Assembly (NCBI GenBank): GCA_965223415.1
Contig: OZ245002.1
Coordinates: 1,280,001 to 1,344,000, forward strand
Length of the DNA: 64,000 bases
Direction: 5' to 3'
Source of the DNA: Myxococcota bacterium
GTDB lineage: Bacteria > Myxococcota_A > UBA9160 > UBA6930
How positions within the stretch are numbered: position 1 is the first letter of the stretch; every line of letters begins with the position of its first letter. Positions 1 through 64,000 of this stretch are shown one piece after another. The notes under the pieces were generated by a model. It was not told the origin of the DNA. It saw only the letters and a program-made list of their open reading frames with translations, and did not search any database. The translations under genes and the position numbers were made by a program.

Positions 1-989
1 GACATGGAGAACATCAGGAGCACGACGACCAGGTTCGTCTTGTAGTCGCGGAGGAACTTCCGGTAGCCGTATCCGCGAACGCCGTGCTCGACGAGCCGCC
101 CGTGGTAGAGCCGGAGCAGCTCCGCCTCCGTCTTGCGGCGGTCTTCGATCGAGATGCTCTGCACCAGCCAGCGGACGACGTCGTAGACCGGATCCCCGAC
201 CCCGGCGAGCTGCCAGTCGATGATCGCGAAGCGCCCGCCTTCGGCCGTCGGCTCGATGACGTTGTCTGAGCGCAGATCGCCGTGGGTGAGCGTGAAGGGG
301 AAGGGCGGAGCCGGATCGAGCTTGAAGAGCGGGCGCAGGAGCGGCATGAGCCGCTTCATCTCGGGGTAGGCGTTGAAGCGGCCGGTCGCCTCGGCCTCCC
401 GCATGCTCGCGTCGAGCAGCGCGAGCCCGTCCTCCATGGGCACTTCCTTCATCACCCATCTCGCCCACGGGTAGCTCTGGAGGGCCTCGCTGTTCCACCA
501 CCGGGCGTGCAGCCGCGCGAACTGCTCGATGACTTCGCGGGACGTCTCCCGACGCGTGCCGACGACCTGATCACTCGGTGCACCCGGCGCCAGGTCCTCC
601 AGCAGCAGCACGAAGCGGTAGCTCTCCTCCTCGAAGGCGCTGAAGTAGCAGGCGGGCACGGGCACGCCGGCCTCGACGCCGATGTCGCGGTAGAAGCCCA
701 CCTCCCGCCCGTAGGCGTTCTGGTCCCTCGCCATCTGCCGGGTCTCGGGCTGGGTCGCCGCGAACTTGGCGATCACGGTCCGGGGAGCCGCTGCGCAGCC
801 GCCCGTGTGGTGCAGGGTGAGCCGGGCGACCTGGCCCATGAAGCCTTCCCCGACCCCGATGATCTCGTGGGAGAAGCTCTCGATCCGTGCGCCGTCGAGC
901 ACGTCGGCCATGGCGTGCTCGAGCCAATCGGTCGTGAGCTCTTCCGCCCGGAAGGGCAGGCGCTCAGCCGCGTCGTCGTGCGGGGTCAA
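1..989 (-). CDS. Aminoglycoside-phosphotransferase/ecdysteroid-kinase-like (EcKL) phosphotransferase, 3' end runs off the window
   Basis: Not in the ORF track because it is open at the edge. Manual translation from TTG 989 gives ...GEGFMGQVARL...YGREVGFY...LLLEDL...ARLHARWW...LTHGDLRSDN...IIDWQ, i.e. APH-type HGDxxxxN and DWQ motifs. Confidence 0.8.
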   Translation of the reverse strand, partial: MTPHDDAAERLPFRAEELTTDWLEHAMADVLDGARIESFSHEIIGVGEGFMGQVARLTLHHTGGCAAAPRTVIAKFAATQPETRQMARDQNAYGREVGFYRDIGVEAGVPVPACYFSAFEEESYRFVLLLEDLAPGAPSDQVVGTRRETSREVIEQFARLHARWWNSEALQSYPWARWVMKEVPMEDGLALLDASMREAEATGRFNAYPEMKRLMPLLRPLFKLDPAPPFPFTLTHGDLRSDNVIEPTAEGGRFAIIDWQLAGVGDPVYDVVRWLVQSISIEDRRKTEAELLRLYHGRLVEHGVRGYGYRKFLRDYKTNLVVVLLMFSM

Positions 990-1614
990 TCTTCAGGTCC
1001 TCGGGCAGGTGGTCGTGGAAGTTCAGCGCCCTGAGCTCCGGGCTCGAGCATCCCTCCCGGAAGGCGAGCTCGGTGACGGCCGAGTTGTGCATGATGTACT
1101 GCGGGCCGAAGGCCGGACGAGTGCCCAGCAGGCGCGCGATCAGGTGCGCGATGGCCGCACCGTGGCTGACCAGGATGACGTTCTCGTCCGCGTGCCGGGC
1201 GCGGATCTCCTGCACGGCGCCGGCCATGCGCCGGCCGAGCTGGTTGGGCGACTCGCCGTTGTGGCCCAGGAAGTCGTCGTCGCGGATCGAGTGCTTGGCG
1301 TAGCCGAAGGCATCCAGCTCCCGGTAGGTCACCCCCTCCCAGTCGCCCAGGAAGCCCTCCACCAGCGCATCGTGCACATCGAAGGCGACATCCAGCGCCC
1401 GCGCGATGTGCAGACCGGTATCTCGGGCTCGGCTGAGCGGGCTGGCGAAGACCCGGTGGTAGCCCGGGGGCCAGCCCCGCAGCAGCCCGGCCGTGAGCTC
1501 CGCCTGGCGGATCCCTCGTTCGTTCAGCGGCGATTCCGACTGGCCGTGGGCGATCTGCGCCTGATTGCCCACGGTCTCACCGTGTCGGACGAGCAGGAGG
1601 TGGGTCGTCGACAT
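964..1614 (-). CDS. Histidine phosphatase (phosphoglycerate mutase-like) family protein
   Basis: MSTTHLLLVRHGET (RHG motif), SPLSRARDT, GDWEG, VSHG. Start trimmed to ATG 1614. Confidence 0.9.
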   Translation of the reverse strand: MSTTHLLLVRHGETVGNQAQIAHGQSESPLNERGIRQAELTAGLLRGWPPGYHRVFASPLSRARDTGLHIARALDVAFDVHDALVEGFLGDWEGVTYRELDAFGYAKHSIRDDDFLGHNGESPNQLGRRMAGAVQEIRARHADENVILVSHGAAIAHLIARLLGTRPAFGPQYIMHNSAVTELAFREGCSSPELRALNFHDHLPEDLKIDPARRRG

Positions 1615-1727
1615 GCGGTGGCATGGTTCCACCGGGCCCGGAAGCTGTCGAGGTCTGCCCGCGAGACGGCGCCGGCGCGTTGCGATAGGGTGGGATCCCC
1701 TTCGTCGACGCGAGGACCCGGAGGCAG

Positions 1728-2378
1728 ATGGGCATGACCCGCACGCGATGGATCTGGCTCGTCCTGGCCGCGCTCTACGCGATCTTCTTCGGCTGGTACA
1801 CCTCCTTCGGAGGGCCACTGACCGACGCGGAGATCGCGCAATACCTGGAGCTGTTCGAGAGCCGGGAGCCGGTGCCGCCGCCGGAGGCCGTCGCCCGGTT
1901 GCGCCGCTTCATGGAGGAGGACACCGGCGACGACTTCGTGATGGTCAACGTCATCGACATGTACGACACGCCACTCCAGATCGAGGGCGTCGAGCCGGGC
2001 GAGACCAGCGATGAGGTGCTCGGAAGGTACATGGCGTACATGACCCCGGCGCTCTTCGCGCGGGCCTGTCACCCTGTCCTCTTCGGCCAGGCCGCGAACA
2101 CGGCCATGGACCTCATGAACGCCGAGGGGATGGAGGAATGGGACCAGGGTGCGGGCATGCGCTACCGCAGCCGGCGGGATCTGCTCGAGATCGCGACCAA
2201 CCCGGCCTTCGCCGGCTCCCACGAGTTCAAGATCGCGGCCATGCGCAAGACCATCGCCTTCCCCATCGACCCCTGGTTCCAGCTCGGGGATCCGCGCCTG
2301 GTGCTGGCTCTGCTCCTCGCGTGCATCGGCTCGCTGCTGGGGTGGCGCGAAGCCCTGCGGCGAGCCGCCGGAAGCTGA
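1728..2378 (+). CDS. Hypothetical membrane-anchored protein (DUF1330-like dimeric alpha/beta barrel)
   Basis: GGAGG RBS; hydrophobic helices at both ends; MVNVI...EEWDQ...RYRSRRDLLEIATNPAF pattern. Confidence 0.55.
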   Translation: MGMTRTRWIWLVLAALYAIFFGWYTSFGGPLTDAEIAQYLELFESREPVPPPEAVARLRRFMEEDTGDDFVMVNVIDMYDTPLQIEGVEPGETSDEVLGRYMAYMTPALFARACHPVLFGQAANTAMDLMNAEGMEEWDQGAGMRYRSRRDLLEIATNPAFAGSHEFKIAAMRKTIAFPIDPWFQLGDPRLVLALLLACIGSLLGWREALRRAAGS

Positions 2379-2389
2379 GCCCAGCCGGG

Positions 2390-3147
2390 TCAGTCGTAGC
2401 GGCGCAGAGCCCTCCAGATCTCGTCGATCGGCGCCGTGGGCTCGCGCGCGATGTAGATCGCCTGTCCGTTGCGCGCGGGCAGGCACAAGCCGCAATCGAG
2501 CTCACCGACGCGCTCGAGCTGCGCCCAGTGGGGCCGCCAGAGCTCGACCGGACCGCCAACGATCACCATCACCGAGCCATCCTCGCTGCCCGGGCCCCAG
2601 TGCCAGTAGCTGTTGTGGGGGCTCGCGGGGATCGGCAGTCCGTGCCGACCCCAGGAGCTCGATCGCGCCGGTCTCGCTGTAGCTCAAGCCGATGATCCCG
2701 GCCTTGGGGCGTTCCTCCGCCGGCAGCGTCTCGTAGACGCCGGCAACCGAATCGACGATTCCCGGCCAGCCCACCATGTCCGCGAAGTGAGGGTCGATGC
2801 TCCCCGTCTCGCGGTTCTCCGCCCGGGGCGCTCCGATGCCGACCTCACGGCTGAACTCCACGAGATCCGGTAGTGAGAGGAGCGGGAGGGTGAGTGGGCG
2901 GTCGGCAGCCCGGCCTTGCCTCTCCGGTCCGACCACCGTTCGAGCCCCATCGCACCGGCTGCGACCAGCGGGGGCTGCGCCAGGGCCAGGTAGTTCGGCC
3001 GGCCCAGTCGAGACGGCTCGCGCAGGCGAGGTAGTACAGCTCGTCGCCGAAGTAGCCGTAGCCGCGGGCACTGGTTGCGAGATGGAGGCACAGCTTCGCG
3101 AGGGCCAGGAGCCAGATGGCCCCGCTGATGCCGAGCACGGGCTGCAC
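2390..3147 (-). pseudogene. Collapsed remnant of an ArnT/PMT-like (GT-C, GT39/GT83) membrane glycosyltransferase
   Basis: The N-terminal motif [14 protein letters not shown] lies next to C-terminal motifs HFADMVGW...YSETGAIELLG. After a frameshift at GGGG ~2649-2652 the sequence reads PASPHNSYWHWGP...EIWRALRRYD*. The multi-TM core is missing. Confidence 0.7.
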
Positions 3148-3245
3148 GGTGTCGAGGGTAGCGCCGTCGTCGGAGCGACTCGGCGAAGCGCCGCGCTCGA
3201 AAGCCCGGTAATCTCCGGGACCCAGATTCGAGGAGATCCCCGGCC

Positions 3246-3749
3246 ATGGATCCGGACCACAAGAAGACCGCTCTGCGCATGATCCCCTACGGCCTCTACG
3301 TGCTCACCGCGGAGACAGAGGACGGGAGGGTGTCCGCCGCCACGGTGAACTGGGTGACCCAGGCCTCCTTCGAGCCGCCGCTCGTGGCCGTCGGCGTGAA
3401 GGCGGACTCAGCGGGGCACGAGATCATCAAGGAGTCGGGCACCTTCGCCCTGAGCGTGCTCGGCAAGGGCCACCAGGATCAGGCCTTCGCCTTCTTCAAG
3501 CCCGCCGAGCGCGAGGGCGACCAGATCGCCGGGCACACCTTCCGCCAGGGCGGGAACGGCGCGCCGATCCTGGACGCGGCGCCGGCCCACGTCGAATGCC
3601 GGCTGGTGGAGACCGTCGAGAAGGGCGACCACTCGATCTTCGTCGGCGAGGTCACGGGAGCCGGCGTCCGGGGCGAGATCACCGGGCGCCCCGACGAAGC
3701 CACCCTCATCCTGAAGGAGCTTGGCGAGAAGACCTTCTACGGCGGCTGA
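3246..3749 (+). CDS. Flavin reductase family protein
   Basis: [33 protein letters not shown]. Confidence 0.9.
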
Positions 3750-3800
3750 TCGGAACCCGGTGTCGCTCGCCGTGATACGGTGGCCTGGGAAGGAGGACGG

Positions 3801-4202
3801 ATGAAGGTCTTCAAGCGGATCGCCATCGCGCTCGTGGTCTACGTCGGACTCGTCGCGGCCTTCGAGTCGCTGATCGGGGTCCTCCAGCCCGCCGGGGAGT
3901 CCACCCTCGTCCTCACCACGGTGGACGCGGACGGCACCACCCACGACCGGGTGCTGGCCCAGCTCGAGAGCGATGGCAAGCTCTACGTCGCGGCCAACCA
4001 CTGGCCCCGGGCCTGGTACCACCGCGCCCTCGAGAACCCGGAGGTCCAGGCGACGGTCGCCGGCGAGACGGGCGACTACCGGGCCGTGCCGGTGAGCGAC
4101 GCGGAGCACGATCAGGTCGACGGCAAGCGCAGCCTCGGGCTGGTGTTCCGGATCCTGACCGGCTTCCCGCCCCGCTACTTCCTGCGCCTCGATCCTCGTT
4201 AG
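3801..4202 (+). CDS. Split beta-barrel nitroreductase/quinone reductase-like protein with N-terminal TM helix
   Basis: AGGAGG RBS; LVLTT...LYVAAN...WYHRALENPEV pattern of FDOR/DUF2255-like proteins. Confidence 0.6.
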   Translation: MKVFKRIAIALVVYVGLVAAFESLIGVLQPAGESTLVLTTVDADGTTHDRVLAQLESDGKLYVAANHWPRAWYHRALENPEVQATVAGETGDYRAVPVSDAEHDQVDGKRSLGLVFRILTGFPPRYFLRLDPR

Positions 4203-4221
4203 AGGGCGAATCCGCGGGCGA

Positions 4222-5232
4222 TCAGCCCGCCTTCACGAACTTCGCGACCACCCGCGCGAGCTCGTCGCCCCGGCCCTCCTGCAGGAAATGGCCGCCTCCC
4301 CGGATCGTCACGTGCTCCTGGCCGCTGGCGCCGGGGATGCGCGCGCGCAGAATCGCGTCGGCGCCACGGGTGACCGGGTCGTTGTCGCTGAACGCACAGA
4401 GGAGAGGCTTCTCCCACTTCGAGAGCACCTCCCAGGCCGCGCGGTTGGCCGGGATCGAAGGATCGTCCGGGAGGGTCGGCACCTGACTCGGCATGGCCCG
4501 CGGCCCCATCTTGAAGCTCGGGTCCGGGAAGGGTGCGTCGTAGGCGGCGATCTCACCGGGCGAGAGCTGGCGGTCGCCGCCGGCGCCCGCCATGACCATG
4601 GCGATCGGGAGGTCCTCGGTCTCCCAGCACCACTTCTGCCAGTGGCCGAAGGTGAGCTCGGGCCGCTCCGGGTCAGGGTTCGAGATGGCCGCCATCATCT
4701 CGGGCATGGTGGGCGTCGGTGCGTCGCTACGGAAGGCGTGATAGGCGTCGATCCGCGCCTGGGGGATGTCCTGGGGAAGCGGCAGGCCCGTGTTGGCCAC
4801 GACGACCCGATCGAAGCGCTCCGGGTTCTCGGCGACCATCCGCAGGCCGATGAGCCCGCCCCAATCCTGGCCGACGAAGGTGAGGCCGCGCAGGTCGTTC
4901 CGGACCAGCCAGGCGGTGAGCCAATCGACCTGACGCTGGTAGCTGTAGTCCTCGCGAGCCGCCGGCTTGTCCGAGCGGCCGAAGCCGACCAGGTCCGGCG
5001 CCACGACCCGCAGGCCGGCGCCGACCAGCACCGGGATCATGTGGCGGTAGAGGTAGCTCCAGGACGGCTGCCCGTGCATGCACAAGACGGTCGGGGCGCC
5101 GGCGGGGCCCTCGTCCACGTGGTGGATCCGGAGGGAGCCGCCCTCACCGTCGGGGACGTCGGTGTAGCGGGGGGCAAAGGGGTAGCCGGGGAGATCGGCG
5201 AAGCGTTCGTCGGGAGTGCGGAGGATCTTCAC
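4222..5232 (-). CDS. Haloalkane dehalogenase (alpha/beta hydrolase)
   Basis: LRTPDERF, HGQPSWSYLYR, PDLVGFGRSDKP, GQDWGG nucleophile elbow, GHFLQE. Confidence 0.92.
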   Translation of the reverse strand: MKILRTPDERFADLPGYPFAPRYTDVPDGEGGSLRIHHVDEGPAGAPTVLCMHGQPSWSYLYRHMIPVLVGAGLRVVAPDLVGFGRSDKPAAREDYSYQRQVDWLTAWLVRNDLRGLTFVGQDWGGLIGLRMVAENPERFDRVVVANTGLPLPQDIPQARIDAYHAFRSDAPTPTMPEMMAAISNPDPERPELTFGHWQKWCWETEDLPIAMVMAGAGGDRQLSPGEIAAYDAPFPDPSFKMGPRAMPSQVPTLPDDPSIPANRAAWEVLSKWEKPLLCAFSDNDPVTRGADAILRARIPGASGQEHVTIRGGGHFLQEGRGDELARVVAKFVKAG

Positions 5233-5266
5233 GCGCGGGATGTTACTTCGCGTCGGGGTCGCGCGC

Positions 5267-6730
5267 TCAGGTGGTTGCGTCCACCCGCTCGAGAAGCTCG
5301 GCGTACTTCAGCAGGTGGTCGACCCCGAGGAAGCGCTCCCGGACACGCTCCCTCGCGGCGGCTCCCATGGCCTCCATCCGCTCCGGCTCACACAGGAGCG
5401 TGCAGAGGGTATCGGCAAAGGCGTCGGAATCGGTCGGGTCCTTCACCAGCAGCCCGTTCACGCCGTCATCGATCTGGTCCTGGATCCCGCCGACGGCACT
5501 GGCCACCACCGGCTTGCCCTTCCACATCGCCTCGGTGACGGTGAGCCCGAAGCCCTCCTTCAGGCTCTTCTGGACGACCACGGCGGCATGGGATTGGAGC
5601 GCGTTGACGATCGCCGCGTTCTCCTGGATGTCGTGCACGGGAAGGCTCGCCAGGTGGACGCGGTTGCGGACGGCGTGGGGCAGGGAGCGCCAACCTTCCA
5701 CCACCCGATCGAACACCTGGGCGCCCTCCGGATCGTCGGCGACGGCGGAGACGTTCGGTCCCGCCAGCACGAGCTCGGGCTGCGCGGGGCACTTGCTGTC
5801 GTAGAGCCGCGCGAAGCCCTCCATCACACCGGCCATGTCCTTCAGCGGATCCCAACGGGAGACCTGCACCACGAGCGGCGTCTCCCCGGCGGGGGGGCGG
5901 CCGAGCCGCACGATGTCGGCGCGTCGCTCGACCCGGCCGGGCGTCCCGTCGTCGCGCACGAAGCCGTGATCGGCGTTCGCGGGCGCAGGCCCCTCCACCA
6001 GGCCCGTGTGGACCAGGATCGTCCGGATCGCCGTCTCCGCGAGCTCCTGGTTCTTGGCGGAGAAGGCGTCGATGCTCGGCGTGATGATGGTCGACTTGCC
6101 GTGATCGCAGATGGCGGGCACGTAGCTCTCGCGCGAGAACACGTAGTGCGGAATGGCGTCCAGGTAGGGCCGCAAGAACTCCCACCCCTGGTCCGCCTCC
6201 TCGCTCGGCCCGTCGAGGCCGATGTGGCAGCGCCAGACGACCCGCGCTCCGGCCTGGATCAGGCTGGCGGCGAGCCCGGCGGTCTGCGGATCGTGGAGGA
6301 TGACGATGTCCTTCGGCCGGACCACCGAGGCCAGCTCGAGGGCATTGTCCCGGAGGGTCGCCTCGTAGATATCGCGCGCGCTCTCGTCGAGGGGGCTGCC
6401 ATCGCCTGCCGAACCGTGGAGCGAGTGATGCAGCCGCTTCGTCACCCGGAAGAACGCCTCGTTTCCGGTGATCACCACCCAGCGGCTGTCGATGCCGACA
6501 CTCCGGGTGTAGCCGAGCAGGGATTGCAGCATCTCGGCGACGCCGCCCCCCACAGCGGTGGAGTTCACGTTCCAGACCACGCGCTTGGAGAGCCGCTCGC
6601 GCGCCCGCCCGGCGGCCTCGAGCGCGGCGCGGAAGTCCTTCTCCGGGATCACCTTCTGGAATCGCTCGAGCGGCTGGATCCCGACTCTCACCTCGTGGAT
6701 CTGCGTCGCCACGCCTGCCTCCATCCCCAT
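5267..6730 (-). CDS. treT: GT4 glycosyltransferase, TreT-like trehalose synthase
   Basis: NSTAVGGGVAEML, HDPQ, WRCHI, QVSRWDPLKD, QKSLKEGFGLTVTEAMWKG. Start is ATG 6730 (TACTCT 7 nt upstream) or GTG 6712 (GGAGG RBS). Confidence 0.8.
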   Translation of the reverse strand: MGMEAGVATQIHEVRVGIQPLERFQKVIPEKDFRAALEAAGRARERLSKRVVWNVNSTAVGGGVAEMLQSLLGYTRSVGIDSRWVVITGNEAFFRVTKRLHHSLHGSAGDGSPLDESARDIYEATLRDNALELASVVRPKDIVILHDPQTAGLAASLIQAGARVVWRCHIGLDGPSEEADQGWEFLRPYLDAIPHYVFSRESYVPAICDHGKSTIITPSIDAFSAKNQELAETAIRTILVHTGLVEGPAPANADHGFVRDDGTPGRVERRADIVRLGRPPAGETPLVVQVSRWDPLKDMAGVMEGFARLYDSKCPAQPELVLAGPNVSAVADDPEGAQVFDRVVEGWRSLPHAVRNRVHLASLPVHDIQENAAIVNALQSHAAVVVQKSLKEGFGLTVTEAMWKGKPVVASAVGGIQDQIDDGVNGLLVKDPTDSDAFADTLCTLLCEPERMEAMGAAARERVRERFLGVDHLLKYAELLERVDATT

Positions 6731-6796
6731 CGCTGCAAGAGTACCGACCCAGGCGCGGACCTCGACAGGGGCGAAGGCCTGCTGTTCCCTTCCTGC

Positions 6797-7261
6797 ATGG
6801 GCCAGACATCCTTCGACCCCGCCCGCCACCGTTGGCGCGAGGTGACCGGCGGACCCGAGCTTTCCTACAAAGTGCGCCACGACTACACGATCCTCGGCTA
6901 CGACGTGGCGGCCGGAACCCTCGACATGGTGGTGCGATGGAGGGGCGACGGCGGCCACTGCCCCATCCATCGCCACACCGCGATCACTACCGTCCTCGTG
7001 CTCGAGGGCGAGCAGCACCTCCGGGACCTCCACCCGGACGGCTCCCGCGGCGAGCCCAAGGTGCGGAAGGCCGGAGACTACGCGCTCACGGTGGGGGACG
7101 ATTTGCCCCACCTGGAATGCGGCGGTCCGGAAGGCGGCCTGGTCTTCTTCGGCGGCCACTGCAACGACGGCGTCCTCTACGAGCTGCTGGACGAGGACAT
7201 GAAGGTCATCGCCGAGGTCACGATCGAGGGGCTCGTGGCGGATTGGCAGGCGAACAGCTGA
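6797..7261 (+). CDS. Cupin-fold protein (ChrR/Dke1-like)
   Basis: CPIHRH...VLEGEQH...PHLE cupin metal motif; TGATG overlap with the BVMO. Confidence 0.7.
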   Translation: MGQTSFDPARHRWREVTGGPELSYKVRHDYTILGYDVAAGTLDMVVRWRGDGGHCPIHRHTAITTVLVLEGEQHLRDLHPDGSRGEPKVRKAGDYALTVGDDLPHLECGGPEGGLVFFGGHCNDGVLYELLDEDMKVIAEVTIEGLVADWQANS

Positions 7262-9063
7262 TGGCGGTGGCGACGCAGGAGCTGGGCTTCGACCCGGACG
7301 CGTTGCGTGAGAAGTACCGCGAAGAGCGGGACAAGCGGCTCCGGCCCGAGGGCAACGACCAGTACCGGCACATCGACGGCGAGCTCGACCGCTTCCTCGA
7401 CGACCCCTTCGCGGAGCCGGGCCTCACCCGGGAGCCGCTGGACGTCGAGACCGAGGTGGCGATCGTCGGCGGCGGCTTCAGCGGCCTCCTCGCCGGCGCC
7501 CGCCTGCGCGAGGCCGGTGTTCGCGACCTGCGCATCCTCGAGATCGGCGCGGACTTCGGCGGCACCTGGTACTGGAACCGCTACCCGGGTGCCCAGTGCG
7601 ACATCGAGTCCTACATCTACCTGCCGCTCCTGGAGGAGCTGGGCGAGCTCCCGAAGGAGAAGTACGCCTACGGCCCGGACATCTGGGGCCACGCCCAGGC
7701 GATCGGGCGGCACTTCGATCTCTACGACGGAGCGCTCTTCCAGACCCGGGTGACGGCGATGCGCTGGGATGAGGAGACGGGACGTTGGATCCTCTCCACC
7801 CAGCGCGGCGACCGCATCAGGGCGCGCTTCGCGATCCAGGCGATCGGGCCGCTCAGCCGCCCGAAGCTTCCCGGCATCCCGGGCATCGAGCGCTTCCAGG
7901 GGCACTCCTTCCACACGAGCCGTTGGGACTACGGCTACACCGGCGGCGACACGAACGGGAACCTGCATCGCCTCCACGACAAGCGCGTCGGCGTGATCGG
8001 CACCGGAGCCACGGCGGTGCAGTGCATCCCGCACCTGGGCGAAGCCGCCGCCCACCTCTACGTCTTCCAGCGCACCCCATCCTCCATCGACGTGCGCGGC
8101 AATCGCCCCACCAGTCCGGAATGGGCCCGGAGCCTCGAGCCGGGCTGGCAGCAGCACCGCATCGACAACTTCAGCGTCCTCGTCTCCGGCGGCATGGCGG
8201 AGGAAGACCTGGTCGCTGACGGCTGGACCGACATCATCCGCAACCTGTCCGGCCTGGCCGAGCAGAGCGGCGGCCTGGGCGACACCCCGGAAGCGATCCT
8301 GGCCCAGGTGGAGCTGGCGGACTTCCAGAAGATGGAGCAGATCCGCGCCCGGGTGGACGCCCTCGTCCGGGACCCGGCCACCGCCGAGGCCCTGAAGCCC
8401 TGGTACCGACAGTTCTGCAAGCGCCCGTGCTTCCACGACGACTACCTGCCCACCTTCAACCGCCCCAACGTCACCCTCGTCGACACCCGGGGACAGGGCG
8501 TCGAGCGCATCACCGAGAACGCGGTGATCGCGGCCGGCGAGGCCTACGAGCTGGACTGCCTCGTCTTCGCCACGGGCTTCGAGGTGGGGACGGCCTACAC
8601 CCAGCGGGCGGGCTGCGAGATCGTGGGACGGGAGGGTCGGACCCTCACGACGAAGTGGGCCGACGGCGTCGCCACCTTCCACGGCCTCCTGACCCACGGC
8701 TTCCCGAACTGCTTCATCATGGGCGGCCTGCAGTCCGGCGTCACCCCAAACTTCACCGAGCTCTACAACGAGCAGAGCCGACACGTCGCCTACGTGGTCG
8801 AACAGACCCGCAAGCGCGGCGCCCGCACGGTGGACGCCTCGGCGGAGGCGGAGGCCACCTGGGTCCGCACGATCCACGAATCCGGGAGCTTCAGCGCGGA
8901 CTTCGCCGAGAGCTGCACGCCGGGCTACTACAACAACGAGGGCAAGCCCGGCGAGGGGCCGGGCTGGTTCGGCGGCAACTTCGGCGGGGGTGCCCAGGCG
9001 TTCTTCGCGCTGCTCCGGGAGTGGCGGGAGAAGGGAGAGCTCGAGGGGCTCGAGCTCAGGTGA
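7261..9063 (+). CDS. Type I Baeyer-Villiger monooxygenase
   Basis: GGGFSG, GGTWYWNRYPG, FQGHSFHTSRW fingerprint, GTGATA, ATGF. Confidence 0.93.
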   Translation: MAVATQELGFDPDALREKYREERDKRLRPEGNDQYRHIDGELDRFLDDPFAEPGLTREPLDVETEVAIVGGGFSGLLAGARLREAGVRDLRILEIGADFGGTWYWNRYPGAQCDIESYIYLPLLEELGELPKEKYAYGPDIWGHAQAIGRHFDLYDGALFQTRVTAMRWDEETGRWILSTQRGDRIRARFAIQAIGPLSRPKLPGIPGIERFQGHSFHTSRWDYGYTGGDTNGNLHRLHDKRVGVIGTGATAVQCIPHLGEAAAHLYVFQRTPSSIDVRGNRPTSPEWARSLEPGWQQHRIDNFSVLVSGGMAEEDLVADGWTDIIRNLSGLAEQSGGLGDTPEAILAQVELADFQKMEQIRARVDALVRDPATAEALKPWYRQFCKRPCFHDDYLPTFNRPNVTLVDTRGQGVERITENAVIAAGEAYELDCLVFATGFEVGTAYTQRAGCEIVGREGRTLTTKWADGVATFHGLLTHGFPNCFIMGGLQSGVTPNFTELYNEQSRHVAYVVEQTRKRGARTVDASAEAEATWVRTIHESGSFSADFAESCTPGYYNNEGKPGEGPGWFGGNFGGGAQAFFALLREWREKGELEGLELR

Positions 9064-9091
9064 GGTCCTTCCGACTGAGGGCCGCGGTGCT

Positions 9092-10348
9092 TCAGCCGAG
9101 CTCGCGATAGGACCGATCCGAATGCCCCTCACCGCAGCCCTCCGGGTCGCCTCCGTCCTCCTCGTTGGCGTCTTCCTCTTCGAGCGCTACGGCCGCGAGA
9201 CGGACATGATCGCTCCCCTCGTCTTCGCGGTCCTCCTGGCCGCGCTGTCCCTGGGTGTGGGTCGCTGGCCTCGTGCCGTGGCCGGAACGGCGTTGGCGAT
9301 TTCCGCGTCTTCGATTCTCGTGGGAATCGCCATGTGGTGGAACGGGGCCCTGCCCTGGTTCGCGCCCGTATTCGACATCGCCGTCTTCGGCACGGTCGGC
9401 TGGCTTGCGATGCGGGAGCTCGGAGCGGCGCCGTAGCCTGCCTGCACCGGGCCTGCGGGCGCGCCGCCCTGGCGGGCCCGCCGAAGGCGGGCCCGCTGAG
9501 AGCCCGGACTCACTCGCCGGATCCCCCGCGATGCGCGTGTGGTGCATCACGCGAGGCAGACCCGGATCGTAGGGCCGCGCCCGGTGCAGCACGCAGCGGT
9601 TGTCCCAGATCGCCAGGTCGCCGGGCGCCCAGCGGTGCGACCACACCCGCGGCGGGAGGCAGGCGGAGTCCAGGAGCTCGTCGAGGAGGGCCTCGGACTC
9701 CTCCGGCGCGAGGCCGCGAATGCCGTACGCGTGGCGCCCGATGAAGAGCGCCGGCCGTCCCGTTTCCGGGTGCACCTTCACGAGGGGACGAAGCGGCGCT
9801 TCATCCTGGTCCAGGCCGTAGCGATACACCCCGGGCTCGGCCCCGTAGCCCGCCCTGGCCTGGGAGTACTTGAGGGAGTGGCGGGCGGCGAGGTCGGCGA
9901 TGCGCTCGCGCATCGCCGGATCGAGCGCCTCGTAGGCCGCGCGCATGTCCGCCCACTCGGTCTCGCCGCCCTCCTCCGTCACCACCTCGGCGGCGAGCAG
10001 CGAGGCCTTGGCGGCTACCGGCATGTAGGAGCTGTCCGTGTGCCAGCCCTCGTTGCCGAGCAGGATCTGCTTCACCGGATCGTCGTCGTCCCGCAGGCTG
10101 CCGTCGGCCCGCTGGTTGCTGATGGCGACGCGACCGGTCGCGGCGACGAGCGGGTCCAGCGGGCCGAAGCGGAGGCCGAACGCCACCTGCCCGTCGTGGC
10201 TGGGATGCTGGCCGGGGAAGATCAGCAGCGCGTGCTCGAGGAAGGCCGCCTCGAGGATCCGGAAGTCGGCCTCGCCCAGGGCGTCCAGGCGCGCTCCGGT
10301 CACGAAGGCGCCGAGGGTGGCGCCGGTCGGCTTCACCTCGCAGGCCAT
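9092..10348 (-). CDS. TauD/TfdA family Fe(II)/2-oxoglutarate dioxygenase with anomalous C-terminal run-on
   Basis: WHTDSSY, GGETEWADMRAAY, HPETGR, IWDNRCVLHRA. Homology-like sequence ends at ~9500 but the frame stays open to 9092. Confidence 0.85.
   Translation of the reverse strand: MACEVKPTGATLGAFVTGARLDALGEADFRILEAAFLEHALLIFPGQHPSHDGQVAFGLRFGPLDPLVAATGRVAISNQRADGSLRDDDDPVKQILLGNEGWHTDSSYMPVAAKASLLAAEVVTEEGGETEWADMRAAYEALDPAMRERIADLAARHSLKYSQARAGYGAEPGVYRYGLDQDEAPLRPLVKVHPETGRPALFIGRHAYGIRGLAPEESEALLDELLDSACLPPRVWSHRWAPGDLAIWDNRCVLHRARPYDPGLPRVMHHTRIAGDPASESGLSAGPPSAGPPGRRARRPGAGRLRRRSELPHRKPADRAEDGDVEYGREPGQGPVPPHGDSHENRRRGNRQRRSGHGTRPATHTQGQRGQEDREDEGSDHVRLAAVALEEEDANEEDGGDPEGCGEGHSDRSYRELG
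9122..9436 (+). CDS. Small 4-TM hypothetical membrane protein
   Basis: 104 aa, strongly hydrophobic, codon usage looks coding. It lies antisense to the tail of the TauD ORF. Confidence 0.55.
   Translation: MPLTAALRVASVLLVGVFLFERYGRETDMIAPLVFAVLLAALSLGVGRWPRAVAGTALAISASSILVGIAMWWNGALPWFAPVFDIAVFGTVGWLAMRELGAAP
9472..9496. repeat. Perfect 11-bp GC hairpin (GCGGGCCCGCC-GAA-GGCGGGCCCGC); terminator- or REP-like
   Basis: Inverted repeat seen directly between convergent genes; no U-tract. Confidence 0.5.
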
Positions 10349-10391
10349 GCCTCTCGTGGTAGCTCGGCGGCGGAGCTGGCACAATCGGGCC

Positions 10392-10832
10392 ATGCGCACT
10401 CCCCAGTTCCTCCTGGCCCTTTCCGTCACCGCCCTCTGTGCCTGCGGCGGACCGCTGCCCTTCCTCTCGGGCGGCGCCCTCGACGGGCCGGTAAAGCCGG
10501 CGCCCGAGGGCTTCGGCTTCGCCCGAGACGCCGGAACGGTGCAGCTCGAGACCCGGCCCGAGGACCCGTACTCGGTGAACATCGCCTGCGCGATCGTCGA
10601 CGACCGGCTCTACGTCTCCGCCGGCGACAACAAGGCGGCCTGGGTCGAGCACATGGAGGCGGACCCTCGCGTGCGTCTGCGCGTCCGCGGCGAGATCTAC
10701 GAGCTCCGGGCGAGCCGCGTGACCGACGAGGCCGAGATGCGCGCGTTCGCCGACGAATGGACGAAGAACGCCTGGGCCCGCGATCCGACTACCCTCGAGG
10801 TGGCCTGGGTCTATCGGCTCGAGGCTCGCTAG
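10392..10832 (+). CDS. Lipoprotein, split beta-barrel (DUF2255/nitroreductase-like)
   Basis: Signal peptide with LCAC lipobox; VQLETRPEDPYSVN...LYV...W...DPRVRLR. Confidence 0.6.
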   Translation: MRTPQFLLALSVTALCACGGPLPFLSGGALDGPVKPAPEGFGFARDAGTVQLETRPEDPYSVNIACAIVDDRLYVSAGDNKAAWVEHMEADPRVRLRVRGEIYELRASRVTDEAEMRAFADEWTKNAWARDPTTLEVAWVYRLEAR

Positions 10833-10863
10833 GGCGCGCCCCGATCGGGCCTGGAGCCGGCCG

Positions 10864-12072
10864 TTAGTCCTCGCCGAGGTACCCCGGCTCCTGCGAGACC
10901 GTGGTGTGGGTCTTGCTGCGCACCGCGCCGAGCTTCTTGCGGCCTCGATCCGCAGCCTCCGGATCGACCGGACGCTGGGCAAAGCCGGTGTAGAGCACCT
11001 TGCGCGTGCGGGTCACCGGCGGCTGGGCCATGTGAAGCGTGCAGCTCAGGTGGACGGTGACGTCGCCGGTAGCGGTCGGCAGATCGAGGGGAGCGAGATC
11101 GAGGCCGGGTTGGAGGCACGGGGAGGGCCACACGAGCGCCCGGTGGCTGCCGGGCACGACCCGCAGCTGGCCGGATTCAGAGTCGGCGCCGGTGACGGAG
11201 ATGCCGACGGTGAGGGAGCAGCACTCGTAGGAGTGGCGGCCCAAGCTGCAGTCCTTGTGCCACGGGACGTCCGAGATGCCCTTCACCACGCCGATCGGCT
11301 TGATGAGGGCTCCGACCCGTTGGCCAGGCGCGCGGCGGTGCTCGTGGTCGAGGCCGGGGATGCGGCCGATGCGCAGGAAGCGGTCCTCGTCGATCAGCTC
11401 CCGTGCGGCGGGCGAGTAGCGCTCGAAGCCCTCCATGCGCACCAGCTGCTCGCTGCCGTCCTTCGTGGTGGCGAACCACGCGCGCGGGTCTCCCTTCTCG
11501 AAGTGGGGCTCGGCCACGGCGTAGTCGGCGGCCACCGCGGCCATCTCCTCCGCGCTGAAGAGGCCGTGGATGTGAAGGTAGCCCGCTTCTTCCAGGTAGG
11601 CGCGCATCTCTTCGTCGGAATCGTCGGGCGTGAAGCTTCGCGGAACCGGGGCGTCGACCCTCACGTCGCCCCGGGCGTGGATGCGCCGGCCGTCGAGGGC
11701 CGCCCGCAGGACCAACCACCAGTTCAGGAAGTCTGGCAGGCCGCCCTCGGGCATGTCGAGGACGGCGTTGCTCATGAAGGCGATCGGCGTGGCCTGGTCG
11801 TTCACGATGTCGGCGAGCTGCTCGCCGCTGAGGCGCGCGCGGGCCGCACCGCTGGGGCCCGGAGAGACGTTCACCCGGTCTTCCCTCCAACCGAGCGTCC
11901 AGGGCTCTCCTTCGGTCTCGATGCACAGGTCCCGGAGCGCAAGCTCGCGGGCGCCCGGTGCGATCTTCGACTGGTGCGCGTCCAGGAGCGACGGGAGCGT
12001 GTCGCGGAAGAAGACGCCGGCGTCGACCCGGGCCTGCTCGGTGTCGACGCGGCTGCGGAAATCGACGGACAT
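10864..12072 (-). CDS. Phytanoyl-CoA dioxygenase (PhyH) family protein with N-terminal SCP2-like extension
   Basis: EAGYLHIHGLFS, WHKD (HxD), GQLRVVPGSH, GDVTVH...TLH; about 140-aa N-terminal extension. Confidence 0.8.
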   Translation of the reverse strand: MSVDFRSRVDTEQARVDAGVFFRDTLPSLLDAHQSKIAPGARELALRDLCIETEGEPWTLGWREDRVNVSPGPSGAARARLSGEQLADIVNDQATPIAFMSNAVLDMPEGGLPDFLNWWLVLRAALDGRRIHARGDVRVDAPVPRSFTPDDSDEEMRAYLEEAGYLHIHGLFSAEEMAAVAADYAVAEPHFEKGDPRAWFATTKDGSEQLVRMEGFERYSPAARELIDEDRFLRIGRIPGLDHEHRRAPGQRVGALIKPIGVVKGISDVPWHKDCSLGRHSYECCSLTVGISVTGADSESGQLRVVPGSHRALVWPSPCLQPGLDLAPLDLPTATGDVTVHLSCTLHMAQPPVTRTRKVLYTGFAQRPVDPEAADRGRKKLGAVRSKTHTTVSQEPGYLGED

Positions 12073-12081
12073 GACAGGATC

Positions 12082-12936
12082 CTAGACCAGCGAGGCCAGG
12101 GCGCGCCCGGTGGCCTCCCGGTAGCCACCGCCGAACTTGATGGCGTGTACGACCAGAGGCGCGAGCTGGTGGAGCGGGACGCGCTCGGGCCAGCCCGGCG
12201 CCAGGGGCCAGGCTTCCTCGTAGGCGTGGAAGCACGCGTCCCCGAAGCCGCCGAAGAGCCGCATCATCGCCAGGTCGAACTCCCGGTGCCCGCCGTGGGC
12301 GGCGGGGTCGATGAGCCAGCTCGCGCCGCCGGCCCCGACCAGGCGGTTGCCCGCCCAGAGGTCGCCGTGAAGGCGCGCGGGCGGCTCCGGGGGACCACCG
12401 AGCTCGGGCAGCCGGCGAGCCACCTGCTCGAGGACGCGGACCGAGGCCGCCGGCAGCGCGCCGCCATCGGCGGCGAGGCGTGCGAGCGGCAACAGGCGGC
12501 TCTCGGCGTAGAAGGTGGCCCAGGTCTCGGCGGGCTCGTTCGGCAGCTTGCGGCTCCCGGTGGTGCGACGGTCCTCGCGCCCGAAGCAGGGCGCGCCGCT
12601 CTGGTGGAGGGCCGCAAGCGCACGACCGAAGTCGCCCTCGGTGCGGGCGGCGGGCCGCCCCGTCTCGATCCACTCGAGCAGCAACGCCGCCGGCTCGTCG
12701 CTCACCGCGAGGACCTCGGGAACCGGCACCGCGCCGGCCTCGCGAAGCCAGGCGAGCCCCGCGGCCTCGGTGGTGAAGAAGCCTCGGGGCGCGCGCAAGT
12801 GTGTCTTGGCAAAGACGACGGTGCCGTCGGCGAGTACCGCGCGGTAGGACTCGGCGACGTCGCCGCCGCCGAGGGGCGCCATCTCCTCCACGTCCTGGGA
12901 GAGCACCTCCACCAGGAAGGCGCGCAGCGGGTTCAT
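12082..12936 (-). CDS. Fructosamine/ketosamine-3-kinase family protein
   Basis: LGGGD, EAAGLAWL, LHGDLWAGN, LIDPAAHGGHREFDLAM. Confidence 0.9.
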   Translation of the reverse strand: MNPLRAFLVEVLSQDVEEMAPLGGGDVAESYRAVLADGTVVFAKTHLRAPRGFFTTEAAGLAWLREAGAVPVPEVLAVSDEPAALLLEWIETGRPAARTEGDFGRALAALHQSGAPCFGREDRRTTGSRKLPNEPAETWATFYAESRLLPLARLAADGGALPAASVRVLEQVARRLPELGGPPEPPARLHGDLWAGNRLVGAGGASWLIDPAAHGGHREFDLAMMRLFGGFGDACFHAYEEAWPLAPGWPERVPLHQLAPLVVHAIKFGGGYREATGRALASLV

Positions 12937-12961
12937 GCGAGCCGGCGGGCGGACGAGTCCG

Positions 12962-13432
12962 TCACGGGCGCTCCCGCGTGAGACGGAAGACCTTGATGTT
13001 CCGGTCAGTGCGCTGCTCGTAGACGCGCATCATCGGGATCGCCTGGTAGACGGCGTCCCACACCTCCTCCTTCTCTTCGCCGCTGAGCACGCGCGCCCGG
13101 GCCAGGAAGCGCTCCCCGGGCATCTGCACCTCCACCGTCGGATGGGCCTCGAGGTTGTAGCTCCATGCCGGATGGCGTTCCTGGCCCATGGCGCTCGCGA
13201 CCACCAGCCAGTCGTCCTCGTGAGGAAGCGCGGCCAGGTGCACGAGACGCGGCTGGCCGCTGCGAGCGCCGATCGTGGTGATCGTGACCATCGGCATGCT
13301 GCCGCCGCCCATCGAGAAGAGGCGGCCGCCCGTCGCTCGGAAGAGCCACGGGTCGATGCGCGATGCCACCTTCCGGATCCACCAGGTCGTCATCGGGTTG
13401 GTGACCAGCCAGACGAAGAAGCGCTCGCCCAT
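12962..13432 (-). CDS. Deazaflavin (F420)-dependent nitroreductase (Ddn/FDOR-A family)
   Basis: TTIGARSGQPR, VVASAMG...HPAWSYNLEAHP, YEQRTDRNIKVFRL. Confidence 0.85.
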   Translation of the reverse strand: MGERFFVWLVTNPMTTWWIRKVASRIDPWLFRATGGRLFSMGGGSMPMVTITTIGARSGQPRLVHLAALPHEDDWLVVASAMGQERHPAWSYNLEAHPTVEVQMPGERFLARARVLSGEEKEEVWDAVYQAIPMMRVYEQRTDRNIKVFRLTRERP

Positions 13433-14529
13433 CAGTCGAAGACGATGACCTGCCGGGCCACCTCACTCTCGCGCATGCGGTCGAAGGCCTCGTTCACGTC
13501 ATCCAGGGGAATGCGCGCGGAGATCATCTCGTCCAGGTGCAGGCGGCCGTCCAGGTAGAAGTCGACGTAGCTGGGCATGTCGAAGCGGAAGCGGTTCGAG
13601 CCCATATAGGAGCCCGCGATCGTCTTCTCCTGCATCAGCAGGTCCGCCGGGGAGATCGGAACCGTCTCCGTCACCGGGACCAGCCCGACCACCACGGTGG
13701 TTCCGCCGCGGCCCGTCATGGCCACGGCCTGTCCGACGGTGGCGGCGAGGCCGATGCACTCGAAGGCGAAGTCGACGCCTCCTCCGGTCAGCTCCTGGAC
13801 GGCGGCGACGGGATCGTCGCTGCCGGCGTCGATGCAATCGGTGGCGCCGAGCTTCCGGGCGAGATCGAGCTTCCACGCCTGGGTGTCGATGGCGAGGATC
13901 CGGCCCGCGCCGACGATCCGAGCCCCCTGGAGGGCCGCGAGCCCGACACCGCCGAGGCCGATGATCGCCACCGTCGCGCCGGCGGGGATGCTCACGGTTC
14001 GGAGCGCGGCACCGATGCCCGTGGTGACACCGCAGCCGATCAGGCAGGCGCGATCGAGGGGCATGTCGTCGCGGATCTTCACCAGCGCCCGCTCCGGACA
14101 CAGCATCTGCTCGGCGAAGGACGACAGGTTGCCGAACTGCAGGATCGGCTGCCCGTCCGCGCCCACCAGACGGGGCTCCCGGGGCTTCGCCCCCGCCGGG
14201 CCCCCGGTGTACTGGGTGGGACAGAGGTAGGGCCGGCCCTCGGTGCAGAAGCGGCACTCGCCGCACCACACGGTGGTGCAGCCGATCACGTGGTCGCCGG
14301 GAGCGAAGCCGCTGACGCCCTGCCCCACCGCCTCCACGACGCCGGCGGGCTCGTGGCCCAGGATGGCGGGCGCCGGGAACGGCACGCCGCCTTCCAGGAT
14401 GGTGAGATCGCTGTGGCAGATGCCGGAGGCCGCGGTCCGCAGCAGCACCTCTCCCGGGCCCGGGTCGTCGATCCGGACGTCTTCGATCTCGAGGGGCGCA
14501 CCAGTCGCACGCATCACTGCGGCCTTCAT
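13432..14529 (-). CDS. Zn-dependent alcohol dehydrogenase (class III-like MDR)
   Basis: GICHSD, GHEPAG, CGECRFC...C, GCGVTTG, GLGGVG. Confidence 0.93.
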   Translation of the reverse strand: MKAAVMRATGAPLEIEDVRIDDPGPGEVLLRTAASGICHSDLTILEGGVPFPAPAILGHEPAGVVEAVGQGVSGFAPGDHVIGCTTVWCGECRFCTEGRPYLCPTQYTGGPAGAKPREPRLVGADGQPILQFGNLSSFAEQMLCPERALVKIRDDMPLDRACLIGCGVTTGIGAALRTVSIPAGATVAIIGLGGVGLAALQGARIVGAGRILAIDTQAWKLDLARKLGATDCIDAGSDDPVAAVQELTGGGVDFAFECIGLAATVGQAVAMTGRGGTTVVVGLVPVTETVPISPADLLMQEKTIAGSYMGSNRFRFDMPSYVDFYLDGRLHLDEMISARIPLDDVNEAFDRMRESEVARQVIVFD

Positions 14530-14637
14530 GGCGGAGCTCCTTGCTGGTCCGTTTGATAATCCAGCGCCGACGGCATCGCCAATCGAGCTTGAACGACGTC
14601 ACTCGCCGCGCCATGCTGGCCCCCGAAGGAGCCAGCG

Positions 14638-15420
14638 ATGGGTCGATTGGACGGAAAGGTCGCCCTGATCAGCGGAGGCGCCCGTGGCATGGGCCGGGCC
14701 GAGGCGAAGCTCTTCGCCGCCGAGGGCGCGAAGGTCGCGGTCTGCGACGTCCAGGACGGCGAGGGCAAGGCCCTGGCCGAGGAGATCGGCGCGAGCGCGA
14801 TCTACCATCCTCTCGACGTGGCCCGCGAGGACGAATGGGGAGCGGCGGTGGTTGCCACCACCCGCGCCTTCGGCAAGCTCGACGTGCTCGTGAACAACGC
14901 GGGCATCGCCGAATACGCACCCATCGCCGAGATGAGCCTGGAGAGCTACCGGCGCGTCACCGAGGTGAACCAGACCGGGGTCTTCCTCGGCATGAAGGCG
15001 GTGATCGAAGCGATGACCGCGGCCGGCGGCGGCTCCATCCTGAACGTCTCCTCCATCGACGGCATGATCGGGATGGCCAACCTCGCCTCCTACGTGGCGA
15101 GCAAGTGGGCCGTACGCGGGATGACCAAGGTCGCCGCCCTCGAGCTGGCACCCATGGGCATCCGGGTGAACTCGATCCACCCGGGCTTCATCCTCACTTC
15201 GATGGGCGTGCCCGACGGCGCGCCCGAAGAGGAGGTCCACGGGGTGATCGGCGCCTACGCCAGTCGCATGGCGCCTCTCGGCCGCGCGGGCGTGCCCGAC
15301 GACATCGCGCGACTCGCCCTCTTCCTCGCCTCGGACGAGAGCGGCTATTCCACCGGCTCCGAATTCGTGGCGGACGGCGGCATGATCGCCGGCTACCCAC
15401 CGCCGGGATCCGAAAGCTAG
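14638..15420 (+). CDS. SDR oxidoreductase (3alpha/20beta-HSD-like)
   Basis: SGGARGMG, NNAG, YVASK, RVNSIHPG. Confidence 0.92.
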   Translation: MGRLDGKVALISGGARGMGRAEAKLFAAEGAKVAVCDVQDGEGKALAEEIGASAIYHPLDVAREDEWGAAVVATTRAFGKLDVLVNNAGIAEYAPIAEMSLESYRRVTEVNQTGVFLGMKAVIEAMTAAGGGSILNVSSIDGMIGMANLASYVASKWAVRGMTKVAALELAPMGIRVNSIHPGFILTSMGVPDGAPEEEVHGVIGAYASRMAPLGRAGVPDDIARLALFLASDESGYSTGSEFVADGGMIAGYPPPGSES

Positions 15421-15435
15421 ACCAGGGAGTCACCC

Positions 15436-16608
15436 ATGACCGAACGTGTCTTCGACAAGTACAAGCCCATCGACACCGACACCCACGTCACCGAGCCCCC
15501 GGACGTCTGGACCTCCCGCGTCTCCAGGGAGCGGTGGGGCGACGCGGTGCCCCACGTGAGGCAGGTCGAAGGCCGGGACGTCTGGTTCATCCGGGACCAG
15601 GGCGTCGGCAGCCCGGGCTTCACCACCATGGCCGGCTTCAACGGCTCGGTGCCCGAAAGCCCAGAGGGCTACCACGACATACTGAAGAGCGCCTACGACC
15701 CGGTCGAGCGTCTCGGGCACATGGACGCGGAGGGCATCCACGCCCAGATCCTCTACCCGAATGTGGGCGGCTTCGGCTCCGGCGGCTTCCTGAAGCTGAA
15801 GGAGCCCGAGCTGATGCTCGAGTGCGTGCGCGCCTACAACGACTTCCTGGTCGAGTGGTGCAGCGCCGATCCGAGCCGGCTCGTCCCGGTTGCCGCAATG
15901 CCCTTCTGGGACGTGAACGAGTGCGTGAGGGAGGTCGAGCGCGCCATCGACATGGGCCACAAGGCGATCCTCGCCTGCTCCCAGCCGGATTTCTGGGGCC
16001 AGCCCACGATCGCGGACCGCTACTGGGACCCCCTCTGGGCGGCCACCCAGGCCGCCGGCGTTCCGATCAGCTTCCACATCGGCGCGGGAGACAACTCCAC
16101 GCTCTTCGACGATCCGGTGGGAATGGGCGTCCGTGCCAGCTTCGCCAAGCAATCGTCGATGATCTTCATGCAGAACGTCACCTGCATCGCCGATCTGATC
16201 TTCGGGGGCGTGTGCCATCGCTTCCCGGATCTCGACTTCGTCTCGGTCGAGAGCGGCGTGGGCTGGCTCCACCCCTATCTGGAGGCAGCGGACTGGCAGT
16301 TCATCAACAGCGAGACCCGCAAGGAACACCCTGAGTACGACCTGCTGCCGAGCGAGTACTTCAAGCGCCAGATCTACGGCTGCTTCTGGTTCGAGTGCGA
16401 CGGACTCCGCTCGGCCCTCGAGGTGCTGCCGGACAACGTCATGTGGGAGACGGACTTCCCGCACCCGACCTGCCAACATCCCGGCCTCGAGGGCGGCCGG
16501 GCCGAGCGCCCCGCCGACTACGCGGAGCGCGCCTTCGAAGGCGTGCGGAAGGAGACGATCCGGAAGGTGCTCCACGGCACGGCCGCGTCCCTGTACGGCA
16601 TCCAATGA
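15436..16608 (+). CDS. Amidohydrolase family protein (Amidohydro_2)
   Basis: IDTDTHVTEP, RAYNDF, FHIG, VESGVGW, WETDFPHP. Confidence 0.9.
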   Translation: MTERVFDKYKPIDTDTHVTEPPDVWTSRVSRERWGDAVPHVRQVEGRDVWFIRDQGVGSPGFTTMAGFNGSVPESPEGYHDILKSAYDPVERLGHMDAEGIHAQILYPNVGGFGSGGFLKLKEPELMLECVRAYNDFLVEWCSADPSRLVPVAAMPFWDVNECVREVERAIDMGHKAILACSQPDFWGQPTIADRYWDPLWAATQAAGVPISFHIGAGDNSTLFDDPVGMGVRASFAKQSSMIFMQNVTCIADLIFGGVCHRFPDLDFVSVESGVGWLHPYLEAADWQFINSETRKEHPEYDLLPSEYFKRQIYGCFWFECDGLRSALEVLPDNVMWETDFPHPTCQHPGLEGGRAERPADYAERAFEGVRKETIRKVLHGTAASLYGIQ

Positions 16609-17801
16609 GCACGATCCCCGACGTCAGCCATCCCGATAGCTTCGAGAAGGGCTTTCCTCACGCGCTCTTCCGGGAGCTCCGCCGCGAGTCGCCGGTGCAC
16701 TGGCACGACGGCGACTATGCGGGCGGACGGGGCTACTGGATCATCAGCCGCTACGAGACCATCAAGGCCATCAGCCGCCAGCCGCTGCTCTTCAGCTCGT
16801 TGGCGGGAACCGGCGTGGAGGACCGAGAGGAAAACTTCGTCTCGATGATCGGGATGGACCCCCCGGACCACCGCAGCTACCGCTCCCTCGTCTCGACCGG
16901 CTTCACCCCCCGGCAGATCGCGGCCCAGGAGCCCCACCACCGCGAGATCGTGAAATCCATCCTCAATGCGGTCGCGGACCGCGGCCAGTGCGACTTCGTG
17001 GTCGACGTGGCGGCGGAGCTTCCCCTGCGCGTGATCGCCGAGCTGCTCGGCGTTCCCCAGTCCGCCTGTCACGACATCTTCGAGTGGAGCAACCGGATGG
17101 TCGGCAGCCAGGACGAGGAGTATGTCGTCGACCTGGGGCAGGCGGCGGCTGCCGCCCAGGAGATGTTCGCCTTCGCCAACGGCCTGGCCGAGGAACGGCT
17201 GGCCCGCCCCCGGGACGACCTGATGAGCGCGATCCTCCACGGCGATGTGGAAGGCCATCGCCTCAGCACCTTCGAGTTCGACACCTTCTTCCTGCTGCTC
17301 GCGGTGGCCGGCAACGAGACCACGCGCAACCTCATCTCCCACGGGCTGCTCCTCCTGCTGGAGCACCCGGAGGCGCTCGAGCGCCTCCGCGAGGACCCGT
17401 CGCTGCTTCCGGGCGCCATCGAGGAGATGCTGCGGTTCCGGTCGCCGGTCATCTACATGCGCCGCACCGCCACGCGAGACACGGAGCTGGCGGGCCAGAC
17501 CATCCGCGAGGGCGACAAGCTCCTGATGTTCTACCCGAGCGCCAACCGCGACGAGGACGTGTTCGAGCAGGCGGACCTCTTCGACATCGAGCGCAGGAAC
17601 AACCACCACCTGGCCTTCGGCATCGGCGAGCACTTCTGCATGGGGACCCACCTCGCCCGCCTCGAGACCCGCGTGATGTTCGAGGGCATCCTCGAGCGCC
17701 TGCACGATCTGGAGCTGGCGGGCCCGGTCTCGTACCTGCGCTCCAACCTGATCGACGGCGTGAAGCACATCCCGCTGAAGTTCGCGGCCAGGAGCGCCTG
17801 A
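16605..17801 (+). CDS. Cytochrome P450 (CYP125/CYP124/CYP142-like)
   Basis: MDPPDH, VAGNETT, EMLR, FGIGEHFCMG heme motif; ATGA overlap with the amidohydrolase. Confidence 0.93.
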   Translation: MSTIPDVSHPDSFEKGFPHALFRELRRESPVHWHDGDYAGGRGYWIISRYETIKAISRQPLLFSSLAGTGVEDREENFVSMIGMDPPDHRSYRSLVSTGFTPRQIAAQEPHHREIVKSILNAVADRGQCDFVVDVAAELPLRVIAELLGVPQSACHDIFEWSNRMVGSQDEEYVVDLGQAAAAAQEMFAFANGLAEERLARPRDDLMSAILHGDVEGHRLSTFEFDTFFLLLAVAGNETTRNLISHGLLLLLEHPEALERLREDPSLLPGAIEEMLRFRSPVIYMRRTATRDTELAGQTIREGDKLLMFYPSANRDEDVFEQADLFDIERRNNHHLAFGIGEHFCMGTHLARLETRVMFEGILERLHDLELAGPVSYLRSNLIDGVKHIPLKFAARSA

Positions 17802-17804
17802 TCC

Positions 17805-17822
17805 CGACCCCGGGAGGGGTCG
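17805..17822 (+). terminator. Possible terminator hairpin CGACCCC-GGGA-GGGGTCG
   Basis: 7-bp stem with a GNRA loop immediately after the P450 stop; lacks a U-tract. Confidence 0.3.
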
Positions 17823-17910
17823 AGATCTCGAGGACGCGCGGCGGGGTGAGAGACCACCGACTCTGAATTGGGGCGCCGTGGTACGCTCGGTGGCGTCACG
17901 AGTGCCGCCC

Positions 17911-19512
17911 ATGCGACCCTGGCTCTACGGACCGTTCCCTGATCTCCTGCTCGGCTGCGGGGGCCTCTACCTGCTGCTCTTCGCGATCCTCGCGCTCGCG
18001 GGCCCGGAGATCCGCGCGGGCCAACCGACGATCCTCTTCCCCCTGATCGCGATGCTCGCCGGAACGCCCCACTACGGCGCCACCCTGCTGCGGGTCTACG
18101 AGCGGCGACACGACCGGCGCGGCTACGTGCTCTTCTCGCTCTGGGCGACCCTGGCCGTCGCGGCGACCTTCGTCGCCGGCCTGTGGGTTCCCGCGGCCGG
18201 CGTCTTCCTGGTGACGCTGTACCTCACCTGGAGCCCCTGGCACTACACCGGCCAGAACTACGGCATCGCCGTGATGCTGCTCCGACGGGCCGGCGTGGAG
18301 CTGACGGGAGACGACAAGCGCTGGGTCTACGCGTCCTTCGTTCTGTCCTACGCGCTGGTGTTCGTGATGCTGCACGGGGGAGATGATCTGCCGGCGGACT
18401 ACGCCTCGCGGGCCATCCGCTTCCAGCCCCTCGGCGTCCCGGACGCCGTTCTCGCAGTCGTCGTCCCTGCACTGCTGGCGGCCCAGCTCGGTGCGCTGCT
18501 GGGTGCTGCCGTGCGTCTGCTCCGCCGTGCCGAGCCGCGGGCTCTCGCCCCCGCCGGGATGCTCGCGCTCACCCAGCTGCTGTGGTTCTCCCTGCCCTTC
18601 GGCCTGCGCTTCCTCGACGTCCACCCAGCCCGGCTGGAGGCGATCGACTTCGACTTCCGTACGCACTACTTCATGTGGATCGCCGGCGGGCACTTCCTCC
18701 AGTACCTGTGGGTCACCAGTTACTACGCCCGACAGGCCAGCGATTGGAGTGGACTCGGCCTGTGGTACGCCAAGGTGCTCACGGCGGGAGCCGCCGTCTG
18801 GTCCCTGCCGACCGTCGCGCTGGGCCCCCTCGGTCTGGGCCCCCTCTCCATGGACCTGGGTCTCGCGATTCTGGTGGCTTCCGCCGTCAACGTGCACCAC
18901 TTCATCCTCGACGGCGCGATCTGGAAGCTCCGGGGGCGCATCGCCGAGGTGCTGATCCGCAACGGCACACAGTCCGTCGGCGAGGTGCGTCACTCGCGGT
19001 GGGGCGCGGCGGCCCTTCGCGCCGTCTGGCTGACCTGCGCCCTGGGCCTGATCCTGTACGGCTTCCAGGTCGCCGAGAAGGAGAGGCTGGTCCGCGCCCA
19101 GCGGAGGGGAGACCTCGACGCCATGGGCGCCGCGTGGGATCGGCTCCAATGGGTCGGACTGGACGAGGTGAGCGGACGCACGCGCCTGGGCTTCGCCCTG
19201 CTGCGCGAGGGCCGGGCCCGCGACGCGCGGGAGCAGTTCCGGCGAGGCCTCGAGCTGGGCCCGCGTCCGGCGACCTGGCGCGGCCTCGCCGAGAGCTATG
19301 CCCGCCGTGGTCGCTGGAAACCCGCGGCCTTCGTGGTCGAGCGCGGCCTCGAGCAGTTCCCCGACGACGTCGCGCTGCTGACCCTCGGCGCTCGGGCATG
19401 GCGCCTCGCCGGGGAGCCGGAGCGCGCCCGGGCTCCACTGGGCCGCGCGGCGGAGCTCGCCCCGGAGGATCCCGTCGTGCGCGAGGAGCTGGAGATGCTG
19501 GAGCGGCCCTGA
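17911..19512 (+). CDS. Polytopic membrane protein with His-motifs and C-terminal TPR repeats
   Basis: About 10 TM helices; PHYGAT, WHYTGQNYG, GHFLQY, HHFILDG; TPR-like helices (LGFALLREGR...AREQFRRGLEL). Confidence 0.7.
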   Translation: MRPWLYGPFPDLLLGCGGLYLLLFAILALAGPEIRAGQPTILFPLIAMLAGTPHYGATLLRVYERRHDRRGYVLFSLWATLAVAATFVAGLWVPAAGVFLVTLYLTWSPWHYTGQNYGIAVMLLRRAGVELTGDDKRWVYASFVLSYALVFVMLHGGDDLPADYASRAIRFQPLGVPDAVLAVVVPALLAAQLGALLGAAVRLLRRAEPRALAPAGMLALTQLLWFSLPFGLRFLDVHPARLEAIDFDFRTHYFMWIAGGHFLQYLWVTSYYARQASDWSGLGLWYAKVLTAGAAVWSLPTVALGPLGLGPLSMDLGLAILVASAVNVHHFILDGAIWKLRGRIAEVLIRNGTQSVGEVRHSRWGAAALRAVWLTCALGLILYGFQVAEKERLVRAQRRGDLDAMGAAWDRLQWVGLDEVSGRTRLGFALLREGRARDAREQFRRGLELGPRPATWRGLAESYARRGRWKPAAFVVERGLEQFPDDVALLTLGARAWRLAGEPERARAPLGRAAELAPEDPVVREELEMLERP

Positions 19513-19518
19513 GATCGG

Positions 19519-20940
19519 TCAGCCCGCGGCCAGGCCCGCCGCCTTCCGCAGCTCCGCGAAGGAGTGCTCCGTCGCCCGGACCATATCGTGGAGGTCGGGC
19601 AGCTGGTCCCAATCGGCAGAGAAGCCCCAGCTGAGCACGCCGTCGTAGCTGAAGAGCGCGATGCCGAGGCCCATGGCGCCCATCAGCGGCACGTGGGGGT
19701 GGATCTCCAGGAGCGCCGCCTCCATCAGGAAGAGGGGCACGCGGGGGCCGGGGACGTTGGTCACCACCAGGTTGAAAGGCGTGCCGAGGACGGCGAGGCG
19801 CGCGCCTAGCGAGAGCAGGCCCGAGCCGGTCCACTCGGTAGCCTGGGTCAGGATCTCGGCGCCCTGGGCACGCTTCGACTTCTTCATCTCGTCGGTGGCG
19901 CGGCAGACCGCCTCCAGGCGCGCGAGGGGATCGGGCTCGTCGATCGGCAGGTCGAGGTTCCAGGCGGACACCCGGTTGCCGAGATCCCCCCGCTCGTCGT
20001 CGCTGCGAACGCTCACCGGAGCCATCACGCGAAGGCACAGACCGTTCACCGGCAGGCCCCGATCGTGGCTGAGAAAACGGCGCACGGCGCCGGCGGTTAC
20101 GGCCAGCACCACGTCGTTGACGGTTCCCCCTACGGCCCGACGCACCTCCTTGACCTCCGAAAGCTGCGTGGGCGTCCAGTCGAGGCGCCGGTGGGGACCG
20201 ATGGGCTCGTTGAACGGCAGGGCCTGGGCGCCGCTCATGTCTCGGAGCATCTCGCCCAGGGCGCCCAGGCGCTCCTGGAGCTGGTGGCGGGCATCGTCCT
20301 CGTCCCGCAGCACCCGCCCGAGCTCCGAGGCGAGCCGCGCCGGCGCCGAGACCACGCGGGCCACTTCACCGGCCGCGAGGGCCACGGCGCCGGGCTGCGC
20401 CCGCGGCTGCCAGCGGCGGATCGGATCCGGCTTCTCCTGGGGCTCGCTCGTGAGCAGTGCCGAGATCAGCTCGGAGCCGGAGACGCCGTCCACCATGCAG
20501 TGGTGCACCTTCGAGTGCACGGCGATGCGATCGCCCTCGAGCCCCTCGATCACCCACAGCTCCCAGAGGGGCTTCTCCCGGTCCAGACGCTGGGAGAAGA
20601 TCCGGCCGACCATGCGCTTCAGCTGGCGCTCGTTGCCCGGGTGGGGGAGCCGGGAGTGGCGCACGTGGTAGCGGATGTTGAAGGTCGGATCGTCCACCCA
20701 CACCGGATGGCCCTCGATGGGGGTGCGGGCCAGCCGCTGCCGGTAGCGCGGGATGCGGTCGAGGCGGGAGAGCACGTACTCCTGGATGCGCTCGATGTCG
20801 AGGGCGCCGTCGTCCAGGCGCAGCGGCCGGGCATCGTGGATCTGTGTCGAGGCCACGTGCATGGCGCACTCGGGCTGGGCGTCCTCGTAGACGAGGAAGG
20901 AGTTGTCGAGCTGGGTGAGCCGATCGTAGGACTGGGCCAT
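19519..20940 (-). CDS. Wax ester synthase/diacylglycerol acyltransferase (WS/DGAT)
   Basis: HHCMVDG catalytic motif, PLWELW, TVNDVVLA, NVPGP. Confidence 0.93.
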   Translation of the reverse strand: MAQSYDRLTQLDNSFLVYEDAQPECAMHVASTQIHDARPLRLDDGALDIERIQEYVLSRLDRIPRYRQRLARTPIEGHPVWVDDPTFNIRYHVRHSRLPHPGNERQLKRMVGRIFSQRLDREKPLWELWVIEGLEGDRIAVHSKVHHCMVDGVSGSELISALLTSEPQEKPDPIRRWQPRAQPGAVALAAGEVARVVSAPARLASELGRVLRDEDDARHQLQERLGALGEMLRDMSGAQALPFNEPIGPHRRLDWTPTQLSEVKEVRRAVGGTVNDVVLAVTAGAVRRFLSHDRGLPVNGLCLRVMAPVSVRSDDERGDLGNRVSAWNLDLPIDEPDPLARLEAVCRATDEMKKSKRAQGAEILTQATEWTGSGLLSLGARLAVLGTPFNLVVTNVPGPRVPLFLMEAALLEIHPHVPLMGAMGLGIALFSYDGVLSWGFSADWDQLPDLHDMVRATEHSFAELRKAAGLAAG

Positions 20941-20955
20941 GATTCTCCGCCTTCC

Positions 20956-22359
20956 TCAGAGCTTGCGCAGGATCTCGAACTCCCGCTCCACGTCGCCGAC
21001 GAACTCGTGGAGATCCGACAGGGCGTCCCAGTCCGCGTTGAAGCCCCAGTGCAGGACGCCGTCGTAGCTGAGCAGGGCCGTCCCCAGCGCCTGGTTCTCG
21101 AATAGCGGCACCAGCGGATACGACTCGAGCATCTTCGCACCGTTCAGGAAGACCGGGAACTGGGGCCCCGGGACGTTCGTGACCACCATGTTGTAGGAGC
21201 GTTGGGAAGCAGCGAGCCGGCTCATGCCCGTGAGCAGCGTGGTCGAGGTCCAGTCGCTGAGCTCCTCGAGCACCTGGGTGCCCTGGGCCTGGCCGGACTG
21301 CTTCAGCTCGCGGGTCTCCTCGATCACGCGCTGGACGCGGCGCTGGGGATCGTTCTCGTCCACGGGAAGCCGCGTCACCAGCATCGAGACGCGGTTGCCG
21401 AGAGTGCCGCGCTGGTCCTCGGTGCGCGTGCTGACCGGGACGAACACGCGGAAGTCGATGTCGTCCGTGTCGACACCGTGGTGCGTCAGGAAGCGGCGCA
21501 CGGCACCGCTCACGCAGGCGAGCACGACGTCGTTGATCGTGCCTCCGAACTTCGACTTCACCTCCTTCACCACGCCGAGATCAAAGCGGGTCCAGTCGAA
21601 GCGTCGGTAGGGACCGATCGGCACGTTGAGGGGCGTCTCGGAGGCCGGCGAGAAGGCCTTGCCGAGGCCCTCGACGAAGCCCGTCGCCGCGTGGGACGCG
21701 GATTCGAAGCTCTCCTCCGGGCGCCGCAGCGATTGCGCCAGGTCGGACATCACGCGGCCGGGCAGCCCGATCCGGCGCCGCAGCTCGCCGCCCAGGAGCT
21801 CGAGGGCGCCCGGCGCCGTGCGGGGACGCCAGGGAGCGTGGCTCTCGGTCGGGCGATAGTCGCGATCCGGCCCCATGAACGCCGCCAACAGCTCGACGCC
21901 GGAGATCCCGTCGATCAGGCAGTGGTGCACCTTCGAGATCACTGCGAAGCGGCCGTCCTCGAGCCCTTCGACGAACCACAGCTCCCACATCGGCTTCGAG
22001 CGGTCGAGCTTCTGGGACATGATCCGGCCGGCCAGGCGCTTCAGCCTGCGCTCGTCGCCGGGAATCGGAAGCGCCGTGTGCCGCAGGTGGTAGAGAAGGT
22101 TGAATCGATCGTCGTCGATCCACACCGGATGACCCGTGATGGGGACCTGGGAGAGCTTCTGCCGGAAACGCGGTGCGCGGCGAAGGCCGGCCTCGGCCAA
22201 CGCCAGGATCTGGTCGAAGTCGATCCCGCCGCCGGGCGTGGCCAGGGGCCCCGGATCGAAGATCGCGACGGTCCCCACGTGCATGTGCACGCCCTCGGAT
22301 TCAAGCTCGAGGAAGGTCGTGTCGAGGGCGGTCAGCCGGTCGTAGTGCGTGTAGGGCAC
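20956..22359 (-). CDS. Wax ester synthase/diacylglycerol acyltransferase (WS/DGAT), tandem paralog
   Basis: HHCLIDG, PMWELW, TINDVVLA, NVPGP; GTG start with GAGGAGG RBS. Confidence 0.93.
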   Translation of the reverse strand: MPYTHYDRLTALDTTFLELESEGVHMHVGTVAIFDPGPLATPGGGIDFDQILALAEAGLRRAPRFRQKLSQVPITGHPVWIDDDRFNLLYHLRHTALPIPGDERRLKRLAGRIMSQKLDRSKPMWELWFVEGLEDGRFAVISKVHHCLIDGISGVELLAAFMGPDRDYRPTESHAPWRPRTAPGALELLGGELRRRIGLPGRVMSDLAQSLRRPEESFESASHAATGFVEGLGKAFSPASETPLNVPIGPYRRFDWTRFDLGVVKEVKSKFGGTINDVVLACVSGAVRRFLTHHGVDTDDIDFRVFVPVSTRTEDQRGTLGNRVSMLVTRLPVDENDPQRRVQRVIEETRELKQSGQAQGTQVLEELSDWTSTTLLTGMSRLAASQRSYNMVVTNVPGPQFPVFLNGAKMLESYPLVPLFENQALGTALLSYDGVLHWGFNADWDALSDLHEFVGDVEREFEILRKL

Positions 22360-22387
22360 GGACGCCTCCTCTTCCCCGGAGACATTG

Positions 22388-22403
22388 TGCAGGTTTCGCG
22401 CCC
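22388..22403 (-). promoter_or_regulatory. Candidate sigma54 promoter for the WS/DGAT pair
   Basis: GGGCGCG-AAAC-CTGCA gives GG-N10-GC, positioned just upstream of the RBS. Confidence 0.4.
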
Positions 22404-22528
22404 AGCCCGCCCCCGCTGGCTGGCGCCCTCGGAGCCGCCCGGGCGCCCCCACTGCACCCTTTCGCCTCGAAGCGGGGCGTCGCGCCTCGTCTCCTTCCGG
22501 GGCGCCCCCCGGCATCGCCCTCGGGAGC

Positions 22529-22543
22529 TGGCACGGAACCTGC
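22529..22543 (+). promoter_or_regulatory. Candidate sigma54 promoter for the cytochrome c gene
   Basis: TGGCACG-GAAC-CTGC, near the TGGCACG-N4-TTGC consensus with exact GG-N10-GC spacing. Confidence 0.55.
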
Positions 22544-22571
22544 GTCTTGGGGAGGCCGAGGAGGATCCGCC

Positions 22572-22979
22572 GTGAAGCCCTGCGCACCGTTGATCGTCGG
22601 CCTGGCCCTCGGTCTCGCCCTGTCCGGAGCCGCCGCTGCCGACGAGGGTGAGCGCACCGGCGAGCTCGAGTTCACGAAGTACTGCAGCTCCTGCCACGGA
22701 GCCAACGCCACCGGCGTCGGCCCGGTCGCGGAGGTGCTCGACCCGAAGCCCGCAGATCTCACCCGCATCGCTGCACGTCGCGAGGGCGTGTTCCCGGAGG
22801 TCGAGATCCAGCGGATCATCGACGGACGCGATCCGGTGCGCGCTCACGGTGCCAAGCAGATGCCCGTCTGGGGAGAGATCTTCCGCGGCGAGCTCGGCCC
22901 GGGCCCGGCAGGCGAGTCCGCCGCCCGCGGCAAGGCGTGGCTGATCATCCGTTACCTGAAGACGATCCAGGTGGAGTAG
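22572..22979 (+). CDS. Periplasmic monoheme cytochrome c
   Basis: Signal peptide, CSSCH heme motif, PADLT, MPVWG axial Met; GAGGAGG RBS. Confidence 0.9.
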   Translation: MKPCAPLIVGLALGLALSGAAAADEGERTGELEFTKYCSSCHGANATGVGPVAEVLDPKPADLTRIAARREGVFPEVEIQRIIDGRDPVRAHGAKQMPVWGEIFRGELGPGPAGESAARGKAWLIIRYLKTIQVE

Positions 22980-22989
22980 CCGCCGGGCT

Positions 22990-25134
22990 TCAGCCGGCCG
23001 CCGGCCGGACATTCACCGGAATCGCGCTCTGGAGTGCCAGGCCGGTGGAGGGGTCGTAGCGGGTATCGGCAGACGTCAGCAGCTGGACGTTCGAGCCCTT
23101 CTCGCGGGTCGGTCGCGGATCGGCGGGGTTCCCCCAACCGAAGGCGAAGGCGATCGTGCCGGGGCCGACGCCGTCGCTCGCCTCGACGATGCCCTCCACC
23201 CGGCCGTGCTCGTTCTCGACCCACACCGTGTCGCCGTCCTCGAGCCCACGCTCCCGCATGGCCACCGGATGCATGAGCACCGGGTTGTAGCTGCGCTTTC
23301 GCGCGAGGGAGGGCAGGTTCTGCCCCTGGCTGCAGTACACCTCGGGCATGCGGTAGGTGATCATGCGGAAGGCGAACTCTTCGCCCGGCGCGTAGCCGCC
23401 GCCCGCAAGGACCTCCTCGCCGCGGACCTCGCGCAGCTCGGCCAAGACCGCCGGGTGCCCCGCAGCCATCTTCCGGTCCGGGTGGCCGATCATGTTGGGG
23501 ATCACGCCGCCGGCCTGCATGTGCCGCTCCGCGAAGGCCAGGCCGCTCGGGTGCCCCCGCAGCTCGTCCAGCGGAACCCGCGCGTGGCGGTACATGGCGT
23601 CGAGGAGCTCGTCGGTCGTGGGCGTCGCCTCCGGCGTGAGGTGACCCACGCGCAGGGGCAGGCCCAGCCGCCCGGCGAGCTCCCAGAACACCTTCCACTC
23701 CTCGATCGTCCCCGCCGGCGCTTCCACCACCGGCGCCGTGTACTGGCCGAAGGGGAACGGGTAGCTGGCGTCCATGAGCTTCGAGACGTCGGGCCGCTCG
23801 AAGGGGTGCCGCACGGCGAACACGTAGTCGGCGGCCTCGGCGGTGGCCGAGCGGAAGAGATCCAGCACGACCAGGAGCTCCAGGTCCCGGAGGGCGCGCT
23901 GCGCCCGCTCCGTCTCCGCGAACACGAGGGCCGGATTGCCGCCGTTCACGATGAGCGCGCGGATCCGCCCCTCGCCCGGCGTGAGGATCTCGTCGGCAAG
24001 GGTGCTGGTCGGCATCTCGTGATAGGCGCCGAACAAGCCCGGCAGGCCGGAGATGCCTCGAATTCGCGACTTCGGAGGCGTGTCGATGGGAATCGGGCGG
24101 GAGTCCTCGGTGAACTGGTGGCCCAGGGCGCCCTCGCTGCGGGTCATGCCGCCGGGCCGGTCGTAGCGGCCGCAGATCCCGTTGAGGGTCATGACCAGCT
24201 GGGTCGCCAGGTTGTGATGGGGAGCCATGTGCATGCCCGTGCCGCTGATGGCGCCGCCGCTCTCGGCGCCCGCGAAGCGGACGGCCGCCTCTTCGATGAG
24301 CGCGGCGGGGACTCCAGTGCGCCGCTCCGCATACTCCAGGTCGAAGCCCTCGAGGGCCGCGTTCAGCTCGGCCACGCCGCTCACGAAGCGGTCCGCGTAG
24401 TCGCGATCGTGAAGGCCGCGATCCAGGATCACCTTCAGCATGGCCGCCAGCAGCGTCGCGTCCTCACCCGGCTTCACCTGGAGATGCAGGTCGGCGCTCC
24501 GGGCCGCGTCGGAGCGCCGCGGGTCGACGACGATCAGCACCGCGCCTCGTTGCCGGGCATCGCGGATCCGCCGCGCGGGCGCCGACTGGCCCATGTTGAG
24601 CTGGTGGGAGCGGGCGGGATTGGTGCCCACGAACAGCAGGCAATCCGCCCGCTCGACGTCGAGGAGGTTGCAGGGAACGGGCCCGCCGAAGAAGCGGTTG
24701 CCGGCCACCGCGAGGCTCGGCGAATCGATCGTGAAGGACGTGTACATCCGGCTCGAGCCCAGGGCCTGGAGCCAGCGCCGCACGAACCAGGGGCCACCCG
24801 CGGATGTCCGGTGGCCGCCGCAGCCTGTGTAGACCGCCACGGCGTCGGCTCCGTGGCGCGCGACCACGTCGCCGAGCCGCTCGGCCACCTCGTCGAGGGC
24901 CCGGCCTACCGGGAGGTCGGCCCAGCCCTCGCCGTCCCGGCGCTGGGGCGCGAGGAGGCGATCCGGATGGTGGACGCGCTCCACCTCAGCCCGGCCCTTC
25001 GCGCAGGTGTAGCCCCGGGTCACCTCGTTGTCGTGGTCTCCGCGCACGGCGACCACCCGTCCGTCGTCCACGTCGACCTCGAGGCCGCAGAACACGTGAC
25101 AGAAGCGACAGAAGGTCTTGTGGGTCTCGGGCAT
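22990..25134 (-). CDS. Molybdopterin (bis-MGD) oxidoreductase, DMSO reductase family
   Basis: CRFCHVFC...C [4Fe-4S] motif, CAKG, HHPDRL, VVDPRRS, C-terminal molydop-binding domain; no TAT signal. Confidence 0.9.
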   Translation of the reverse strand: MPETHKTFCRFCHVFCGLEVDVDDGRVVAVRGDHDNEVTRGYTCAKGRAEVERVHHPDRLLAPQRRDGEGWADLPVGRALDEVAERLGDVVARHGADAVAVYTGCGGHRTSAGGPWFVRRWLQALGSSRMYTSFTIDSPSLAVAGNRFFGGPVPCNLLDVERADCLLFVGTNPARSHQLNMGQSAPARRIRDARQRGAVLIVVDPRRSDAARSADLHLQVKPGEDATLLAAMLKVILDRGLHDRDYADRFVSGVAELNAALEGFDLEYAERRTGVPAALIEEAAVRFAGAESGGAISGTGMHMAPHHNLATQLVMTLNGICGRYDRPGGMTRSEGALGHQFTEDSRPIPIDTPPKSRIRGISGLPGLFGAYHEMPTSTLADEILTPGEGRIRALIVNGGNPALVFAETERAQRALRDLELLVVLDLFRSATAEAADYVFAVRHPFERPDVSKLMDASYPFPFGQYTAPVVEAPAGTIEEWKVFWELAGRLGLPLRVGHLTPEATPTTDELLDAMYRHARVPLDELRGHPSGLAFAERHMQAGGVIPNMIGHPDRKMAAGHPAVLAELREVRGEEVLAGGGYAPGEEFAFRMITYRMPEVYCSQGQNLPSLARKRSYNPVLMHPVAMRERGLEDGDTVWVENEHGRVEGIVEASDGVGPGTIAFAFGWGNPADPRPTREKGSNVQLLTSADTRYDPSTGLALQSAIPVNVRPAAG

Positions 25135-25140
25135 GGATCG

Positions 25141-25152
25141 AGGATACCGTAG
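25141..25152. promoter_or_regulatory. Overlapping divergent -10 elements (AGGATACCGTAG)
   Basis: TATCCT on the minus strand lies 6 nt before ATG 25134; TACCGT on the plus strand lies upstream of the SDR RBS. The same 12-mer occurs at 41929-41940. Confidence 0.55.
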
Positions 25153-25173
25153 GAGCCACGAACAGGAGGACGC

Positions 25174-26010
25174 ATGAAGCGGCTGGAGGAACGGGTGGCG
25201 GTGATCACGGGTGGTGCGAGCGGCCTCGGCGAGGCGACGGCGCGCCGCTTCGCGTCCGAGGGCGCCCGGGTCGTGATCGCCGACGTGCAGCGGGAGCGCG
25301 GAGAGGCCGTCGCAGCCGAGCTCGGGGAGGCGGCGCGCTTCCATCCGACCGACGTCACCCGCGAGAGCGAGATCGCCGCCGCCATCGATCTCGCCGTTGG
25401 TCGCTGGGGACGGCTCGATTGCATGTTCGCCAACGCCGGCGTCGTCGGCGCCATCGGGCCGATCGACGAGACGCCGGCGGAGGAGTACGACGCCACCATG
25501 GCGATCCTCCTGCGCGGGACCTTCCTGTGCATGAAGCACGCGGCCCGGGCGATGAAGCCGCGCCGCGCCGGGACGATCCTCTGCACGTCGAGCATCGCCG
25601 GCCTCCAGGGTGGCCTCGGCCCCCACGTCTATGCCGCGGCGAAGGCCGGCCTGATCGGGCTCACCCGCAACGTGGCTGCGGAGCTCGGCCGCTTCGGCAT
25701 CCGCGTCAACTGCATCGCACCCGGCAACATCGCGACGCCGATGGTCGCCGACGTCGTGCTCGGCGACCCGGCCGGCGTCGACCAGGCCACCGAGAGCTTG
25801 GCCGAGCGGTCGCCGCTCAAGGACCGCCCGGGCCTGGCCGGCGACATCGCCGAGGCGGCCCTCTGGCTCGCCAGCGACGAGGCGGGCTACGTGAACGGCC
25901 ATACCCTCGTGGTGGACGGGGGTCTCACCACCGGCGTCTCGACGACGACGCCCCCGATCTTCCGCAAGCACGGCGAGTGGATCGGCGAGGCGGGTCGGAG
26001 GGGGGTCTAG
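25174..26010 (+). CDS. SDR oxidoreductase
   Basis: TGGASGLG, ANAG, YAAAK, RVNCIAPG. Confidence 0.92.
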   Translation: MKRLEERVAVITGGASGLGEATARRFASEGARVVIADVQRERGEAVAAELGEAARFHPTDVTRESEIAAAIDLAVGRWGRLDCMFANAGVVGAIGPIDETPAEEYDATMAILLRGTFLCMKHAARAMKPRRAGTILCTSSIAGLQGGLGPHVYAAAKAGLIGLTRNVAAELGRFGIRVNCIAPGNIATPMVADVVLGDPAGVDQATESLAERSPLKDRPGLAGDIAEAALWLASDEAGYVNGHTLVVDGGLTTGVSTTTPPIFRKHGEWIGEAGRRGV

Positions 26011-26813
26011 TCGGTCTCGGACGGATCGGCCGGCAGATCGTTGAAGCCCGCCAGGTAGCGGCCGGCGTGGGCGCCGCCGTCGACCGGGAGATCGATGCCG
26101 GTGCAGTGACGGCTCGCATCGGAGGCGAGGAAGAGCACGGCGTCCGCGATCGCGTCGAGCGGCGCCTCCCCGGGAAGCGCGCGGTCTTCGGTGTAGGCCT
26201 TGGTCTGCTCCAGCAGCCCGACGAGCTGCTGGATCCAGGGGCCGTACATCTCGGGGTTGCCGCCGGCTGGGCACACGGTGTTCACCCGGATCCCGTCGCG
26301 CCCGAGCTCGAGTGCCGCGCTCTTCGCCAGGCCCCGCAAGCCCCACTTGCTGGCGGCGTAGACGGCCACGCCGTTCATCCCCAGCAGCCCGTCGACGGAG
26401 GCGACGTTGACGATCGAGCCCTTCCCCTGGCTCCGCATCGCTGGCGCCACGGCGCGGATGCCGAGGAAGGGGCCGATCAGGTTGACGTCGACGACGCTCC
26501 GCGCCTGCTCCGGCGACGTGCGCTCGATCGCTCCCATCTGCAGACGCCCGGCGTTGTTGACGAGGACGTCGATGCGGCCTTGACGGGAGAGTGCCCCCTC
26601 GACCACGCGGCCCCAGTCGTCCTCGCTCGTCACATCGAGCGGCTCGTAGGTCGCGCCATCGCCGAGCTGGGCGGCCATGGATCTTCCCTCTTCGTGACGC
26701 AGGTCTCCGAGCACGACCCGGGCGCCGGCGGCGGTGAGGCGCCGGGCGATCACTGCGCCGACGCCGCGGGCGGCGCCGGTCACGATGGCGACACGATCGT
26801 GCAGCGGGTCCAT
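26007..26813 (-). CDS. SDR oxidoreductase
   Basis: TGAARGVG, NNAG, YAASK, RVNTVCP. Confidence 0.92.
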   Translation of the reverse strand: MDPLHDRVAIVTGAARGVGAVIARRLTAAGARVVLGDLRHEEGRSMAAQLGDGATYEPLDVTSEDDWGRVVEGALSRQGRIDVLVNNAGRLQMGAIERTSPEQARSVVDVNLIGPFLGIRAVAPAMRSQGKGSIVNVASVDGLLGMNGVAVYAASKWGLRGLAKSAALELGRDGIRVNTVCPAGGNPEMYGPWIQQLVGLLEQTKAYTEDRALPGEAPLDAIADAVLFLASDASRHCTGIDLPVDGGAHAGRYLAGFNDLPADPSETD

Positions 26814-26815
26814 CG

Positions 26816-27727
26816 CTAGAGCTCGCTTCGCAGGAAGTCGAGCGTGCGCGGGACGGCGCCCTCTTCGCCGGGGAACACGCTGGCCGCGAAGTCGGTCACG
26901 CCGGCGTCGCGATAGGCCGCCAGCCCCGCCCGGAGGGTGGCCTCGTCGCCCACCAGGGCGAGCGCGCCGGGGCTGGCCGCGCCTTCCCGGTCGAGCATCG
27001 CCCGGTAGGAGGGCAGCCTTCCGTAGATCTTGAAGGTGGCGTCGCAGGCCGCCCGAGCGGCGGCCGGATCCCGGGCCAGGGAGATCGGGACGGCCGACTG
27101 GACGCGGGGCGCGGGACGGCCCGCCGCTTCCGCGGCCTTGCCGATGCCCGACACGATGTGGCTCGCGAGGGTGCGGAGGCCCGTCATCCAGGTCGACGTG
27201 CCGTCGGCCAGCTCACCCGCCACCTCCAGCATGCGGGGCCCGAGCGCGGCGACCAGCACGGAGACGCGGGAGGCGCCCGCGACTTGCAGCGCGGCGTGGA
27301 CCCGGTAGATCTCGCCGTCGAAGGCCACGGGCTTGCCTTCGAGGAGGGGCACCAACGCGGACAGGTACTCCCGCATCTGCTTCGCCGGACGGGCGTAGGA
27401 CAAGCCGAACATGTCCTCGATGACGGCCTTGTGGGAGAGGCCCACGCCGAGGGTGAAGCGACCGCCGCTGGCAGCCTGGGCAGTGAGCGCCTGCTGGGCC
27501 ATCGCCGCCGGGTGGCGGGGAGCCGCTGGGACGACGGAGGGAATCAGCTCGATCCGGCTCGTCTCCCGGCCAGCGACGGTGAGCATGCCGATCGCGTCGA
27601 GGCCGAAGATGCTGGGAACGACGTAGAAGGCGAAGCCGTCCGCTTCGACGCGCCGCGCCTCCAGGGCGATCTGGTCGAGGGTCGTCGTCGGCTCGCCGGC
27701 GCGGGCGCTCACGTATCCGATCTTCAT
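26816..27727 (-). CDS. LLM-class F420-dependent oxidoreductase (TIGR03564-like)
   Basis: PRHPAAMAQQALT, GRFTLGVGLSH, VAALGPRML, YGRLPSYRAMLDREG. Confidence 0.85.
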   Translation of the reverse strand: MKIGYVSARAGEPTTTLDQIALEARRVEADGFAFYVVPSIFGLDAIGMLTVAGRETSRIELIPSVVPAAPRHPAAMAQQALTAQAASGGRFTLGVGLSHKAVIEDMFGLSYARPAKQMREYLSALVPLLEGKPVAFDGEIYRVHAALQVAGASRVSVLVAALGPRMLEVAGELADGTSTWMTGLRTLASHIVSGIGKAAEAAGRPAPRVQSAVPISLARDPAAARAACDATFKIYGRLPSYRAMLDREGAASPGALALVGDEATLRAGLAAYRDAGVTDFAASVFPGEEGAVPRTLDFLRSEL

Positions 27728-27742
27728 CCCGCGTCTCCTCTT

Positions 27743-28576
27743 CTACACCCGCGCCCTCGGCGCGGGAAGCCCCGGCACCGCCACGCGGGTGCGGAAGACG
27801 CAGCCGCCGAGGCTCGGGTCCAGGTGGTCGCCGGTCGCGACGTAGAGATCCCTGCGGTCCGCGCCTCCGAAGCAGACGCTCGCGACCGAGGGCGCGGGCA
27901 CTTCGAGAGTGCGCTCGAGGGCGCCGTCGGGCGTGTAGCGGGCCGCGCAGCCGGCGCCGAAGAGGGCGACCCAGACACAGCCCTCCTCGTCCACCGCCAG
28001 CCCGTCGGGAGCCCCGCCCTCCGCCTTCACGAAGACGCGCCGGTTCGAGACGCCCCCGTCGTCGGCCACGTCGTGGAGGATGACGTGGCCGCGAGCGCTG
28101 TCGCTGTGATAGAGACGCCGGCCATCGGGCGAGAAGCCGATGCCGTTGGTGAGCACCACGTCGTCGTAGAGCTCCTCCGCCTCACCGCCGGGGCCGATGC
28201 GGTAGAGCTCTCCCGGCGCGCGCTTCGCGCCCTCGGCAAACGGGTTGAAGCGCTGGGAGCCCACCAGGACGCGACCGGCGCCATCCGTGAAGAGGTCGTT
28301 GAAGCCCGGGACGCCGTCCTTGCGGAACACCGTCCGCGATTGGCCGTCGCGAACGTGGCAGATGTCCTTGCCGGAGATCACGATCCCGCCCTCGGCATGG
28401 AGCGCGATCCCGCCGACGCCACGACGCTTCGGCACGAGGGTATCGATCGTCCCGTCGGTCGACCGCCGGTAGACGCCGCCGCCGCGGGCGTCGCTGAAGT
28501 GGAGCCGGTCTTCGTCGTCGACCCGCGGGCCTTCGATCAGCCCGTAGCCGGTCAGCAGGGTTTCGAGCTCCGCCAC
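27743..28576 (-). CDS. SMP-30/gluconolactonase/LRE family protein
   Basis: LIEGP, FND, NGIGFSPDG, PDGLAVD, FGGADRRDLYV. Confidence 0.9.
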   Translation of the reverse strand: MAELETLLTGYGLIEGPRVDDEDRLHFSDARGGGVYRRSTDGTIDTLVPKRRGVGGIALHAEGGIVISGKDICHVRDGQSRTVFRKDGVPGFNDLFTDGAGRVLVGSQRFNPFAEGAKRAPGELYRIGPGGEAEELYDDVVLTNGIGFSPDGRRLYHSDSARGHVILHDVADDGGVSNRRVFVKAEGGAPDGLAVDEEGCVWVALFGAGCAARYTPDGALERTLEVPAPSVASVCFGGADRRDLYVATGDHLDPSLGGCVFRTRVAVPGLPAPRARV

Positions 28577-28578
28577 GG

Positions 28579-29439
28579 TCAGGGCGCCAGCGCTTCGAGC
28601 AGCTTCCAGTGGGGCCCGCGCCCCTCCGGGTTCAGGGGGCTCACCGCGATGTGGGACGCGCCGGCCTCGCGGTGGGCCGCCATGCGCTCGCGGATGCGGG
28701 CCTTGCTGCCCCAGGCGACGCAGCCGTCGATCAGCCGGTCGCTCCCGCCCTCCTCGAAGTCCGCCTCGTCGTAGCCCCACGCCATCCACTGCTTCCGATA
28801 CGCCGGAAGCGGGAGGTAGATGCCGAGGGCCTTACGGCCGATGGCGCGGGCGCGGGCGGCATCTTCGCAGAGACACGCGGGAACGACGACGTTCAAGCGC
28901 TTGTCGGCGCCCAAGGTGTCCCGGGCCTGGCGCGTGTGCTCCGGCGGCATCAGGTAGGTGTTCGCACCGTCGGCCCGGGAGGCGGCGAGCCGCAGCAGGC
29001 CGGGGCCGTGGGCCGCGAGCCAGATCGGGGACGGCGCCGGCGGCGCGGGCGCCGCCACCTTCGTGCCCTCGATCGTGTCCAGGTAGGCGCGCATCTTCCG
29101 CACCGGAGGGAGCCACTCGACACCGTGGGCCTCCGCCATCGGCGGGTGGGAGACCCCGAGCCCGAGCACGAAACGCCCGCCGGAAAGCTCGGCCAGGGTG
29201 TGTCGGGCCTGGGCGGTGACCAGGGCGTCCCGCGAGTAGACGTTGGCGATGCCCGTCGCCACCTTGAGCCGCGTCGTGCGCGCCAGTACGAAGGAGACCG
29301 TCGCGAAGGGCTCGCGGCCGAAGAACTCGGGCACCCACAGGGCCTCGTAGCCCAGGTCCTCGAGGCGCAGCGCGAAGCGCTCCAGCTCGTCGGCGGCGAG
29401 GCCGTCGGTGAAGAAGATGACGCTCGGGTTCAGCTCCAC
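28579..29439 (-). CDS. LLM-class F420-dependent oxidoreductase (TIGR03620-like)
   Basis: LGYEALWVPE, VATGIANVYSRD, GRFVLGLGVSH, LAAHGP, PEHTRQAR. Confidence 0.85.
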   Translation of the reverse strand: MELNPSVIFFTDGLAADELERFALRLEDLGYEALWVPEFFGREPFATVSFVLARTTRLKVATGIANVYSRDALVTAQARHTLAELSGGRFVLGLGVSHPPMAEAHGVEWLPPVRKMRAYLDTIEGTKVAAPAPPAPSPIWLAAHGPGLLRLAASRADGANTYLMPPEHTRQARDTLGADKRLNVVVPACLCEDAARARAIGRKALGIYLPLPAYRKQWMAWGYDEADFEEGGSDRLIDGCVAWGSKARIRERMAAHREAGASHIAVSPLNPEGRGPHWKLLEALAP

Positions 29440-29452
29440 GTGCGGTCTCCCG

Positions 29453-30289
29453 TCAGGCGACGCGTTCGAAGATCTTGGCGAAGGCCTCGGTGCACCGGAG
29501 CCATCCGTCCTGGTCCCGCTGCAACGGCTCGGCGACGATGTGCTGGATTCCCGCCGCCATGTACTGCTCGAGCTCGCGCTCGATCTGCTCCGCGCCGTCG
29601 CGCAGGGCGTCCCAGCTCGGACGCATCGAAAGGGTGAAGGAGGCCTCGGGCCGGTCCCGGCGAAGCCGGTTCGTGAGCTCGGCGGTCTTCTCGGGCGTCT
29701 GGAACGCGCCGTGCCAGCCGTCTCCCACCTCCACGGCGCGGCGCAGCGCACGCTCACTGTGCCCGCCCACCCAGATCGGAACCGACCGTTCGGGCTGGGG
29801 CTTCACGCGCATCGCGTTCATCGTGACGCCGGTGGTCGGCGCCATGGCGTCGATCGGGTCGTCGGTCCAGCAGCGGCGGAGGAGATCGATCGTTTCGTCG
29901 GTTCGGACGCCGCGCTCATCGAAAGGAACGCCGAGGGCCGCGAACTCCTCCGCCAGCCATCCGCCTGCGGCCCCCAGGATGACGCGACCGCCGCTCATCA
30001 GGTCGAGGGAGCCCAGCATCTTCGCGAGCAGTACCGGCGGCCGCATCGGCAGCACGAGGACGCTCGTCCCGAGCCCCACCCGTTCGGTTGCGGCCGCGGC
30101 CCAGGTCAGCGCGATCAGGGGTTCGAGGATGTAGGAGGACGGCGGATACGCCGCGTCCTTCGGCAGGGCCAGGTGATCGCTCACCCAGACGTCGGAGAAG
30201 CCGAGCTCCTCGGCCTGGCGCGCGACGGCGCGGATCGCCCGCGCCGAAGCGGCCGGGCCCGACTGGGGAAGATGGACGCCGAACTTCAA
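29453..30289 (-). CDS. LLM-class F420-dependent oxidoreductase (TIGR03619-like)
   Basis: KFGVHLP, GFSDVWVSDH, LGTSVLVLPMR, PIWVGG, GDGW; TTG start is approximate. Confidence 0.85.
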   Translation of the reverse strand: MKFGVHLPQSGPAASARAIRAVARQAEELGFSDVWVSDHLALPKDAAYPPSSYILEPLIALTWAAAATERVGLGTSVLVLPMRPPVLLAKMLGSLDLMSGGRVILGAAGGWLAEEFAALGVPFDERGVRTDETIDLLRRCWTDDPIDAMAPTTGVTMNAMRVKPQPERSVPIWVGGHSERALRRAVEVGDGWHGAFQTPEKTAELTNRLRRDRPEASFTLSMRPSWDALRDGAEQIERELEQYMAAGIQHIVAEPLQRDQDGWLRCTEAFAKIFERVA

Positions 30290-30467
30290 GGCCGGCCCCT
30301 GCGGCGCTCGGCCCACTCCTGGGCTCGGAGCTGGGCTCGGAGGTTCCGTCCCTGCAGCCTCACGCCGGTCCCTTTCGTCCTCGATCGCGCTAGGTTGTTT
30401 AACACGATCCGCCGCCGGGCACACCTCGATCGGTCTCCCACCGCGCGACCGGTGGCGTGAGGAAGCG

Positions 30468-31655
30468 ATGAGCAAGACGAAGCTGATCGAGATGGCGCGA
30501 CGCAACCTGGCCCACGTGAAGGCGGGCACGGTGGACCAGGAACCGGACGTCTTTCGGGTACCCGCCGGCAACTACTACGAGCCCGATCGCTGGCGCCTCG
30601 AGGTCGACCGGATCTTCAAGCGGCTGCCGCTCACCCTCGCCTTCTCGACGGAGCTGCGGAGCCCGGGCGACTACCGCTCGCTCCTGGTCGCCGACGTCCC
30701 GGTGCTCCTGACCCGAGGCTCCGACGGCTCCGTGCGCGCGTTCCTGAACGTGTGCAGCCATCGCGGGGCCGTCGTCGTGCCCGAAGGCAGCGGGAGCGCG
30801 CGGCGCTTCACCTGCCCCTACCACGCCTGGAGCTACGACAACGAGGGCGGGCTCGTCGGCATCTACAAGCAGAAGGACTTCGGCGAGGTGGACAAGAGCT
30901 GCATGGGGCTGACGCCCCTGCCGGTCGCCGAGCGGGCCGGGCTGATCTTCGCGGTGCTCACGCCGGGCGTCGACATCGACTTCGATACCTTCCTCTGCGG
31001 CTACGACGAGCTGCTGGCTCACCACCACTTCGACGAGTGTCACCTGGTCGGGCGCCAGTCGATCGAAGGGCCGAACTGGAAGGTCGCCTACGACGGCTAT
31101 CTCGACTTCTACCACCTCCCGATCCTGCACAAGGACTCCTTCGGGTCGAGCTTTCCGAGCGACGCCCTCTACGACGCGTTCGGGCCCCACCAGAGGGTGA
31201 GCATGCCGGACCCGCGCTACCTGGGGCTCGAGGAGAAGCCGGAGGAGGAGTGGGACCCGGCCGGCCTGATCGCCGGCGTCTGGACCATCTTCCCCCACAT
31301 CTCGATCGCAGATTTCGACGCCGGCGGGAAGCTCTACATGGTCTCGCAGCTCTTCCCCGGACCCACCGCCGACGAGTCGGTCACGGTGCAGAACTTCCTC
31401 ACCACGAGCGAGCCCGACGAGGAACGGCGGGAGCAGATTGCGGGGATGATGAAGTTCCTGGAGCACGTCGTGAAGGACGAGGATTACTTCACGGGCAACC
31501 GCATCCAGAAGGCGGTCAAGACCGGCGCTCGCGAGGAGTTCGTCTTCGGGCGCAACGAGGGAGGCGGCCAGCGCTTCCATCGCTGGGTCGAGGCCTTGCT
31601 CCACACCGAGGACGCCGGGCTCGGGAAACTCTTCACCGGGGGCGTCCCGGACTAG
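30468..31655 (+). CDS. Rieske non-heme iron oxygenase, alpha subunit
   Basis: CSHRG...CPYHAW Rieske motif; NWK...DFYHLPILH and D mononuclear iron ligands. Confidence 0.92.
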   Translation: MSKTKLIEMARRNLAHVKAGTVDQEPDVFRVPAGNYYEPDRWRLEVDRIFKRLPLTLAFSTELRSPGDYRSLLVADVPVLLTRGSDGSVRAFLNVCSHRGAVVVPEGSGSARRFTCPYHAWSYDNEGGLVGIYKQKDFGEVDKSCMGLTPLPVAERAGLIFAVLTPGVDIDFDTFLCGYDELLAHHHFDECHLVGRQSIEGPNWKVAYDGYLDFYHLPILHKDSFGSSFPSDALYDAFGPHQRVSMPDPRYLGLEEKPEEEWDPAGLIAGVWTIFPHISIADFDAGGKLYMVSQLFPGPTADESVTVQNFLTTSEPDEERREQIAGMMKFLEHVVKDEDYFTGNRIQKAVKTGAREEFVFGRNEGGGQRFHRWVEALLHTEDAGLGKLFTGGVPD

Positions 31656-31678
31656 GCAGGAGTGCTTATCCTGAGCGG

Positions 31679-32410
31679 ATGGACGCCTCACCCGCGACGA
31701 TTCCCTTCGCCAAGCTGCTGCTGGCCTTCGCCCCGAGCCTCCTCCTCCTGGAGATCCTGCGGCGCTGGTCCGTGGGCGCCGGGGCAGCGCTCTACGCGAA
31801 CGTGCGCATGCTCGTCCAGCTCCTGGCGGTGGGGTACCTGCTGACAGCCGTCTTCGAGACCGACCAACCGGCGGTCGTCGTCCTCGTCGTGGGCGTGATG
31901 GTCGGCATCTCCGCCTGGATCGCCCTGCGTCCAGTCGAGGCGCCGGGCGTCCACGGCTACCTCCTCGCCCTGGTCGCGATCGCGACCAGCGGCCTCACCC
32001 TCCTCGTCATCGTCACCCAGCTCGTCCTCGATCTCCCGCGTTGGTACGAGCCGAGCTTCGTCGTGCCGTTGGCGGGCATGATCTTCGCCAACGCCATGAA
32101 CACGGTGAGCCTCGCAGCGGAGCGCTTCGAGGCGGAACGGGCACGGGGCTTGGACCTCGCCCAGGCGAAGCGGACGGCGCTCGAGGCCTCGTTGATCCCG
32201 CAGATCAACAGCCTGCTCGCGGTAGGGCTGGTCGCGCTGCCGGGCATGATGACCGGCCAGATCCTGTCCGGCGTCGAACCGCTGGTCGCCGTCCGCTACC
32301 AGATCATGGTGATGTGCATGATCTTCGGGTCGGGCGGCCTGGGCGCGGCACTCTACCTCGTGCTCAGGGTGTGCCGAACTCCAGGTGCAGCTCCAGCGTC
32401 CCGAGCATGA
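31679..32410 (+). CDS. fetB: UPF0014/FetB-like ABC transporter permease
   Basis: RMLVQLLAVGY, PLAGMIFANAMN, GLVALPGMMTGQILSG, AVRYQI. Confidence 0.8.
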   Translation: MDASPATIPFAKLLLAFAPSLLLLEILRRWSVGAGAALYANVRMLVQLLAVGYLLTAVFETDQPAVVVLVVGVMVGISAWIALRPVEAPGVHGYLLALVAIATSGLTLLVIVTQLVLDLPRWYEPSFVVPLAGMIFANAMNTVSLAAERFEAERARGLDLAQAKRTALEASLIPQINSLLAVGLVALPGMMTGQILSGVEPLVAVRYQIMVMCMIFGSGGLGAALYLVLRVCRTPGAAPASRA

Positions 32411-33671
32411 TCCCCGGCTGGTGCTGGAACGAGTTGCCCGGCGCGTAGGCCAGGCGGTCGATGCGATCGAGCAGGCGATCCCAGGCGATTTGCTGCTCGA
32501 GCCGGGAGATCCCGGCACCCGGACAGGTGCGCGGCCCCTGGGAGAAGGCGAGATGCCCCGCGACGCGCTTGCGGTCGAGCTGCACGTCCTTGGGGCAGGC
32601 GTACTCCTCGGGATCGACGTTGCCCGCTCCGAAGCGCAGGTGGAGGAGCGATCCCGCCGGAACGCGCACGCCCTGGAACTCCTCCTCCCGGGTCGTGATC
32701 CGTGTGGAGAGGCCCTGCGTCGGCGCCCGCACGCGCATGGCCTCCTCGGTGAAGGCCCGCAGCTTCGAGCGATCTGTGCGGATCTCGTCGAAGAGGGCAG
32801 GATCGTCGCACAGAAGCTGGGCCTCCTCCTCGAGGGCGTACTGGGTGGTCTCGAACCCGCCGAGCAGCATGGCGTAGACGATGCCTTCGATCTCGGCGTC
32901 GGTGAGCTTGCGACCGAGGGCCTGGTAGGTAATGCCGGTGAGGAAGCTGATCATGTCGTCACCGGGGTGCGCGCGTTTCTGCGCCACCTGCTCGGCCAGG
33001 TAGACGTGGAAGCCCTCGAGAACCTCCGCCTGCTCGGCCAGCTGCTCGCGGCTCAGCAGGTTGCGGTGGGTGCGACCGTGGACGAAGGGGAGCACCATCG
33101 CGGTTCCCCAGGCCCAGAGGCGGGGAAGGTCTTCGTGGGGCAGACCGAGCACGCTGGCCATCACCCGTTGGGGAAGCGGCCGCGCGAACTCCGCGACGAA
33201 CTCCACCCGACCGCGTCCGATCCAGTCGTCGATCAGCGCGTCGACGGTGCGGGTGATCATCTCGCGGTGGCGGGTGGCGCCCGGGCCGACCCACGGATCC
33301 GTGAGCTCTTGCTTGTGGGCGCGGTAGAGCTCCTGGGTCGGCCGCAGCGTAGCCATCGAGACGATCATGGCGTTCATCTGGGGCGCCAGGGCGGGATCCG
33401 CCGCCAGGGCCTCGACGGCCAGACCGAGGGTCGGCGTGAAGCGCGCCGGATCCTTCACGACGCGCGCGATGTCCTCGTAGCGGGTCAGGACGTAGGCATC
33501 CGCGTCCCGCGTGAAGCCCTCGCCCGGAAGCACGAACACCGGCGCCTCGGCGTGGAGGATTTCGTAGGCTTCGTACCAGTGCTCCTGGGCGCCCTCGCCG
33601 AAGAGGTCGACGTCTGCGAGGGACGCCGGGCAGGCCATGGGGCTCAGGTCGTGGTTCGGGGGCTTCGGCAC
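32364..33671 (-). CDS. Cytochrome P450
   Basis: LGGFETT I-helix, EAMR, HLAFSQGPRTCPG heme motif. Confidence 0.9.
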   Translation of the reverse strand: MPKPPNHDLSPMACPASLADVDLFGEGAQEHWYEAYEILHAEAPVFVLPGEGFTRDADAYVLTRYEDIARVVKDPARFTPTLGLAVEALAADPALAPQMNAMIVSMATLRPTQELYRAHKQELTDPWVGPGATRHREMITRTVDALIDDWIGRGRVEFVAEFARPLPQRVMASVLGLPHEDLPRLWAWGTAMVLPFVHGRTHRNLLSREQLAEQAEVLEGFHVYLAEQVAQKRAHPGDDMISFLTGITYQALGRKLTDAEIEGIVYAMLLGGFETTQYALEEEAQLLCDDPALFDEIRTDRSKLRAFTEEAMRVRAPTQGLSTRITTREEEFQGVRVPAGSLLHLRFGAGNVDPEEYACPKDVQLDRKRVAGHLAFSQGPRTCPGAGISRLEQQIAWDRLLDRIDRLAYAPGNSFQHQPGIMLGTLELHLEFGTP

Positions 33672-33711
33672 CGGGGGGTCCTCAGCGGGGCTTCGGTGAA
33701 TCGGGCCCAGC

Positions 33712-34872
33712 CTACTCCCCCGAGAGCTCCGGGGGCAAGGTGAGCGTCACCGGAATGGGACGGTAGAGGCCGAGGTCGTCGGCGAGGCGCCCGAGCACGG
33801 AGCGGACGTCGCCTCCGGGCCCCGCGAACAGGTTGCATACGTAGGTGAGCGTGATCGTGCGATCCCCCGAGAGCTGCGGATGCGCCTTCGCCGCATAGCA
33901 GGCCGTGCCCGGGACAAAGCCTCCCACGTAGCGCGAATCCAGCTCCGGGATCCGGTAGAGCGATCGTCGCGCCGACCAGGGCCCCTCGAGCGCCGGCGCC
34001 GTTCGCACCCACACCCGGTCGCCCTCTTCCGCGGCGGGGTACGCGTAGATCGCGAGCCAGGCGCCGAGGCCGGCGTGGAAGTGCACGCTCATCTCGGTGG
34101 CATCGTCGTCCATCACGATCGCCGCGCCCAGCGGCCGGAAGCCGGGCTGCCAGCTGCCGTCGGTGGTGAAGGTCTCGAGGAAGGGCTCCAGGTCGGTGTC
34201 GCCGGGGCCGAGCCGATCCAACGGGAGCCGCACGAGGGTGCGGGGATGGGCGCTGGCCTCCCGGTCCAGGAAGGCGAAGAGGTAGACGTAGCCCTCGTGG
34301 ACCACCATCGCGCTGGCGGGGAGCGCCCGGGAGCTGCGGCTCAGGCGGCGGCGCTCCATCTGCCAGGCCGCGGGCGGCTCCTCGGGATTCGCGATCCGGC
34401 CCAGCTCGACCCCGCGGAAGGCGAACGGCAGGGCGAGGGGACCGCGGGGCTGCGCCGGCTCCACCTCGAGCAGGCCCAGGTAGAGATCGCCGCCGTGGAC
34501 GAAGCCGTCGAAGAGCCACCACCAGCCCAGCTCACCCGGGCGGTCGAAGAAGTCGGCCGGCCCCTCCGCGCCCGGACTCCAGTGGTACTCGATCGACCAA
34601 CGCCCCGCCTCGCAGCGCGAGACCCCGATCGAGTTGTGGATGAAGTGCGCGCCCCGTCGCGTCGCTTGGCCCGATCGCCCGACGAAGGTATCCCCGAAGA
34701 GCCACAGGCTGCGGCCGCCCGAGAGCGGCACGGAGAAGGCCGAGTCGCCGCCGAGCCAGCCGCCCTCGTAGGGAAAGGCAGGCGTGCACGCCGGCGCGCC
34801 GGCGGGCGGCGCCTGGGAGACACAGCCGAGGAGAGCCAGCCCGAGGAGAGCTAGAAGGGGCGGTCGCCGCAC
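33712..34872 (-). CDS. Lipoprotein, DUF4185/DUF5005-like beta-propeller
   Basis: LLGC lipobox; WLGGDSAFSVPL, WLFGDTF, EMSV, GPWS, YAAKAHP. Confidence 0.7.
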   Translation of the reverse strand: MRRPPLLALLGLALLGCVSQAPPAGAPACTPAFPYEGGWLGGDSAFSVPLSGGRSLWLFGDTFVGRSGQATRRGAHFIHNSIGVSRCEAGRWSIEYHWSPGAEGPADFFDRPGELGWWWLFDGFVHGGDLYLGLLEVEPAQPRGPLALPFAFRGVELGRIANPEEPPAAWQMERRRLSRSSRALPASAMVVHEGYVYLFAFLDREASAHPRTLVRLPLDRLGPGDTDLEPFLETFTTDGSWQPGFRPLGAAIVMDDDATEMSVHFHAGLGAWLAIYAYPAAEEGDRVWVRTAPALEGPWSARRSLYRIPELDSRYVGGFVPGTACYAAKAHPQLSGDRTITLTYVCNLFAGPGGDVRSVLGRLADDLGLYRPIPVTLTLPPELSGE

Positions 34873-35663
34873 AGGGTCACACGGTAGCCGTGGCGCACCT
34901 GTGGGTAGTAGTCCCAGGTGGCGAAGTGCTGCACGCAGCGGTTGTCCCACATGGCGATCGAATGGGGCCGCCACTGGAATCGGCACTGGAAGTCCGGCTG
35001 CTCCATGTGACGGAAGAGGAAGTCGAGCGTGGCCTGGCTCTCCTGCGGCTTCATCCCGCGGATCCGCGTCGTGAAGCCCGCATTCACGAAGAGCGCCTTG
35101 CGCCCCGTCTCGGGATGGGTCCGCACGACCGGATGCTCCGCCTGGGGAAACTCCTCCGCCGGCTTCTCGATCCCGTAGCCTCGCCCGTGGACGTGCGCGG
35201 ACTCGTGCACCGCCGTGAGCCCCGAGAGGAAGTGCTGCCAGTGATCCGACAGCGCCTCCCAGGCCGCATACATGCTCGAGAAGAGCGTGTCGCCTCCGGA
35301 GCTCGGCACCCGTTCCAGCCGCAGGATGCTCCCCATGGGCGGCGCCGCCTCGAAGCTCACGTCCGAGTGCCATCCATGGCCCGCGACGAACTTCGAACCC
35401 TCGTCCGCGTGGATCACCAGCACCTCGGGGTGCTCTGGATGATGCGGCACGTTGGGGTGGACGTGCAGCTCGCCGAACCGTTGGCCGAAGGCCTTGTGCT
35501 CGTCCAGGCTGAGCTCCTGATCCCGGAAGAAGACGACCTGGTGGGCGAGCCAGGCCTCGTGGACGGCCTTCCGGGTATCTTCGGAGAGGGGGGCGCGCAG
35601 GTCGACGCCCTGGATCTCGGCGCCGATCACCGGGTTCAGGGGGTGGACGGTGGGGTCTTCCAT
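34851..35663 (-). CDS. TauD family 2-oxoglutarate-dependent dioxygenase
   Basis: IGAEIQGVDL, FFRDQ, WHSDVSF, GGDTLF, HPVVRTHPETGRK, WDNRCVQH. Confidence 0.92.
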   Translation of the reverse strand: MEDPTVHPLNPVIGAEIQGVDLRAPLSEDTRKAVHEAWLAHQVVFFRDQELSLDEHKAFGQRFGELHVHPNVPHHPEHPEVLVIHADEGSKFVAGHGWHSDVSFEAAPPMGSILRLERVPSSGGDTLFSSMYAAWEALSDHWQHFLSGLTAVHESAHVHGRGYGIEKPAEEFPQAEHPVVRTHPETGRKALFVNAGFTTRIRGMKPQESQATLDFLFRHMEQPDFQCRFQWRPHSIAMWDNRCVQHFATWDYYPQVRHGYRVTLCGDRPF

Positions 35664-35833
35664 GAGCTCTGAGGTTAGCGTGGGGGGAGTCGGGGGGGGG
35701 CGGAGTGGTGTCGAGGCTGGGCCGGCGTTCGAGCGCGCCACCGCCCAGGCCCACAGGCCAGAAGGCAGCCCGCACCTCCACGGGTGCCCCCAGTCCCGAT
35801 CGAACCCAAGCCCCACCCAGCTAGCATTCCCCG

Positions 35834-37177
35834 ATGCGGCTCTCCCCCGACCGCCTCGCCCGCCCCTTCGTCGCGTTCGTGGAGCGCTTCTACCCGGACG
35901 CCTTCGTCTTCGCGATCCTGCTGACCGGGCTCACCTTCCTCCTCGCCATCGGCCTCACCGACACGGGGGCCGTTCGCGCGCTCGAGATCTGGGGGGTGGG
36001 CCTGACGGGGCTCCTGCCCTTCATCACCCAGATCGCCCTCACCCTGCTATGCGCTCACGCCCTCGCCCACACCGACGGGGTTCACGGCGTCCTCACGCGT
36101 CTGGCCGGCTGGCCGCGCAACGAGCGTCAGGCGTATGCGTGGGTGGCGCTGATCGCGGGAATCGGGAGCCTCGTCGCGTGGTCGTTGGGCCTGGTGGTCG
36201 GCGCCTTGATGGCTCTCGGGGTAGCTCGAGCCGGGCGGGAGCGGGGCCTACTTCTGCACTTCCCGCTGCTCGTGGCGAGCGCGTACGGCGGCTTCGTGGT
36301 GTGGCACATGGGCTACTCGAGCTCGGCTGCGCTCTTCGTCGCCACGCCGGGGCACGCCCTGGAGGCGGCGACGGGGATCGTTCCGGTGACCGAGACGATC
36401 TTCGCGCCGTGGAACCTGGCCCTCGCCGCCCTGACCGTGGTGGTGGTGGCAGCGGTCTGTGCGGGGATGGCGCCGCGGGGCGAAGCGCCCATCGAGCTCG
36501 TCGAGGCGCCGCCGGAGCAGGCGCCCGGAGAGCCCGACCGCTCGACCTTCGGGCGCCGGCTCGAGCACGCGCGACCGATCTCGGCGGGCATGGGCGCGGT
36601 CCTGCTCGCCTATCTCTTCACCTGGTTCCGCAGCCGTGGCCTCGAGCTCACTCTCGACGTGGTCAACTGGTCCTTCCTGGGGCTGGGTCTGGTGCTCGCG
36701 CGCTCGCCCGTCCACTACGTCGCACTCGTCCGCAACGCCAGCCGCACCCTCGGACCGATCGTCCTCCAGTACCCGTTCTACGCCGGCATCATGGCGCTGA
36801 TGACGAATACCGACCTCGTCCACCTCTTCTCGGACGGCTTCGTCGCCCTCGCCTCGCCGGGCACCCTCGGCTTCTGGGCGTTCGTCTCCGGAGGGGTGCT
36901 GAACTTCTTCGTCCCTTCCGGCGGGGGCCAGTGGGCGGTGCAGGGGCCGATCTTCGTCGAGGCGGCCCGGAAGCTGGGCGTGGAGACGCCGGTGGTGGTG
37001 ATGGGCGTGGCCTACGGCGATCAATGGACCAACCTGGTCCAGCCGTTCTGGACCCTGCCCCTCCTGGCCATCGTGGGGCTCAGCGCCCGGGCCATCATGG
37101 GCTACTGCTTCGTCGTGCTCCTGGCGACCTTCCTGCTCTTTGCGGGCGGCCTTCTGTGGGTGGGCGCCGGCGGCTGA
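35834..37177 (+). CDS. atoE: Short-chain fatty acid transporter (AtoE/TIGR00366 family)
   Basis: PDAFVFAILLT, WHMGYSSSA, QYPFYAGIM, NFFVPSGGGQWAVQGP, YGDQWTNLVQPFW. Confidence 0.88.
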   Translation: MRLSPDRLARPFVAFVERFYPDAFVFAILLTGLTFLLAIGLTDTGAVRALEIWGVGLTGLLPFITQIALTLLCAHALAHTDGVHGVLTRLAGWPRNERQAYAWVALIAGIGSLVAWSLGLVVGALMALGVARAGRERGLLLHFPLLVASAYGGFVVWHMGYSSSAALFVATPGHALEAATGIVPVTETIFAPWNLALAALTVVVVAAVCAGMAPRGEAPIELVEAPPEQAPGEPDRSTFGRRLEHARPISAGMGAVLLAYLFTWFRSRGLELTLDVVNWSFLGLGLVLARSPVHYVALVRNASRTLGPIVLQYPFYAGIMALMTNTDLVHLFSDGFVALASPGTLGFWAFVSGGVLNFFVPSGGGQWAVQGPIFVEAARKLGVETPVVVMGVAYGDQWTNLVQPFWTLPLLAIVGLSARAIMGYCFVVLLATFLLFAGGLLWVGAGG

Positions 37178-37195
37178 GCGAGGTACAACCAGGGC

Positions 37196-38818
37196 ATGAG
37201 CTATCGAGGCACCGGAAGAGGCGGCCCCGTGCTGCGCACGGCCGAGGTTCTGAGCGTCCTTGGCGACGCGGGCTTCCTGAGCCCGCGGTACCTGGGGACC
37301 CTGCTTCCCACCATCCGGAGGTTCGGCTCCACCGCGGCCTCGGGCTTCATGGCCGCGGCCCAGCGCGATCCGGACGGGCTCGCGCTGATCGACGAAGCGG
37401 GCACGATGACCTTCCGGGAGCTGGACCAAGGGACGAACGCCATCTCGAGGGCGCTGCGAGAGGCGGGGGTCGGCCCCGGCGACGGGGTCGGGCTCTTCGC
37501 GCGAAACCACCGCGGCTTCGTGCAGGCCCAGATCGCGCTGGACAAGCTCGGTGCGAACACCCTACTGCTCAACACCGGCTTCGCCCCGCCCCAGCTGAAG
37601 GAGGTGTGCGCGCGGGAAGGCACGCGAGTGCTGCTCTACGACGAGGAGTTCCGCGAGATCGTCGAGGGCGGAGCCGCCGACCACGTGCGCTTCCTCACCT
37701 GGGCGGATTCCGACGCTCCTCCCGAGACGACCTTGGCCCAGCTCGCGGCGGCCCACGACACGGGACCGATCGATCCGCCCTCGAGCCCCGGCCGCACCAC
37801 GATCCTGACGTCGGGAACCACCGGGACGCCCAAGGGCGCCCAACGCACCATGAAGAGCCAGGGCATCGACAGCCTGGTCGGCCTCTTCGGCCGCATGCCG
37901 CTGCGCCGGGGCACCCGGAACCTGATCGTCGCCCCCACCTTCCATTCCTGGGGCGGCATGCACCTCCTCCTGGCCGCGACCCTCGGCTGCACGGCGGTGC
38001 TGCGCCGCCGCTTCGATCCGGAGGACACCCTCGCGGCGATCCAGGAGCATCGGCCCCAGATTCTGGCGGTCGTTCCGGTGATGATGCAGCGCATCCTCGC
38101 GCTCGGGGAAGACGTGATCGGCCGGTACGACACCTCCTCCCTCGAGGCGGTCTGCGCGAGTGGCTCCGCCCTCCCGGGCGAGCTGGCCCTGCGCTGGATG
38201 AACACCTTCGGCGACAACGTCTACAACCTCTATGGCTCGACGGAGGTCGCCCAGGCCTCCATCGCCATGCCCGACGAGCTGCGCTCCGCGCCGGGCACGG
38301 CCGGGCGCCCGCCCCGCGGCGTGACCGTGCGCATCCTCGACGGCGCCGGCAGCGAGGTTCCCCAGGGCGTCACCGGCCGCATCTTCGTCGCGAACGACAA
38401 CCAGTTCGAGGGCTACACGGGCGGGGGCAACAAGGAGATCATCGACGGACTGATGTCGAGTGGCGACGTGGGCCACTTCGACGAGAAGGGGCTCCTCTTC
38501 GTCGACGGCCGCGATGACGACATGATCATCTCCGGCGGCGAGAACGTCTTTCCCCGCGAGGTGGAGGACCTCCTCGCCGACCATGACGACGTGATCGAGG
38601 CCGCCGTCATCGGCGTGCCGGACGAGGAGTTCGGCCAGAGGCTGAAGGGCTTCATCGTCCTGCGGGACGGCGCCGAAGCGGACGAAGGCGCTCTGAAGGA
38701 CTACGTCAAGCGCCACCTGGCGCGCTACAAGGTGCCGCGCGACATCGTCTTCCTCGACGCCCTGCCGCGGAACCCGACGGGCAAGATCCTGAAGCGGGTG
38801 CTCGCCGAGGAGAGCTAG
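37196..38818 (+). CDS. Acyl-CoA synthetase (FadD2/FadD12-like)
   Basis: TSGTTGTPKG, YGSTE, SGDVG, GRDDDMIISGGENV, PRNPTGK. Confidence 0.92.
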   Translation: MSYRGTGRGGPVLRTAEVLSVLGDAGFLSPRYLGTLLPTIRRFGSTAASGFMAAAQRDPDGLALIDEAGTMTFRELDQGTNAISRALREAGVGPGDGVGLFARNHRGFVQAQIALDKLGANTLLLNTGFAPPQLKEVCAREGTRVLLYDEEFREIVEGGAADHVRFLTWADSDAPPETTLAQLAAAHDTGPIDPPSSPGRTTILTSGTTGTPKGAQRTMKSQGIDSLVGLFGRMPLRRGTRNLIVAPTFHSWGGMHLLLAATLGCTAVLRRRFDPEDTLAAIQEHRPQILAVVPVMMQRILALGEDVIGRYDTSSLEAVCASGSALPGELALRWMNTFGDNVYNLYGSTEVAQASIAMPDELRSAPGTAGRPPRGVTVRILDGAGSEVPQGVTGRIFVANDNQFEGYTGGGNKEIIDGLMSSGDVGHFDEKGLLFVDGRDDDMIISGGENVFPREVEDLLADHDDVIEAAVIGVPDEEFGQRLKGFIVLRDGAEADEGALKDYVKRHLARYKVPRDIVFLDALPRNPTGKILKRVLAEES

Positions 38819-38988
38819 GCGACGAGCCACCGTGCCGCGCGTCGAGACCCGGCCCCGAAACGGACCTCCGCCGAGCTGCTGCGCTTCCTGCGCCGGGCAG
38901 GCGGCCGGCTGGGGCATCGTTCCCCACCGTCAACCGCAGGTGCGCTTCGGCCGATAGACCGCTAGAGAATGGGACCGCAGGAGGACGC

Positions 38989-39891
38989 ATGGCCGAAGCA
39001 AAGACGACCCCCCAGCTGCGCGACGTGACCGAGAGCGGGAGTGAGTTCGCCCTCAGCGAGGACGAGCTCCGAACCGTCACCGGAGGCCGGGCCTTCCTCG
39101 ACCTCCTGGACCAGAAGCGCTTCTCCACGAAAAAGCTGCAGTCGACGTTGAACTACGAGCGGGAGCTCCGCAAGCTCCAGATCGAGATGGTCCAGCTCCA
39201 GCGGACCGTCCAGCTCACCGGCCGCCGTGTCGCGCTCATCTTCGAGGGGCGCGACGCTGCGGGCAAGGGCGGAACCATCCGGCGCTTCGTCGAGCACCTG
39301 AACCCGCGGACCGCGCGGGTCGTGGCGCTCCCGAAGCCCACGGAGGTGGAGCAGGGACAATGGTACTTCCAGCGCTACGTCTCCGCGCTGCCCAACCCCG
39401 GTGAGATCTGCTTCTTCGACCGCTCCTGGTACAACCGCGCCGTCGTCGAGCCGGTGATGAACTTCTGCTCCGAGGAGCAGTACAAGCAGTTCATGCAGCA
39501 AGTCCCGGAGTTCGAGCACATGCTCTACGAGGACGGTGTCGAGCTGATCAAGTTCTGGTTCTCGATCTCGAAGCGCGAGCAGAAGGAACGCTTCGATTCG
39601 CGCCGCGGCGACCCCCTGAAGCAGTGGAAGATCAGCCCGGTGGACGAGCGCGCCCAGGAGCACTGGGACCTGTACACGAAGTACAAGGAAGCCATGTTCA
39701 GCCGGACCCACACGACCTACAGCCCGTGGATCATCGTGCGCGCGAACTCGAAGAAGAAGGCTCGCCTGGAGAGCATGCGCTACGTGCTGAACAACGTCGA
39801 CTACGACCATCGGGACAAGGCCGGAACCTCCCTCCACCCCGATCCGGACATCGTGAAGCGGTTCCACCGAGCGACGTCTCAGATCGACTAG
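38989..39891 (+). CDS. ppk2: Polyphosphate kinase 2
   Basis: FEGRDAAGKGG Walker A, QWYFQRY, FDRSWYNR, KQWKISPVD. Confidence 0.95.
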   Translation: MAEAKTTPQLRDVTESGSEFALSEDELRTVTGGRAFLDLLDQKRFSTKKLQSTLNYERELRKLQIEMVQLQRTVQLTGRRVALIFEGRDAAGKGGTIRRFVEHLNPRTARVVALPKPTEVEQGQWYFQRYVSALPNPGEICFFDRSWYNRAVVEPVMNFCSEEQYKQFMQQVPEFEHMLYEDGVELIKFWFSISKREQKERFDSRRGDPLKQWKISPVDERAQEHWDLYTKYKEAMFSRTHTTYSPWIIVRANSKKKARLESMRYVLNNVDYDHRDKAGTSLHPDPDIVKRFHRATSQID

Positions 39892-39915
39892 CGGGCTGCC
39901 ACCGGGTGGGCCGGC

Positions 39916-41151
39916 TCATCGCCGGGGCCGCGTCCCCCGCCGCCTCCTCCGCGCCGCCAGCTCGAGCCGCAAGCTCTTCGCGATGAACCGGGGCAGCCCG
40001 AGGGGGTTCCGGCGGAGCTTGCGGAGGATCAACCGGCGCATGTGGGGCATCGCGTCGTAGCTTCCCTCGCGCTGGCCGTGGCCGATGTGCATGGCGAGGG
40101 CGGGCACGTCGACGACGTCCATGGGAAGCTCCAGGTGGAGCGTCTCGGTCTTCGGCAGCAGACAGGTCTGTTCGTCGCAGGCCTGGTAGCGGACGTTCAC
40201 CTCGAGGCGCGCGGTCTCCGCGTCGAGGGGACGGAGCTCGCTGGCGAGCTCACCGGTCGGGTAGAAGGGCACGGCAATGTCCACGGTGCCGCTCCAGACT
40301 TGGAGCTCCAGGTCCATGCTCGCAAGGCACAGGGGCTCGGTGGGCGGAAGGATCGGGTCGAGCACCGTCAGGCCCGGGGGTCCCTCGACCTGCACCGTCG
40401 TCGGCACCATGCCCTCGGGCACGGGCTCGCCGTAGAGGTGGAGCCCCGGGCCCAGCTCGAAGCGGACGACGAGCTTGCGCATGATGCCCTGGCGGATGCT
40501 GCCGTCCCCGCCGTGGACCGCTGCGGTGACGTGGATCTGGTCGTCGCCAGCTTCCGCTCGGGGCGCCGCATCGGACAGCTCGATCCGGCCCAGGGCGGCG
40601 TCGATCAGCGTCTCCGGGCTGTCCCGCTTCTTGTAGGTGTCGTGGAAGAACTTCGCGACGACGATGCCGTCCTCGTCGGTGACGAAGACGCCGGGGAAGG
40701 CCACGCCGTACAAGAAGGCGTCGTCCTCGCCGACGGAGGTGTTCAGCACGCCGTAGCGCCGGATCACCTCCGACTCGACGTCCGATAGCAGCGGGAAGGA
40801 GACGTCCCGCTTCAGGGCAAACTCCCGCAGTGCGGGCTGGTCGTCGTAGGAGATGGCGTAGAGCTTGATGCCGGCCGCCTCGAACTTCTCGCGGGCGTCG
40901 CGCAGCTCGCCGAGCTGCGTCCAGCAGGGGGGTCACCAGACGGCGGAGCGGTAGAAGACCAGGGCGGCCTTCGAGCGGCCGCGGTCGGCGTGGAAGTCGA
41001 TCTCGCGACCGAAGGCGTCGGGAAGGCTGAAGTCCGGCAGCCGTTCGCCCACCTCGGGGCCCGTGACGTGGCCCTCGGGCAGACCGCTTCGGGCGGGGTG
41101 GCCCAGCGGTGCCGGTGCGTCGAAGCCGTGCTCGTCGCGCTCGACCGTCAT
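39916..41151 (-). CDS. Predicted selenoprotein (Sec73, UxxC): AhpC/TSA thioredoxin-fold domain fused to a DsbD N-terminal-like domain, 411 aa
   Basis: An in-frame TGA at 40935-40933 joins two ORF-track pieces. The read-through is GPEVGERLPDFSLPD...LVFYRSAVW-U-PPCWTQLGEL...GIKLYAISYD...FPLLSD...PGVFVTDEDG, then YQACDEQTCLLP. A SECIS-like hairpin follows the UGA. Confidence 0.88.
40901..40919 (-). promoter_or_regulatory. Candidate bacterial SECIS element
   Basis: On the mRNA: UGA, 13 nt, then CGCAGCUC-GGC-GAGCUGCG. This is a perfect 8-bp stem whose G-starting apical loop follows the UGA after a 21-nt spacer. Confidence 0.7.
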
Positions 41152-41924
41152 ACAGGAGATCTCTCGTGTCGGCGGGTGATCAGCTTGCGAGGGTGGCGAC
41201 CGTCCACGTAGCCGACGAAAGTGCCCGCGACGAGCTCGTAGCCCACCAGGGCCTGGATGCGCTCCGAGTAGCGGGCCGCGACGTCCGGCGGCACGGCCAG
41301 GAACTGGTTCTCGAGCTGGCGCAGCCACGGCTGGCAGTACTGGACCGTCAGCCCCAGGCGCTTGCCGCTCGAGCGGTTCGCGCCCGAGCGGTGATACAGC
41401 GTGCCCGGGAAGACCGCGACGCTCCCGGACGCCATCAACAGGGGGACGCCCATGCGTTCCATCTCCGCCTGGGGCGGGGCCGGCGTCTCCCAGAGATGAC
41501 TCCCGGGAATGACGTCCGTTGCGCCGTTCTCGGCGGTGAAGTCATCGAGGGCCCAGATGGTCGAAACCCCCTGCACCGGACGGGGCGGCGGGGGCGCGCC
41601 GAGCGCGTCGTCCTGGTGGAAGCCCTGGGGCGTCTCGCCTGGGTGCAGGTTCACCACCAGGGCCGCCGAGAGCAGGAAGCTCTCGCGGAGGAAGCGGCCG
41701 ACGAGCTCGAGGACGGCCGCGTGCTCGACCAGCGGCGCGACCGCGGGCACCTTGGCCAACAAACTGTAGACGCGCTCGGTCCTGAAACCCTCGAAGTCGT
41801 TGCGCCCCATCAGCTCGGACCGGAGGTACGGCCCGAGCTGCTCGCGGAGCGCCGCGACCTGGGAGGGGTCGATGGCGGAGGGGAGGACGACGTAGCCGTC
41901 GGTTTCGAGACTCGGAGAGGCCAC
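41148..41924 (-). CDS. Phytanoyl-CoA dioxygenase (PhyH) family protein
   Basis: DGYVVL, QGFHQDD (HxD), WALDDFTAENGATDVIPGSH, LYHRSGAN, WLRQLEN; ATGA overlap with the selenoprotein. Confidence 0.9.
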   Translation of the reverse strand: MASPSLETDGYVVLPSAIDPSQVAALREQLGPYLRSELMGRNDFEGFRTERVYSLLAKVPAVAPLVEHAAVLELVGRFLRESFLLSAALVVNLHPGETPQGFHQDDALGAPPPPRPVQGVSTIWALDDFTAENGATDVIPGSHLWETPAPPQAEMERMGVPLLMASGSVAVFPGTLYHRSGANRSSGKRLGLTVQYCQPWLRQLENQFLAVPPDVAARYSERIQALVGYELVAGTFVGYVDGRHPRKLITRRHERSPV

Positions 41925-41928
41925 ACCT

Positions 41929-41940
41929 CTACGGTATCCT
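41929..41940. promoter_or_regulatory. Bidirectional promoter: overlapping -10 boxes driving two leaderless genes
   Basis: CTACGGTATCCT contains TATCCT (+) 6 nt before ATG 41947 and TACCGT (-) 6 nt before GTG 41924. Confidence 0.6.
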
Positions 41941-41946
41941 GCCGCC

Positions 41947-42654
41947 ATGGCCGACGCCCCCACCCTCTACACCGCGCGAGCCTGCAACTTCTGCCACCGC
42001 AGCCGGATCGCCTTCGCCGCCAAGGGTGTCGAGCCGGAGCTCGTCGAGATCGATCTCGTGAAGCGCCCCTCCTGGTTCCGCGACAAGGCCTCGGGCGGCA
42101 GCGTGCCGCTGCTCGAGTGCAAGGACGGCGCCTTCCACGGCTCGGCCATCATCAACGAGTACGTCGAGGAGCGCTGGCCCGAGCCGACGCTGCTGCCGGG
42201 CTCGCCGGCGGAGCGCGCCGAGGCGCGCATGTGGATCCACTGGTGGAACCGCGCGCCGACGCCCCGCTACGAAGAGCTGCTGATGAACGTGCGGCCGAAG
42301 CGGGAAGACGAGCTGCGCGAGCGGCTGCTCTCGGCTCTCGTGGAGTGCGAGGAACGGCTGGTGGCGCGGGGCTACGGCGGCGGCTACTGGCATGGTGCGT
42401 CGCTGGGCCTGGTCGACGCCAGCGCCGCGCCGGTCTTCGATCGCTTCGTCGGGCTGCGGCACTTCCACGACGTTGACGTTCCGGAGGAGCTGGGCCGCGT
42501 GCGCGCCTGGCGGGACCACCTGCTCGCGGACGAAGTCGTGCAGCGGTGCTCGCCGGGAGAGGACGCACTGCTCGAGGTCTTCTCGGGCTACCGGGACGTC
42601 CTGGCCAAGGCGGCGGAGGCGGGCATCGAGGTCCCGGTGTCGGGCGGTGACTGA
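41947..42654 (+). CDS. Glutathione S-transferase family protein with CxxC (omega/SspA-like)
   Basis: ACNFCHRSRIA, GSVPLL, SAIINEYVEE, LVDA N-capping box. Confidence 0.85.
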   Translation: MADAPTLYTARACNFCHRSRIAFAAKGVEPELVEIDLVKRPSWFRDKASGGSVPLLECKDGAFHGSAIINEYVEERWPEPTLLPGSPAERAEARMWIHWWNRAPTPRYEELLMNVRPKREDELRERLLSALVECEERLVARGYGGGYWHGASLGLVDASAAPVFDRFVGLRHFHDVDVPEELGRVRAWRDHLLADEVVQRCSPGEDALLEVFSGYRDVLAKAAEAGIEVPVSGGD

Positions 42655-43468
42655 TCTCCAGGGCCGCGTCGCGGTCGTCACGGGAGGGGCGCGGGGCATC
42701 GGCCGCGGCATCGCCGGCGAGCTTGCGCGAGCGGGCGCCGACGTGGCGATCGGCGATCTGCTCGGCGATCCGGCCGTCGCCGCCGACGCCGAGGAGACCC
42801 TCGCGGCGGTCCGCGCCGCGGGCCGCCGGGCCCTCGCCGTCGCCTGCGACGTGACCGATCCGGGTGGGCCCGAGCGCCTGATGAAGGAGGCGCTCGCGGA
42901 GCTGGGCGGCCTCGACATCGTCGTGTGCAACGCCGGCGTCCTCGGCGAGGGTGCGGTCCTCGACATGGAGCCGGAGGAGTGGCGCCGCGTCCTCGAGGTG
43001 AACGCCACCGGCACCTTCCTCACCTGCCGGGCGGCCCTGCCCCACCTGATAGAGCGGGGCGGCGGCGCGATCGTCAACATCGCATCGATCGTCGGCCTGC
43101 GGGGAGTCGCCAACCGCGCCCACTACAGCGCCAGCAAGTTCGCCGTGGTCGGCCTCACCCAGGCGCTCGCCGCCGAGGTGGCGGACGCGGGCGTGCGCGT
43201 GAACGCGGTCTGCCCCGCCGGCGTACGCAGCCACATGACCCTCTCCGAGGTGGGCCGCGCCACCGGCATCGACGATCCAGCGCAGCTCGACGCGATCTGG
43301 ACGAACGTCGCTGCCCAGCGCCTGCCCTTCGGCCGCTCCGTCGAGCCCGAGGACATCGGCCGCGCCGTCGCCTACCTGGCGGGCGCCGAGATGGTCTCCG
43401 GCGCCATCCTCCCCGTCGCGGGCGGCGAGGACCTGCGACGGCCGAGCGAGGCCTCCCAGAAGGGCTAG
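42647..43468 (+). CDS. SDR oxidoreductase
   Basis: TGGARGIG, CNAG, HYSASK, RVNAVCP; overlaps the GST end. Confidence 0.9.
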   Translation: MTDLQGRVAVVTGGARGIGRGIAGELARAGADVAIGDLLGDPAVAADAEETLAAVRAAGRRALAVACDVTDPGGPERLMKEALAELGGLDIVVCNAGVLGEGAVLDMEPEEWRRVLEVNATGTFLTCRAALPHLIERGGGAIVNIASIVGLRGVANRAHYSASKFAVVGLTQALAAEVADAGVRVNAVCPAGVRSHMTLSEVGRATGIDDPAQLDAIWTNVAAQRLPFGRSVEPEDIGRAVAYLAGAEMVSGAILPVAGGEDLRRPSEASQKG

Positions 43469-44379
43469 TCGAGCCCGCCGTCGAAGTCCTTGCCATTCAT
43501 GCCGGCGTTCTTGCGCGCCTGCTTGACCATGTCGCGGACGACCGGGCCCAGGGTCGTGGGATCCTCGATGGGCGCCACGGTAGGGCCGCGGTGCCAGCCC
43601 TCGGCGATGGCGAGCACGCTGCCGGACGCCTCGAAGACACGACCGGTGACGTCGCGGGATTCCGCGCTGGCCAGCCAGGTGACGATCGGAGCGATCCAGC
43701 GCGGGCTCTGGGCCTCGCGCATCTCGTCGGTGATCTCGCCGGGCTGGAGATCCTCGGTTAGGCGAGTTAGCGCTCCGGGCGCGATGCAGTTCACGGTGAT
43801 GCCGTACCGCTGGAGCTCCCGCGCGGCGATGATCGTGAAGGCCGCGATGCCCGCCTTGGCGGCGCCGTAGTTCGTCTGCCCCGGATTGCCGTAGATGCCG
43901 GACACGGAGCTCGTGTTGATCAGGCGGGCGTCGACGGGCTGGCCGGCCTTGCTCTGCTCGCGCCAGTAGGCGGCGGCGTGGTGGGCCGGCGCGAAGGTGC
44001 CCTTCAGGTGCACCTGGATCACCGCGTCCCACTCGCTCTCCTGCATGTTCACGAGCATGCGATCCCGCAGGATGCCGGCGTTGTTGATCAGCGCGTCGAG
44101 ACGGCCGAAGGCATCGACGGCCTGTTGGATCATCTCCTTGGCCTGCCCGAAGTCGCTGACGTCCGAGCCGTTGGCCACGGCCTCGCCGCCCTTCGCCTTG
44201 ATCTCCTGCACCACCTCCTCGGCGGGGCCGAGATTCGAGCCGGTTCCGTCGCGGGAGCCGCCGAGATCGTTCACCACCACCTTGGCCCCGTGCTCCGCCA
44301 GCATCAGGGCGTACTCGCGGCCGATGCCGCGACCGGCGCCGGTCACGATGGCGACGCGGTCTTCGCAGAACGAGCTCAT
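43465..44379 (-). CDS. SDR oxidoreductase (MFE-2/3-hydroxyacyl-CoA dehydrogenase-like)
   Basis: TGAGRGIG, VVVNDLG, NNAGILRD, GQTNYGAAKAG. Confidence 0.92.
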   Translation of the reverse strand: MSSFCEDRVAIVTGAGRGIGREYALMLAEHGAKVVVNDLGGSRDGTGSNLGPAEEVVQEIKAKGGEAVANGSDVSDFGQAKEMIQQAVDAFGRLDALINNAGILRDRMLVNMQESEWDAVIQVHLKGTFAPAHHAAAYWREQSKAGQPVDARLINTSSVSGIYGNPGQTNYGAAKAGIAAFTIIAARELQRYGITVNCIAPGALTRLTEDLQPGEITDEMREAQSPRWIAPIVTWLASAESRDVTGRVFEASGSVLAIAEGWHRGPTVAPIEDPTTLGPVVRDMVKQARKNAGMNGKDFDGGLD

Positions 44380-45032
44380 GATCCTACCTCCATTCGAGGG
44401 CGCCACGTTAGCGCGCCTCGCCACACCAGGCCGTGGGACACGACCGCCAGCGCCGCACCGGGCACCAGATCCCACGCCCAGTGCTGCTTGGTCGCCAGGG
44501 TCGCGTAGAGAATCGCCGCACCCCACGCGAGGAGAACGCTTGCGAGGAGCGAGCGGCGCCCCGCCGGGAGACCGTCGCCGAGCACCCGCCAGCCGAACAG
44601 CAGACCGTAGACCGCCAGTGCGGCGTGGAGGGACGGAAAGGCGTTGGTCGAGCCGTCGATGCCGACGAGCCACGCGTAGGTGGCGTCTGCCGCCGGGGCG
44701 ACGGGCCTCGGCCCCGCGACGGGCAGCGCGGCGAAGGTGAGAAAGCTGGGCACACAGACCAGCACCAGCCCGCGCGCGAAGCCGAGCAGCTCCTCCCGGC
44801 GCGTGGCCAGCAGCGGGAACAGGGGGACGAGCAGGCAGACCGAGAGGTAGGGGTAGACCCAGCCGGACTGGAACTCGATCGCCCGGTCGAGCGCCGTCAC
44901 CGGGGGCGCCCAGAGCGGGGTGGGCTCGAGGGCGTGCAGCCCGAAGTACGGAATGCAAATACCGACGGCGAGCCCCAGGAGGACGGCGATCTTCAGACGC
45001 AGCTCGGCTTGCAGTCGGTGGGCCAGGGACAC
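44376..45032 (-). CDS. PAP2-superfamily membrane phosphatase/phosphotransferase
   Basis: Multiple TM helices; NAFPSLH and KQHWAWD motifs. Confidence 0.8.
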   Translation of the reverse strand: MSLAHRLQAELRLKIAVLLGLAVGICIPYFGLHALEPTPLWAPPVTALDRAIEFQSGWVYPYLSVCLLVPLFPLLATRREELLGFARGLVLVCVPSFLTFAALPVAGPRPVAPAADATYAWLVGIDGSTNAFPSLHAALAVYGLLFGWRVLGDGLPAGRRSLLASVLLAWGAAILYATLATKQHWAWDLVPGAALAVVSHGLVWRGALTWRPRMEVGS

Positions 45033-45078
45033 GGCAGCAGTCTATCGCGACCCCCGCGCCGGGTCGGGCAGGTACCCA

Positions 45079-45230
45079 ATGGGCGACCTCCACGCCCGCT
45101 CCGGATCGTCCTGGGAACGGAGGCGTCCTCGCAGCTGCGCGCCGAATGCAACGACAACGGCTCCGGCTGCGAGGCTCTCGCGATCCCCCACAACTCCAAC
45201 GACTCGAGCGGCATGGCGTTCTCGGTGGCC
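45079..45230 (+). pseudogene. Fragment of a DUF3604 (PHP-like) gene
   Basis: GDLH followed, in another frame, by ECNDNGSGCEALAIPHNSNDSSGMAF, which matches the DUF3604 'LAIPHNxNxSxGxMF' signature as I recall it. Confidence 0.5.
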
Positions 45231-45358
45231 GCGGCGGGCGGCGACGTGGCCGAGGCGGTGCGGCTCCGGGCCGCGCTCGAGCTCCTGGTCGACTGGCTGA
45301 GCAGGGCCGCCATCAGGACGACGAGGAGCCCGAGGATCCACCCCGCCCGGCGCATCCC

Positions 45359-46975
45359 CTAGGCGAGCGCCTCCTCGACGGCTTTCGCCGCCCACTTGTA
45401 GTCGGCCTTGCCGTTCGGCGCCCGGCGCACCTGGTCCACCACGAAGAGCTGCTTCGGCACCTTGTAGGCGGCGAGCTTGGTGCGGGTGAACTCGCGGAGG
45501 GCCTCGCCGTCGGCATCGGCCCCGGGGCGAAGCGAGGCCACACCCGTGACACGCTGCCCGAACTTCTCGTCCGAGACCCCGACGACCAGGCAGTCCAGGA
45601 CGTCCGGATGCTGCTTCACCGCCTCCTCCACCTCCTCCGGGTAGACCTTCTCGCCGGCGGTGTTGATGCAGTTCGAGCCGCGGCCCAGCAGCGTGAGCGT
45701 GCCGTCGGCCTCCACGGTCGCCCAGTCGCCGGGGAAGGAGTAGCGCACGCCTTCGAGAGTCCGGAAGGTGGCGCGGCTCTTGGCCTCGTCCTTGTAGTAG
45801 CCGATCGGCACGTTGCCGCCGGCCGCCACCATGCCCGCCTCGCCGGAGCCGGGCTTCACCTCGCGGCCGTCCTCGGTGAAGACCTTGGTGGTCGGGTTCA
45901 TCGCGAACTTCGCCGTCTGCCCCACGTTGCCGCGGGTGGTGATCTGGGTGCCCATGCTGCCCTCGGTGGAGCCCATGGCGTCGACCAGCACGAACTCGTG
46001 GTGATCCAGGAGCTGCTGCTTCACCTCGGCGGTCCACATCACGCCGGAGGAGATCATGAACTTCACGCTGGTCGGGTCATAGGGCTCGCCCTTCGCGTGG
46101 GCTTCGTCCAGGGCGCGGAGCATCGGCTTGGCGAACGCGTCGCCGACGATCACGAGCTGGCTCGCCTTCTCGCGCTGGGCGGTCGCCCACAGCTCGTGGG
46201 CGTCGAAAGAGCGCTCTGTGAGGGTGACGACCTGGGCGCCGGCGCACTGGGGGATCAGCGCGCCGAGCCACATGCCGGTGCCGTGCATCAGGGGACACGC
46301 GGGGACGGAGACGACGCCGTGGCCCTCCTCCCACATCTTCGCGGTGACCTCGGGGATCTCGGCCGGCTCGGGCGTCCCCAGACCGAGCAGCGGGAAGCCC
46401 AGGCCGATGAAGCCCTGGACCATGCCACCGATGTCGTACATCACGCCCTTGGGCATGCCCGTCGTGCCGCCGGTGTAGAGCATGTAGACGTCGTCGGGGG
46501 AGCGGTCGATACGCGGCGCCGGATCGTGGGCTGCTACGAGCTGCTCGAAGGGCACCGCTCCTTCGACCGATTCGCCTCCGTCGTCCACCTCCACCCAGAG
46601 CTTCACCTTCGGAACGCGGTCCTTCACCCGCGCCACCCGATCGCCCAGGCTGGTGTGGAAGACGAGTACCTCGGCGTCCGAGTTGTCGAGCAGGTAGAGG
46701 AGCTCGTCGTCGAGATAGCGGTAGTTGATGTTGATGGGAACGTGGCGGCCCTTGAAGGCGCCGAATTGGGCCTCCAGGTACTCGTTGCCGTTGTAGAGAT
46801 AGAGACCGACCTTCGAGTCCGGGCCGAGGCCGGCCCCGGCGTAGGCCGCGGCGAGCCGCGCCGCCCGCTGCTCGTACTCGGCCCAGGTCCTGCGCTGCGC
46901 GCCGGAGACGAGGGCGTCGCGATCGCCGATCCGGTCGGCGATCCCCTCCCACAGCGTTGCGTAGTGCATCTCCAT
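45359..46975 (-). CDS. Acyl-CoA synthetase (FadD19-like)
   Basis: NINYRY, YTGGTTGMPKG, PLMHG, GSTE, GYYKD, GRGSNCINTAGEKV, NGKADY. Confidence 0.92.
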   Translation of the reverse strand: MEMHYATLWEGIADRIGDRDALVSGAQRRTWAEYEQRAARLAAAYAGAGLGPDSKVGLYLYNGNEYLEAQFGAFKGRHVPININYRYLDDELLYLLDNSDAEVLVFHTSLGDRVARVKDRVPKVKLWVEVDDGGESVEGAVPFEQLVAAHDPAPRIDRSPDDVYMLYTGGTTGMPKGVMYDIGGMVQGFIGLGFPLLGLGTPEPAEIPEVTAKMWEEGHGVVSVPACPLMHGTGMWLGALIPQCAGAQVVTLTERSFDAHELWATAQREKASQLVIVGDAFAKPMLRALDEAHAKGEPYDPTSVKFMISSGVMWTAEVKQQLLDHHEFVLVDAMGSTEGSMGTQITTRGNVGQTAKFAMNPTTKVFTEDGREVKPGSGEAGMVAAGGNVPIGYYKDEAKSRATFRTLEGVRYSFPGDWATVEADGTLTLLGRGSNCINTAGEKVYPEEVEEAVKQHPDVLDCLVVGVSDEKFGQRVTGVASLRPGADADGEALREFTRTKLAAYKVPKQLFVVDQVRRAPNGKADYKWAAKAVEEALA

Positions 46976-46980
46976 CTCGC

Positions 46981-47892
46981 TCACGCCTCCTTCTTCTGCG
47001 TGCGGTAGTCGCCGAACTTCTCGTCCCGCTCCTGCAGGGCGCCGGTCAGCTTCCCCTTGCCCGGCCCGATCTTGGCGATGAACTCGTGGAAGCTCGGCTG
47101 GTGCGTGGCGAGCGTGCAGAGCTCGGTGCCCTGGCGGATGCCAGCGCGGAAGCCCATCGCGTCCATCTGCCGGTGCACGGCGCGCTTGTTCAGCTGCACG
47201 ATGTCCGGCGGGAGGGCTGCGATGCGCTCCGCCATCTCCAGGGCCTTCGCCTCGAGTTGGTCGGCGGGATACGCCCGGGTGGCCCAGCCGCGCTTCTCCG
47301 CCTCGACGCCGGAGATCGAGTCGCCGGTGAGCATCATCTCCATCCCGCGGCGCATGCCCACGAGCCAGGCGTGGAACTGCATGTCCGGCACGCCGAAGCG
47401 CACCGCCGGGTAGCCCATCTGCGCGTCCTCGGCCATGTAGACCAGGTCGCAGCCGGTGGCGAGCTCGCTTCCACCGGCGAGGCAGAAGCCGTGCACCTGG
47501 GCGATCACCGGCTTCGAGAGGTCCCAGATCGACATCCAGCCCTCGGTCACGTGCCGCGGCCACTGGCCTTCGCCACCGGCGGTGAAGAACGGATACTCCA
47601 TGCCTTCGTTGCCGCCCCCCAGGTCGTAGCCGGCGGAGAAGCTCGGCCCGGCCCCGCGGACGATCATCACGTGGACCTCCGGATCGACGTCGCCCTGCTG
47701 GAGGGCGTGGAGCAGCTGGCCGCGGAGGGCGTGGTTCAGCGCGTTGCGCTTCTCCGGCCGATTCAGGGTGATGCGCCGGACGTGGGGCGCCGGATCGTCG
47801 ACCAGGACCACCGTGTAGTCGGCTGCCGAGCTCGGCTGGCTCACGCTGGCGGCGCGGTCGGCGTAGGGATTGGCGTGGCTCTCGCTGCTCAT
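46981..47892 (-). CDS. Enoyl-CoA hydratase/isomerase family protein
   Basis: LNRPEKRNAL, FSAGYDL, KPVIAQVHGFCLAGG. Confidence 0.9.
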   Translation of the reverse strand: MSSESHANPYADRAASVSQPSSAADYTVVLVDDPAPHVRRITLNRPEKRNALNHALRGQLLHALQQGDVDPEVHVMIVRGAGPSFSAGYDLGGGNEGMEYPFFTAGGEGQWPRHVTEGWMSIWDLSKPVIAQVHGFCLAGGSELATGCDLVYMAEDAQMGYPAVRFGVPDMQFHAWLVGMRRGMEMMLTGDSISGVEAEKRGWATRAYPADQLEAKALEMAERIAALPPDIVQLNKRAVHRQMDAMGFRAGIRQGTELCTLATHQPSFHEFIAKIGPGKGKLTGALQERDEKFGDYRTQKKEA

Positions 47893-47990
47893 GGGGCGCC
47901 TCCAATGGGCCTTTCGGCCCGGGAGCGCTCGATTGGACTGGACCCCTCCCGCCCTGTCAAGGAGCGCTCGCCGGGCGTACCCTGGGGTGG

Positions 47991-48611
47991 ATGCGCTCGG
48001 ATGCCGTCGACCAGCTGCTGAGCGGCTACCTCAAGCAGCCCGTCCGGCTGAGCTGGCGCGGCGCCGCCTCCGACGCCGTGCGGGGATCCTTCGAGCGCCC
48101 GCGCGTCGAGCTCGCGGGCCTGGCGACCGCCTGGGTGCCGCTGGAAGAGGTGGCACTCGAGGCGGACCACGTGGCATTGCACCCGGGCGTGCCCGCGCGG
48201 CTCGCGGTGCAGGGCCCCCGCGTCGAGGTGGCGGTCGGCCAGTCCGATCTCGATCGCTGGCTCAAGCGCTTCCAGCTCCCCTTCCGCCTCGAGCTCGAGG
48301 ACACCTCGCTCACGGTCCACACCGAGATCGCCGGCTTCCCCGTCGCGCGGCTCGACGCCCGCCTCGACGTGGTCCGCGGCTGGTTCGTCCTGAAGCCGAG
48401 GAGCGCCTCCCTGCTCGGCGTCCCCAACTACGTGGCGTCGCTCTTCCGGACCTACCTGCCCATCCCTCCGCTGCCCGAAGACGCGCGCGTGGTCGCCATC
48501 GACCACGAGCCGGAGATGCTGCGTCTCACCTTCGAAGCGGACGACTTCGAGGAGCGGGTCACTCCCGGCCTGGTCGATCGTCTGCGCCGACGGGTGCTGC
48601 CGATCGGCTAG
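47991..48611 (+). CDS. Hypothetical beta-rich protein (possible TULIP/LmeA-like lipid-binding fold)
   Basis: 206 aa with coding-like codon usage and TACCCT 7 nt upstream. The fold assignment is a guess. Confidence 0.5.
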   Translation: MRSDAVDQLLSGYLKQPVRLSWRGAASDAVRGSFERPRVELAGLATAWVPLEEVALEADHVALHPGVPARLAVQGPRVEVAVGQSDLDRWLKRFQLPFRLELEDTSLTVHTEIAGFPVARLDARLDVVRGWFVLKPRSASLLGVPNYVASLFRTYLPIPPLPEDARVVAIDHEPEMLRLTFEADDFEERVTPGLVDRLRRRVLPIG

Positions 48612-48735
48612 GAGCTGTGCGGGCGGGTCGCACACCTGGACCGATTCCGCCGGGCCTGGAGCGGCCGGACCGCCGCATCGCCTCAAGCCGGGCCCGAGGC
48701 CCTTCGATAGGGCCGGATGGGGATTCTGGCGGGCC

Positions 48736-49569
48736 ATGGCAGGGATGAGCGTTCGGGTCGCAGCAACGGGCGTGCTCCTGGTGGGCGCGGGCGCCCTCGT
48801 GGCGTTCACCGGCGTGAGCGCGGGATTTCTCGTGCTCGGCGCCCTCCCCCTCCTCCTGCTGCCCGCCGACGTGTCGAGGCTGCCGTGGATCCTGCTCTGG
48901 TGCCTGCTGGGCGGCATGCTGGGCTTCCTGGTCGCAGAGCGGATCCCCGGCAACACCGGCCTGCTCGTGGCGGTGGCCTGCTTCACGGCCGTCGGCATCG
49001 TCCACGGAGAGCTCCTCCGGCGTCGCGAGGCGCAGCGCCGGAAAGCCGCGGCAGAGCTCTACGAGCTCGCGACCCACGACGGCCTCACCGGCGCGCTCAA
49101 CCGCACCTGCTTCGAGGAGCTCGCCCGCCAGGAGACCCGACGCGCCGCCCGCTACGGCAACCCGCTCTCCCTCGCGATCATCGACCTGGACGACCTGAAG
49201 ACGATCAACGACCATGCGGGACACCGCGCCGGGGACGACGCCCTCCGCAAGCTCGGCGGCCTGCTCCGGGAGTCGGTGCGCGATTGCGACAGCGTCGGCC
49301 GGCTGGGCGGCGACGAGTTCGCCCTGCTCATGCCGGAGACCGGCCTGCTCGCCGCCGCCATCGCCTGCGAGCGTCTGCGCCTGGCCGTAGAGGGCCTTCC
49401 CGGGAACGGGGGTGCCGCGATCACGGCCAGCGTCGGGATCGCGGAGTGCGAGGGAGAAGCGTCCCGCTACGAGACGCTCTACGAGACGGCGGACCGCTGC
49501 CTCTACACGGCGAAGCGCGGCGGCCGCAACCGGGTCTCGACCCGGCCGGACCCGCCCGCCTCCGCCTGA
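48736..49569 (+). CDS. Membrane diguanylate cyclase (GGDEF)
   Basis: N-terminal TM helices; DGLTGALNR, DLDDLKTIND, RDCD I-site, GRLGGDEF. Confidence 0.92.
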   Translation: MAGMSVRVAATGVLLVGAGALVAFTGVSAGFLVLGALPLLLLPADVSRLPWILLWCLLGGMLGFLVAERIPGNTGLLVAVACFTAVGIVHGELLRRREAQRRKAAAELYELATHDGLTGALNRTCFEELARQETRRAARYGNPLSLAIIDLDDLKTINDHAGHRAGDDALRKLGGLLRESVRDCDSVGRLGGDEFALLMPETGLLAAAIACERLRLAVEGLPGNGGAAITASVGIAECEGEASRYETLYETADRCLYTAKRGGRNRVSTRPDPPASA

Positions 49570-49620
49570 TCGATCGTCGCGGGGCTCGGAGCGGCAGGGG
49601 GCTGGGCTAGCCTCTGCGCC

Positions 49621-50451
49621 ATGTACGAAGAGATCCTGTACGACGTCGAAGAGCCGGTCGCGACCATCCGTTTCCACCGGCCGGACCGCCTCAACGCCTT
49701 CACCAATCGCATGGGCGACGAGCTGAAGCACGCCATCGCCGAGGCCGAGGCCGACGAGCGGGTGGTGGGCATCGTGCTCACCGGTTCCGGCCGCGGCTTC
49801 TGCTCCGGGGCCGACCTGAAGGGCCTGCAGGGCATCGGTGCCGGCGAGGAGGGCGCGATGGGGGGCGGCGCCGAGGGCCTCGACGCCCAGCCCGGCGATC
49901 CGGCGATGAAGGGATTCCACGGGCCCTACGCCTACATGATGGCGGTGCGCAAGCCGATCATCGCCGCCATCAACGGCCCGGCCGCCGGCCTGGGCTTCGC
50001 GATCCCGCTCTTCGCCGACATGCGCTTCGCCAGCGACCGCGCCGTGTTCACCACCGCCTTCTCGCGGCGCGGACTGATCGCCGAGTGGGGAATCGGCTGG
50101 ACCCTGCCACGCCTGGTCGGCCCGGCCCATGCCCTCGACCTCTTGCTCTCCGCCCGCAAGATCGATGCGACCGAGGCGTGTCGCATCGGTCTCGTGAACC
50201 GCACGCTGCCCCACGACGAGCTCCTCCCCTTCGTGACGAGCTACGTTCGCGACCTGGCGGAGAACGTGTCACCCACTTCGATGGCGGTGATGAAGCGTCA
50301 GGTGTGGCAGCGCCTGGAAGCCGAGCTCGATCCCTCCCTGCGCGAATCGATCGAGCTCATGGCCGAGAGCTTCGACCGACCCGACTTCAAGGAAGGGGTG
50401 CAGTCCTTCCTCGAGAGGCGTCCGCCGCGCTTCCCGCGCGTGAAGACCTGA
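49621..50451 (+). CDS. Enoyl-CoA hydratase/isomerase family protein
   Basis: RPDRLNAF, FCSGADL, KPIIAAINGPAAG, GLIAEWG. Confidence 0.92.
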   Translation: MYEEILYDVEEPVATIRFHRPDRLNAFTNRMGDELKHAIAEAEADERVVGIVLTGSGRGFCSGADLKGLQGIGAGEEGAMGGGAEGLDAQPGDPAMKGFHGPYAYMMAVRKPIIAAINGPAAGLGFAIPLFADMRFASDRAVFTTAFSRRGLIAEWGIGWTLPRLVGPAHALDLLLSARKIDATEACRIGLVNRTLPHDELLPFVTSYVRDLAENVSPTSMAVMKRQVWQRLEAELDPSLRESIELMAESFDRPDFKEGVQSFLERRPPRFPRVKT

Positions 50452-50457
50452 GGGGGC

Positions 50458-51051
50458 TCAGGCGAGCAGCCGCCGGAGGGCCCCCTCGACCACTGCCGCC
50501 GCGCGGCTTCGGCTGAGGCGCTGCTCGGAGCGCAGCCGATCCCAGGCCTCGAAGGAGGTCGCCAGCTCGGCGGCGTCGAGGCGCTCGGGCTCTCCATCCT
50601 CCAGCTCCGGGAGCCAGCGAAGCAGATCCGCCCGCAACGTCCGGACGTCGGTCGAGTGGACGGACTGCAGGTAGTCGGAACGCCAGCGGTGCAGGGCTGC
50701 GGAGCGCTTGTAGGGCGTCGAACGCTCGAAGAGGTCGGCCCGACGCGCGGTGAGGGCGGAGATGCGTGCGGCGACGCTTCCGCTCGGCTGCCCTTCGGTC
50801 ACGAGCGGGCTGAGCTCTGCGACCAGGCGATCGTTCATCTCGGCGTAGAGCGTCTCCATGTCCGAGAAGTGGCGGAAGACGGTGCGGATGCCGACGCCGG
50901 CCCGCTCGGCCACCTGCTGGGCCGTCGGCCGCAGGCTGCCCTCGCCGATCAGCTCCATGAGCGCCTGCACGATGGCCTCGCGGCTGCGCTCGGAGCGGCG
51001 GGCGCGGCCGTCGGATCGGGCCTCCGGGGAGAGTGAGCTGGGTCGCGGCAT
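50458..51051 (-). CDS. TetR/AcrR family transcriptional regulator
   Basis: DGRARRSERSR...PTAQQVAERAGVGIRTVFRHF HTH. Confidence 0.9.
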   Translation of the reverse strand: MPRPSSLSPEARSDGRARRSERSREAIVQALMELIGEGSLRPTAQQVAERAGVGIRTVFRHFSDMETLYAEMNDRLVAELSPLVTEGQPSGSVAARISALTARRADLFERSTPYKRSAALHRWRSDYLQSVHSTDVRTLRADLLRWLPELEDGEPERLDAAELATSFEAWDRLRSEQRLSRSRAAAVVEGALRRLLA

Positions 51052-51062
51052 GGGGAAAATGA

Positions 51063-51079
51063 TGGCAGAAACCATGCCA
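51063..51079. promoter_or_regulatory. Candidate TetR operator TGGCA-N7-TGCCA
   Basis: Inverted repeat 11 nt upstream of the tetR ATG, in an AT-richer patch. Confidence 0.45.
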
Positions 51080-51083
51080 AAAC

Positions 51084-51767
51084 TCACCCTAGGGAGCCGA
51101 GGAAGGCGTAGCCCTCCGCCAGGGCGGCGCGGGCGCCCTCCTCCACGACGTCGCCATGGGCCACGATCACCCGCTCGAAGGGCCAGGCGAAGATGCGTTC
51201 CAGGGATCCGCGGAAGGCGTCGCGATCGCGGATCGAGAGGCGCTCGAGCAGCGTCGGCGAGAGGACACCCTTCACCCCGGCCAGACGGAGCGAGAGGCGC
51301 GCCCAGCCGGAGAAGCGCGGCGAGAGGTTGAGGGCCAGATCGGTGGCGACGAGGGTGGCGCTCTCGGCGTGGAAGAACACGACCTCGTTGCCGAGCGGGA
51401 AGCCCCGCAGCGCCACCTGCGCGAGGCAGCCGGCCCAGGCCTCCGGCGCCTCGTCGCCCAGGACCTCCGCGGGAAGCAGCTCGGGCCGCTTCTCCTCGAG
51501 ACCCGGCGCCAGGTGGAGGGAGGCACCGGGAAAGGCGTCTCGCCAGTCCCCGGCGTACAGGTGGTGGAAGCGGTTCGGAGCCACCAGCGCCGCGGGCTCG
51601 CCCAGCCTGCGCAGCGCGTCGACCCGCCCGGGCGTGGGCTCGATCGGCGAGTGGATCCACAGGCCGCCGCCGGGCAGCCGGACGACGGTCATACGAGTGC
51701 CGATCTCCAGCCCGAAGAAGCGGAGCGGCTGCTCGTCGACCCACAAGTTCGCGTCGAGCTGACGCAT
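51084..51767 (-). CDS. DUF4336 family protein (MBL-like)
   Basis: TRMTVVRL, LWIHSP, VAPNRFHHLY, EVVFFH, VIVAHG. Confidence 0.85.
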   Translation of the reverse strand: MRQLDANLWVDEQPLRFFGLEIGTRMTVVRLPGGGLWIHSPIEPTPGRVDALRRLGEPAALVAPNRFHHLYAGDWRDAFPGASLHLAPGLEEKRPELLPAEVLGDEAPEAWAGCLAQVALRGFPLGNEVVFFHAESATLVATDLALNLSPRFSGWARLSLRLAGVKGVLSPTLLERLSIRDRDAFRGSLERIFAWPFERVIVAHGDVVEEGARAALAEGYAFLGSLG

Positions 51768-51894
51768 GCACGAGAGCTTCGGCAACCGGCAAGGGCGCCG
51801 TCAACCCGGCCCCGCGGCGGCGTGCCTGGCGCTGTGACGCCCGTCATGCGTAACACCCCGGGGCGGGCCGTTGGAGAAAGGGAGGAGGGACCCC

Positions 51895-52635
51895 ATGCTG
51901 AAGCGCTCCCGCCGCTCGGTGCTGCTCCTGGACGTTGGCCGGAACCCGCTGGCGATCCTGGCCGCCCGCATCGGCCGGCTCGACTTCCGGGCGGTGCGCG
52001 CCAAGACCCCGGAAGAGGCCGTGCCGCTGCTGGCCGACCCCCGCTTCGCGATCGAGGCGATGGTCGTGCCGCCGGACGTGCCGGTTCCCGACCTCAAGGC
52101 GACGCTCTCCGCCCTGCGCCTGGCCGCACCCCGCGAACGGCTGCCGATCCTGGCGAGCCTGCCCCGCCGCACCCCCCGGCCCGAGCGGAATCGGCTGATC
52201 CAGGCGGGTGTCGACCTTCCGCTCTTCGAGCCGATCGACGCCCACAGCCTGCGCTTCCAGCTGAACCGCTCCGTCGCCGGCGAGATCCCCGCCCGCCGCG
52301 CCCGCGCCGGCCGGCGTGCGCCCTCGAGCCACGAGGTGCGGCTGCGCGTGCGGCGCCGCAAGCGTCAGGCGCGCCTCTACACCTTCTCGGCCCGGGGCGC
52401 CTTCCTCGTCTGCGAAGCGCCTTCGTTGCGCGGCAGCCGCCTCGAGCTGGAGCTCGGCCTGCCGGGCCTCCCCCGTCGCATCGCCGGCGAGGTGGTGATG
52501 ACCAACGTCGCCGGCAACGTCGGCCGCTCGAACCTCCCGCACGGCATGGCAATCCGCTTCGACCGCCTCACCGCCGACCACGAAGCCACCCTCGAGCTCC
52601 TCGTCGACAAGGTCCTGCGCCGCCTCGACCTCTAG
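51895..52635 (+). CDS. PilZ-domain protein with receiver-like N-terminus
   Basis: RAGRR (RxxxR) and TFSARGAF (degenerate D/NxSxxG), GEVV...GMAIRF; GGAGGAGG RBS. Confidence 0.7.
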   Translation: MLKRSRRSVLLLDVGRNPLAILAARIGRLDFRAVRAKTPEEAVPLLADPRFAIEAMVVPPDVPVPDLKATLSALRLAAPRERLPILASLPRRTPRPERNRLIQAGVDLPLFEPIDAHSLRFQLNRSVAGEIPARRARAGRRAPSSHEVRLRVRRRKRQARLYTFSARGAFLVCEAPSLRGSRLELELGLPGLPRRIAGEVVMTNVAGNVGRSNLPHGMAIRFDRLTADHEATLELLVDKVLRRLDL

Positions 52636-52703
52636 CCCGGAAAGACGCAAGACCGGGGACGTTCCTTGCAACTTGCATTCTCGGACCGGGCTAGCATGGG
52701 CGC

Positions 52704-53507
52704 GTGTCGATCCTCCGCTACGACGAGGCCTTGCAGGCGCTGCTCCTCCTGAAGGGCCATCCCTACGATCGCAAGGCTCTGTCCGGCCTGTTCGAGAGCG
52801 ACCCCTCCGTCGTCGTGACCGCCGTCGAGCATCCGGCCGCCCAGCACTTCCTGGCCCCCGAGGCAGCGCAGCCCTACGACGCCCTGGTCTTCTACGACAT
52901 GCCCGGCATCGACTTCGCCAAGGGGAGCCCGCCCGGCTTCGTCGAGCCCTCGCGCGCGGTCCGCGAGGGCTTCGAGGCCCTGTTGGAGCGGGGAAAGGGG
53001 ATGGTCTTCCTGCATCACGCCGTTGCGGGCTGGCCCAGCTGGGAACGTTATGCGGAGGTCATGGGGGCCCGGTTCCTCTACGCCCCCGCCGAGATCGGCA
53101 GGCGGTCCTGGCCGGACTCCGGCTACCGGCACGACGTGCGCCACCGGCTCACGCCGGTCGATCCCGGCCATCCGGTGGCGCAGGGCCTCGATCAGGGCTT
53201 CGAGCTCACGGACGAGCTCTACCTCTGTCCGATCTTCGAGGACCGCGTCGAACCGCTCTTCCGCAGCGATGCCCGGTTCGAAGACGAGGCCTTCTACTCG
53301 AGCGCCGAGGCCCTGCGCGGCCGCATGCACTCCCGCGAGGGCTGGAGCCATCCGCCCGGCAGCGACCTGGCCGTCTGGTGCCGGCAGGAAGGCCGCAGCC
53401 GGATCGTCACGATTCTCGGGGGGGACGGCCCGCCGGCCTTGTCGAGCCCGGCCTTCGGGCGACTGGTGATGAACGCGATCCGCTTCGTCGCCGAGCCTGC
53501 CGCCTAG
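52704..53507 (+). CDS. ThuA-like (class I GATase-fold) protein
   Basis: KGHPYD, YDALVFYDMPG, GKGMVFLHH, HPV...TDELY. Confidence 0.75.
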   Translation: MSILRYDEALQALLLLKGHPYDRKALSGLFESDPSVVVTAVEHPAAQHFLAPEAAQPYDALVFYDMPGIDFAKGSPPGFVEPSRAVREGFEALLERGKGMVFLHHAVAGWPSWERYAEVMGARFLYAPAEIGRRSWPDSGYRHDVRHRLTPVDPGHPVAQGLDQGFELTDELYLCPIFEDRVEPLFRSDARFEDEAFYSSAEALRGRMHSREGWSHPPGSDLAVWCRQEGRSRIVTILGGDGPPALSSPAFGRLVMNAIRFVAEPAA

Positions 53508-53708
53508 CTGCACGTCGGCTGCACATCGGCTGCCGATGGCGGCCGAGATGCGAGCACCGGTGTCGAGAAAGGGGTCGATTCCACCCGGCGAGCTGCCGAT
53601 AGGACCCTCGACCGCCACGCCTTTCGAGTTACCGCGCGTGCCGGCCCGGGGTGGAGACGAGGGACGTCGCCGGCCGGGCCCTGCGCTCGCGGACCGGGAA
53701 GGACCCCC

Positions 53709-54356
53709 ATGCGCAGCCTGCTCCTCGCGCTGGCTCTCGTCCTCGCGGCCGCGCCGGCGACGGCCGCGACCATGATCACCAACCCCCTCGATCCGGCCCT
53801 CGCGGGCGCGACGGTGATCGACTTCGACGGCGAGTCGGACGGTACGAGCTTCGCCACGGCGTCCGTCGGCGCGCTCTCGATCCTGAGCAACACGAACCTG
53901 CTCCAGTTCGACGACGATTGGGCCGCGCAGTTCGGCACCACCGGAATCGCCCTCGAGACGCGCCTCGGCCCGGCGAACGACGATCTCGTGCTGACCTTCG
54001 CGGCCCCGGTGGCAGCCTTCGGCTTCGCCATCAACGCGCTCGACATCGACTTGACGATGAACCTCTACGACGGGATCGGGAACCTGGTCGACAGCTTCAC
54101 CATCGCGAACCAGCCCGGGCAGGGGCTCAGCGGCTTCGCCCGGCGCGGCTACGCGGGCGCCAGCTCCGCGGTGCCGATCGCCCGCCTGCAGATCGTCAAC
54201 GCGAGCCAGCACGATTGGTTCCTGATCGACGACGTCGCCTTTGTCGCCGCCGTGCCCGAGGTCGCGAGCACGATGCTGCTCGGCGTCGGGCTGCTCGGCC
54301 TCGCGCTGGCCGGGGGCCACGGCCCCCTGGGCCTGCGACGCGAGCGGGAGGGCTGA
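53709..54356 (+). CDS. Secreted PEP-CTERM-type (exosortase target) protein
   Basis: Signal peptide, IDFD...IDDV, C-terminal VPEVAS + hydrophobic helix + basic tail. Confidence 0.75.
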   Translation: MRSLLLALALVLAAAPATAATMITNPLDPALAGATVIDFDGESDGTSFATASVGALSILSNTNLLQFDDDWAAQFGTTGIALETRLGPANDDLVLTFAAPVAAFGFAINALDIDLTMNLYDGIGNLVDSFTIANQPGQGLSGFARRGYAGASSAVPIARLQIVNASQHDWFLIDDVAFVAAVPEVASTMLLGVGLLGLALAGGHGPLGLRREREG

Positions 54357-54430
54357 GCGCCGAGGGCGGGTGCCTGCCCCGCGGCGCTCGCACGCCGTGA
54401 GCAGGATTCGGCCGCGCTACGCTCGCGGCC

Positions 54431-55291
54431 ATGAGCCTCGGACGCATCGCCTCCCTCCACCGCCACCCGGTCAAGAGCATGCTCGGCGAGGACCGCCGAT
54501 CGGTCTTCCTGGGGCCCAACGGCATCCCCGGCGATCGCTCCTGGGCCGTTCGCGACGAGCAGCGCGGCGGCATCCGGGGCGGGAAGAAGATCCCGGAGCT
54601 GATGGGCTGCTCCGCTCGCTTTCCCGAAGAGCCAGCAGAGGAGCGCGTCCCCGCGCCGGAGATCCGTCTGCCGCATGGTGATGCCTTTCCGTGTGACGCC
54701 CCGGACGCCGCCTCGCGCCTCTCGGCGTTCCTGGGCCGGGAGGTCACGCTCTGGCCCCTCGTCCCCGCCGAGGCCCTCGAGCACTACCGCCGCGGCGCCC
54801 CCGACGACCCGGACTTCGAGAAGGAGCTGCGCGCGATCTTCGGCCGCCTGCCCGGCGAGCCGCTCCCGGACCTCGGCCGCTTTCCTCCCGAGCTCCTCCA
54901 GTACGAGTCGCCGCCGGGCACCTACTTCGACGCCTTTCCGCTCCTCCTGATCACCCGCGCCTCCCTCGCCTCGATGCAGGCGGCGCGCCCCGACGCACGA
55001 TTCGACCCGCGCCGCTTCCGCCCGAACCTCGTGGTCGAGGACACGGGCGACGAGGCCTTCCCGGAGCTCGCCTGGTCCGGCCGCCGCCTGCGTGTCGGAG
55101 GCGCCGTGATTCGCGTCGAGATGGAGTGCCCGCGCTGCGTGATGACGACCCACGGCTTCGCCGACCTTCCGAAGGACCCGGGGATCATGCGGGCCCTCGT
55201 GAAGGAGACCGGCGGAAACCTCGGCGCCTACGCCAGCGTCGAGGAGCCCGGCGAAGTTGGGGTCGGCGACGAGCTCACCCTCGCCGACTGA
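54431..55291 (+). CDS. MOSC domain protein (mARC/YcbX-like)
   Basis: HPVKSMLGE, GDRSWA, RRFRPNLVV, CPRCVM, VGDEL. Confidence 0.9.
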   Translation: MSLGRIASLHRHPVKSMLGEDRRSVFLGPNGIPGDRSWAVRDEQRGGIRGGKKIPELMGCSARFPEEPAEERVPAPEIRLPHGDAFPCDAPDAASRLSAFLGREVTLWPLVPAEALEHYRRGAPDDPDFEKELRAIFGRLPGEPLPDLGRFPPELLQYESPPGTYFDAFPLLLITRASLASMQAARPDARFDPRRFRPNLVVEDTGDEAFPELAWSGRRLRVGGAVIRVEMECPRCVMTTHGFADLPKDPGIMRALVKETGGNLGAYASVEEPGEVGVGDELTLAD

Positions 55292-55352
55292 CGCCCCTGA
55301 CAAGCGCGCCAACGCAAGGAACGGAACCGGCCCCCAACGCAACGAGCTCCGC

Positions 55353-56600
55353 CTAGCGTTTGGCTTCCCGGCCGAAGAGGATGCCGGCCACCCGTCGGAT
55401 CTGGATCTCCTCGGAGCCCTCGGTGATCCGGTAGCGCCGATGGTGGCGGTAGATGTGCTCGAAGGGCTTGTGCCGCGTGTAGCCGATGCCGCCGTGCACC
55501 TGGATGGCCTGGTCCGCGGCGTTGCAGACGAGCCGGTTCGCCCGGTAGTTGCACATGGAGACCTTGTCGGTGACGTCCATGTGGTGCTCGCGGTCGAGCT
55601 GCCAGGCGGTCTTGTAGACCAGGTTGCGCACCATCTCGCACTCGGTCTGGAGCTCGGCCAGCGGGAACTGGATGGCCTGGTTCTGCCACAGGGGCTTGCC
55701 GAAGACCACCCGCTCGCGGGCGTAGGCCACGCTCTCGTCGATGCAGTACTGGGCCGCGCCCACCCCCGATGCCGCCTGCCGGATGCGGTTCTCGTGGACG
55801 AAGGTCTGGGCCAGGGCGAGGCCCCTGCCCTCCTCGCCGAAGATGGACGCGTCCGGCACGCGCACGTCGCTGAGCGTCACCTCCGGGTGGTCGCTCGGCA
55901 TGTTGAAGGTCCACCACATGAACTCGACCTTGAAGCCAGGCGTGTCCACCGGCACGAGGAAGCAGGTGATGCCGTTCGCCTGGCCCGGCTCGCCGGAGGT
56001 GCGAGCGAAGACCATGTCGTGGGTGGCGTGGTGCAGCCCCGAGTTGAAGCGCTTGGCGCCGTTGATCACCCACTCGTTCCCGTCGCGAACGCCGAGGGTC
56101 TCGAGCCAGGTGGCGTCGCTCCCGTGGTTCGGCTCGGTCAGGCCGAAGCCCACGCGCGCCTTGCCGGTGAATGAAGCCTCCAGGAACTCCGCCTTCTGCT
56201 CTTCGGTCCCGAAGCGATCCATCATGATCGCGAAGGGGAAGTTCCCGACGATCGACGACTCGTTCTGGAGGTCGTTGTGGAGCCCCAGGCCCTTGGCCGC
56301 CAGGTGCTCGCGGATCACCGCCATCGCGAGGTTCGAGCCGCCGCCGCCGCCCAGCTCCTTGGGCAGGCCGTAGCGGAGGTGGCCGGCGGCGTCGGCGCGG
56401 CGCCGCATCTCGGCGAGGAGCGCCTCCCACTCGGGCCGCGGCTGGCCATCGTTCTCGAAGTCGGTCCGCGCCCACTCGCGCCGGTGGTCGAAGAAGCGGA
56501 CGTTGTCGTCCTGCTCCTGGAGCGGCTCGATCTCGCGCTCGATGAACTCGTCCAGCTCGTCCAGCTTGCGCCGGATGTCCTCGGGAATTGCGAAGTCCAT
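55353..56600 (-). CDS. Acyl-CoA dehydrogenase
   Basis: GLTEPNHGSDA, INGAKRF, FGKPL...QAIQF, AIQVHGGIG, RITEGSEEIQ. Confidence 0.93.
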   Translation of the reverse strand: MDFAIPEDIRRKLDELDEFIEREIEPLQEQDDNVRFFDHRREWARTDFENDGQPRPEWEALLAEMRRRADAAGHLRYGLPKELGGGGGSNLAMAVIREHLAAKGLGLHNDLQNESSIVGNFPFAIMMDRFGTEEQKAEFLEASFTGKARVGFGLTEPNHGSDATWLETLGVRDGNEWVINGAKRFNSGLHHATHDMVFARTSGEPGQANGITCFLVPVDTPGFKVEFMWWTFNMPSDHPEVTLSDVRVPDASIFGEEGRGLALAQTFVHENRIRQAASGVGAAQYCIDESVAYARERVVFGKPLWQNQAIQFPLAELQTECEMVRNLVYKTAWQLDREHHMDVTDKVSMCNYRANRLVCNAADQAIQVHGGIGYTRHKPFEHIYRHHRRYRITEGSEEIQIRRVAGILFGREAKR

Positions 56601-56625
56601 GGGCGCGGATGCTACCGCGGATGGA

Positions 56626-57015
56626 TCACGTGTCCTTGAGCTCGATGAGGATCTCGCGGTAGGTCTTCTCGCCGACGTTCAGCGCCCACTCGGTACCGCC
56701 CTTGGGGACCGGCACAGTGTTGCCCTCGGCCGGAACGATGCCGACGAACGGCTCCATCGGGTTGCCCAGCGGCGGGATGCCGGCCACCAGGTCGCCGGAC
56801 CAGATCGCCAGGTAGTAGTCGTGCTCATGGTGGTGCAGGTCGCTGGCCTCGCCGGGCTCGAGGATCATCTCCCAGATCTTCACCCGGTCATCCTCGAACA
56901 GCACCTGGGTTCCGACGCCGCCGATCGGGTCGTCCTTGTGGTCCTCGCGGAACTTCTCGATCCGCTCCTTCATCTCGGGGGTGATCTCGGCGTACTGGGG
57001 CTCGCTGTACTTCAC
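56626..57015 (-). CDS. Small cupin-like protein
   Basis: VGTQVLFEDDRVKIWEMILEPGE...HHHEHDY...NVG...EILIELK. Confidence 0.75.
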   Translation of the reverse strand: MKYSEPQYAEITPEMKERIEKFREDHKDDPIGGVGTQVLFEDDRVKIWEMILEPGEASDLHHHEHDYYLAIWSGDLVAGIPPLGNPMEPFVGIVPAEGNTVPVPKGGTEWALNVGEKTYREILIELKDT

Positions 57016-57075
57016 GGCACTCTCCTGCGATGCGTGGAAACCGGGCCGGCATGGTAGCCGCCTGCGCCCGGGCTC

Positions 57076-57510
57076 CTAGGGCCGGTCGCCGTCCGCCTCC
57101 AGGATCTCGAGCTCCGGGCCGGCGCGCTCGATCGGCCGGGTGTGGCTGCAGGAGTCGGTGCGCCAGCGCCCGTCCTCACTCCGGTAGGCGAGCAGCAGGT
57201 AGCGCCGGCGCCGCTCGAAGACCACGCCGCAGGCCGCGGGCACGGTGCCGGCCCGGACCGAGAGCTCCCGACCCGGGGCGACCCCGCCCTTCCAGACGCG
57301 GACGAGCAGCATCGACGTGGTCGCGGCCTGGGCCTCGACCTCCGGGGCCACCGGCGACGCGTCCCCGGCCTCGACCTCGGCCACGAGCTCGGCCCGCTCG
57401 ATGGCCTCGGCGGGGCTCATCTCGGCACAGGAGCAGGCGCGGCCGGGCGAAGGCGGGGCCCAGGCGCAGAGGGCGAGCCCGAGGGCCAGGAGGGGAAGGT
57501 GTCGGGTCAT
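57076..57510 (-). CDS. Secreted TIMP-like (NTR/OB-fold) protein
   Basis: Signal peptide then CSC; WKG, ACG, YLL, DSC spacing typical of TIMP N-domains. Confidence 0.7.
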   Translation of the reverse strand: MTRHLPLLALGLALCAWAPPSPGRACSCAEMSPAEAIERAELVAEVEAGDASPVAPEVEAQAATTSMLLVRVWKGGVAPGRELSVRAGTVPAACGVVFERRRRYLLLAYRSEDGRWRTDSCSHTRPIERAGPELEILEADGDRP

Positions 57511-57727
57511 GGGGGCACTCTACGGGGCGGGGCACGGATGCGGTGGAAAGGGAACGGCCGTTCCCACGCGACGGAAGAGCTTTCCGCCGGCCGTCCCTGT
57601 GCCCCCTTGAGACGCCCCGTACTCGTCTGCCTGCTCGTCCTCGGACTGGCCCCCCGCGGGGGCCGGCCAGTCCCCTGGACGCCATCACCCCAGGCGACTT
57701 CAACACCTGGATCGGCGCGCTCGCGTC

Positions 57728-57967
57728 GGTGAAGACGAGCGGGTTGTCACCGAAGTCGTCGAAGGTGACGAGGGGCGCCGGCGAGGTGAGGGCGTCCTTC
57801 GCCTCCTGCACGCCGAGCATCAGCTCCTCCACCCGATCGGGATCGGTGCCGTAGATCACGCCCACGGTCATGTTCGCGCGGATCACCTCGTCGGTGAGGG
57901 TCCAGTTCACCACCGGGTGCTCCACCAGGTGGGTGTTCGGCACCAGCATGTCGATGCCGTCGTCGAG
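57728..57967 (-). pseudogene. Fragment of an MscS-family mechanosensitive channel
   Basis: IDMLVPN...VVNWT...VGVIYGTDPD...PAPLVTFDDFGDNPLVF (cytoplasmic MscS domain), with no TM part and no proper start. Confidence 0.7.
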
Positions 57968-58199
57968 ACGTTTCTCCGCCGGCCGCTGCCAGGGGAGCGG
58001 GAGCCAACAGCCCCAACGCCCACCCCGACGCGAGGAGCAGTGCCACCGCGCGTGTTCCGATTCCCGCCCGCTTCCATGCGATCGTGCGACTCGACTCCCG
58101 GGCCCAAGATACGCGCGCCGCCGCAGCGCTGCGAAGTAGGCCGCAGCAGGGCGTTCGTTGGGCCGTGGTACTATGCACAGCCCGCCGGAGGTGCTGGAG

Positions 58200-59423
58200 A
58201 TGCAAGGCGATCGATGGAGCGACGCCATGCTGGACCGGATGCGCGAGATCGGCGACGGCCCGGCGGACGAGGTCGTGCGCAAGGCCTTCGAGAGCGGCCA
58301 GATCCAGCGCATCCAGGACCTGCTCGGCGAGCTGGTCGACAACGACGACCATCCCGAGGGCTCCATTCCCGCCGCGCTCTACCAGATGCTGGACGACAGC
58401 GACGCACCCCTCGAAGGCGTTCCCCAGGAGCTTCTGGAGCGCGGCCAGCAGGTCTTCGTGGAGTACGGACCCGAGATCCTGCTGGTGCTGCTCTGCTACT
58501 CCCTGCCGGCCTCCTACGCGGCCCGCAAGGGCGTTCAGGTGCTCCACCGCACCGGTTACCTCCGGGGCCGGCCGAACCGACGCATCTACGAGACAGCGCA
58601 GATGATCATCGACGTCATGTCGCCCGGCGGCCTCGGCCCCGACGGACGCGGCGTCCGCTCGGCCCTGAAGGTGCGGCTGATGCATGCCGCCGTACGCCAC
58701 CTGATCCTCCACGACGAAGAGAACCCGTGGGATCCGTCGCTAGGCGTTCCGATCAACCAGGAGGACCTCGCCGGCACCCTCAGCACCTTCACCTACGTGA
58801 TCATGGAAGGCCTGGCCAAGCTCGAGATCGAGGTGCCGCCGGAGGCGCAGCAGTCCTACCTCGATACCTGGGGTGTGGTCGGTCGCATGATGGGCGTCCT
58901 TCCCGAGCTGATTCCCAGCGACATGGCGGAGGCGAAGGAGCTCACAGAGCGGATCCAGGACCGCCAGATCCAGACCTGCACCGAAGGAAAGGAGATGACC
59001 GACGCGCTGCTGACGATGCTGGAAGGGAACATCCCGGGGCGCGCCTTCGACGGCTTCGCCGCGGGCCTGATCCGGCACTTCCTGCCGGCCCAGGTCGCCG
59101 ACGGCCTCGGCGTGCCGGAGCATCGCATGGCCGAGCGCATGGCGGACGCCTTCGCCCATCTCGCGGGCGAGATCGACGAGTTCGTCCACGCCTCCGAGAA
59201 GCGCCTCCACGCCTTCCGCCGCTTCAGCCTCCACCTGATCGAGTGGCTCCTGGCCGTCGAGCGGGGCGGGAAGCGCGCCAGCTTCCAGCTCCCCGTCGAG
59301 CTCCGCGAGTCCTGGGAGCTCTCGGATCCGGCCCAGGAGGACACCTTCTGGGAGCTCCTGGCCGATTTTGGCAGGCGCTGGATGCGGCGACTCTTCGGCC
59401 GCTGGCGCGGAGCGGCGAGCTGA
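58200..59423 (+). CDS. DUF2236/MpaB-Lcp-like heme oxygenase family protein
   Basis: SLPASYA, RRIYETAQ, KVRLMHAAVR, WD...GVPINQEDLAGTL; alternative start ATG 58173. Confidence 0.85.
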   Translation: MQGDRWSDAMLDRMREIGDGPADEVVRKAFESGQIQRIQDLLGELVDNDDHPEGSIPAALYQMLDDSDAPLEGVPQELLERGQQVFVEYGPEILLVLLCYSLPASYAARKGVQVLHRTGYLRGRPNRRIYETAQMIIDVMSPGGLGPDGRGVRSALKVRLMHAAVRHLILHDEENPWDPSLGVPINQEDLAGTLSTFTYVIMEGLAKLEIEVPPEAQQSYLDTWGVVGRMMGVLPELIPSDMAEAKELTERIQDRQIQTCTEGKEMTDALLTMLEGNIPGRAFDGFAAGLIRHFLPAQVADGLGVPEHRMAERMADAFAHLAGEIDEFVHASEKRLHAFRRFSLHLIEWLLAVERGGKRASFQLPVELRESWELSDPAQEDTFWELLADFGRRWMRRLFGRWRGAAS

Positions 59424-59434
59424 GCCCGGATCGT

Positions 59435-59675
59435 GTGAAGGTCGTCGACCAGCTCGCCGACGGCCTCGACACCCTCCCCCAGGACCTGGAGACGCTCCAT
59501 CAGGTACGCGACGGCCACCTGAAGCGCCTGCTGTGGGACCACATGCGCAAGTCGATCCACGACTACGTGCCGGGGACACCGCGGCGGAGCGAATGCGCGG
59601 CGTGATCGACTACATCGCCGAGAACCTGATCGGCGACGACGAGCTGGCCGAACGCATCCGACGGAGGAGAGCTGA
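59435..59675 (+). pseudogene. Frameshifted gene fragment of unknown family
   Basis: Coding-like VKVVDQLADG...HDYVPG continues as DTAAERMRGVIDYIAENLIG only if one G is added at GGGG 59572-59575. Confidence 0.35.
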
Positions 59676-59681
59676 TGTGAT

Positions 59682-60518
59682 TCAGGCGGGCTTCGCCGCC
59701 TGGGCCTTGAGCTTGTCGACGCAGGGCTCGCACAGCCCGTGGGTGAACTGGGCGTCGGAGTGCTTCTCGACGTAGAGCTCGAGCTGGTTCCAGTAGCCGC
59801 CGTCGTCGCGGATGCTCTTGCAGCTGGCGCAGATCGGCAGCAGGCCCGACAGCGAGTTGATGCGCGAGACCAGCTGCATCGCACGGAACACCACCGCGGC
59901 ACCGGCGAGCAGCCCGCCGGTCGTGAGCAGGGCAACGAGCAGGATCGCCCGCCGCTGGTCCGCGTCGAGACGCAGGCGCTCGGAAGCCGCGCGCTCGGAG
60001 GCTCCGGCCAGCACCGCGCGGAGCGCCTCTTCGAAACCGGCGCTGGCGTGCTCGGCGGCGGCGGTGCGCGCCCGCGCCTCCTTCCGGCGCCCGGCCGCGA
60101 GCGCCGCGAACACCTCGCGCCCTCGCTCCGCGTAGGCGTTGTGGGCCAGGTCGAGCTCGGCGACCGGCGCCAGCAGGTCGGTGGGAGCGTCCGCCAGCGA
60201 GAGCTCGGTCCGCACCTCCCGGAGCCCCTCCCAGATGCGCGCCGCGCGCTCCTCGAAGCGTTGCTCGGCCGGGGACGCCCCCTGCGTCGCGCGGGCCTCC
60301 CAGAGCGCCCGCTCCAGGGCCGCGACCTGGGCCAGGTGCCCCGCTGCCACCTGGCTCAGGGTCTCGCTCACCTCGAGCTCAAGCCGGGTGGCGTCCTGAC
60401 CGCGCCGGGCGACGCGATCGAGGGCCCAGATCGAGACCGCCGAGGAGGCGCCACCGAGCACGATGGCGCCGACCAGCAGGGTGAAGATCCGGTCGCGGAG
60501 GGACAGCTGACTCAGCAT
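59682..60518 (-). CDS. Membrane sensor-like protein: TM, helical periplasmic domain, TM, C-terminal CxxC...HGxCxxC domain
   Basis: Two TM helices flank a helical region; it ends in LLPICASCKSIRDDGGYW...FTHGLCEPC. Confidence 0.75.
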   Translation of the reverse strand: MLSQLSLRDRIFTLLVGAIVLGGASSAVSIWALDRVARRGQDATRLELEVSETLSQVAAGHLAQVAALERALWEARATQGASPAEQRFEERAARIWEGLREVRTELSLADAPTDLLAPVAELDLAHNAYAERGREVFAALAAGRRKEARARTAAAEHASAGFEEALRAVLAGASERAASERLRLDADQRRAILLVALLTTGGLLAGAAVVFRAMQLVSRINSLSGLLPICASCKSIRDDGGYWNQLELYVEKHSDAQFTHGLCEPCVDKLKAQAAKPA

Positions 60519-60531
60519 GGACCTAGGGATA

Positions 60532-60544
60532 GACGCAATGCGTC
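60532..60544. promoter_or_regulatory. Palindrome GACGCA-A-TGCGTC in an AT-rich divergent promoter region
   Basis: Inverted repeat 13 nt upstream of ATG 60518. Confidence 0.3.
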
Positions 60545-60667
60545 AAAAGTCAACCGGGATGTTTCCCTTTAGAAATCTGATGCTTATGATCGCCTTGGGG
60601 ACGGAGGGTTCACCGGGTGCGTCACCAGATCCCCCGGGGACCTGGGCGGGCGGGGTATCGTCGGGCC

Positions 60668-61765
60668 ATGGGACGATTCGGGCGGCGGGTGATCGATGCG
60701 GACGGCCACGGCGGCGAGCCCCTGGATTGGCGCCGGCGCATCCCCGACGCCTTCCTGCCCCAGATGCGCGCCTACGTCGCCGCCATGAAGGCCCGCTACG
60801 CCGACCTGCCCGGCGGCGGCCACCAGGTCAGTGAGCGCAACCCGCGGCGAGCGGCCCGACCCGACGACGACCTCACCTTCGACACGCCCATGCGCGAGGG
60901 CATGAGCGACCCGGCCCGGCGCCTCGAGGACATGGACCTGGAAGGCATCGACGTCTCGGTGCTGTTCCCGCCCGGCTCCGGCGAGGAGTGGGCGATGGAC
61001 GACCCGAAGTTCGCCGCCGCGCTGTGCCGCACCCTGAACGACGCGCGGGCCGAGTACGCGAGCTTCGCGCCGGATCGGCTGAGGCCCGTCGCCAAGCTGC
61101 CGATGATCGAGCCGACCCTCGCCGCCGAGGAGCTCGAGCGCTGCGTGCGCGAGCACGGCTTCGTCGGCATGGTCACCGCCACCCACATCCGCGAGAAGAA
61201 CCTCGATCATCCGGGCTTCGACGTCGTGTGGGAGACGGCGGAGCGGCTGGGCGTTCCCGTGTGCACCCACGGCGGAGGTCAGGCGCCGGGCCAGGTGCCG
61301 GTGATGATCGAACGCTTCGACACGCGGCTCGGCGTCCACGCGATCACCCATCCGGTGGGCGCCATGCAGGCGCTCTTCCACTTCACGGTGGACGGCGTCC
61401 TGGAGCGCTTCCCGCGATTGCGGGTCGGCTTCATGGAGGCGGGCGCGGGCTGGCTCCCCTTCTGGCTGGAGCGCCTCGACGAGCACGTGGAGCTGATGCC
61501 CGAGCAGGCCCCGGGGCTCTCGAAGCCGCCGTCCGCCTACGTGCTCGAACGCGGCTTCGTCACCGCCGAGCCCGAGGAGCGCACGATCCCCTACGTGCTC
61601 GAGAGCCTCTCCCCAGGCCTGGTCTGCTACGCGTCCGACTACTGCCACTGGGACTGCGCCTTCCCCGACTCGGTCCGCCTGATGGAGGAGCGCGACGACC
61701 TGGACGACGACCAGCGCGACGCCCTCTTCCACCGCAACGCCGCCCGCCTCTACGGCCTCGACTAG
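60668..61765 (+). CDS. Amidohydrolase family protein (Amidohydro_2)
   Basis: VIDADGH, DMDLEGID, CTH, MEAGAGW, YASDYCHWD. Confidence 0.88.
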   Translation: MGRFGRRVIDADGHGGEPLDWRRRIPDAFLPQMRAYVAAMKARYADLPGGGHQVSERNPRRAARPDDDLTFDTPMREGMSDPARRLEDMDLEGIDVSVLFPPGSGEEWAMDDPKFAAALCRTLNDARAEYASFAPDRLRPVAKLPMIEPTLAAEELERCVREHGFVGMVTATHIREKNLDHPGFDVVWETAERLGVPVCTHGGGQAPGQVPVMIERFDTRLGVHAITHPVGAMQALFHFTVDGVLERFPRLRVGFMEAGAGWLPFWLERLDEHVELMPEQAPGLSKPPSAYVLERGFVTAEPEERTIPYVLESLSPGLVCYASDYCHWDCAFPDSVRLMEERDDLDDDQRDALFHRNAARLYGLD

Positions 61766-62341
61766 GTGGCCTGCCTCGGACTCCGCGCGAAGACCGGCCG
61801 GGCGATCGCCGTCGTGCTGGCCGAGGGCGACGACCTTCCCGAGGTCCTCCATCGGGGAGAGCTCGCCCTGTGGGATCCGACCGAACCCGATTCGCACCAG
61901 CCTCACCACGCCGGGCTCGAGCTCCGCGCCGACGAGGCGGCCCGGGTCGTCGCCGCCGCGGAGGCCGTCGCGGCCCGGGCGGCCGAAGCGTCGCTGGCGG
62001 CCTTCCTGGAGGAGATCGGGAGGCAGGAGGTGACGGCGGTGGGAGTCGCCGGCCCTCCGCCCGGGGACGTCTCGCGCATCGGCAACCCGCACGTGCGCGC
62101 CCACGCGGCCGAGGGTCAGCTGTTCCGGCGCGTGCTGGAAGAGGCCGCCGAAGCGCGCGGACTACCCTGGGCGCGACTCGCCGATCGCCAACCCTTCGAC
62201 GCCGCCGGCGAGGCGTTGGCCTGTGATCCGGAGGACCTGAAGCGTCAGGTCGGTCGGCTCGGCGCGGCCATCGGCCCTCCCTGGCGCGCCGACGAGAAGC
62301 TCGCATGCCTGGCCGCCTGGTGCGTGCTGTACGGGTCGTGA
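61766..62341 (+). CDS. Conserved hypothetical protein (possible RNase H-like fold)
   Basis: Abuts both neighbours; LGLRAKTGRAIAV, QPHH, HAAEG, GPPWRADEK. Confidence 0.6.
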   Translation: MACLGLRAKTGRAIAVVLAEGDDLPEVLHRGELALWDPTEPDSHQPHHAGLELRADEAARVVAAAEAVAARAAEASLAAFLEEIGRQEVTAVGVAGPPPGDVSRIGNPHVRAHAAEGQLFRRVLEEAAEARGLPWARLADRQPFDAAGEALACDPEDLKRQVGRLGAAIGPPWRADEKLACLAAWCVLYGS

Positions 62342-63339
62342 TGTGCGTACGCGCCGCACTCCCGTGGCTGCTCGTGCTGGCGTTCGCGGGCTGCGACGCG
62401 ATCGTCGACCGGGCCACGCTCCGCTTCTGGGACTGGGCGGACGAGGCCCCGCTCGACGACGGGAGCCTGCACGTGGTGCTCGTCGGCACCGGTGTGCCGA
62501 TTCCGGATCCGGAGCGACTGAACGCCAGCACCGCCATCATGGCCGCCGGGGAGCTGCTGCTGGTCGACGCGGGCGCCGGCACGATCCGGCAGGCGGACGT
62601 GATGGGGCTGCCGATCCGACGTCTGACCACGGTGCTCGTCACCCACTTCCACTCCGACCACATCGGCGGGCTCGGCGAGACGGTCGCGCATACCTGGTTC
62701 CGGGGTCGCTCCGGACGGCTCGCGATCCACGGCCCGCCGGGCCTGGCCCGGGTGGTCCGCGGCTTCCAGGAGGCGTACGCCTTCGACACCGCCTATCGGG
62801 CGCTGCCCGGCGGCGACGAGCTGGATCCCTCGCTGCAGACCTCCGACGTGCACGAGGTGACGGTCGGCGCGGGCGACGAGAGCGTCGTCCTGGAGCGCAA
62901 CGGGCTCCGGGTCGTGGCCTTCGCCGTCGATCACCGGCCCGTCGCCCCGGCGTACGGCTACCGTATCGAGTATGCCGGACGCAGCGTGGTCTTGAGCGGC
63001 GATACGCGCGCCTACCCACAGCTCGCACTGCACGCGCGGGGCGCGGACCTGCTGATCCACTCGGCGGGCGTCCTCCCCCCGGACTTCGCGGTCGAGAGCT
63101 TCCGCCGCCTGCAGGATCGCCATCGCGTCCCGCGCGCCGATCTCGACCTGTTCGCCACGCCGACGGAGGTGGCCCGGGTCGCCGCCGACGCCGGCGTCGC
63201 GAAGCTCGTATTCTCCCACATCCCGCCGCTGCCCGACGCGGCCCGCCCCCTGTGGCTCCGCGGCGTCGCCGACCTCTACGCCGGCCCCGTGGTCGTCGGC
63301 GAAGATGGCCTGCACTTCGAGCTTCCCCCGAAGAACTGA
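62341..63339 (+). CDS. Metallo-beta-lactamase-fold hydrolase (RNase Z/AtsA-like), probably exported
   Basis: GTGVP, VDAG, THFHSDH, VDH, SGDT, SH; FAGC lipobox-like N-terminus. Confidence 0.85.
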   Translation: MCVRAALPWLLVLAFAGCDAIVDRATLRFWDWADEAPLDDGSLHVVLVGTGVPIPDPERLNASTAIMAAGELLLVDAGAGTIRQADVMGLPIRRLTTVLVTHFHSDHIGGLGETVAHTWFRGRSGRLAIHGPPGLARVVRGFQEAYAFDTAYRALPGGDELDPSLQTSDVHEVTVGAGDESVVLERNGLRVVAFAVDHRPVAPAYGYRIEYAGRSVVLSGDTRAYPQLALHARGADLLIHSAGVLPPDFAVESFRRLQDRHRVPRADLDLFATPTEVARVAADAGVAKLVFSHIPPLPDAARPLWLRGVADLYAGPVVVGEDGLHFELPPKN

Positions 63340-63367
63340 ATCTTCGACCCCTCCTCCCTCTGGAGAC

Positions 63368-64000
63368 TCACCAGGTGTCGATGCAGGGGCGCTTCTTGCC
63401 GGTGCGGGGAGGCGGCGGGGGGGCAGCACGCAGGGCGCGCAGGATCCAGGTGCGGGAGTCGGCGGGGTCGATGACGTCGTCGATCTCGAAGGTCGAGGCG
63501 GTGTTGAGGGCCTTCCCGTGCTCGTACATGCGGGCGACCATCTGCTCGTAGAGCTCGCGGCGGCGCTCCGGGTCCTGCTCGGCGGCCAGCTCGTTCCGGT
63601 AGCCGAGCTTGACGGCGCCCTCGAGGCCCATGCCGCCGAACTCGCCGGTGGGCCAGGCGACGGTGAAGATGCCGGCCTTGAAGCTTCCGCCGGCCATGGC
63701 CTGAGCGCCCAGCCCGTAGCCCTTGCGCAGCACGATGGTGAAGAAGGGCACGCTCAGGCTGCCGCCGGTCACGAACATGCGCGAGGCGTGGCGCACGAGG
63801 GCCGTCTTCTCGGCCTCGGGGCCGACCATGATGCCCGGCGTGTCGCAGAGGAAGAGGATCGGCAGGTCGAAGGCGTCGCAGAGCTGGAGGAAGCGTGTGG
63901 CCTTGTCGGCCCCCTCGCTGTCGATGGCGCCGGCGAGATGGGTGGGGTTGTTGGCGACGATGCCGAGGGGCCGGCCCTCGATGCGCGCCAGGGCGGTGAC
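63368..64000 (-). CDS. Acyl-CoA carboxylase carboxyltransferase domain (C-terminal part; 5' end outside the window)
   Basis: GAIDSEGADKATRF, CDTPGIMVGPEAE, LRKGYGLGAQAM, GMGLEGAV, EIDDVIDP. Confidence 0.9.
   Translation of the reverse strand, partial: VTALARIEGRPLGIVANNPTHLAGAIDSEGADKATRFLQLCDAFDLPILFLCDTPGIMVGPEAEKTALVRHASRMFVTGGSLSVPFFTIVLRKGYGLGAQAMAGGSFKAGIFTVAWPTGEFGGMGLEGAVKLGYRNELAAEQDPERRRELYEQMVARMYEHGKALNTASTFEIDDVIDPADSRTWILRALRAAPPPPPRTGKKRPCIDTW

Follow-up and report, generated by a model that had tools for sequence, protein, structure and literature searches.

The window, i.e., the whole 64-kb stretch of DNA that was analyzed, contains on its minus strand a gene in which a thioredoxin-like domain interrupted by an in-frame TGA precedes a domain resembling DsbD-alpha. 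Known examples of the DsbD-alpha fold are otherwise periplasmic and form the end, on that side, of an electron path across the membrane. The present protein carries no recognizable export signal. On balance, we lean toward the view that this protein is a cytoplasmic-side, two-center selenol/thiol-disulfide oxidoreductase whose redox pairs exchange a disulfide or selenenylsulfide without a transporter.

The region encodes a single 411-residue selenoprotein, whose coding part runs from the ATG at position 41151 to position 39919 (Table 1). In tblastn searches, full-length matches beginning at residue 1 were found in most of the 77 related loci, and the start motif MT(I/V)ERD..GFDAPAPLGHP was common to the loci. 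When counted from this ATG, the TGA is codon 73, and the residue numbers given in a previous sequence-only reading (i.e., U73, C76, C325, and C330) all match; the peptide stretches quoted there were also found in the translation. The range that it assigned to the gene, 39916..40935, was correct at its downstream end, which is the stop codon, but covered only the part from the in-frame TGA onward. The PhyH-family gene upstream is not a conserved neighbor, as PhyH was found in only 3 of the 77 loci.

Table 1. Features of the selenoprotein gene and their positions in the window.
Feature	Positions	Strand	Residues, motif, or remark	Basis
Whole gene	39916..41151	-	411 codons plus stop (TGA 39918..39916); one internal TGA read through	
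N-terminal extension	41053..41151	-	Residues 1-33 (ERD..GFDAPAPLGHP.R); not hydrophobic	Conservation
Prx/Trx-fold domain	40579..41052	-	Residues 34-191; U73-x-x-C76 at start of helix 74-85	Pfam, structure matches, DSSP
TGA, predicted selenocysteine codon 73	40933..40935	-	W-U-P-P-C	Conservation, Cys in relatives, Sec machinery
C76 codon	40924..40926	-	Second residue of the UxxC pair	Invariant (66/66)
SECIS-like hairpin	40901..40919	-	CGCAGCUC-GGC-GAGCUGCG; GG in loop	RNA fold, conservation
DsbD-alpha/ScsB-alpha-like Ig-type beta-sandwich	40117..40569	-	Residues 195-345	Pfam DsbD_N, VIA-align, Foldseek
C325 and C330 codons	40162..40179	-	C325 (40179..40177), C330 (40164..40162) in YQAC-x4-C-x2-P	Invariant
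Clade-specific tail	39919..40116	-	Residues 346-411; H-x-G-H-G-Q-R-E	Conservation, no Pfam match
PhyH-family gene, upstream	41148..41963	-	Stop overlaps start codon of the selenoprotein gene (ATGA)	Context only

The first domain is a peroxiredoxin-shaped thioredoxin fold with a CxxC-type active site, W-U73-P-P-C76. Pfam AhpC-TSA matched residues 34-166 (E 2.7e-28), and structure comparison returned BcpB (5epf; Z 16.5, rmsd 2.3, 153 residues) and AhpE (Z 16.3) ahead of ResA (Z 12.5). Foldseek yielded TM scores to the target of 0.85-0.89, in line with a Prx fold, and sequence matches included BCP 2cx3 (E 9.2e-19) and ResA (E 1.4e-11). Given that the domain best resembles peroxiredoxins, that its best NCBIfam match is a thiol peroxidase model, and that, according to PMC3322552, periplasmic peroxiredoxins fed by DsbD-type systems are known, the protein might be a selenium peroxidase, in which a hydroperoxide would oxidize U73, C76 would resolve it, and the DsbD_N-like domain would be a built-in recycling module. 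This would be a special case of the relay proposed above, with peroxide as the substrate, and we consider it unlikely although worth bearing in mind. The peroxiredoxin signature (i.e., PxxxT/SxxC with an active-site Arg) is absent: in the alignment to BCP 2cx3, S69 stands at the Pro, U73 at the Ser/Thr, C76 at the peroxidatic Cys, and the invariant P153 at the catalytic Arg of BCP. No NCBIfam model scored above its cut-off; the thiol peroxidase model reached 55.8 against a cut-off of 140, and all peroxiredoxin models were far under theirs. W72-U73-P-P-C76 lies where the first long helix (residues 74-85) begins, as in the CxxC centers of TlpA, ResA, and the 'Prx-like 1' class.

The second domain contains a DsbD_N match (PF11412; residues 225-340, E 1.7e-8, 34.9 bits against a cut-off of 25). 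With VIA-align, its fold was best superimposed on ScsB-alpha (6c29; Z 12.4, 126 residues, rmsd 2.6), followed by DsbD-alpha (1jpe; Z 10.8, 109 of 116 residues, rmsd 2.7) and 2k0r (Z 10.5), with the next unrelated fold at Z 9.2. The top 8 Foldseek matches were all ScsB or DsbD-alpha, while a profile of the C-terminal half found no match among PDB sequences at E up to 1. Q323, C325, C330, and P333 were invariant in all 66 Sec forms of the family alignment and in all 25 Cys-form two-domain relatives. Both the nDsbD-like nature of the C-terminal domain and the conservation of its Cys pair, as claimed in the sequence-only reading, are therefore borne out.

It is conceivable, but improbable, that no relay exists and that C325/C330 form a structural or metal/metalloid site with H18, H238, H355, and H358, the second domain then serving as an adaptor or binding module for a substrate, e.g., copper, mercury, or selenium species. 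Conserved His residues do occur in the N-terminal extension, the Ig domain, and the H-x-G-H-G-Q-R-E motif, and ScsB, to which the domain is structurally closest, is part of a copper-stress system (PMC3322552). Moreover, in the distant relatives P0207 and P0256 the first-domain motif is CxxS or SxxC, yet the second Cys pair is retained. Both the fold and the YQxC...C..P signature, however, match those of the redox-active DsbD-alpha pair, and no metal-binding family was among the Pfam or NCBIfam matches.

AlphaFold2 produced one compact model of the whole protein (pLDDT 93.6, pTM 0.91). In this model the thioredoxin-fold domain is rigidly packed on the beta-sandwich, and the N-terminal extension and the basic tail belong to the same fold. 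D6, G9, R21, and G31 of the extension are invariant (pLDDT 90-93). The tail comprises a strand (residues 361-366) and two helices (368-381 and 385-406) with pLDDT 85-94, and there are 17 K/R but 1 D/E among the final 45 residues. When the C-terminal half was folded alone, its pTM was 0.78 and the tail blocks had pLDDT of 74-89 as opposed to 85-94 in the whole-protein model.

Export signals and transmembrane segments were evaluated with Kyte-Doolittle means, with a 12-residue window over the first 50 residues and a 19-residue window anywhere. The best means were -0.03 and 1.13, respectively, for this protein, and the maxima over the 66 family members were 0.78 and 1.65. By this measure, hydrophobic stretches at the N-terminus and transmembrane segments are absent from all 66 members, in agreement with the previous claim that the protein lacks both a signal peptide and a transmembrane helix; at the sequence level the family is thus outside the periplasmic, DsbD/CcdA-linked setting of the DsbD_N class. 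The frame upstream could not supply a signal peptide either, because the open frame of the closest relative extends only 16 codons past the match (423 vs. 407). We infer from these sequence features that the protein probably stays on the cytoplasmic side. Export by an unrecognized route, for a periplasmic role downstream of DsbD, ScsB, or CcdA like that of signal-bearing Cys relatives, would accord with the periplasmic occurrence of the DsbD_N fold, with the signal-like, hydrophobic N-termini of 19 of the 25 Cys-form relatives, and with two relatives, P0207 and P0256, in which a signal-like segment precedes the N-extension motif. We nevertheless regard it as quite improbable, in view of the uniformly non-hydrophobic N-termini of the Sec forms, the upstream frame that closes within a few codons in relatives, and a quick tree (in which the row P0136 was wrongly labeled signal-bearing) that grouped the Sec forms with four signal-less Cys forms and placed 17 of the 19 signal-bearing forms on the other side of a split with an SH-aLRT of 100.

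The family evidence also bears on how the in-frame TGA is read. TGA was found at codon 73 in all 72 related loci whose sequence extends over this position and in all 66 rows of the family alignment, and the W-TGA-P-P-C layout occurred in 72 of the 77 related loci, which is far above chance. Coding conservation in the same frame was observed on both flanks of the TGA in the 72 loci, and each of the 13 matches from 11 of 41 related genomes contained a single TGA. In the 25 distant two-domain relatives, the corresponding column was Cys in 21 and Ser or Trp in 4. The source genome possesses tRNA-Sec (69.4 bits, anticodon TCA), selA (497 bits), selB with SelB winged-helix domains, and selD (253 bits). 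selA was also found in all 5 further carrier genomes tested, in 10 of the 11 carrier genomes (the exception, G016, is 85% complete), and in 38 of the 41 related genomes, so that its presence does not separate carriers from non-carriers.

Further analyses revealed a hairpin whose 8-bp stem starts 14 nt past the UGA and whose apical loop is GG(U/C). Bacterial SECIS elements follow a spacing rule relative to the UGA, and a stem-loop with G in its apical loop shortly past the UGA, as found here, is typical of them. Pairing was maintained in 95.2% of cells across relatives, compared to 20-48% when the hairpin was slid, and codons 76-84 had the lowest codon entropy (i.e., synonymous variation) in the gene, with Thr78 encoded by ACG and Glu82 by GAG in 66 of 66 sequences. 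Covariation was limited to 1 of the 8 pairs (5 sequences have A:U and 10 have G:U in place of G:C), and the RNAalifold consensus retained only 4 of the 8. The informative part is the local hairpin alone, as the 71-nt fold as a whole was not more stable than shuffles (z 0.89). A scan of the window with Rfam at gathering thresholds gave 0 matches, so that neither a SECIS nor any other curated RNA family was recognized. It should be noted that the conserved peptide TQLGEL could also account for much of the hairpin conservation. Taken together with the Sec machinery and the TGA column, these observations strongly support the prediction that UGA codon 73 is decoded as Sec with the help of the hairpin, which upholds the Sec at a CxxC-type site proposed in the sequence-only reading. 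That the TGA is a true stop, leaving two genes or a pseudogene with a 283-aa downstream ORF on its own, agrees with public gene calls but is very hard to reconcile with the in-frame conservation across it, the active-site Cys of relatives at the same column, the conserved hairpin, the Sec machinery, and the fact that the called fragments are missing the first half of the thioredoxin fold.

Those gene calls bear directly on annotation. The best 120 database matches were all 283-334 aa in length and all carried PF11412; the 20 of them that were aligned all begin after the TGA, and two such fragments are named 'redoxin domain-containing protein' by NCBI. No NCBIfam model covers the Sec-form family. 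This family is common in marine bacteria, and because the gene calls begin past the UGA, a widespread marine selenoprotein is systematically halved in annotation. The Cys-form AhpC-TSA plus DsbD_N relatives (e.g., P0161, P0174, and P0193) are 25-44% identical to it and are named only 'peroxiredoxin' or 'hypothetical protein' in their sources; the closest signal-less ones are P0131, P0132, P0140, and P0185. They share with the Sec forms both domains, their order, and the motifs RSA(D)WC-x-x-C and YQAC-x4-C, but have Cys in place of Sec, mostly signal-like N-termini, and no H-G-H-G-Q-R-E tail. The two-domain architecture is therefore not unique to this protein, as these Cys forms are widespread. 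Among the sequences searched, no Cys form of the subfamily was found above ~44% identity, which makes it a candidate for a reaction in which Sec is hard to replace. Two apparent close Cys forms were rejected: P0242 is a frameshifted read, and P0247 is a 72-residue piece ahead of the TGA.

The selenoprotein family itself is not new. It was catalogued in 2008 under 'Prx-like 1' in the GOS selenoproteome (PMC2398784), where Dataset S1 lists ten reads of this W-U-P-P-C-W family under the heading '#Prx-like 1', and 'Prx-like 1' or 'Prx-like thiol:disulfide oxidoreductase' also appears among predicted selenoproteins in Table 1 of a review (PMC13188914). The pfam00578 domain and the UxxC motif with Sec at its first position are shared, but it is the first domain alone that defines the published class, whereas the subfamily described here adds the DsbD_N domain, the N-terminal extension, and the basic tail. 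One of the ten GOS reads runs on into the second domain. The word 'DsbD' does not occur in PMC2398784, whose section on domain fusions does not include this fusion, and the single mention of DsbD in PMC13188914 concerns another protein, TsoB. In the literature searched, the DsbD_N fusion, the absence of an export signal, and the conserved basic tail are not described, and no characterized example emerged in either the Sec or the Cys form; the sequence-only reading likewise named none.

How the two centers of the proposed oxidoreductase may cooperate is suggested by DsbD of E. coli, which likewise has a CxxC-type thioredoxin-fold center and a DsbD_N Ig-fold Cys pair in one polypeptide. As described in PMC3322552, its gamma and alpha domains exchange electrons directly, along a path from gamma to alpha to DsbC/DsbG/CcmG. 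The protein described here differs in having neither a membrane beta domain nor a signal peptide, in its reversed domain order with the thioredoxin fold first, in Sec for Cys and the C-x4-C spacing, and in domains that form one rigid body in the model, whereas those of DsbD are tethered. In split systems of CcdA, a thioredoxin-like protein, and ScsB-alpha, the alpha domain resides on a polypeptide apart from the transporter (PMC3322552); these systems, including ScsB-alpha as the closest structural counterpart, operate in the envelope and are fed by a membrane transporter, a context that was not found here.

By analogy with the thioredoxin-like and alpha domains of DsbD, the U73/C76 and C325/C330 pairs of a single chain may exchange a disulfide or selenenylsulfide with each other. 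Electrons would more likely flow from a cellular reductant (i.e., the thioredoxin or glutathione system) first to C325/C330, next to U73/C76, and finally to the substrate, because it is usually Sec that makes the attack on the last substrate in the chain of transfer. Mammalian thioredoxin reductase uses a C-x4-C dithiol to reduce a Cys-Sec selenenylsulfide, which in turn reduces the substrate; the likeness is one of analogy only, as that enzyme has unrelated folds, is driven by a flavin, and carries Sec in a C-terminal GCUG motif. If the proposed function is correct, a signal-less DsbD-alpha version joined to a Sec thioredoxin fold would mean that this relay can be redeployed where the transporter is absent. 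More speculatively, this could be the first DsbD-alpha-type domain on the cytoplasmic side, i.e., a self-contained, transporter-free relay between the dithiol of an Ig fold and an obligate selenolate/thiol pair in one rigid protein, with its basic amphipathic tail perhaps at the inner membrane face, and that acts on an unrecognized class of substrate in marine bacteria.

The genes around this one offer little guidance, as no conserved neighbor that points to a partner or substrate was found. No neighborhood was conserved in the 77 loci (PPK2 occurred in 1), and no transporter gene was found among the 134 flanking ORFs. The largest neighbor cluster was present in 11 of 72 loci, and a Pfam census of the flanking ORFs revealed GST in 8 loci and MFS_1 in 8 loci, the others being scattered. 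One of the flanking ORFs, in locus L090, proved to be the frameshifted C-terminal half of the gene itself.

The range 39916..40935 proposed in the sequence-only reading covers only the part of the gene from the in-frame TGA to the stop, and the frame is open upstream to the ATG at 41151 (see the table below). On read-through translation into 411 residues, the numbering of U73, C76, C325 and C330 agreed exactly with that reading, whose observations on the sequence were confirmed overall. The source genome, a single 5.83-Mb contig, contains the full selenocysteine (Sec) machinery (i.e., tRNA-Sec, selA, selB and selD). Scanning one genome per species identified 77 related loci, which came chiefly from marine MAGs labeled Myxococcota/Deltaproteobacteria, Halieaceae/Pseudomonadales or Alphaproteobacteria, with a few from Acidimicrobiia and Gemmatimonadota at 39-42% identity. 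An in-frame TGA within a W-TGA-P-P-C context was found in 72 of the 77 loci, and none of these 72 had Cys at the TGA position. Of the other five, L086 and L095 are matches that end at a contig end, L096 and L097 are distant and matched through the second domain alone, and L081 has a transposase ORF in place of its 5' part. The gene was present in 11 of the 41 genomes related to the window's own (the window's genome included), each of the 13 matches from these carriers contained one TGA, and selA was present in all five other carrier genomes tested. TGA codon 73 is predicted from these sequences to encode Sec, and its decoding is taken as established.

Features of the selenoprotein locus, its source genome and the encoded protein
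Feature	Position	Strand	Details
Selenoprotein gene	start ATG 41151, stop at 39916 end	minus	411 residues on TGA read-through
SECIS-like hairpin	40919..40901	minus	8 bp, GG(U/C) loop, 14 bases past TGA
PhyH-family (phytanoyl-CoA dioxygenase) gene	41148..41963	minus	upstream of selenoprotein gene
GST-family gene	41947..42654	plus	two genes from selenoprotein gene
Polyphosphate kinase 2 gene	38989..39891	plus	convergent to selenoprotein gene
tRNA-Sec (source genome)			69.4 bits vs. gathering score 47; anticodon TCA
selA (source genome)			497 bits
selB (source genome)			GTPase and SelB winged-helix domains
selD (source genome)			253 bits
Tail secondary structure (AlphaFold2 model)	strand 361-366, helices 368-381 and 385-406 (residues)

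In the Halioglobus MAG carrying L081 (2423-3982, minus strand, and 3974-5038, plus strand), the first ~80 codons of the gene, Sec codon included, have been lost to the transposase ORF. The genome G007, of the same genus as the window's, had three matches (C38:1115-2338, C279:2-1114 and C108:7425-8612), each with one in-frame TGA and one just 45% identical, so that a second family of Sec-containing paralogues may exist. Two complete genomes have selA within ~6-13 kb of the selenoprotein gene (G001, selA at C1:1438655-1440010 and locus L050 at 1423103-1432284; G003, selA at C1:4444444-4445784 and locus L069 at 4453518-4462726), an arrangement that the window's genome, G002 and G004 lack.

The hairpin past the TGA was evaluated in 72 sequences, i.e., the window and 71 loci (L059, which holds N, was excluded), where 95.2% of cells were paired, compared to 20-48% when the partners were offset by 1-3 columns. 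At a single pair, G:C was replaced by A:U in 5 sequences and by G:U in 10, and the remaining pairs were nearly unvarying. Among 66 full-length members, Thr78 was always encoded by ACG and Glu82 by GAG, and the gene's lowest-entropy 7-codon stretch fell at codons 76-84 (0.58 vs. a mean of 1.37, sd 0.46). This suppressed synonymous variation provides independent support for the predicted hairpin. L092, L093 and L094 from Gemmatimonadota and Acidimicrobiia MAGs form a distant Sec branch (39-42% identity) that keeps W-U-P-P-C and the hairpin, in which the loop is GGUC and the outer stem is longer; the H-G-H-G-Q-R-E tail is absent from them.

The family alignment comprised the window protein and 65 loci (66 full-length sequences), with L028 trimmed to family length and L034 and L061 (contig ends), L056, L059 and L091 (N), and L071 and L090 (frameshifted) left out. 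The two domains claimed previously were recovered by Pfam as AhpC-TSA (residues 34-166, E 2.7e-28) and DsbD_N (225-340, E 1.7e-8; 34.9 bits vs. a cut-off of 25), and no Pfam match was found in residues 346-411. Invariant in all 66 sequences were, among others, W72, U73, P74, P75, C76, T78, Q79, L80, E82, L83, P153 and G154, as well as H238, Y240, Q323, C325, C330 and P333; C275 of the window protein was not conserved. Given the mean pLDDT of 93.6 and pTM of 0.91 of the AlphaFold2 model built on this alignment, the full-length protein is predicted to be a single compact body. The C-terminal half modeled alone (pLDDT 90.3, pTM 0.78) best matched ScsB-alpha 6c29 (Z 12.4, 126 residues, rmsd 2.6), followed by Escherichia coli DsbD-alpha 1jpe (Z 10.8, 109 of 116 residues) and Neisseria nDsbD 2k0r (Z 10.5), with the next, unrelated fold at 9.2; the first 8 chains found by Foldseek were all ScsB or DsbD-alpha. 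Profile, fold and the YQAC-x4-C-x2-P signature thus bear out the assignment of the second domain as nDsbD-like. The last 45 residues contain 17 Lys/Arg and 1 Asp/Glu, and the tail has the protein's highest helical hydrophobic moment. Its pLDDT was 85-94 in the full-length model, compared to 74-89 in the C-half model, which suggests that the modeled tail leans on the first domain.

Model residues 31-191 resembled peroxiredoxins (BcpB 5epf, Z 16.5, rmsd 2.3 over 153 residues; AhpE, Z 16.3) more than ResA (Z 12.5). The catalytic residues of peroxiredoxins are those of PxxxS/TxxC and an Arg. When aligned to BCP 2cx3, C76 falls on the Cys of this motif, and the remaining positions differ (S69 for the Pro, U73 for the Ser/Thr, and the invariant P153 for BCP's Arg). 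The peroxiredoxin signature was thus not matched by the protein. Given this register, the replacements at S69 and P153, and helix 74-85 beginning directly after U73 in the model, the scaffold is peroxiredoxin-like, while the site is of the CxxC type found in TlpA/ResA-like oxidoreductases, here as UxxC.

The claimed lack of a signal peptide or transmembrane helix also held, as none of the 66 members was hydrophobic at its N-terminus (best 12-residue mean 0.78) or had a transmembrane-grade segment (best 19-residue mean 1.65), and the upstream frames of relatives were closed within a few codons. The protein is predicted to be non-exported. The analysis shows that one rigid protein with no export signal contains both a thioredoxin-fold UxxC centre with Sec and a DsbD-alpha-type Cys pair that is invariant. 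Cho et al. (2012; PMC3322552) describe transfer from the gamma to the alpha domain of DsbD, as well as split systems in which ScsB-alpha is a separate polypeptide. By analogy with the thioredoxin fold and alpha domain in DsbD, the two centres may exchange a disulfide or selenenylsulfide; the protein would act on the cytoplasmic side, with Sec as the centre meeting the final substrate. The earlier interpretation of a soluble U73/C76 to C325/C330 relay is partly supported, namely in its Sec UxxC centre, its nDsbD-like second domain and, by sequence, its missing export signal; the relay between the two pairs is proposed.

Searching 1.84 billion cluster representatives returned 8727 matches (E up to 0.001), the best 150 of which included full-length two-domain relatives at 25-44% identity. 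In 25 of these that were aligned, the U73 column was Cys in 21, C325 and C330 were kept in all, and the Sec-family tail was found in none; the N-terminus was signal-like and hydrophobic in 19 and not in 6. A quick maximum-likelihood tree including 20 sampled Sec forms had one split with SH-aLRT 100. On one side lay all 20 Sec forms, together with the four Cys forms that lack a signal (P0131, P0132, P0140 and P0185) and two forms that bear a signal but whose first motif is degenerate; 17 signal-bearing forms, P0136 (not signal-bearing) and two signal-less forms lay on the other. The Sec label required a single change, on a branch with support of 65. Given this tree and the widespread, mostly signal-bearing Cys relatives, the two-domain architecture appears to be old and mostly periplasmic, with the Sec family placed within a signal-less branch. 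The Cys-form P0136 (616 aa) has the two-domain module in tandem, and in the signal-bearing P0207 and P0256 the first-domain motif is CxxS or SxxC, with the DsbD_N Cys pair and the N-extension motif kept.

The best 120 of 639 database relatives (E up to 0.001) were all 283-334 residues long, and the 20 aligned from among them start at or beyond residue 83; these entries are gene calls restarted past the TGA. Two fragments are named "redoxin domain-containing protein" by NCBI and some [quoted passage not shown] by JGI, and no NCBIfam model reached its cut-off (best, thiol peroxidase, 55.8 bits vs. 140). The selenoprotein itself is already catalogued: in the parts of the GOS selenoproteome covered (PMC2398784), "Prx-like 1" is given as pfam00578 with UxxC and 225 sequences, and 10 W-U-P-P-C-W reads, one running into the second domain, are filed as "#Prx-like 1" in Dataset S1. 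The word DsbD is absent from that paper, and its domain-fusion section has no AhpC-TSA and DsbD_N fusion. Table 1 of a 2026 review (PMC13188914), likewise covered in part, lists a "Prx-like thiol:disulfide oxidoreductase" and names DsbD solely for TsoB. In the literature searched, which included the supplement for PMC2398784 alone, no description of or experiment on the fused protein was found, in line with the sequence-only reading, which knew of no characterised example; the fusion, its signal-less state and its tail are undescribed and uncharacterised there.

No conserved neighbour of the selenoprotein gene was found among the 77 loci. Its ATG shares ATGA (41151..41148) with the stop TGA of the PhyH-family gene, which suggests translational coupling of the two genes in the window; PhyH occurs nearby in just 3 of the 77 loci and is non-adjacent there. 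Among 134 flanking ORFs from 72 loci, GST-family genes were found in 8 loci (L023, L035, L036, L042, L044, L076, L078 and L085). MFS transporters flank equally often (8 loci), so that the GST link to glutathione is at most a weak hint. In L028, a GST (5234-6175) continues the selenoprotein frame without a stop, giving a 725-codon open frame. The polyphosphate kinase 2 neighbour (73% identical) recurs in L036 alone (4823-5986).

Follow-up and report, generated by a model that had tools for sequence, protein, structure and literature searches.

The two open reading frames at positions 39916–41151 on the minus strand of the window (the whole 64-kb stretch of DNA analysed here) are best explained as one gene for a 411-residue selenoprotein, in which UGA codon 73 is read as selenocysteine (Sec) and the domains would form an electron relay; we put the probability of this reading at roughly 0.88. 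The gene runs in a single frame from the ATG at 41151–41149 to the TGA stop at 39918–39916 (411 codons plus the terminal stop), and its only interruption is the TGA at 40935–40933. A preliminary description of this DNA had stated that the two reading frames are in register and parted by nothing but this TGA, and both the frame and the translation agree with it. Read through, the 411-residue translation contains the stretch ...FYRSAVW-U-PPCWTQLGELRDAREKFEAAGIKLYAISYDDQPALREFALKRDVSFPLLSD... around the Sec residue. The start codon (41149–41151, minus strand) overlaps, in the sequence ATGA, the TGA that ends the upstream PhyH-like gene. The mechanically delimited open reading frame of 40933–41328 begins at a GTG within that upstream gene, the real start being the ATG at 41151; in 72 of 80 related loci a start codon lies exactly 72 codons ahead of the TGA, and the ATG in the window has the same spacing. 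GC3 is 0.90 for codons 1–72 and 0.94 for codons 74–411.

Related loci were found by tblastn (129, of which 80 were listed), defining a group of at least 80. All 80 listed loci have TGA at the codon-73 column. Their alignments cross the TGA, extending from residue 1 to about residue 405, and protein identity to the relatives is 56–73% on both flanks of this codon. By phylum, the 80 loci are divided into Pseudomonadota (49), Myxococcota (19) and others, and the carriers include complete genomes and isolates (HTCC2143, HTCC2080 and Luminiphilus sp. nBUS_07). A sequencing or assembly error in the window can practically be dismissed, given the same codon in 80 independent assemblies, complete genomes and isolates among them. 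In 25 more distant full-length relatives built of the same two domains, the Sec column is occupied by Cys (21), Ser (3) or Trp (1). The UGA had been placed at the first cysteine of a CxxC motif, and a homologue search for Cys or TGA at that column had been suggested; the motif is V-W-U-P-P-C, and the search returned TGA in the listed loci and Cys in most of the distant relatives. Together with the read-through alignments and the conserved hairpin described below, this bears out the earlier proposal of one 411-residue protein with Sec73. That TGA 40935–40933 encodes selenocysteine is supported by these comparisons, and Sec is presumably inserted at this position in the window's organism. A 163-residue database protein (P0242), which seems to span the Sec column, was set aside because it runs out of register just ahead of it; the break looks like a frameshift at the C run after the TGA.

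A SECIS-like hairpin (40901–40919, minus strand) starts 13 nucleotides after the UGA and has an 8-bp stem (CGCAGCUC/GAGCUGCG) and a GGC loop. A hairpin just 3' of the UGA is the usual arrangement in bacteria. Across the relatives the loop is GGY, and over 78 sequences 95% of the stem cells pair, with two stem pairs broken, in 11 and 18 of the 78 sequences. Covariation is confined to one of the eight pairs (GC 51, GU 20, AU 5, other 2). Minimum-energy folding yields the hairpin in the window and in five of the seven relatives folded, the other two of these eight sequences adopting another fold at the site. Codons T78 (ACG) and E82 (GAG) are invariant, each in 65 of 65 sequences, and apart from these two and the TGA no codon in the 115 conserved degenerate columns has zero entropy; the hairpin is maintained by constraint at synonymous sites. 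In this 70% G+C context, its folding energy is not better than that of shuffled sequences (z = +0.62 for 75 nucleotides and -0.60 for 45 nucleotides), and the shuffle test is significant in one of the eight sequences and non-significant in the other seven, so that the case for the hairpin rests on its conservation. Rfam gave no match, either across the entire window at gathering thresholds or across 40780–41000 at E-values up to 10; this says little, since bacterial SECIS elements are poorly represented in Rfam. The bacterial SECIS element is characterised, in the accessible text of PMC1088965, as a stem-loop just 3' of the UGA whose small apical loop includes a G, and the stem length, the GGY loop and the 13-nucleotide distance of our hairpin correspond to this. 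Recruited by the hairpin, SelB and tRNA-Sec would read UGA-73 as Sec, as the sequence conservation suggests.

None of selA, selB, selC and selD was detected within the 64-kb window by a tRNA search, a Pfam scan of its 54 open reading frames and a SelB search. In three of the 80 listed related loci (L038, L066 and L079), selB (TIGR00475, 260.5 bits, against a cutoff of 242.25) and tRNA-SeC precede the gene by about 2.2 kb, which adds to the support for Sec decoding. These adjoining genes, the redox-active Cys column and the conserved hairpin after the codon all argue against a decoding of TGA as Trp, Cys or Gly by a variant code or by general read-through. Some bacteria do reassign UGA (NCBI tables 4 and 25), but in the window TGA is a normal stop, terminating both the selenoprotein gene and its upstream neighbour, and it also terminates many of the orthologues. 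The TGA at 40935–40933 is the only one in the 64 kb that is flanked on both sides by same-frame coding-like sequence, two ordinary gene junctions excepted, and we consider such a variant decoding highly improbable.

As the preliminary description had anticipated, standard annotation splits the gene: the protein predicted in the window itself is a 283-residue piece (P0002), a 72-residue piece exists as P0247, and among the best 120 database relatives coverage of the full protein reaches at most 79%. With the TGA as a true stop, the locus would be a pseudogene, or would produce a 72-residue peptide and an internally started downstream protein; this is how public gene callers annotate it, and the Sec machinery is unseen within the window. 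However, such a stop would cut the fold exactly at its active-site residue, and the codon is TGA, never TAA or TAG, in the 80 listed loci across phyla, with constraint at the protein level on both flanks. There is no conserved start after the TGA, the first in-frame start in the window lying 56 codons downstream, inside the domain, and the database pieces begin at various codons. In addition, Cys fills the column in relatives, and AlphaFold2 folds the entire read-through protein as one unit (mean pLDDT 94.3, pTM 0.92). A true stop is very unlikely in view of these points; this is a real gene, systematically miscalled in the related genomes examined.

The first domain of the protein is a thioredoxin-fold AhpC/TSA (Prx-like) domain (residues 34–166, positions 40654–41052, minus strand), which contains U73-x-x-C76. 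Its match to Pfam PF00578 (E 2.7e-28, 98.8 bits, against a cutoff of 26) spans codon 73, in line with the seamless AhpC/TSA domain previously noted across the TGA. Sequence matches in the PDB are BCP, AhpE and ResA, and in Foldseek the TM-scores are 0.86–0.88 with Bcp4 and AhpE as targets; the matches to peroxiredoxins are only slightly better than those to ResA and TlpA-type oxidoreductases. A class of Prx-like selenoproteins with a thioredoxin-like UXXC motif has been described (PMC1088965, accessible text), named "Prx-like protein" in the Sargasso Sea set of that paper and "Prx-like 1" in the GOS set (PMC2398784), and listed as "predicted with high confidence" in the part of a 2026 review that could be consulted (PMC13188914). 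With its AhpC/TSA domain and W-U-P-P-C motif, the protein is, judged by sequence, a member of this known class of thiol:disulfide oxidoreductases, and the assignment to the UxxC thioredoxin-fold selenoproteins made beforehand stands. Like the members described in the accessible text of these papers, it has Cys homologues and a small hairpin with a G in its loop after the UGA, and it belongs to a marine family with deltaproteobacterial/Myxococcota hosts. The class members consist of a single domain according to those descriptions, whereas here a DsbD-alpha-like C-x4-C domain and a 67-residue tail follow; the fusion would be invisible in the GOS set (PMC2398784, accessible text), because the GOS reads are short. 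The NCBIfam selenoprotein models all score below their cutoffs against the protein (SelL_rel_redox 40.6 versus 120, WAxxUGC_long 18.7 versus 300 and peroxi_PrxU 18.0 versus 270 bits).

A genuine selenoprotein could also be a true peroxiredoxin, in which C76 or U73 attacks peroxides and the DsbD-like domain only recycles the first domain. Among solved structures, peroxiredoxins come nearest both in sequence and in fold (BCP/PrxQ 2cx3, AhpE and Bcp4), and Sec is highly reactive towards peroxides, for instance in glutathione peroxidase. When the domain is aligned to A. pernix BCP (2cx3), C76 coincides with the peroxidatic Cys and U73 with the Ser/Thr of the peroxiredoxin T/SxxC motif. However, Pro, Thr and Arg are absolutely conserved in peroxiredoxins (PMC3322552, accessible text) and the motif of Sec-peroxiredoxins is PxxxTxxU (PMC13188914, in the part consulted), while in this alignment S69 replaces the Pro, U73 the Thr and P153 the Arg; of the pattern PxxxTxxC/U plus Arg, only C76 is kept. 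The domain has the fold of the true Sec-peroxiredoxins, BCP/PrxQ and AhpE, which are its best sequence and structure matches, but its Sec takes the first position of a thioredoxin-type motif and precedes the peroxidatic position by three residues. PrxL, which also lacks the Pro, Thr and Arg, gave no detectable peroxidase activity (PMC3322552, accessible text), and ResA/TlpA-type oxidoreductases match the domain almost equally. Since the Sec is at the exposed first position of W-U-P-P-C and a Pro takes the place of the peroxiredoxin Arg, the domain is built like a TlpA/ResA/CcmG-type oxidoreductase rather than a peroxidase. We regard the peroxidase as an unlikely alternative, although the most probable of those considered, and favour the selenoprotein relay.

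The AhpC/TSA domain is followed by a DsbD-alpha/ScsB-alpha-like beta-sandwich domain (residues 225–340, positions 40132–40479, minus strand), which matches Pfam PF11412 DsbD_N (E 1.7e-8, 34.9 bits, against a cutoff of 25). While the AhpC/TSA domain of the preliminary description was recovered, this second domain and the conserved tail behind it had gone unmentioned there. Cys325 (40177–40179, minus strand) and Cys330 (40162–40164, minus strand) form a C-x4-C motif, which is invariant in 61 sequences of Sec and Cys forms alike, and they are the putative redox pair of the domain. Residues 195–411 were modelled separately (pLDDT 88), because Foldseek with the full-length model returned matches to the N-terminal domain only. 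The top Foldseek match of this part is the ScsB N-domain (6c29_A, E 1.1e-5), followed by the DsbD-alpha structures 1l6p, 3pfu, 1vrs, 1jpe and 1z5y; E-values range from 1e-5 to 8e-5, with target TM-scores of 0.39 for 6c29_A, a larger ScsB N-domain, and 0.59–0.66 for the DsbD-alpha chains, and adaptin-ear sandwiches score nearly as high.

At the carboxy-terminal end, a conserved extension (residues 345–411, positions 39919–40119, minus strand) contains an H-x-G-H-G-Q-R-E motif, two strands and two basic amphipathic helices. Residues H355, H358, G359, Q360, R361 and E362 are invariant, and the helices are predicted at residues 368–381 and 385–406 with pLDDT values of 83–95. The last 47 residues contain 17 Lys or Arg against 2 Asp or Glu and have the highest hydrophobic moment of the protein. 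No hydrophobic segment was found in the 411 residues (the maximum Kyte-Doolittle mean over 19 residues is 1.13), and the amino-terminus is not signal-like. Lacking a signal peptide and a membrane segment, the protein is probably cytoplasmic, and its basic amphipathic tail may tether it to the surface of the membrane. Known DsbD-alpha domains are periplasmic, and we know of no precedent for a cytoplasmic one.

Domains of the DsbD-alpha type pass electrons to or from thioredoxin-fold partners through mixed disulfides. The arrangement of a beta-sandwich bearing redox cysteines beside a thioredoxin-fold domain of the CxxC type is shared with DsbD-alpha/ScsB-alpha and their partners (DsbD-gamma, CcmG, DsbC, TlpA and PrxL), and the solved complexes 1vrs, 1z5y and 1jzd are among the fold matches. 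By analogy, electrons would pass between the fused domains by way of a selenenylsulfide that links U73 to C325 or C330, and the protein would act as a self-contained reductase relay towards a disulfide or sulfenic-acid substrate. Unlike in those systems, the two partners are here fused in one polypeptide and the nucleophile of the thioredoxin-fold partner is Sec; the membrane-embedded DsbD-beta domain and the signal peptide are absent, and the Cys spacing is C-x4-C, compared with C-x5-C in E. coli DsbD-alpha. The protein resembles one arm of the DsbD/ScsB membrane electron transporter and is not a member of that family. Exported ScsB keeps the Prx-like protein PrxL reduced (PMC3322552, accessible text).

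Proteins with Cys instead of Sec and the same order of AhpC/TSA and DsbD_N domains (P0131, P0132, P0140, P0161 and others) are 26–44% identical to the selenoprotein. Their motif at the Sec column is W-C-P-Y/F-C, and their second domain shares the Q-A-C-x4-C of the selenoprotein; they end near residue 350 and have neither the HGQRE motif nor the basic helical tail. In 18 of the 22 Cys forms examined, the amino-terminus contains a hydrophobic, signal-like segment, and the Cys forms are therefore probably exported. No name or known function is attached to them in the database data examined. In a FastTree phylogeny of 73 rows, the Sec forms are a single branch (SH-like support 100), with the Cys forms outside, which likewise speaks for the TGA as a Sec codon. 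The Sec form is spread over marine Halieaceae, other Gammaproteobacteria and Myxococcota.

No AhpC/TSA-DsbD_N selenoprotein was found in the open literature that was searched, lists of selenoproteins included, a search confined to papers outside subscription. In the accessible text, the term "DsbD" is absent from the GOS paper (PMC2398784) and occurs once in the review (PMC13188914), for another protein. The Sec-containing proteins with AhpC/TSA, DsbD-alpha and HGQRE-tail parts might constitute an undescribed subfamily, a soluble, self-contained and cytoplasm-shifted relay like DsbD/ScsB, in which a Sec nucleophile meets a DsbD-alpha-like Cys pair, arisen once from a Cys ancestor and a candidate "anchor" of the Sec trait; we propose this tentatively, at somewhat less than even odds.

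The upstream gene (41148–41963, minus strand) encodes a PhyH-like dioxygenase (Pfam PhyH, E 1.4e-28) and is context, not part of the system; its translational coupling to the selenoprotein gene occurs in the window only. The window's neighbours are rarely near the gene in the 80 listed loci (PhyH in one, PPK2 in one and GST in two), and in an all-against-all clustering of the flanking open reading frames no partner is present in more than 14 of the 80. No conserved operon partner hinting at the substrate was found in these loci.

Public annotation truncates or splits an entire orthologous group of at least 80 loci (of 129 found), and the protein is not claimed by any NCBIfam model. As a result of the miscalled gene, the carrier genomes are scored as being without a selenoprotein and with an odd "redoxin" that has no active site, and a family model including the Sec column and the hairpin would mend the annotation. 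For specialists, who already count on UxxC selenoproteins with a thioredoxin fold in marine bacteria, the surprise is limited. The fusion joins a DsbD-alpha-type domain to its thioredoxin-fold partner in a single chain, probably outside the envelope, where their pairing can be tested directly, and the Sec and Cys forms are a natural pair for asking what selenium contributes to a thiol:disulfide relay. If the tentative subfamily proposal is true, the gene, which lies beside selB-selC in Luminiphilus-type genomes, would be a candidate "anchor" that helps to keep the Sec trait in aerobic marine bacteria.

The gene is located on the minus strand, running from an ATG at 41151–41149 to a TGA stop at 39918–39916 (39916–41151), and in both sequence and translation its frame is interrupted only by a TGA at 40935–40933. 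Read through, it encodes 411 residues, with codon 73 inside the motif FYRSAVW-U-PPCWTQLGEL, in agreement with the 411-residue protein with selenocysteine (Sec) at position 73 and a U-P-P-C motif proposed in the preliminary description. The two open reading frames named there do share a frame and are separated by the TGA alone, but the extent given for the amino-terminal one (40933–41328) does not hold, as it merely runs into a PhyH-like gene (41148–41963, minus strand). The start ATG overlaps the stop codon of this upstream gene (ATGA), the two being translationally coupled. The PhyH-like gene is divergent from a GST-like gene (41947–42654, plus strand) with an amino-terminal A-C-N-F-C motif, their 5' ends overlapping by 17 bases on opposite strands. 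GST-like proteins are a listed selenoprotein family, whereas the one in the window has Cys instead. Neither neighbour is conserved beside the gene in the other loci.

The sequence is coding-like on both flanks of the TGA, with a GC3 of 0.90 on the 5' side versus 0.94 on the 3' side. Elsewhere in the window TGA is a functional stop, ending both this gene and its upstream neighbour, and no other TGA has in-frame coding-like sequence on both sides, two ordinary gene junctions excepted. One of these is the TGA stop between tandem wax-ester synthase/diacylglycerol acyltransferase genes in the same frame (19519–20940 and 20956–22587, minus strand). The window, at about 70% G+C, is rich in genes for oxygenases and for lipid or xenobiotic metabolism, among them genes for an acyl-CoA dehydrogenase, enoyl-CoA hydratases, a Rieske dioxygenase, luciferase-like monooxygenases, and two each of P450, TauD and PhyH proteins.

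Database proteins are cut at the TGA column. In a collection of 5.8 billion proteins, none of the best 120 of 639 matches covers more than 79% of the query, and all 20 aligned relatives start just past the column; the window's own 283-residue call, P0002, is among the matches. The same truncation is seen in a library of 1.84 billion representatives, which includes a 72-residue amino-terminal piece ending in FYRSAVW, so the gene has indeed been split by standard annotation, as had been predicted. Scanning one genome per species yielded 129 related loci, of which 80 were kept. The codon is TGA in all 80, with the tblastn alignment crossing the column each time, and a start codon lies exactly 72 codons 5' of it in 72. 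By record label, 49 hosts belong to Pseudomonadota (including 21 Halieaceae) and 19 to Myxococcota, and seven are unplaced; the other five (three "Spirochaetaceae", one Bacteroidia and one Nitrosopumilus) are all metagenome bins and may be mis-binned. In the tree, the nearest relatives of the window's gene are from Myxococcota bins. Two loci have irregular frames: L014 (4001–6175) extends to 725 codons versus about 408, through a lost stop or fusion to the next gene, and L070 (4001–5229) is broken into two frames around residues 57–75, probably by an indel in a long-read assembly.

A hairpin begins 13 nt past the UGA (40919–40901, minus strand), its 8-bp stem (CGCAGCUC/GAGCUGCG) enclosing a GGY loop. 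Over 78 distinct sequences, pairing is retained in 95% of cells: five pairs are invariant, one varies (GC in 51, GU in 20, AU in 5, other in 2) and two are disrupted, one in 11 sequences and the other in 18. The folding energy is no better than that of shuffled sequences, and Rfam contains no match to the hairpin. Among 115 conserved degenerate columns in 65 genes, codon entropy falls to zero at just three: the TGA, the four-fold site Thr78 (ACG in 65/65) and Glu82 (GAG in 65/65). Gln79 is next lowest, while Leu80 and Arg84 are each restricted to two of six codons. We regard this synonymous constraint as stronger evidence for a putative recoding hairpin than the base pairing.

The window contains no tRNA and no SelB-like sequence, nor are selA, selB or selD present among the 54 open reading frames scanned. 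In three of the 80 relatives, selB and, immediately after it, tRNA-SeC share the strand of the selenoprotein gene and lie about 2.2 kb upstream of it: L038, a Halieaceae bin (3–1772), L066, the complete genome of Luminiphilus sp. nBUS_07 (16–1798), and L079, HTCC2080 (250–2032). The L038 selB matches TIGR00475 with 260.5 bits (cutoff 242.25), and a nitroreductase-like frame and an HTH regulator lie between selB/tRNA-SeC and the selenoprotein gene. In 13–14 of the 80 loci (Halieaceae/Luminiphilus), a convergent gene directly downstream encodes a hydrophobic, membrane-like amino-terminus and then an AhpC/TSA domain, whose FFRAHW-U-PYC motif contains an in-frame TGA (about 5206–5703, minus strand, in L034, L036, L044 and L051; 3487–3969 in L043; 2780–3238 in L060; an amino-terminal piece at, for example, 5650–6141 in L079). 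The codon was confirmed as TGA in six loci, and this gene probably encodes a second selenoprotein. The window also contains a molybdopterin oxidoreductase gene (22990 to about 25130, minus strand; Fe4S4, Molybdopterin and Molydop_binding domains), from a family that includes Sec-containing formate dehydrogenases; no TGA interrupts its frame. As called mechanically, the frame extends about 400 codons 5' of the first domain, overlapping an SDR gene on the opposite strand.

The first domain (residues 34–166) matches Pfam AhpC/TSA (E 2.7e-28) across the TGA, bearing out the proposed continuity of this Prx-like domain, and a second (residues 225–340) matches DsbD_N above cutoff (E 1.7e-8). No NCBIfam model reached its cutoff, the selenoprotein models SelL_rel_redox, WAxxUGC_long and PrxU included. 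AlphaFold2, with a 61-sequence alignment, confidently predicts a single folded unit for the entire read-through protein (mean pLDDT 94.3, pTM 0.92). In Foldseek, the amino-terminal domain matches structures of BCP/PrxQ, AhpE and ResA. Residues 195–411, modelled separately (pLDDT 88), best match the amino-terminal domain of ScsB (6c29), followed by DsbD-alpha structures, including complexes with DsbD-gamma (1vrs), CcmG (1z5y) and DsbC (1jzd). Adaptin-ear beta-sandwiches score nearly as high, so the fold match is not specific by itself; the Pfam match and a Cys pair, C325/C330, invariant in the aligned Sec and Cys relatives, make a DsbD-alpha-like domain the best reading. The conserved carboxy-terminal tail is modelled with confidence and is integral to the predicted fold; it comprises an HxGHGQRE motif and a pair of basic amphipathic helices (17 K/R versus 2 D/E). 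It is absent from the Cys forms; membrane-surface binding would be a guess.

Distant full-length representatives (26–44% identity) have the same two domains and a W-C-P-Y/F-C motif where the Sec motif lies; of 25, 21 have Cys in the Sec column, three have Ser and one has Trp. Hydrophobicity analysis revealed a signal-like amino-terminus in 18 of the 22 representatives analysed, and neither this nor a membrane-like segment in the Sec protein. A 73-row FastTree puts the 49 Sec forms on one side of a branch with SH-like support of 100, adjoined by signal-less Cys forms. Since the method is quick and the Sec-only tail contributes to that branch, a single origin of the Sec forms is best described as not contradicted.

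When the protein is aligned to A. pernix BCP, the Ser/Thr of the peroxiredoxin T/SxxC motif corresponds to U73 and the peroxidatic Cys to C76, and S69 and P153 stand in the places of the conserved Pro and Arg, respectively. Of the four residues by which peroxiredoxins are defined (PMC3322552 and PMC13188914), three are therefore missing. The Sec occupies the first, exposed position of a motif of the thioredoxin type. DsbD-alpha-type domains trade electrons with thioredoxin-fold partners. ScsB maintains a Prx-like protein in the reduced state, and peroxidase activity was not detected for that partner (PMC3322552). From these analogies we favour, on balance, a fused relay, in which a selenenylsulfide would form between U73 and C325 or C330. 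Across the 80 loci, no conserved neighbour gene hints at function.

A "Prx-like" selenoprotein family with Sec at the first position of a thioredoxin-type motif, exactly the placement seen here, is described in PMC1088965. Such UxxC proteins have been predicted since the earliest prokaryotic selenoproteome surveys, are abundant in marine metagenomes (GOS "Prx-like 1", pfam00578, UxxC, 225 sequences; PMC2398784, Table 2) and appear in a 2026 review (PMC13188914, Table 1). The gene shows all testable features of this family and is therefore assigned to it. The hidden selenoprotein first proposed is supported by the TGA in every kept locus, the Sec/Cys pair and the constrained hairpin, and on sequence grounds the gene very probably encodes Sec in its source organism (probability about 0.9). 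An AhpC/TSA plus DsbD-alpha selenoprotein is not under such a description in the 119-family table of the review, where DsbD is mentioned solely for TsoB, an unrelated protein; the available GOS text (PMC2398784) does not contain the word DsbD, and a literature search combining selenoprotein, DsbD and selenocysteine found no such protein. The two-domain Sec subfamily, set apart from the listed families by their descriptions, may therefore be undescribed. We conclude that the gene encodes a selenoprotein that has been misannotated, known in its class and apparently uncatalogued in its architecture.
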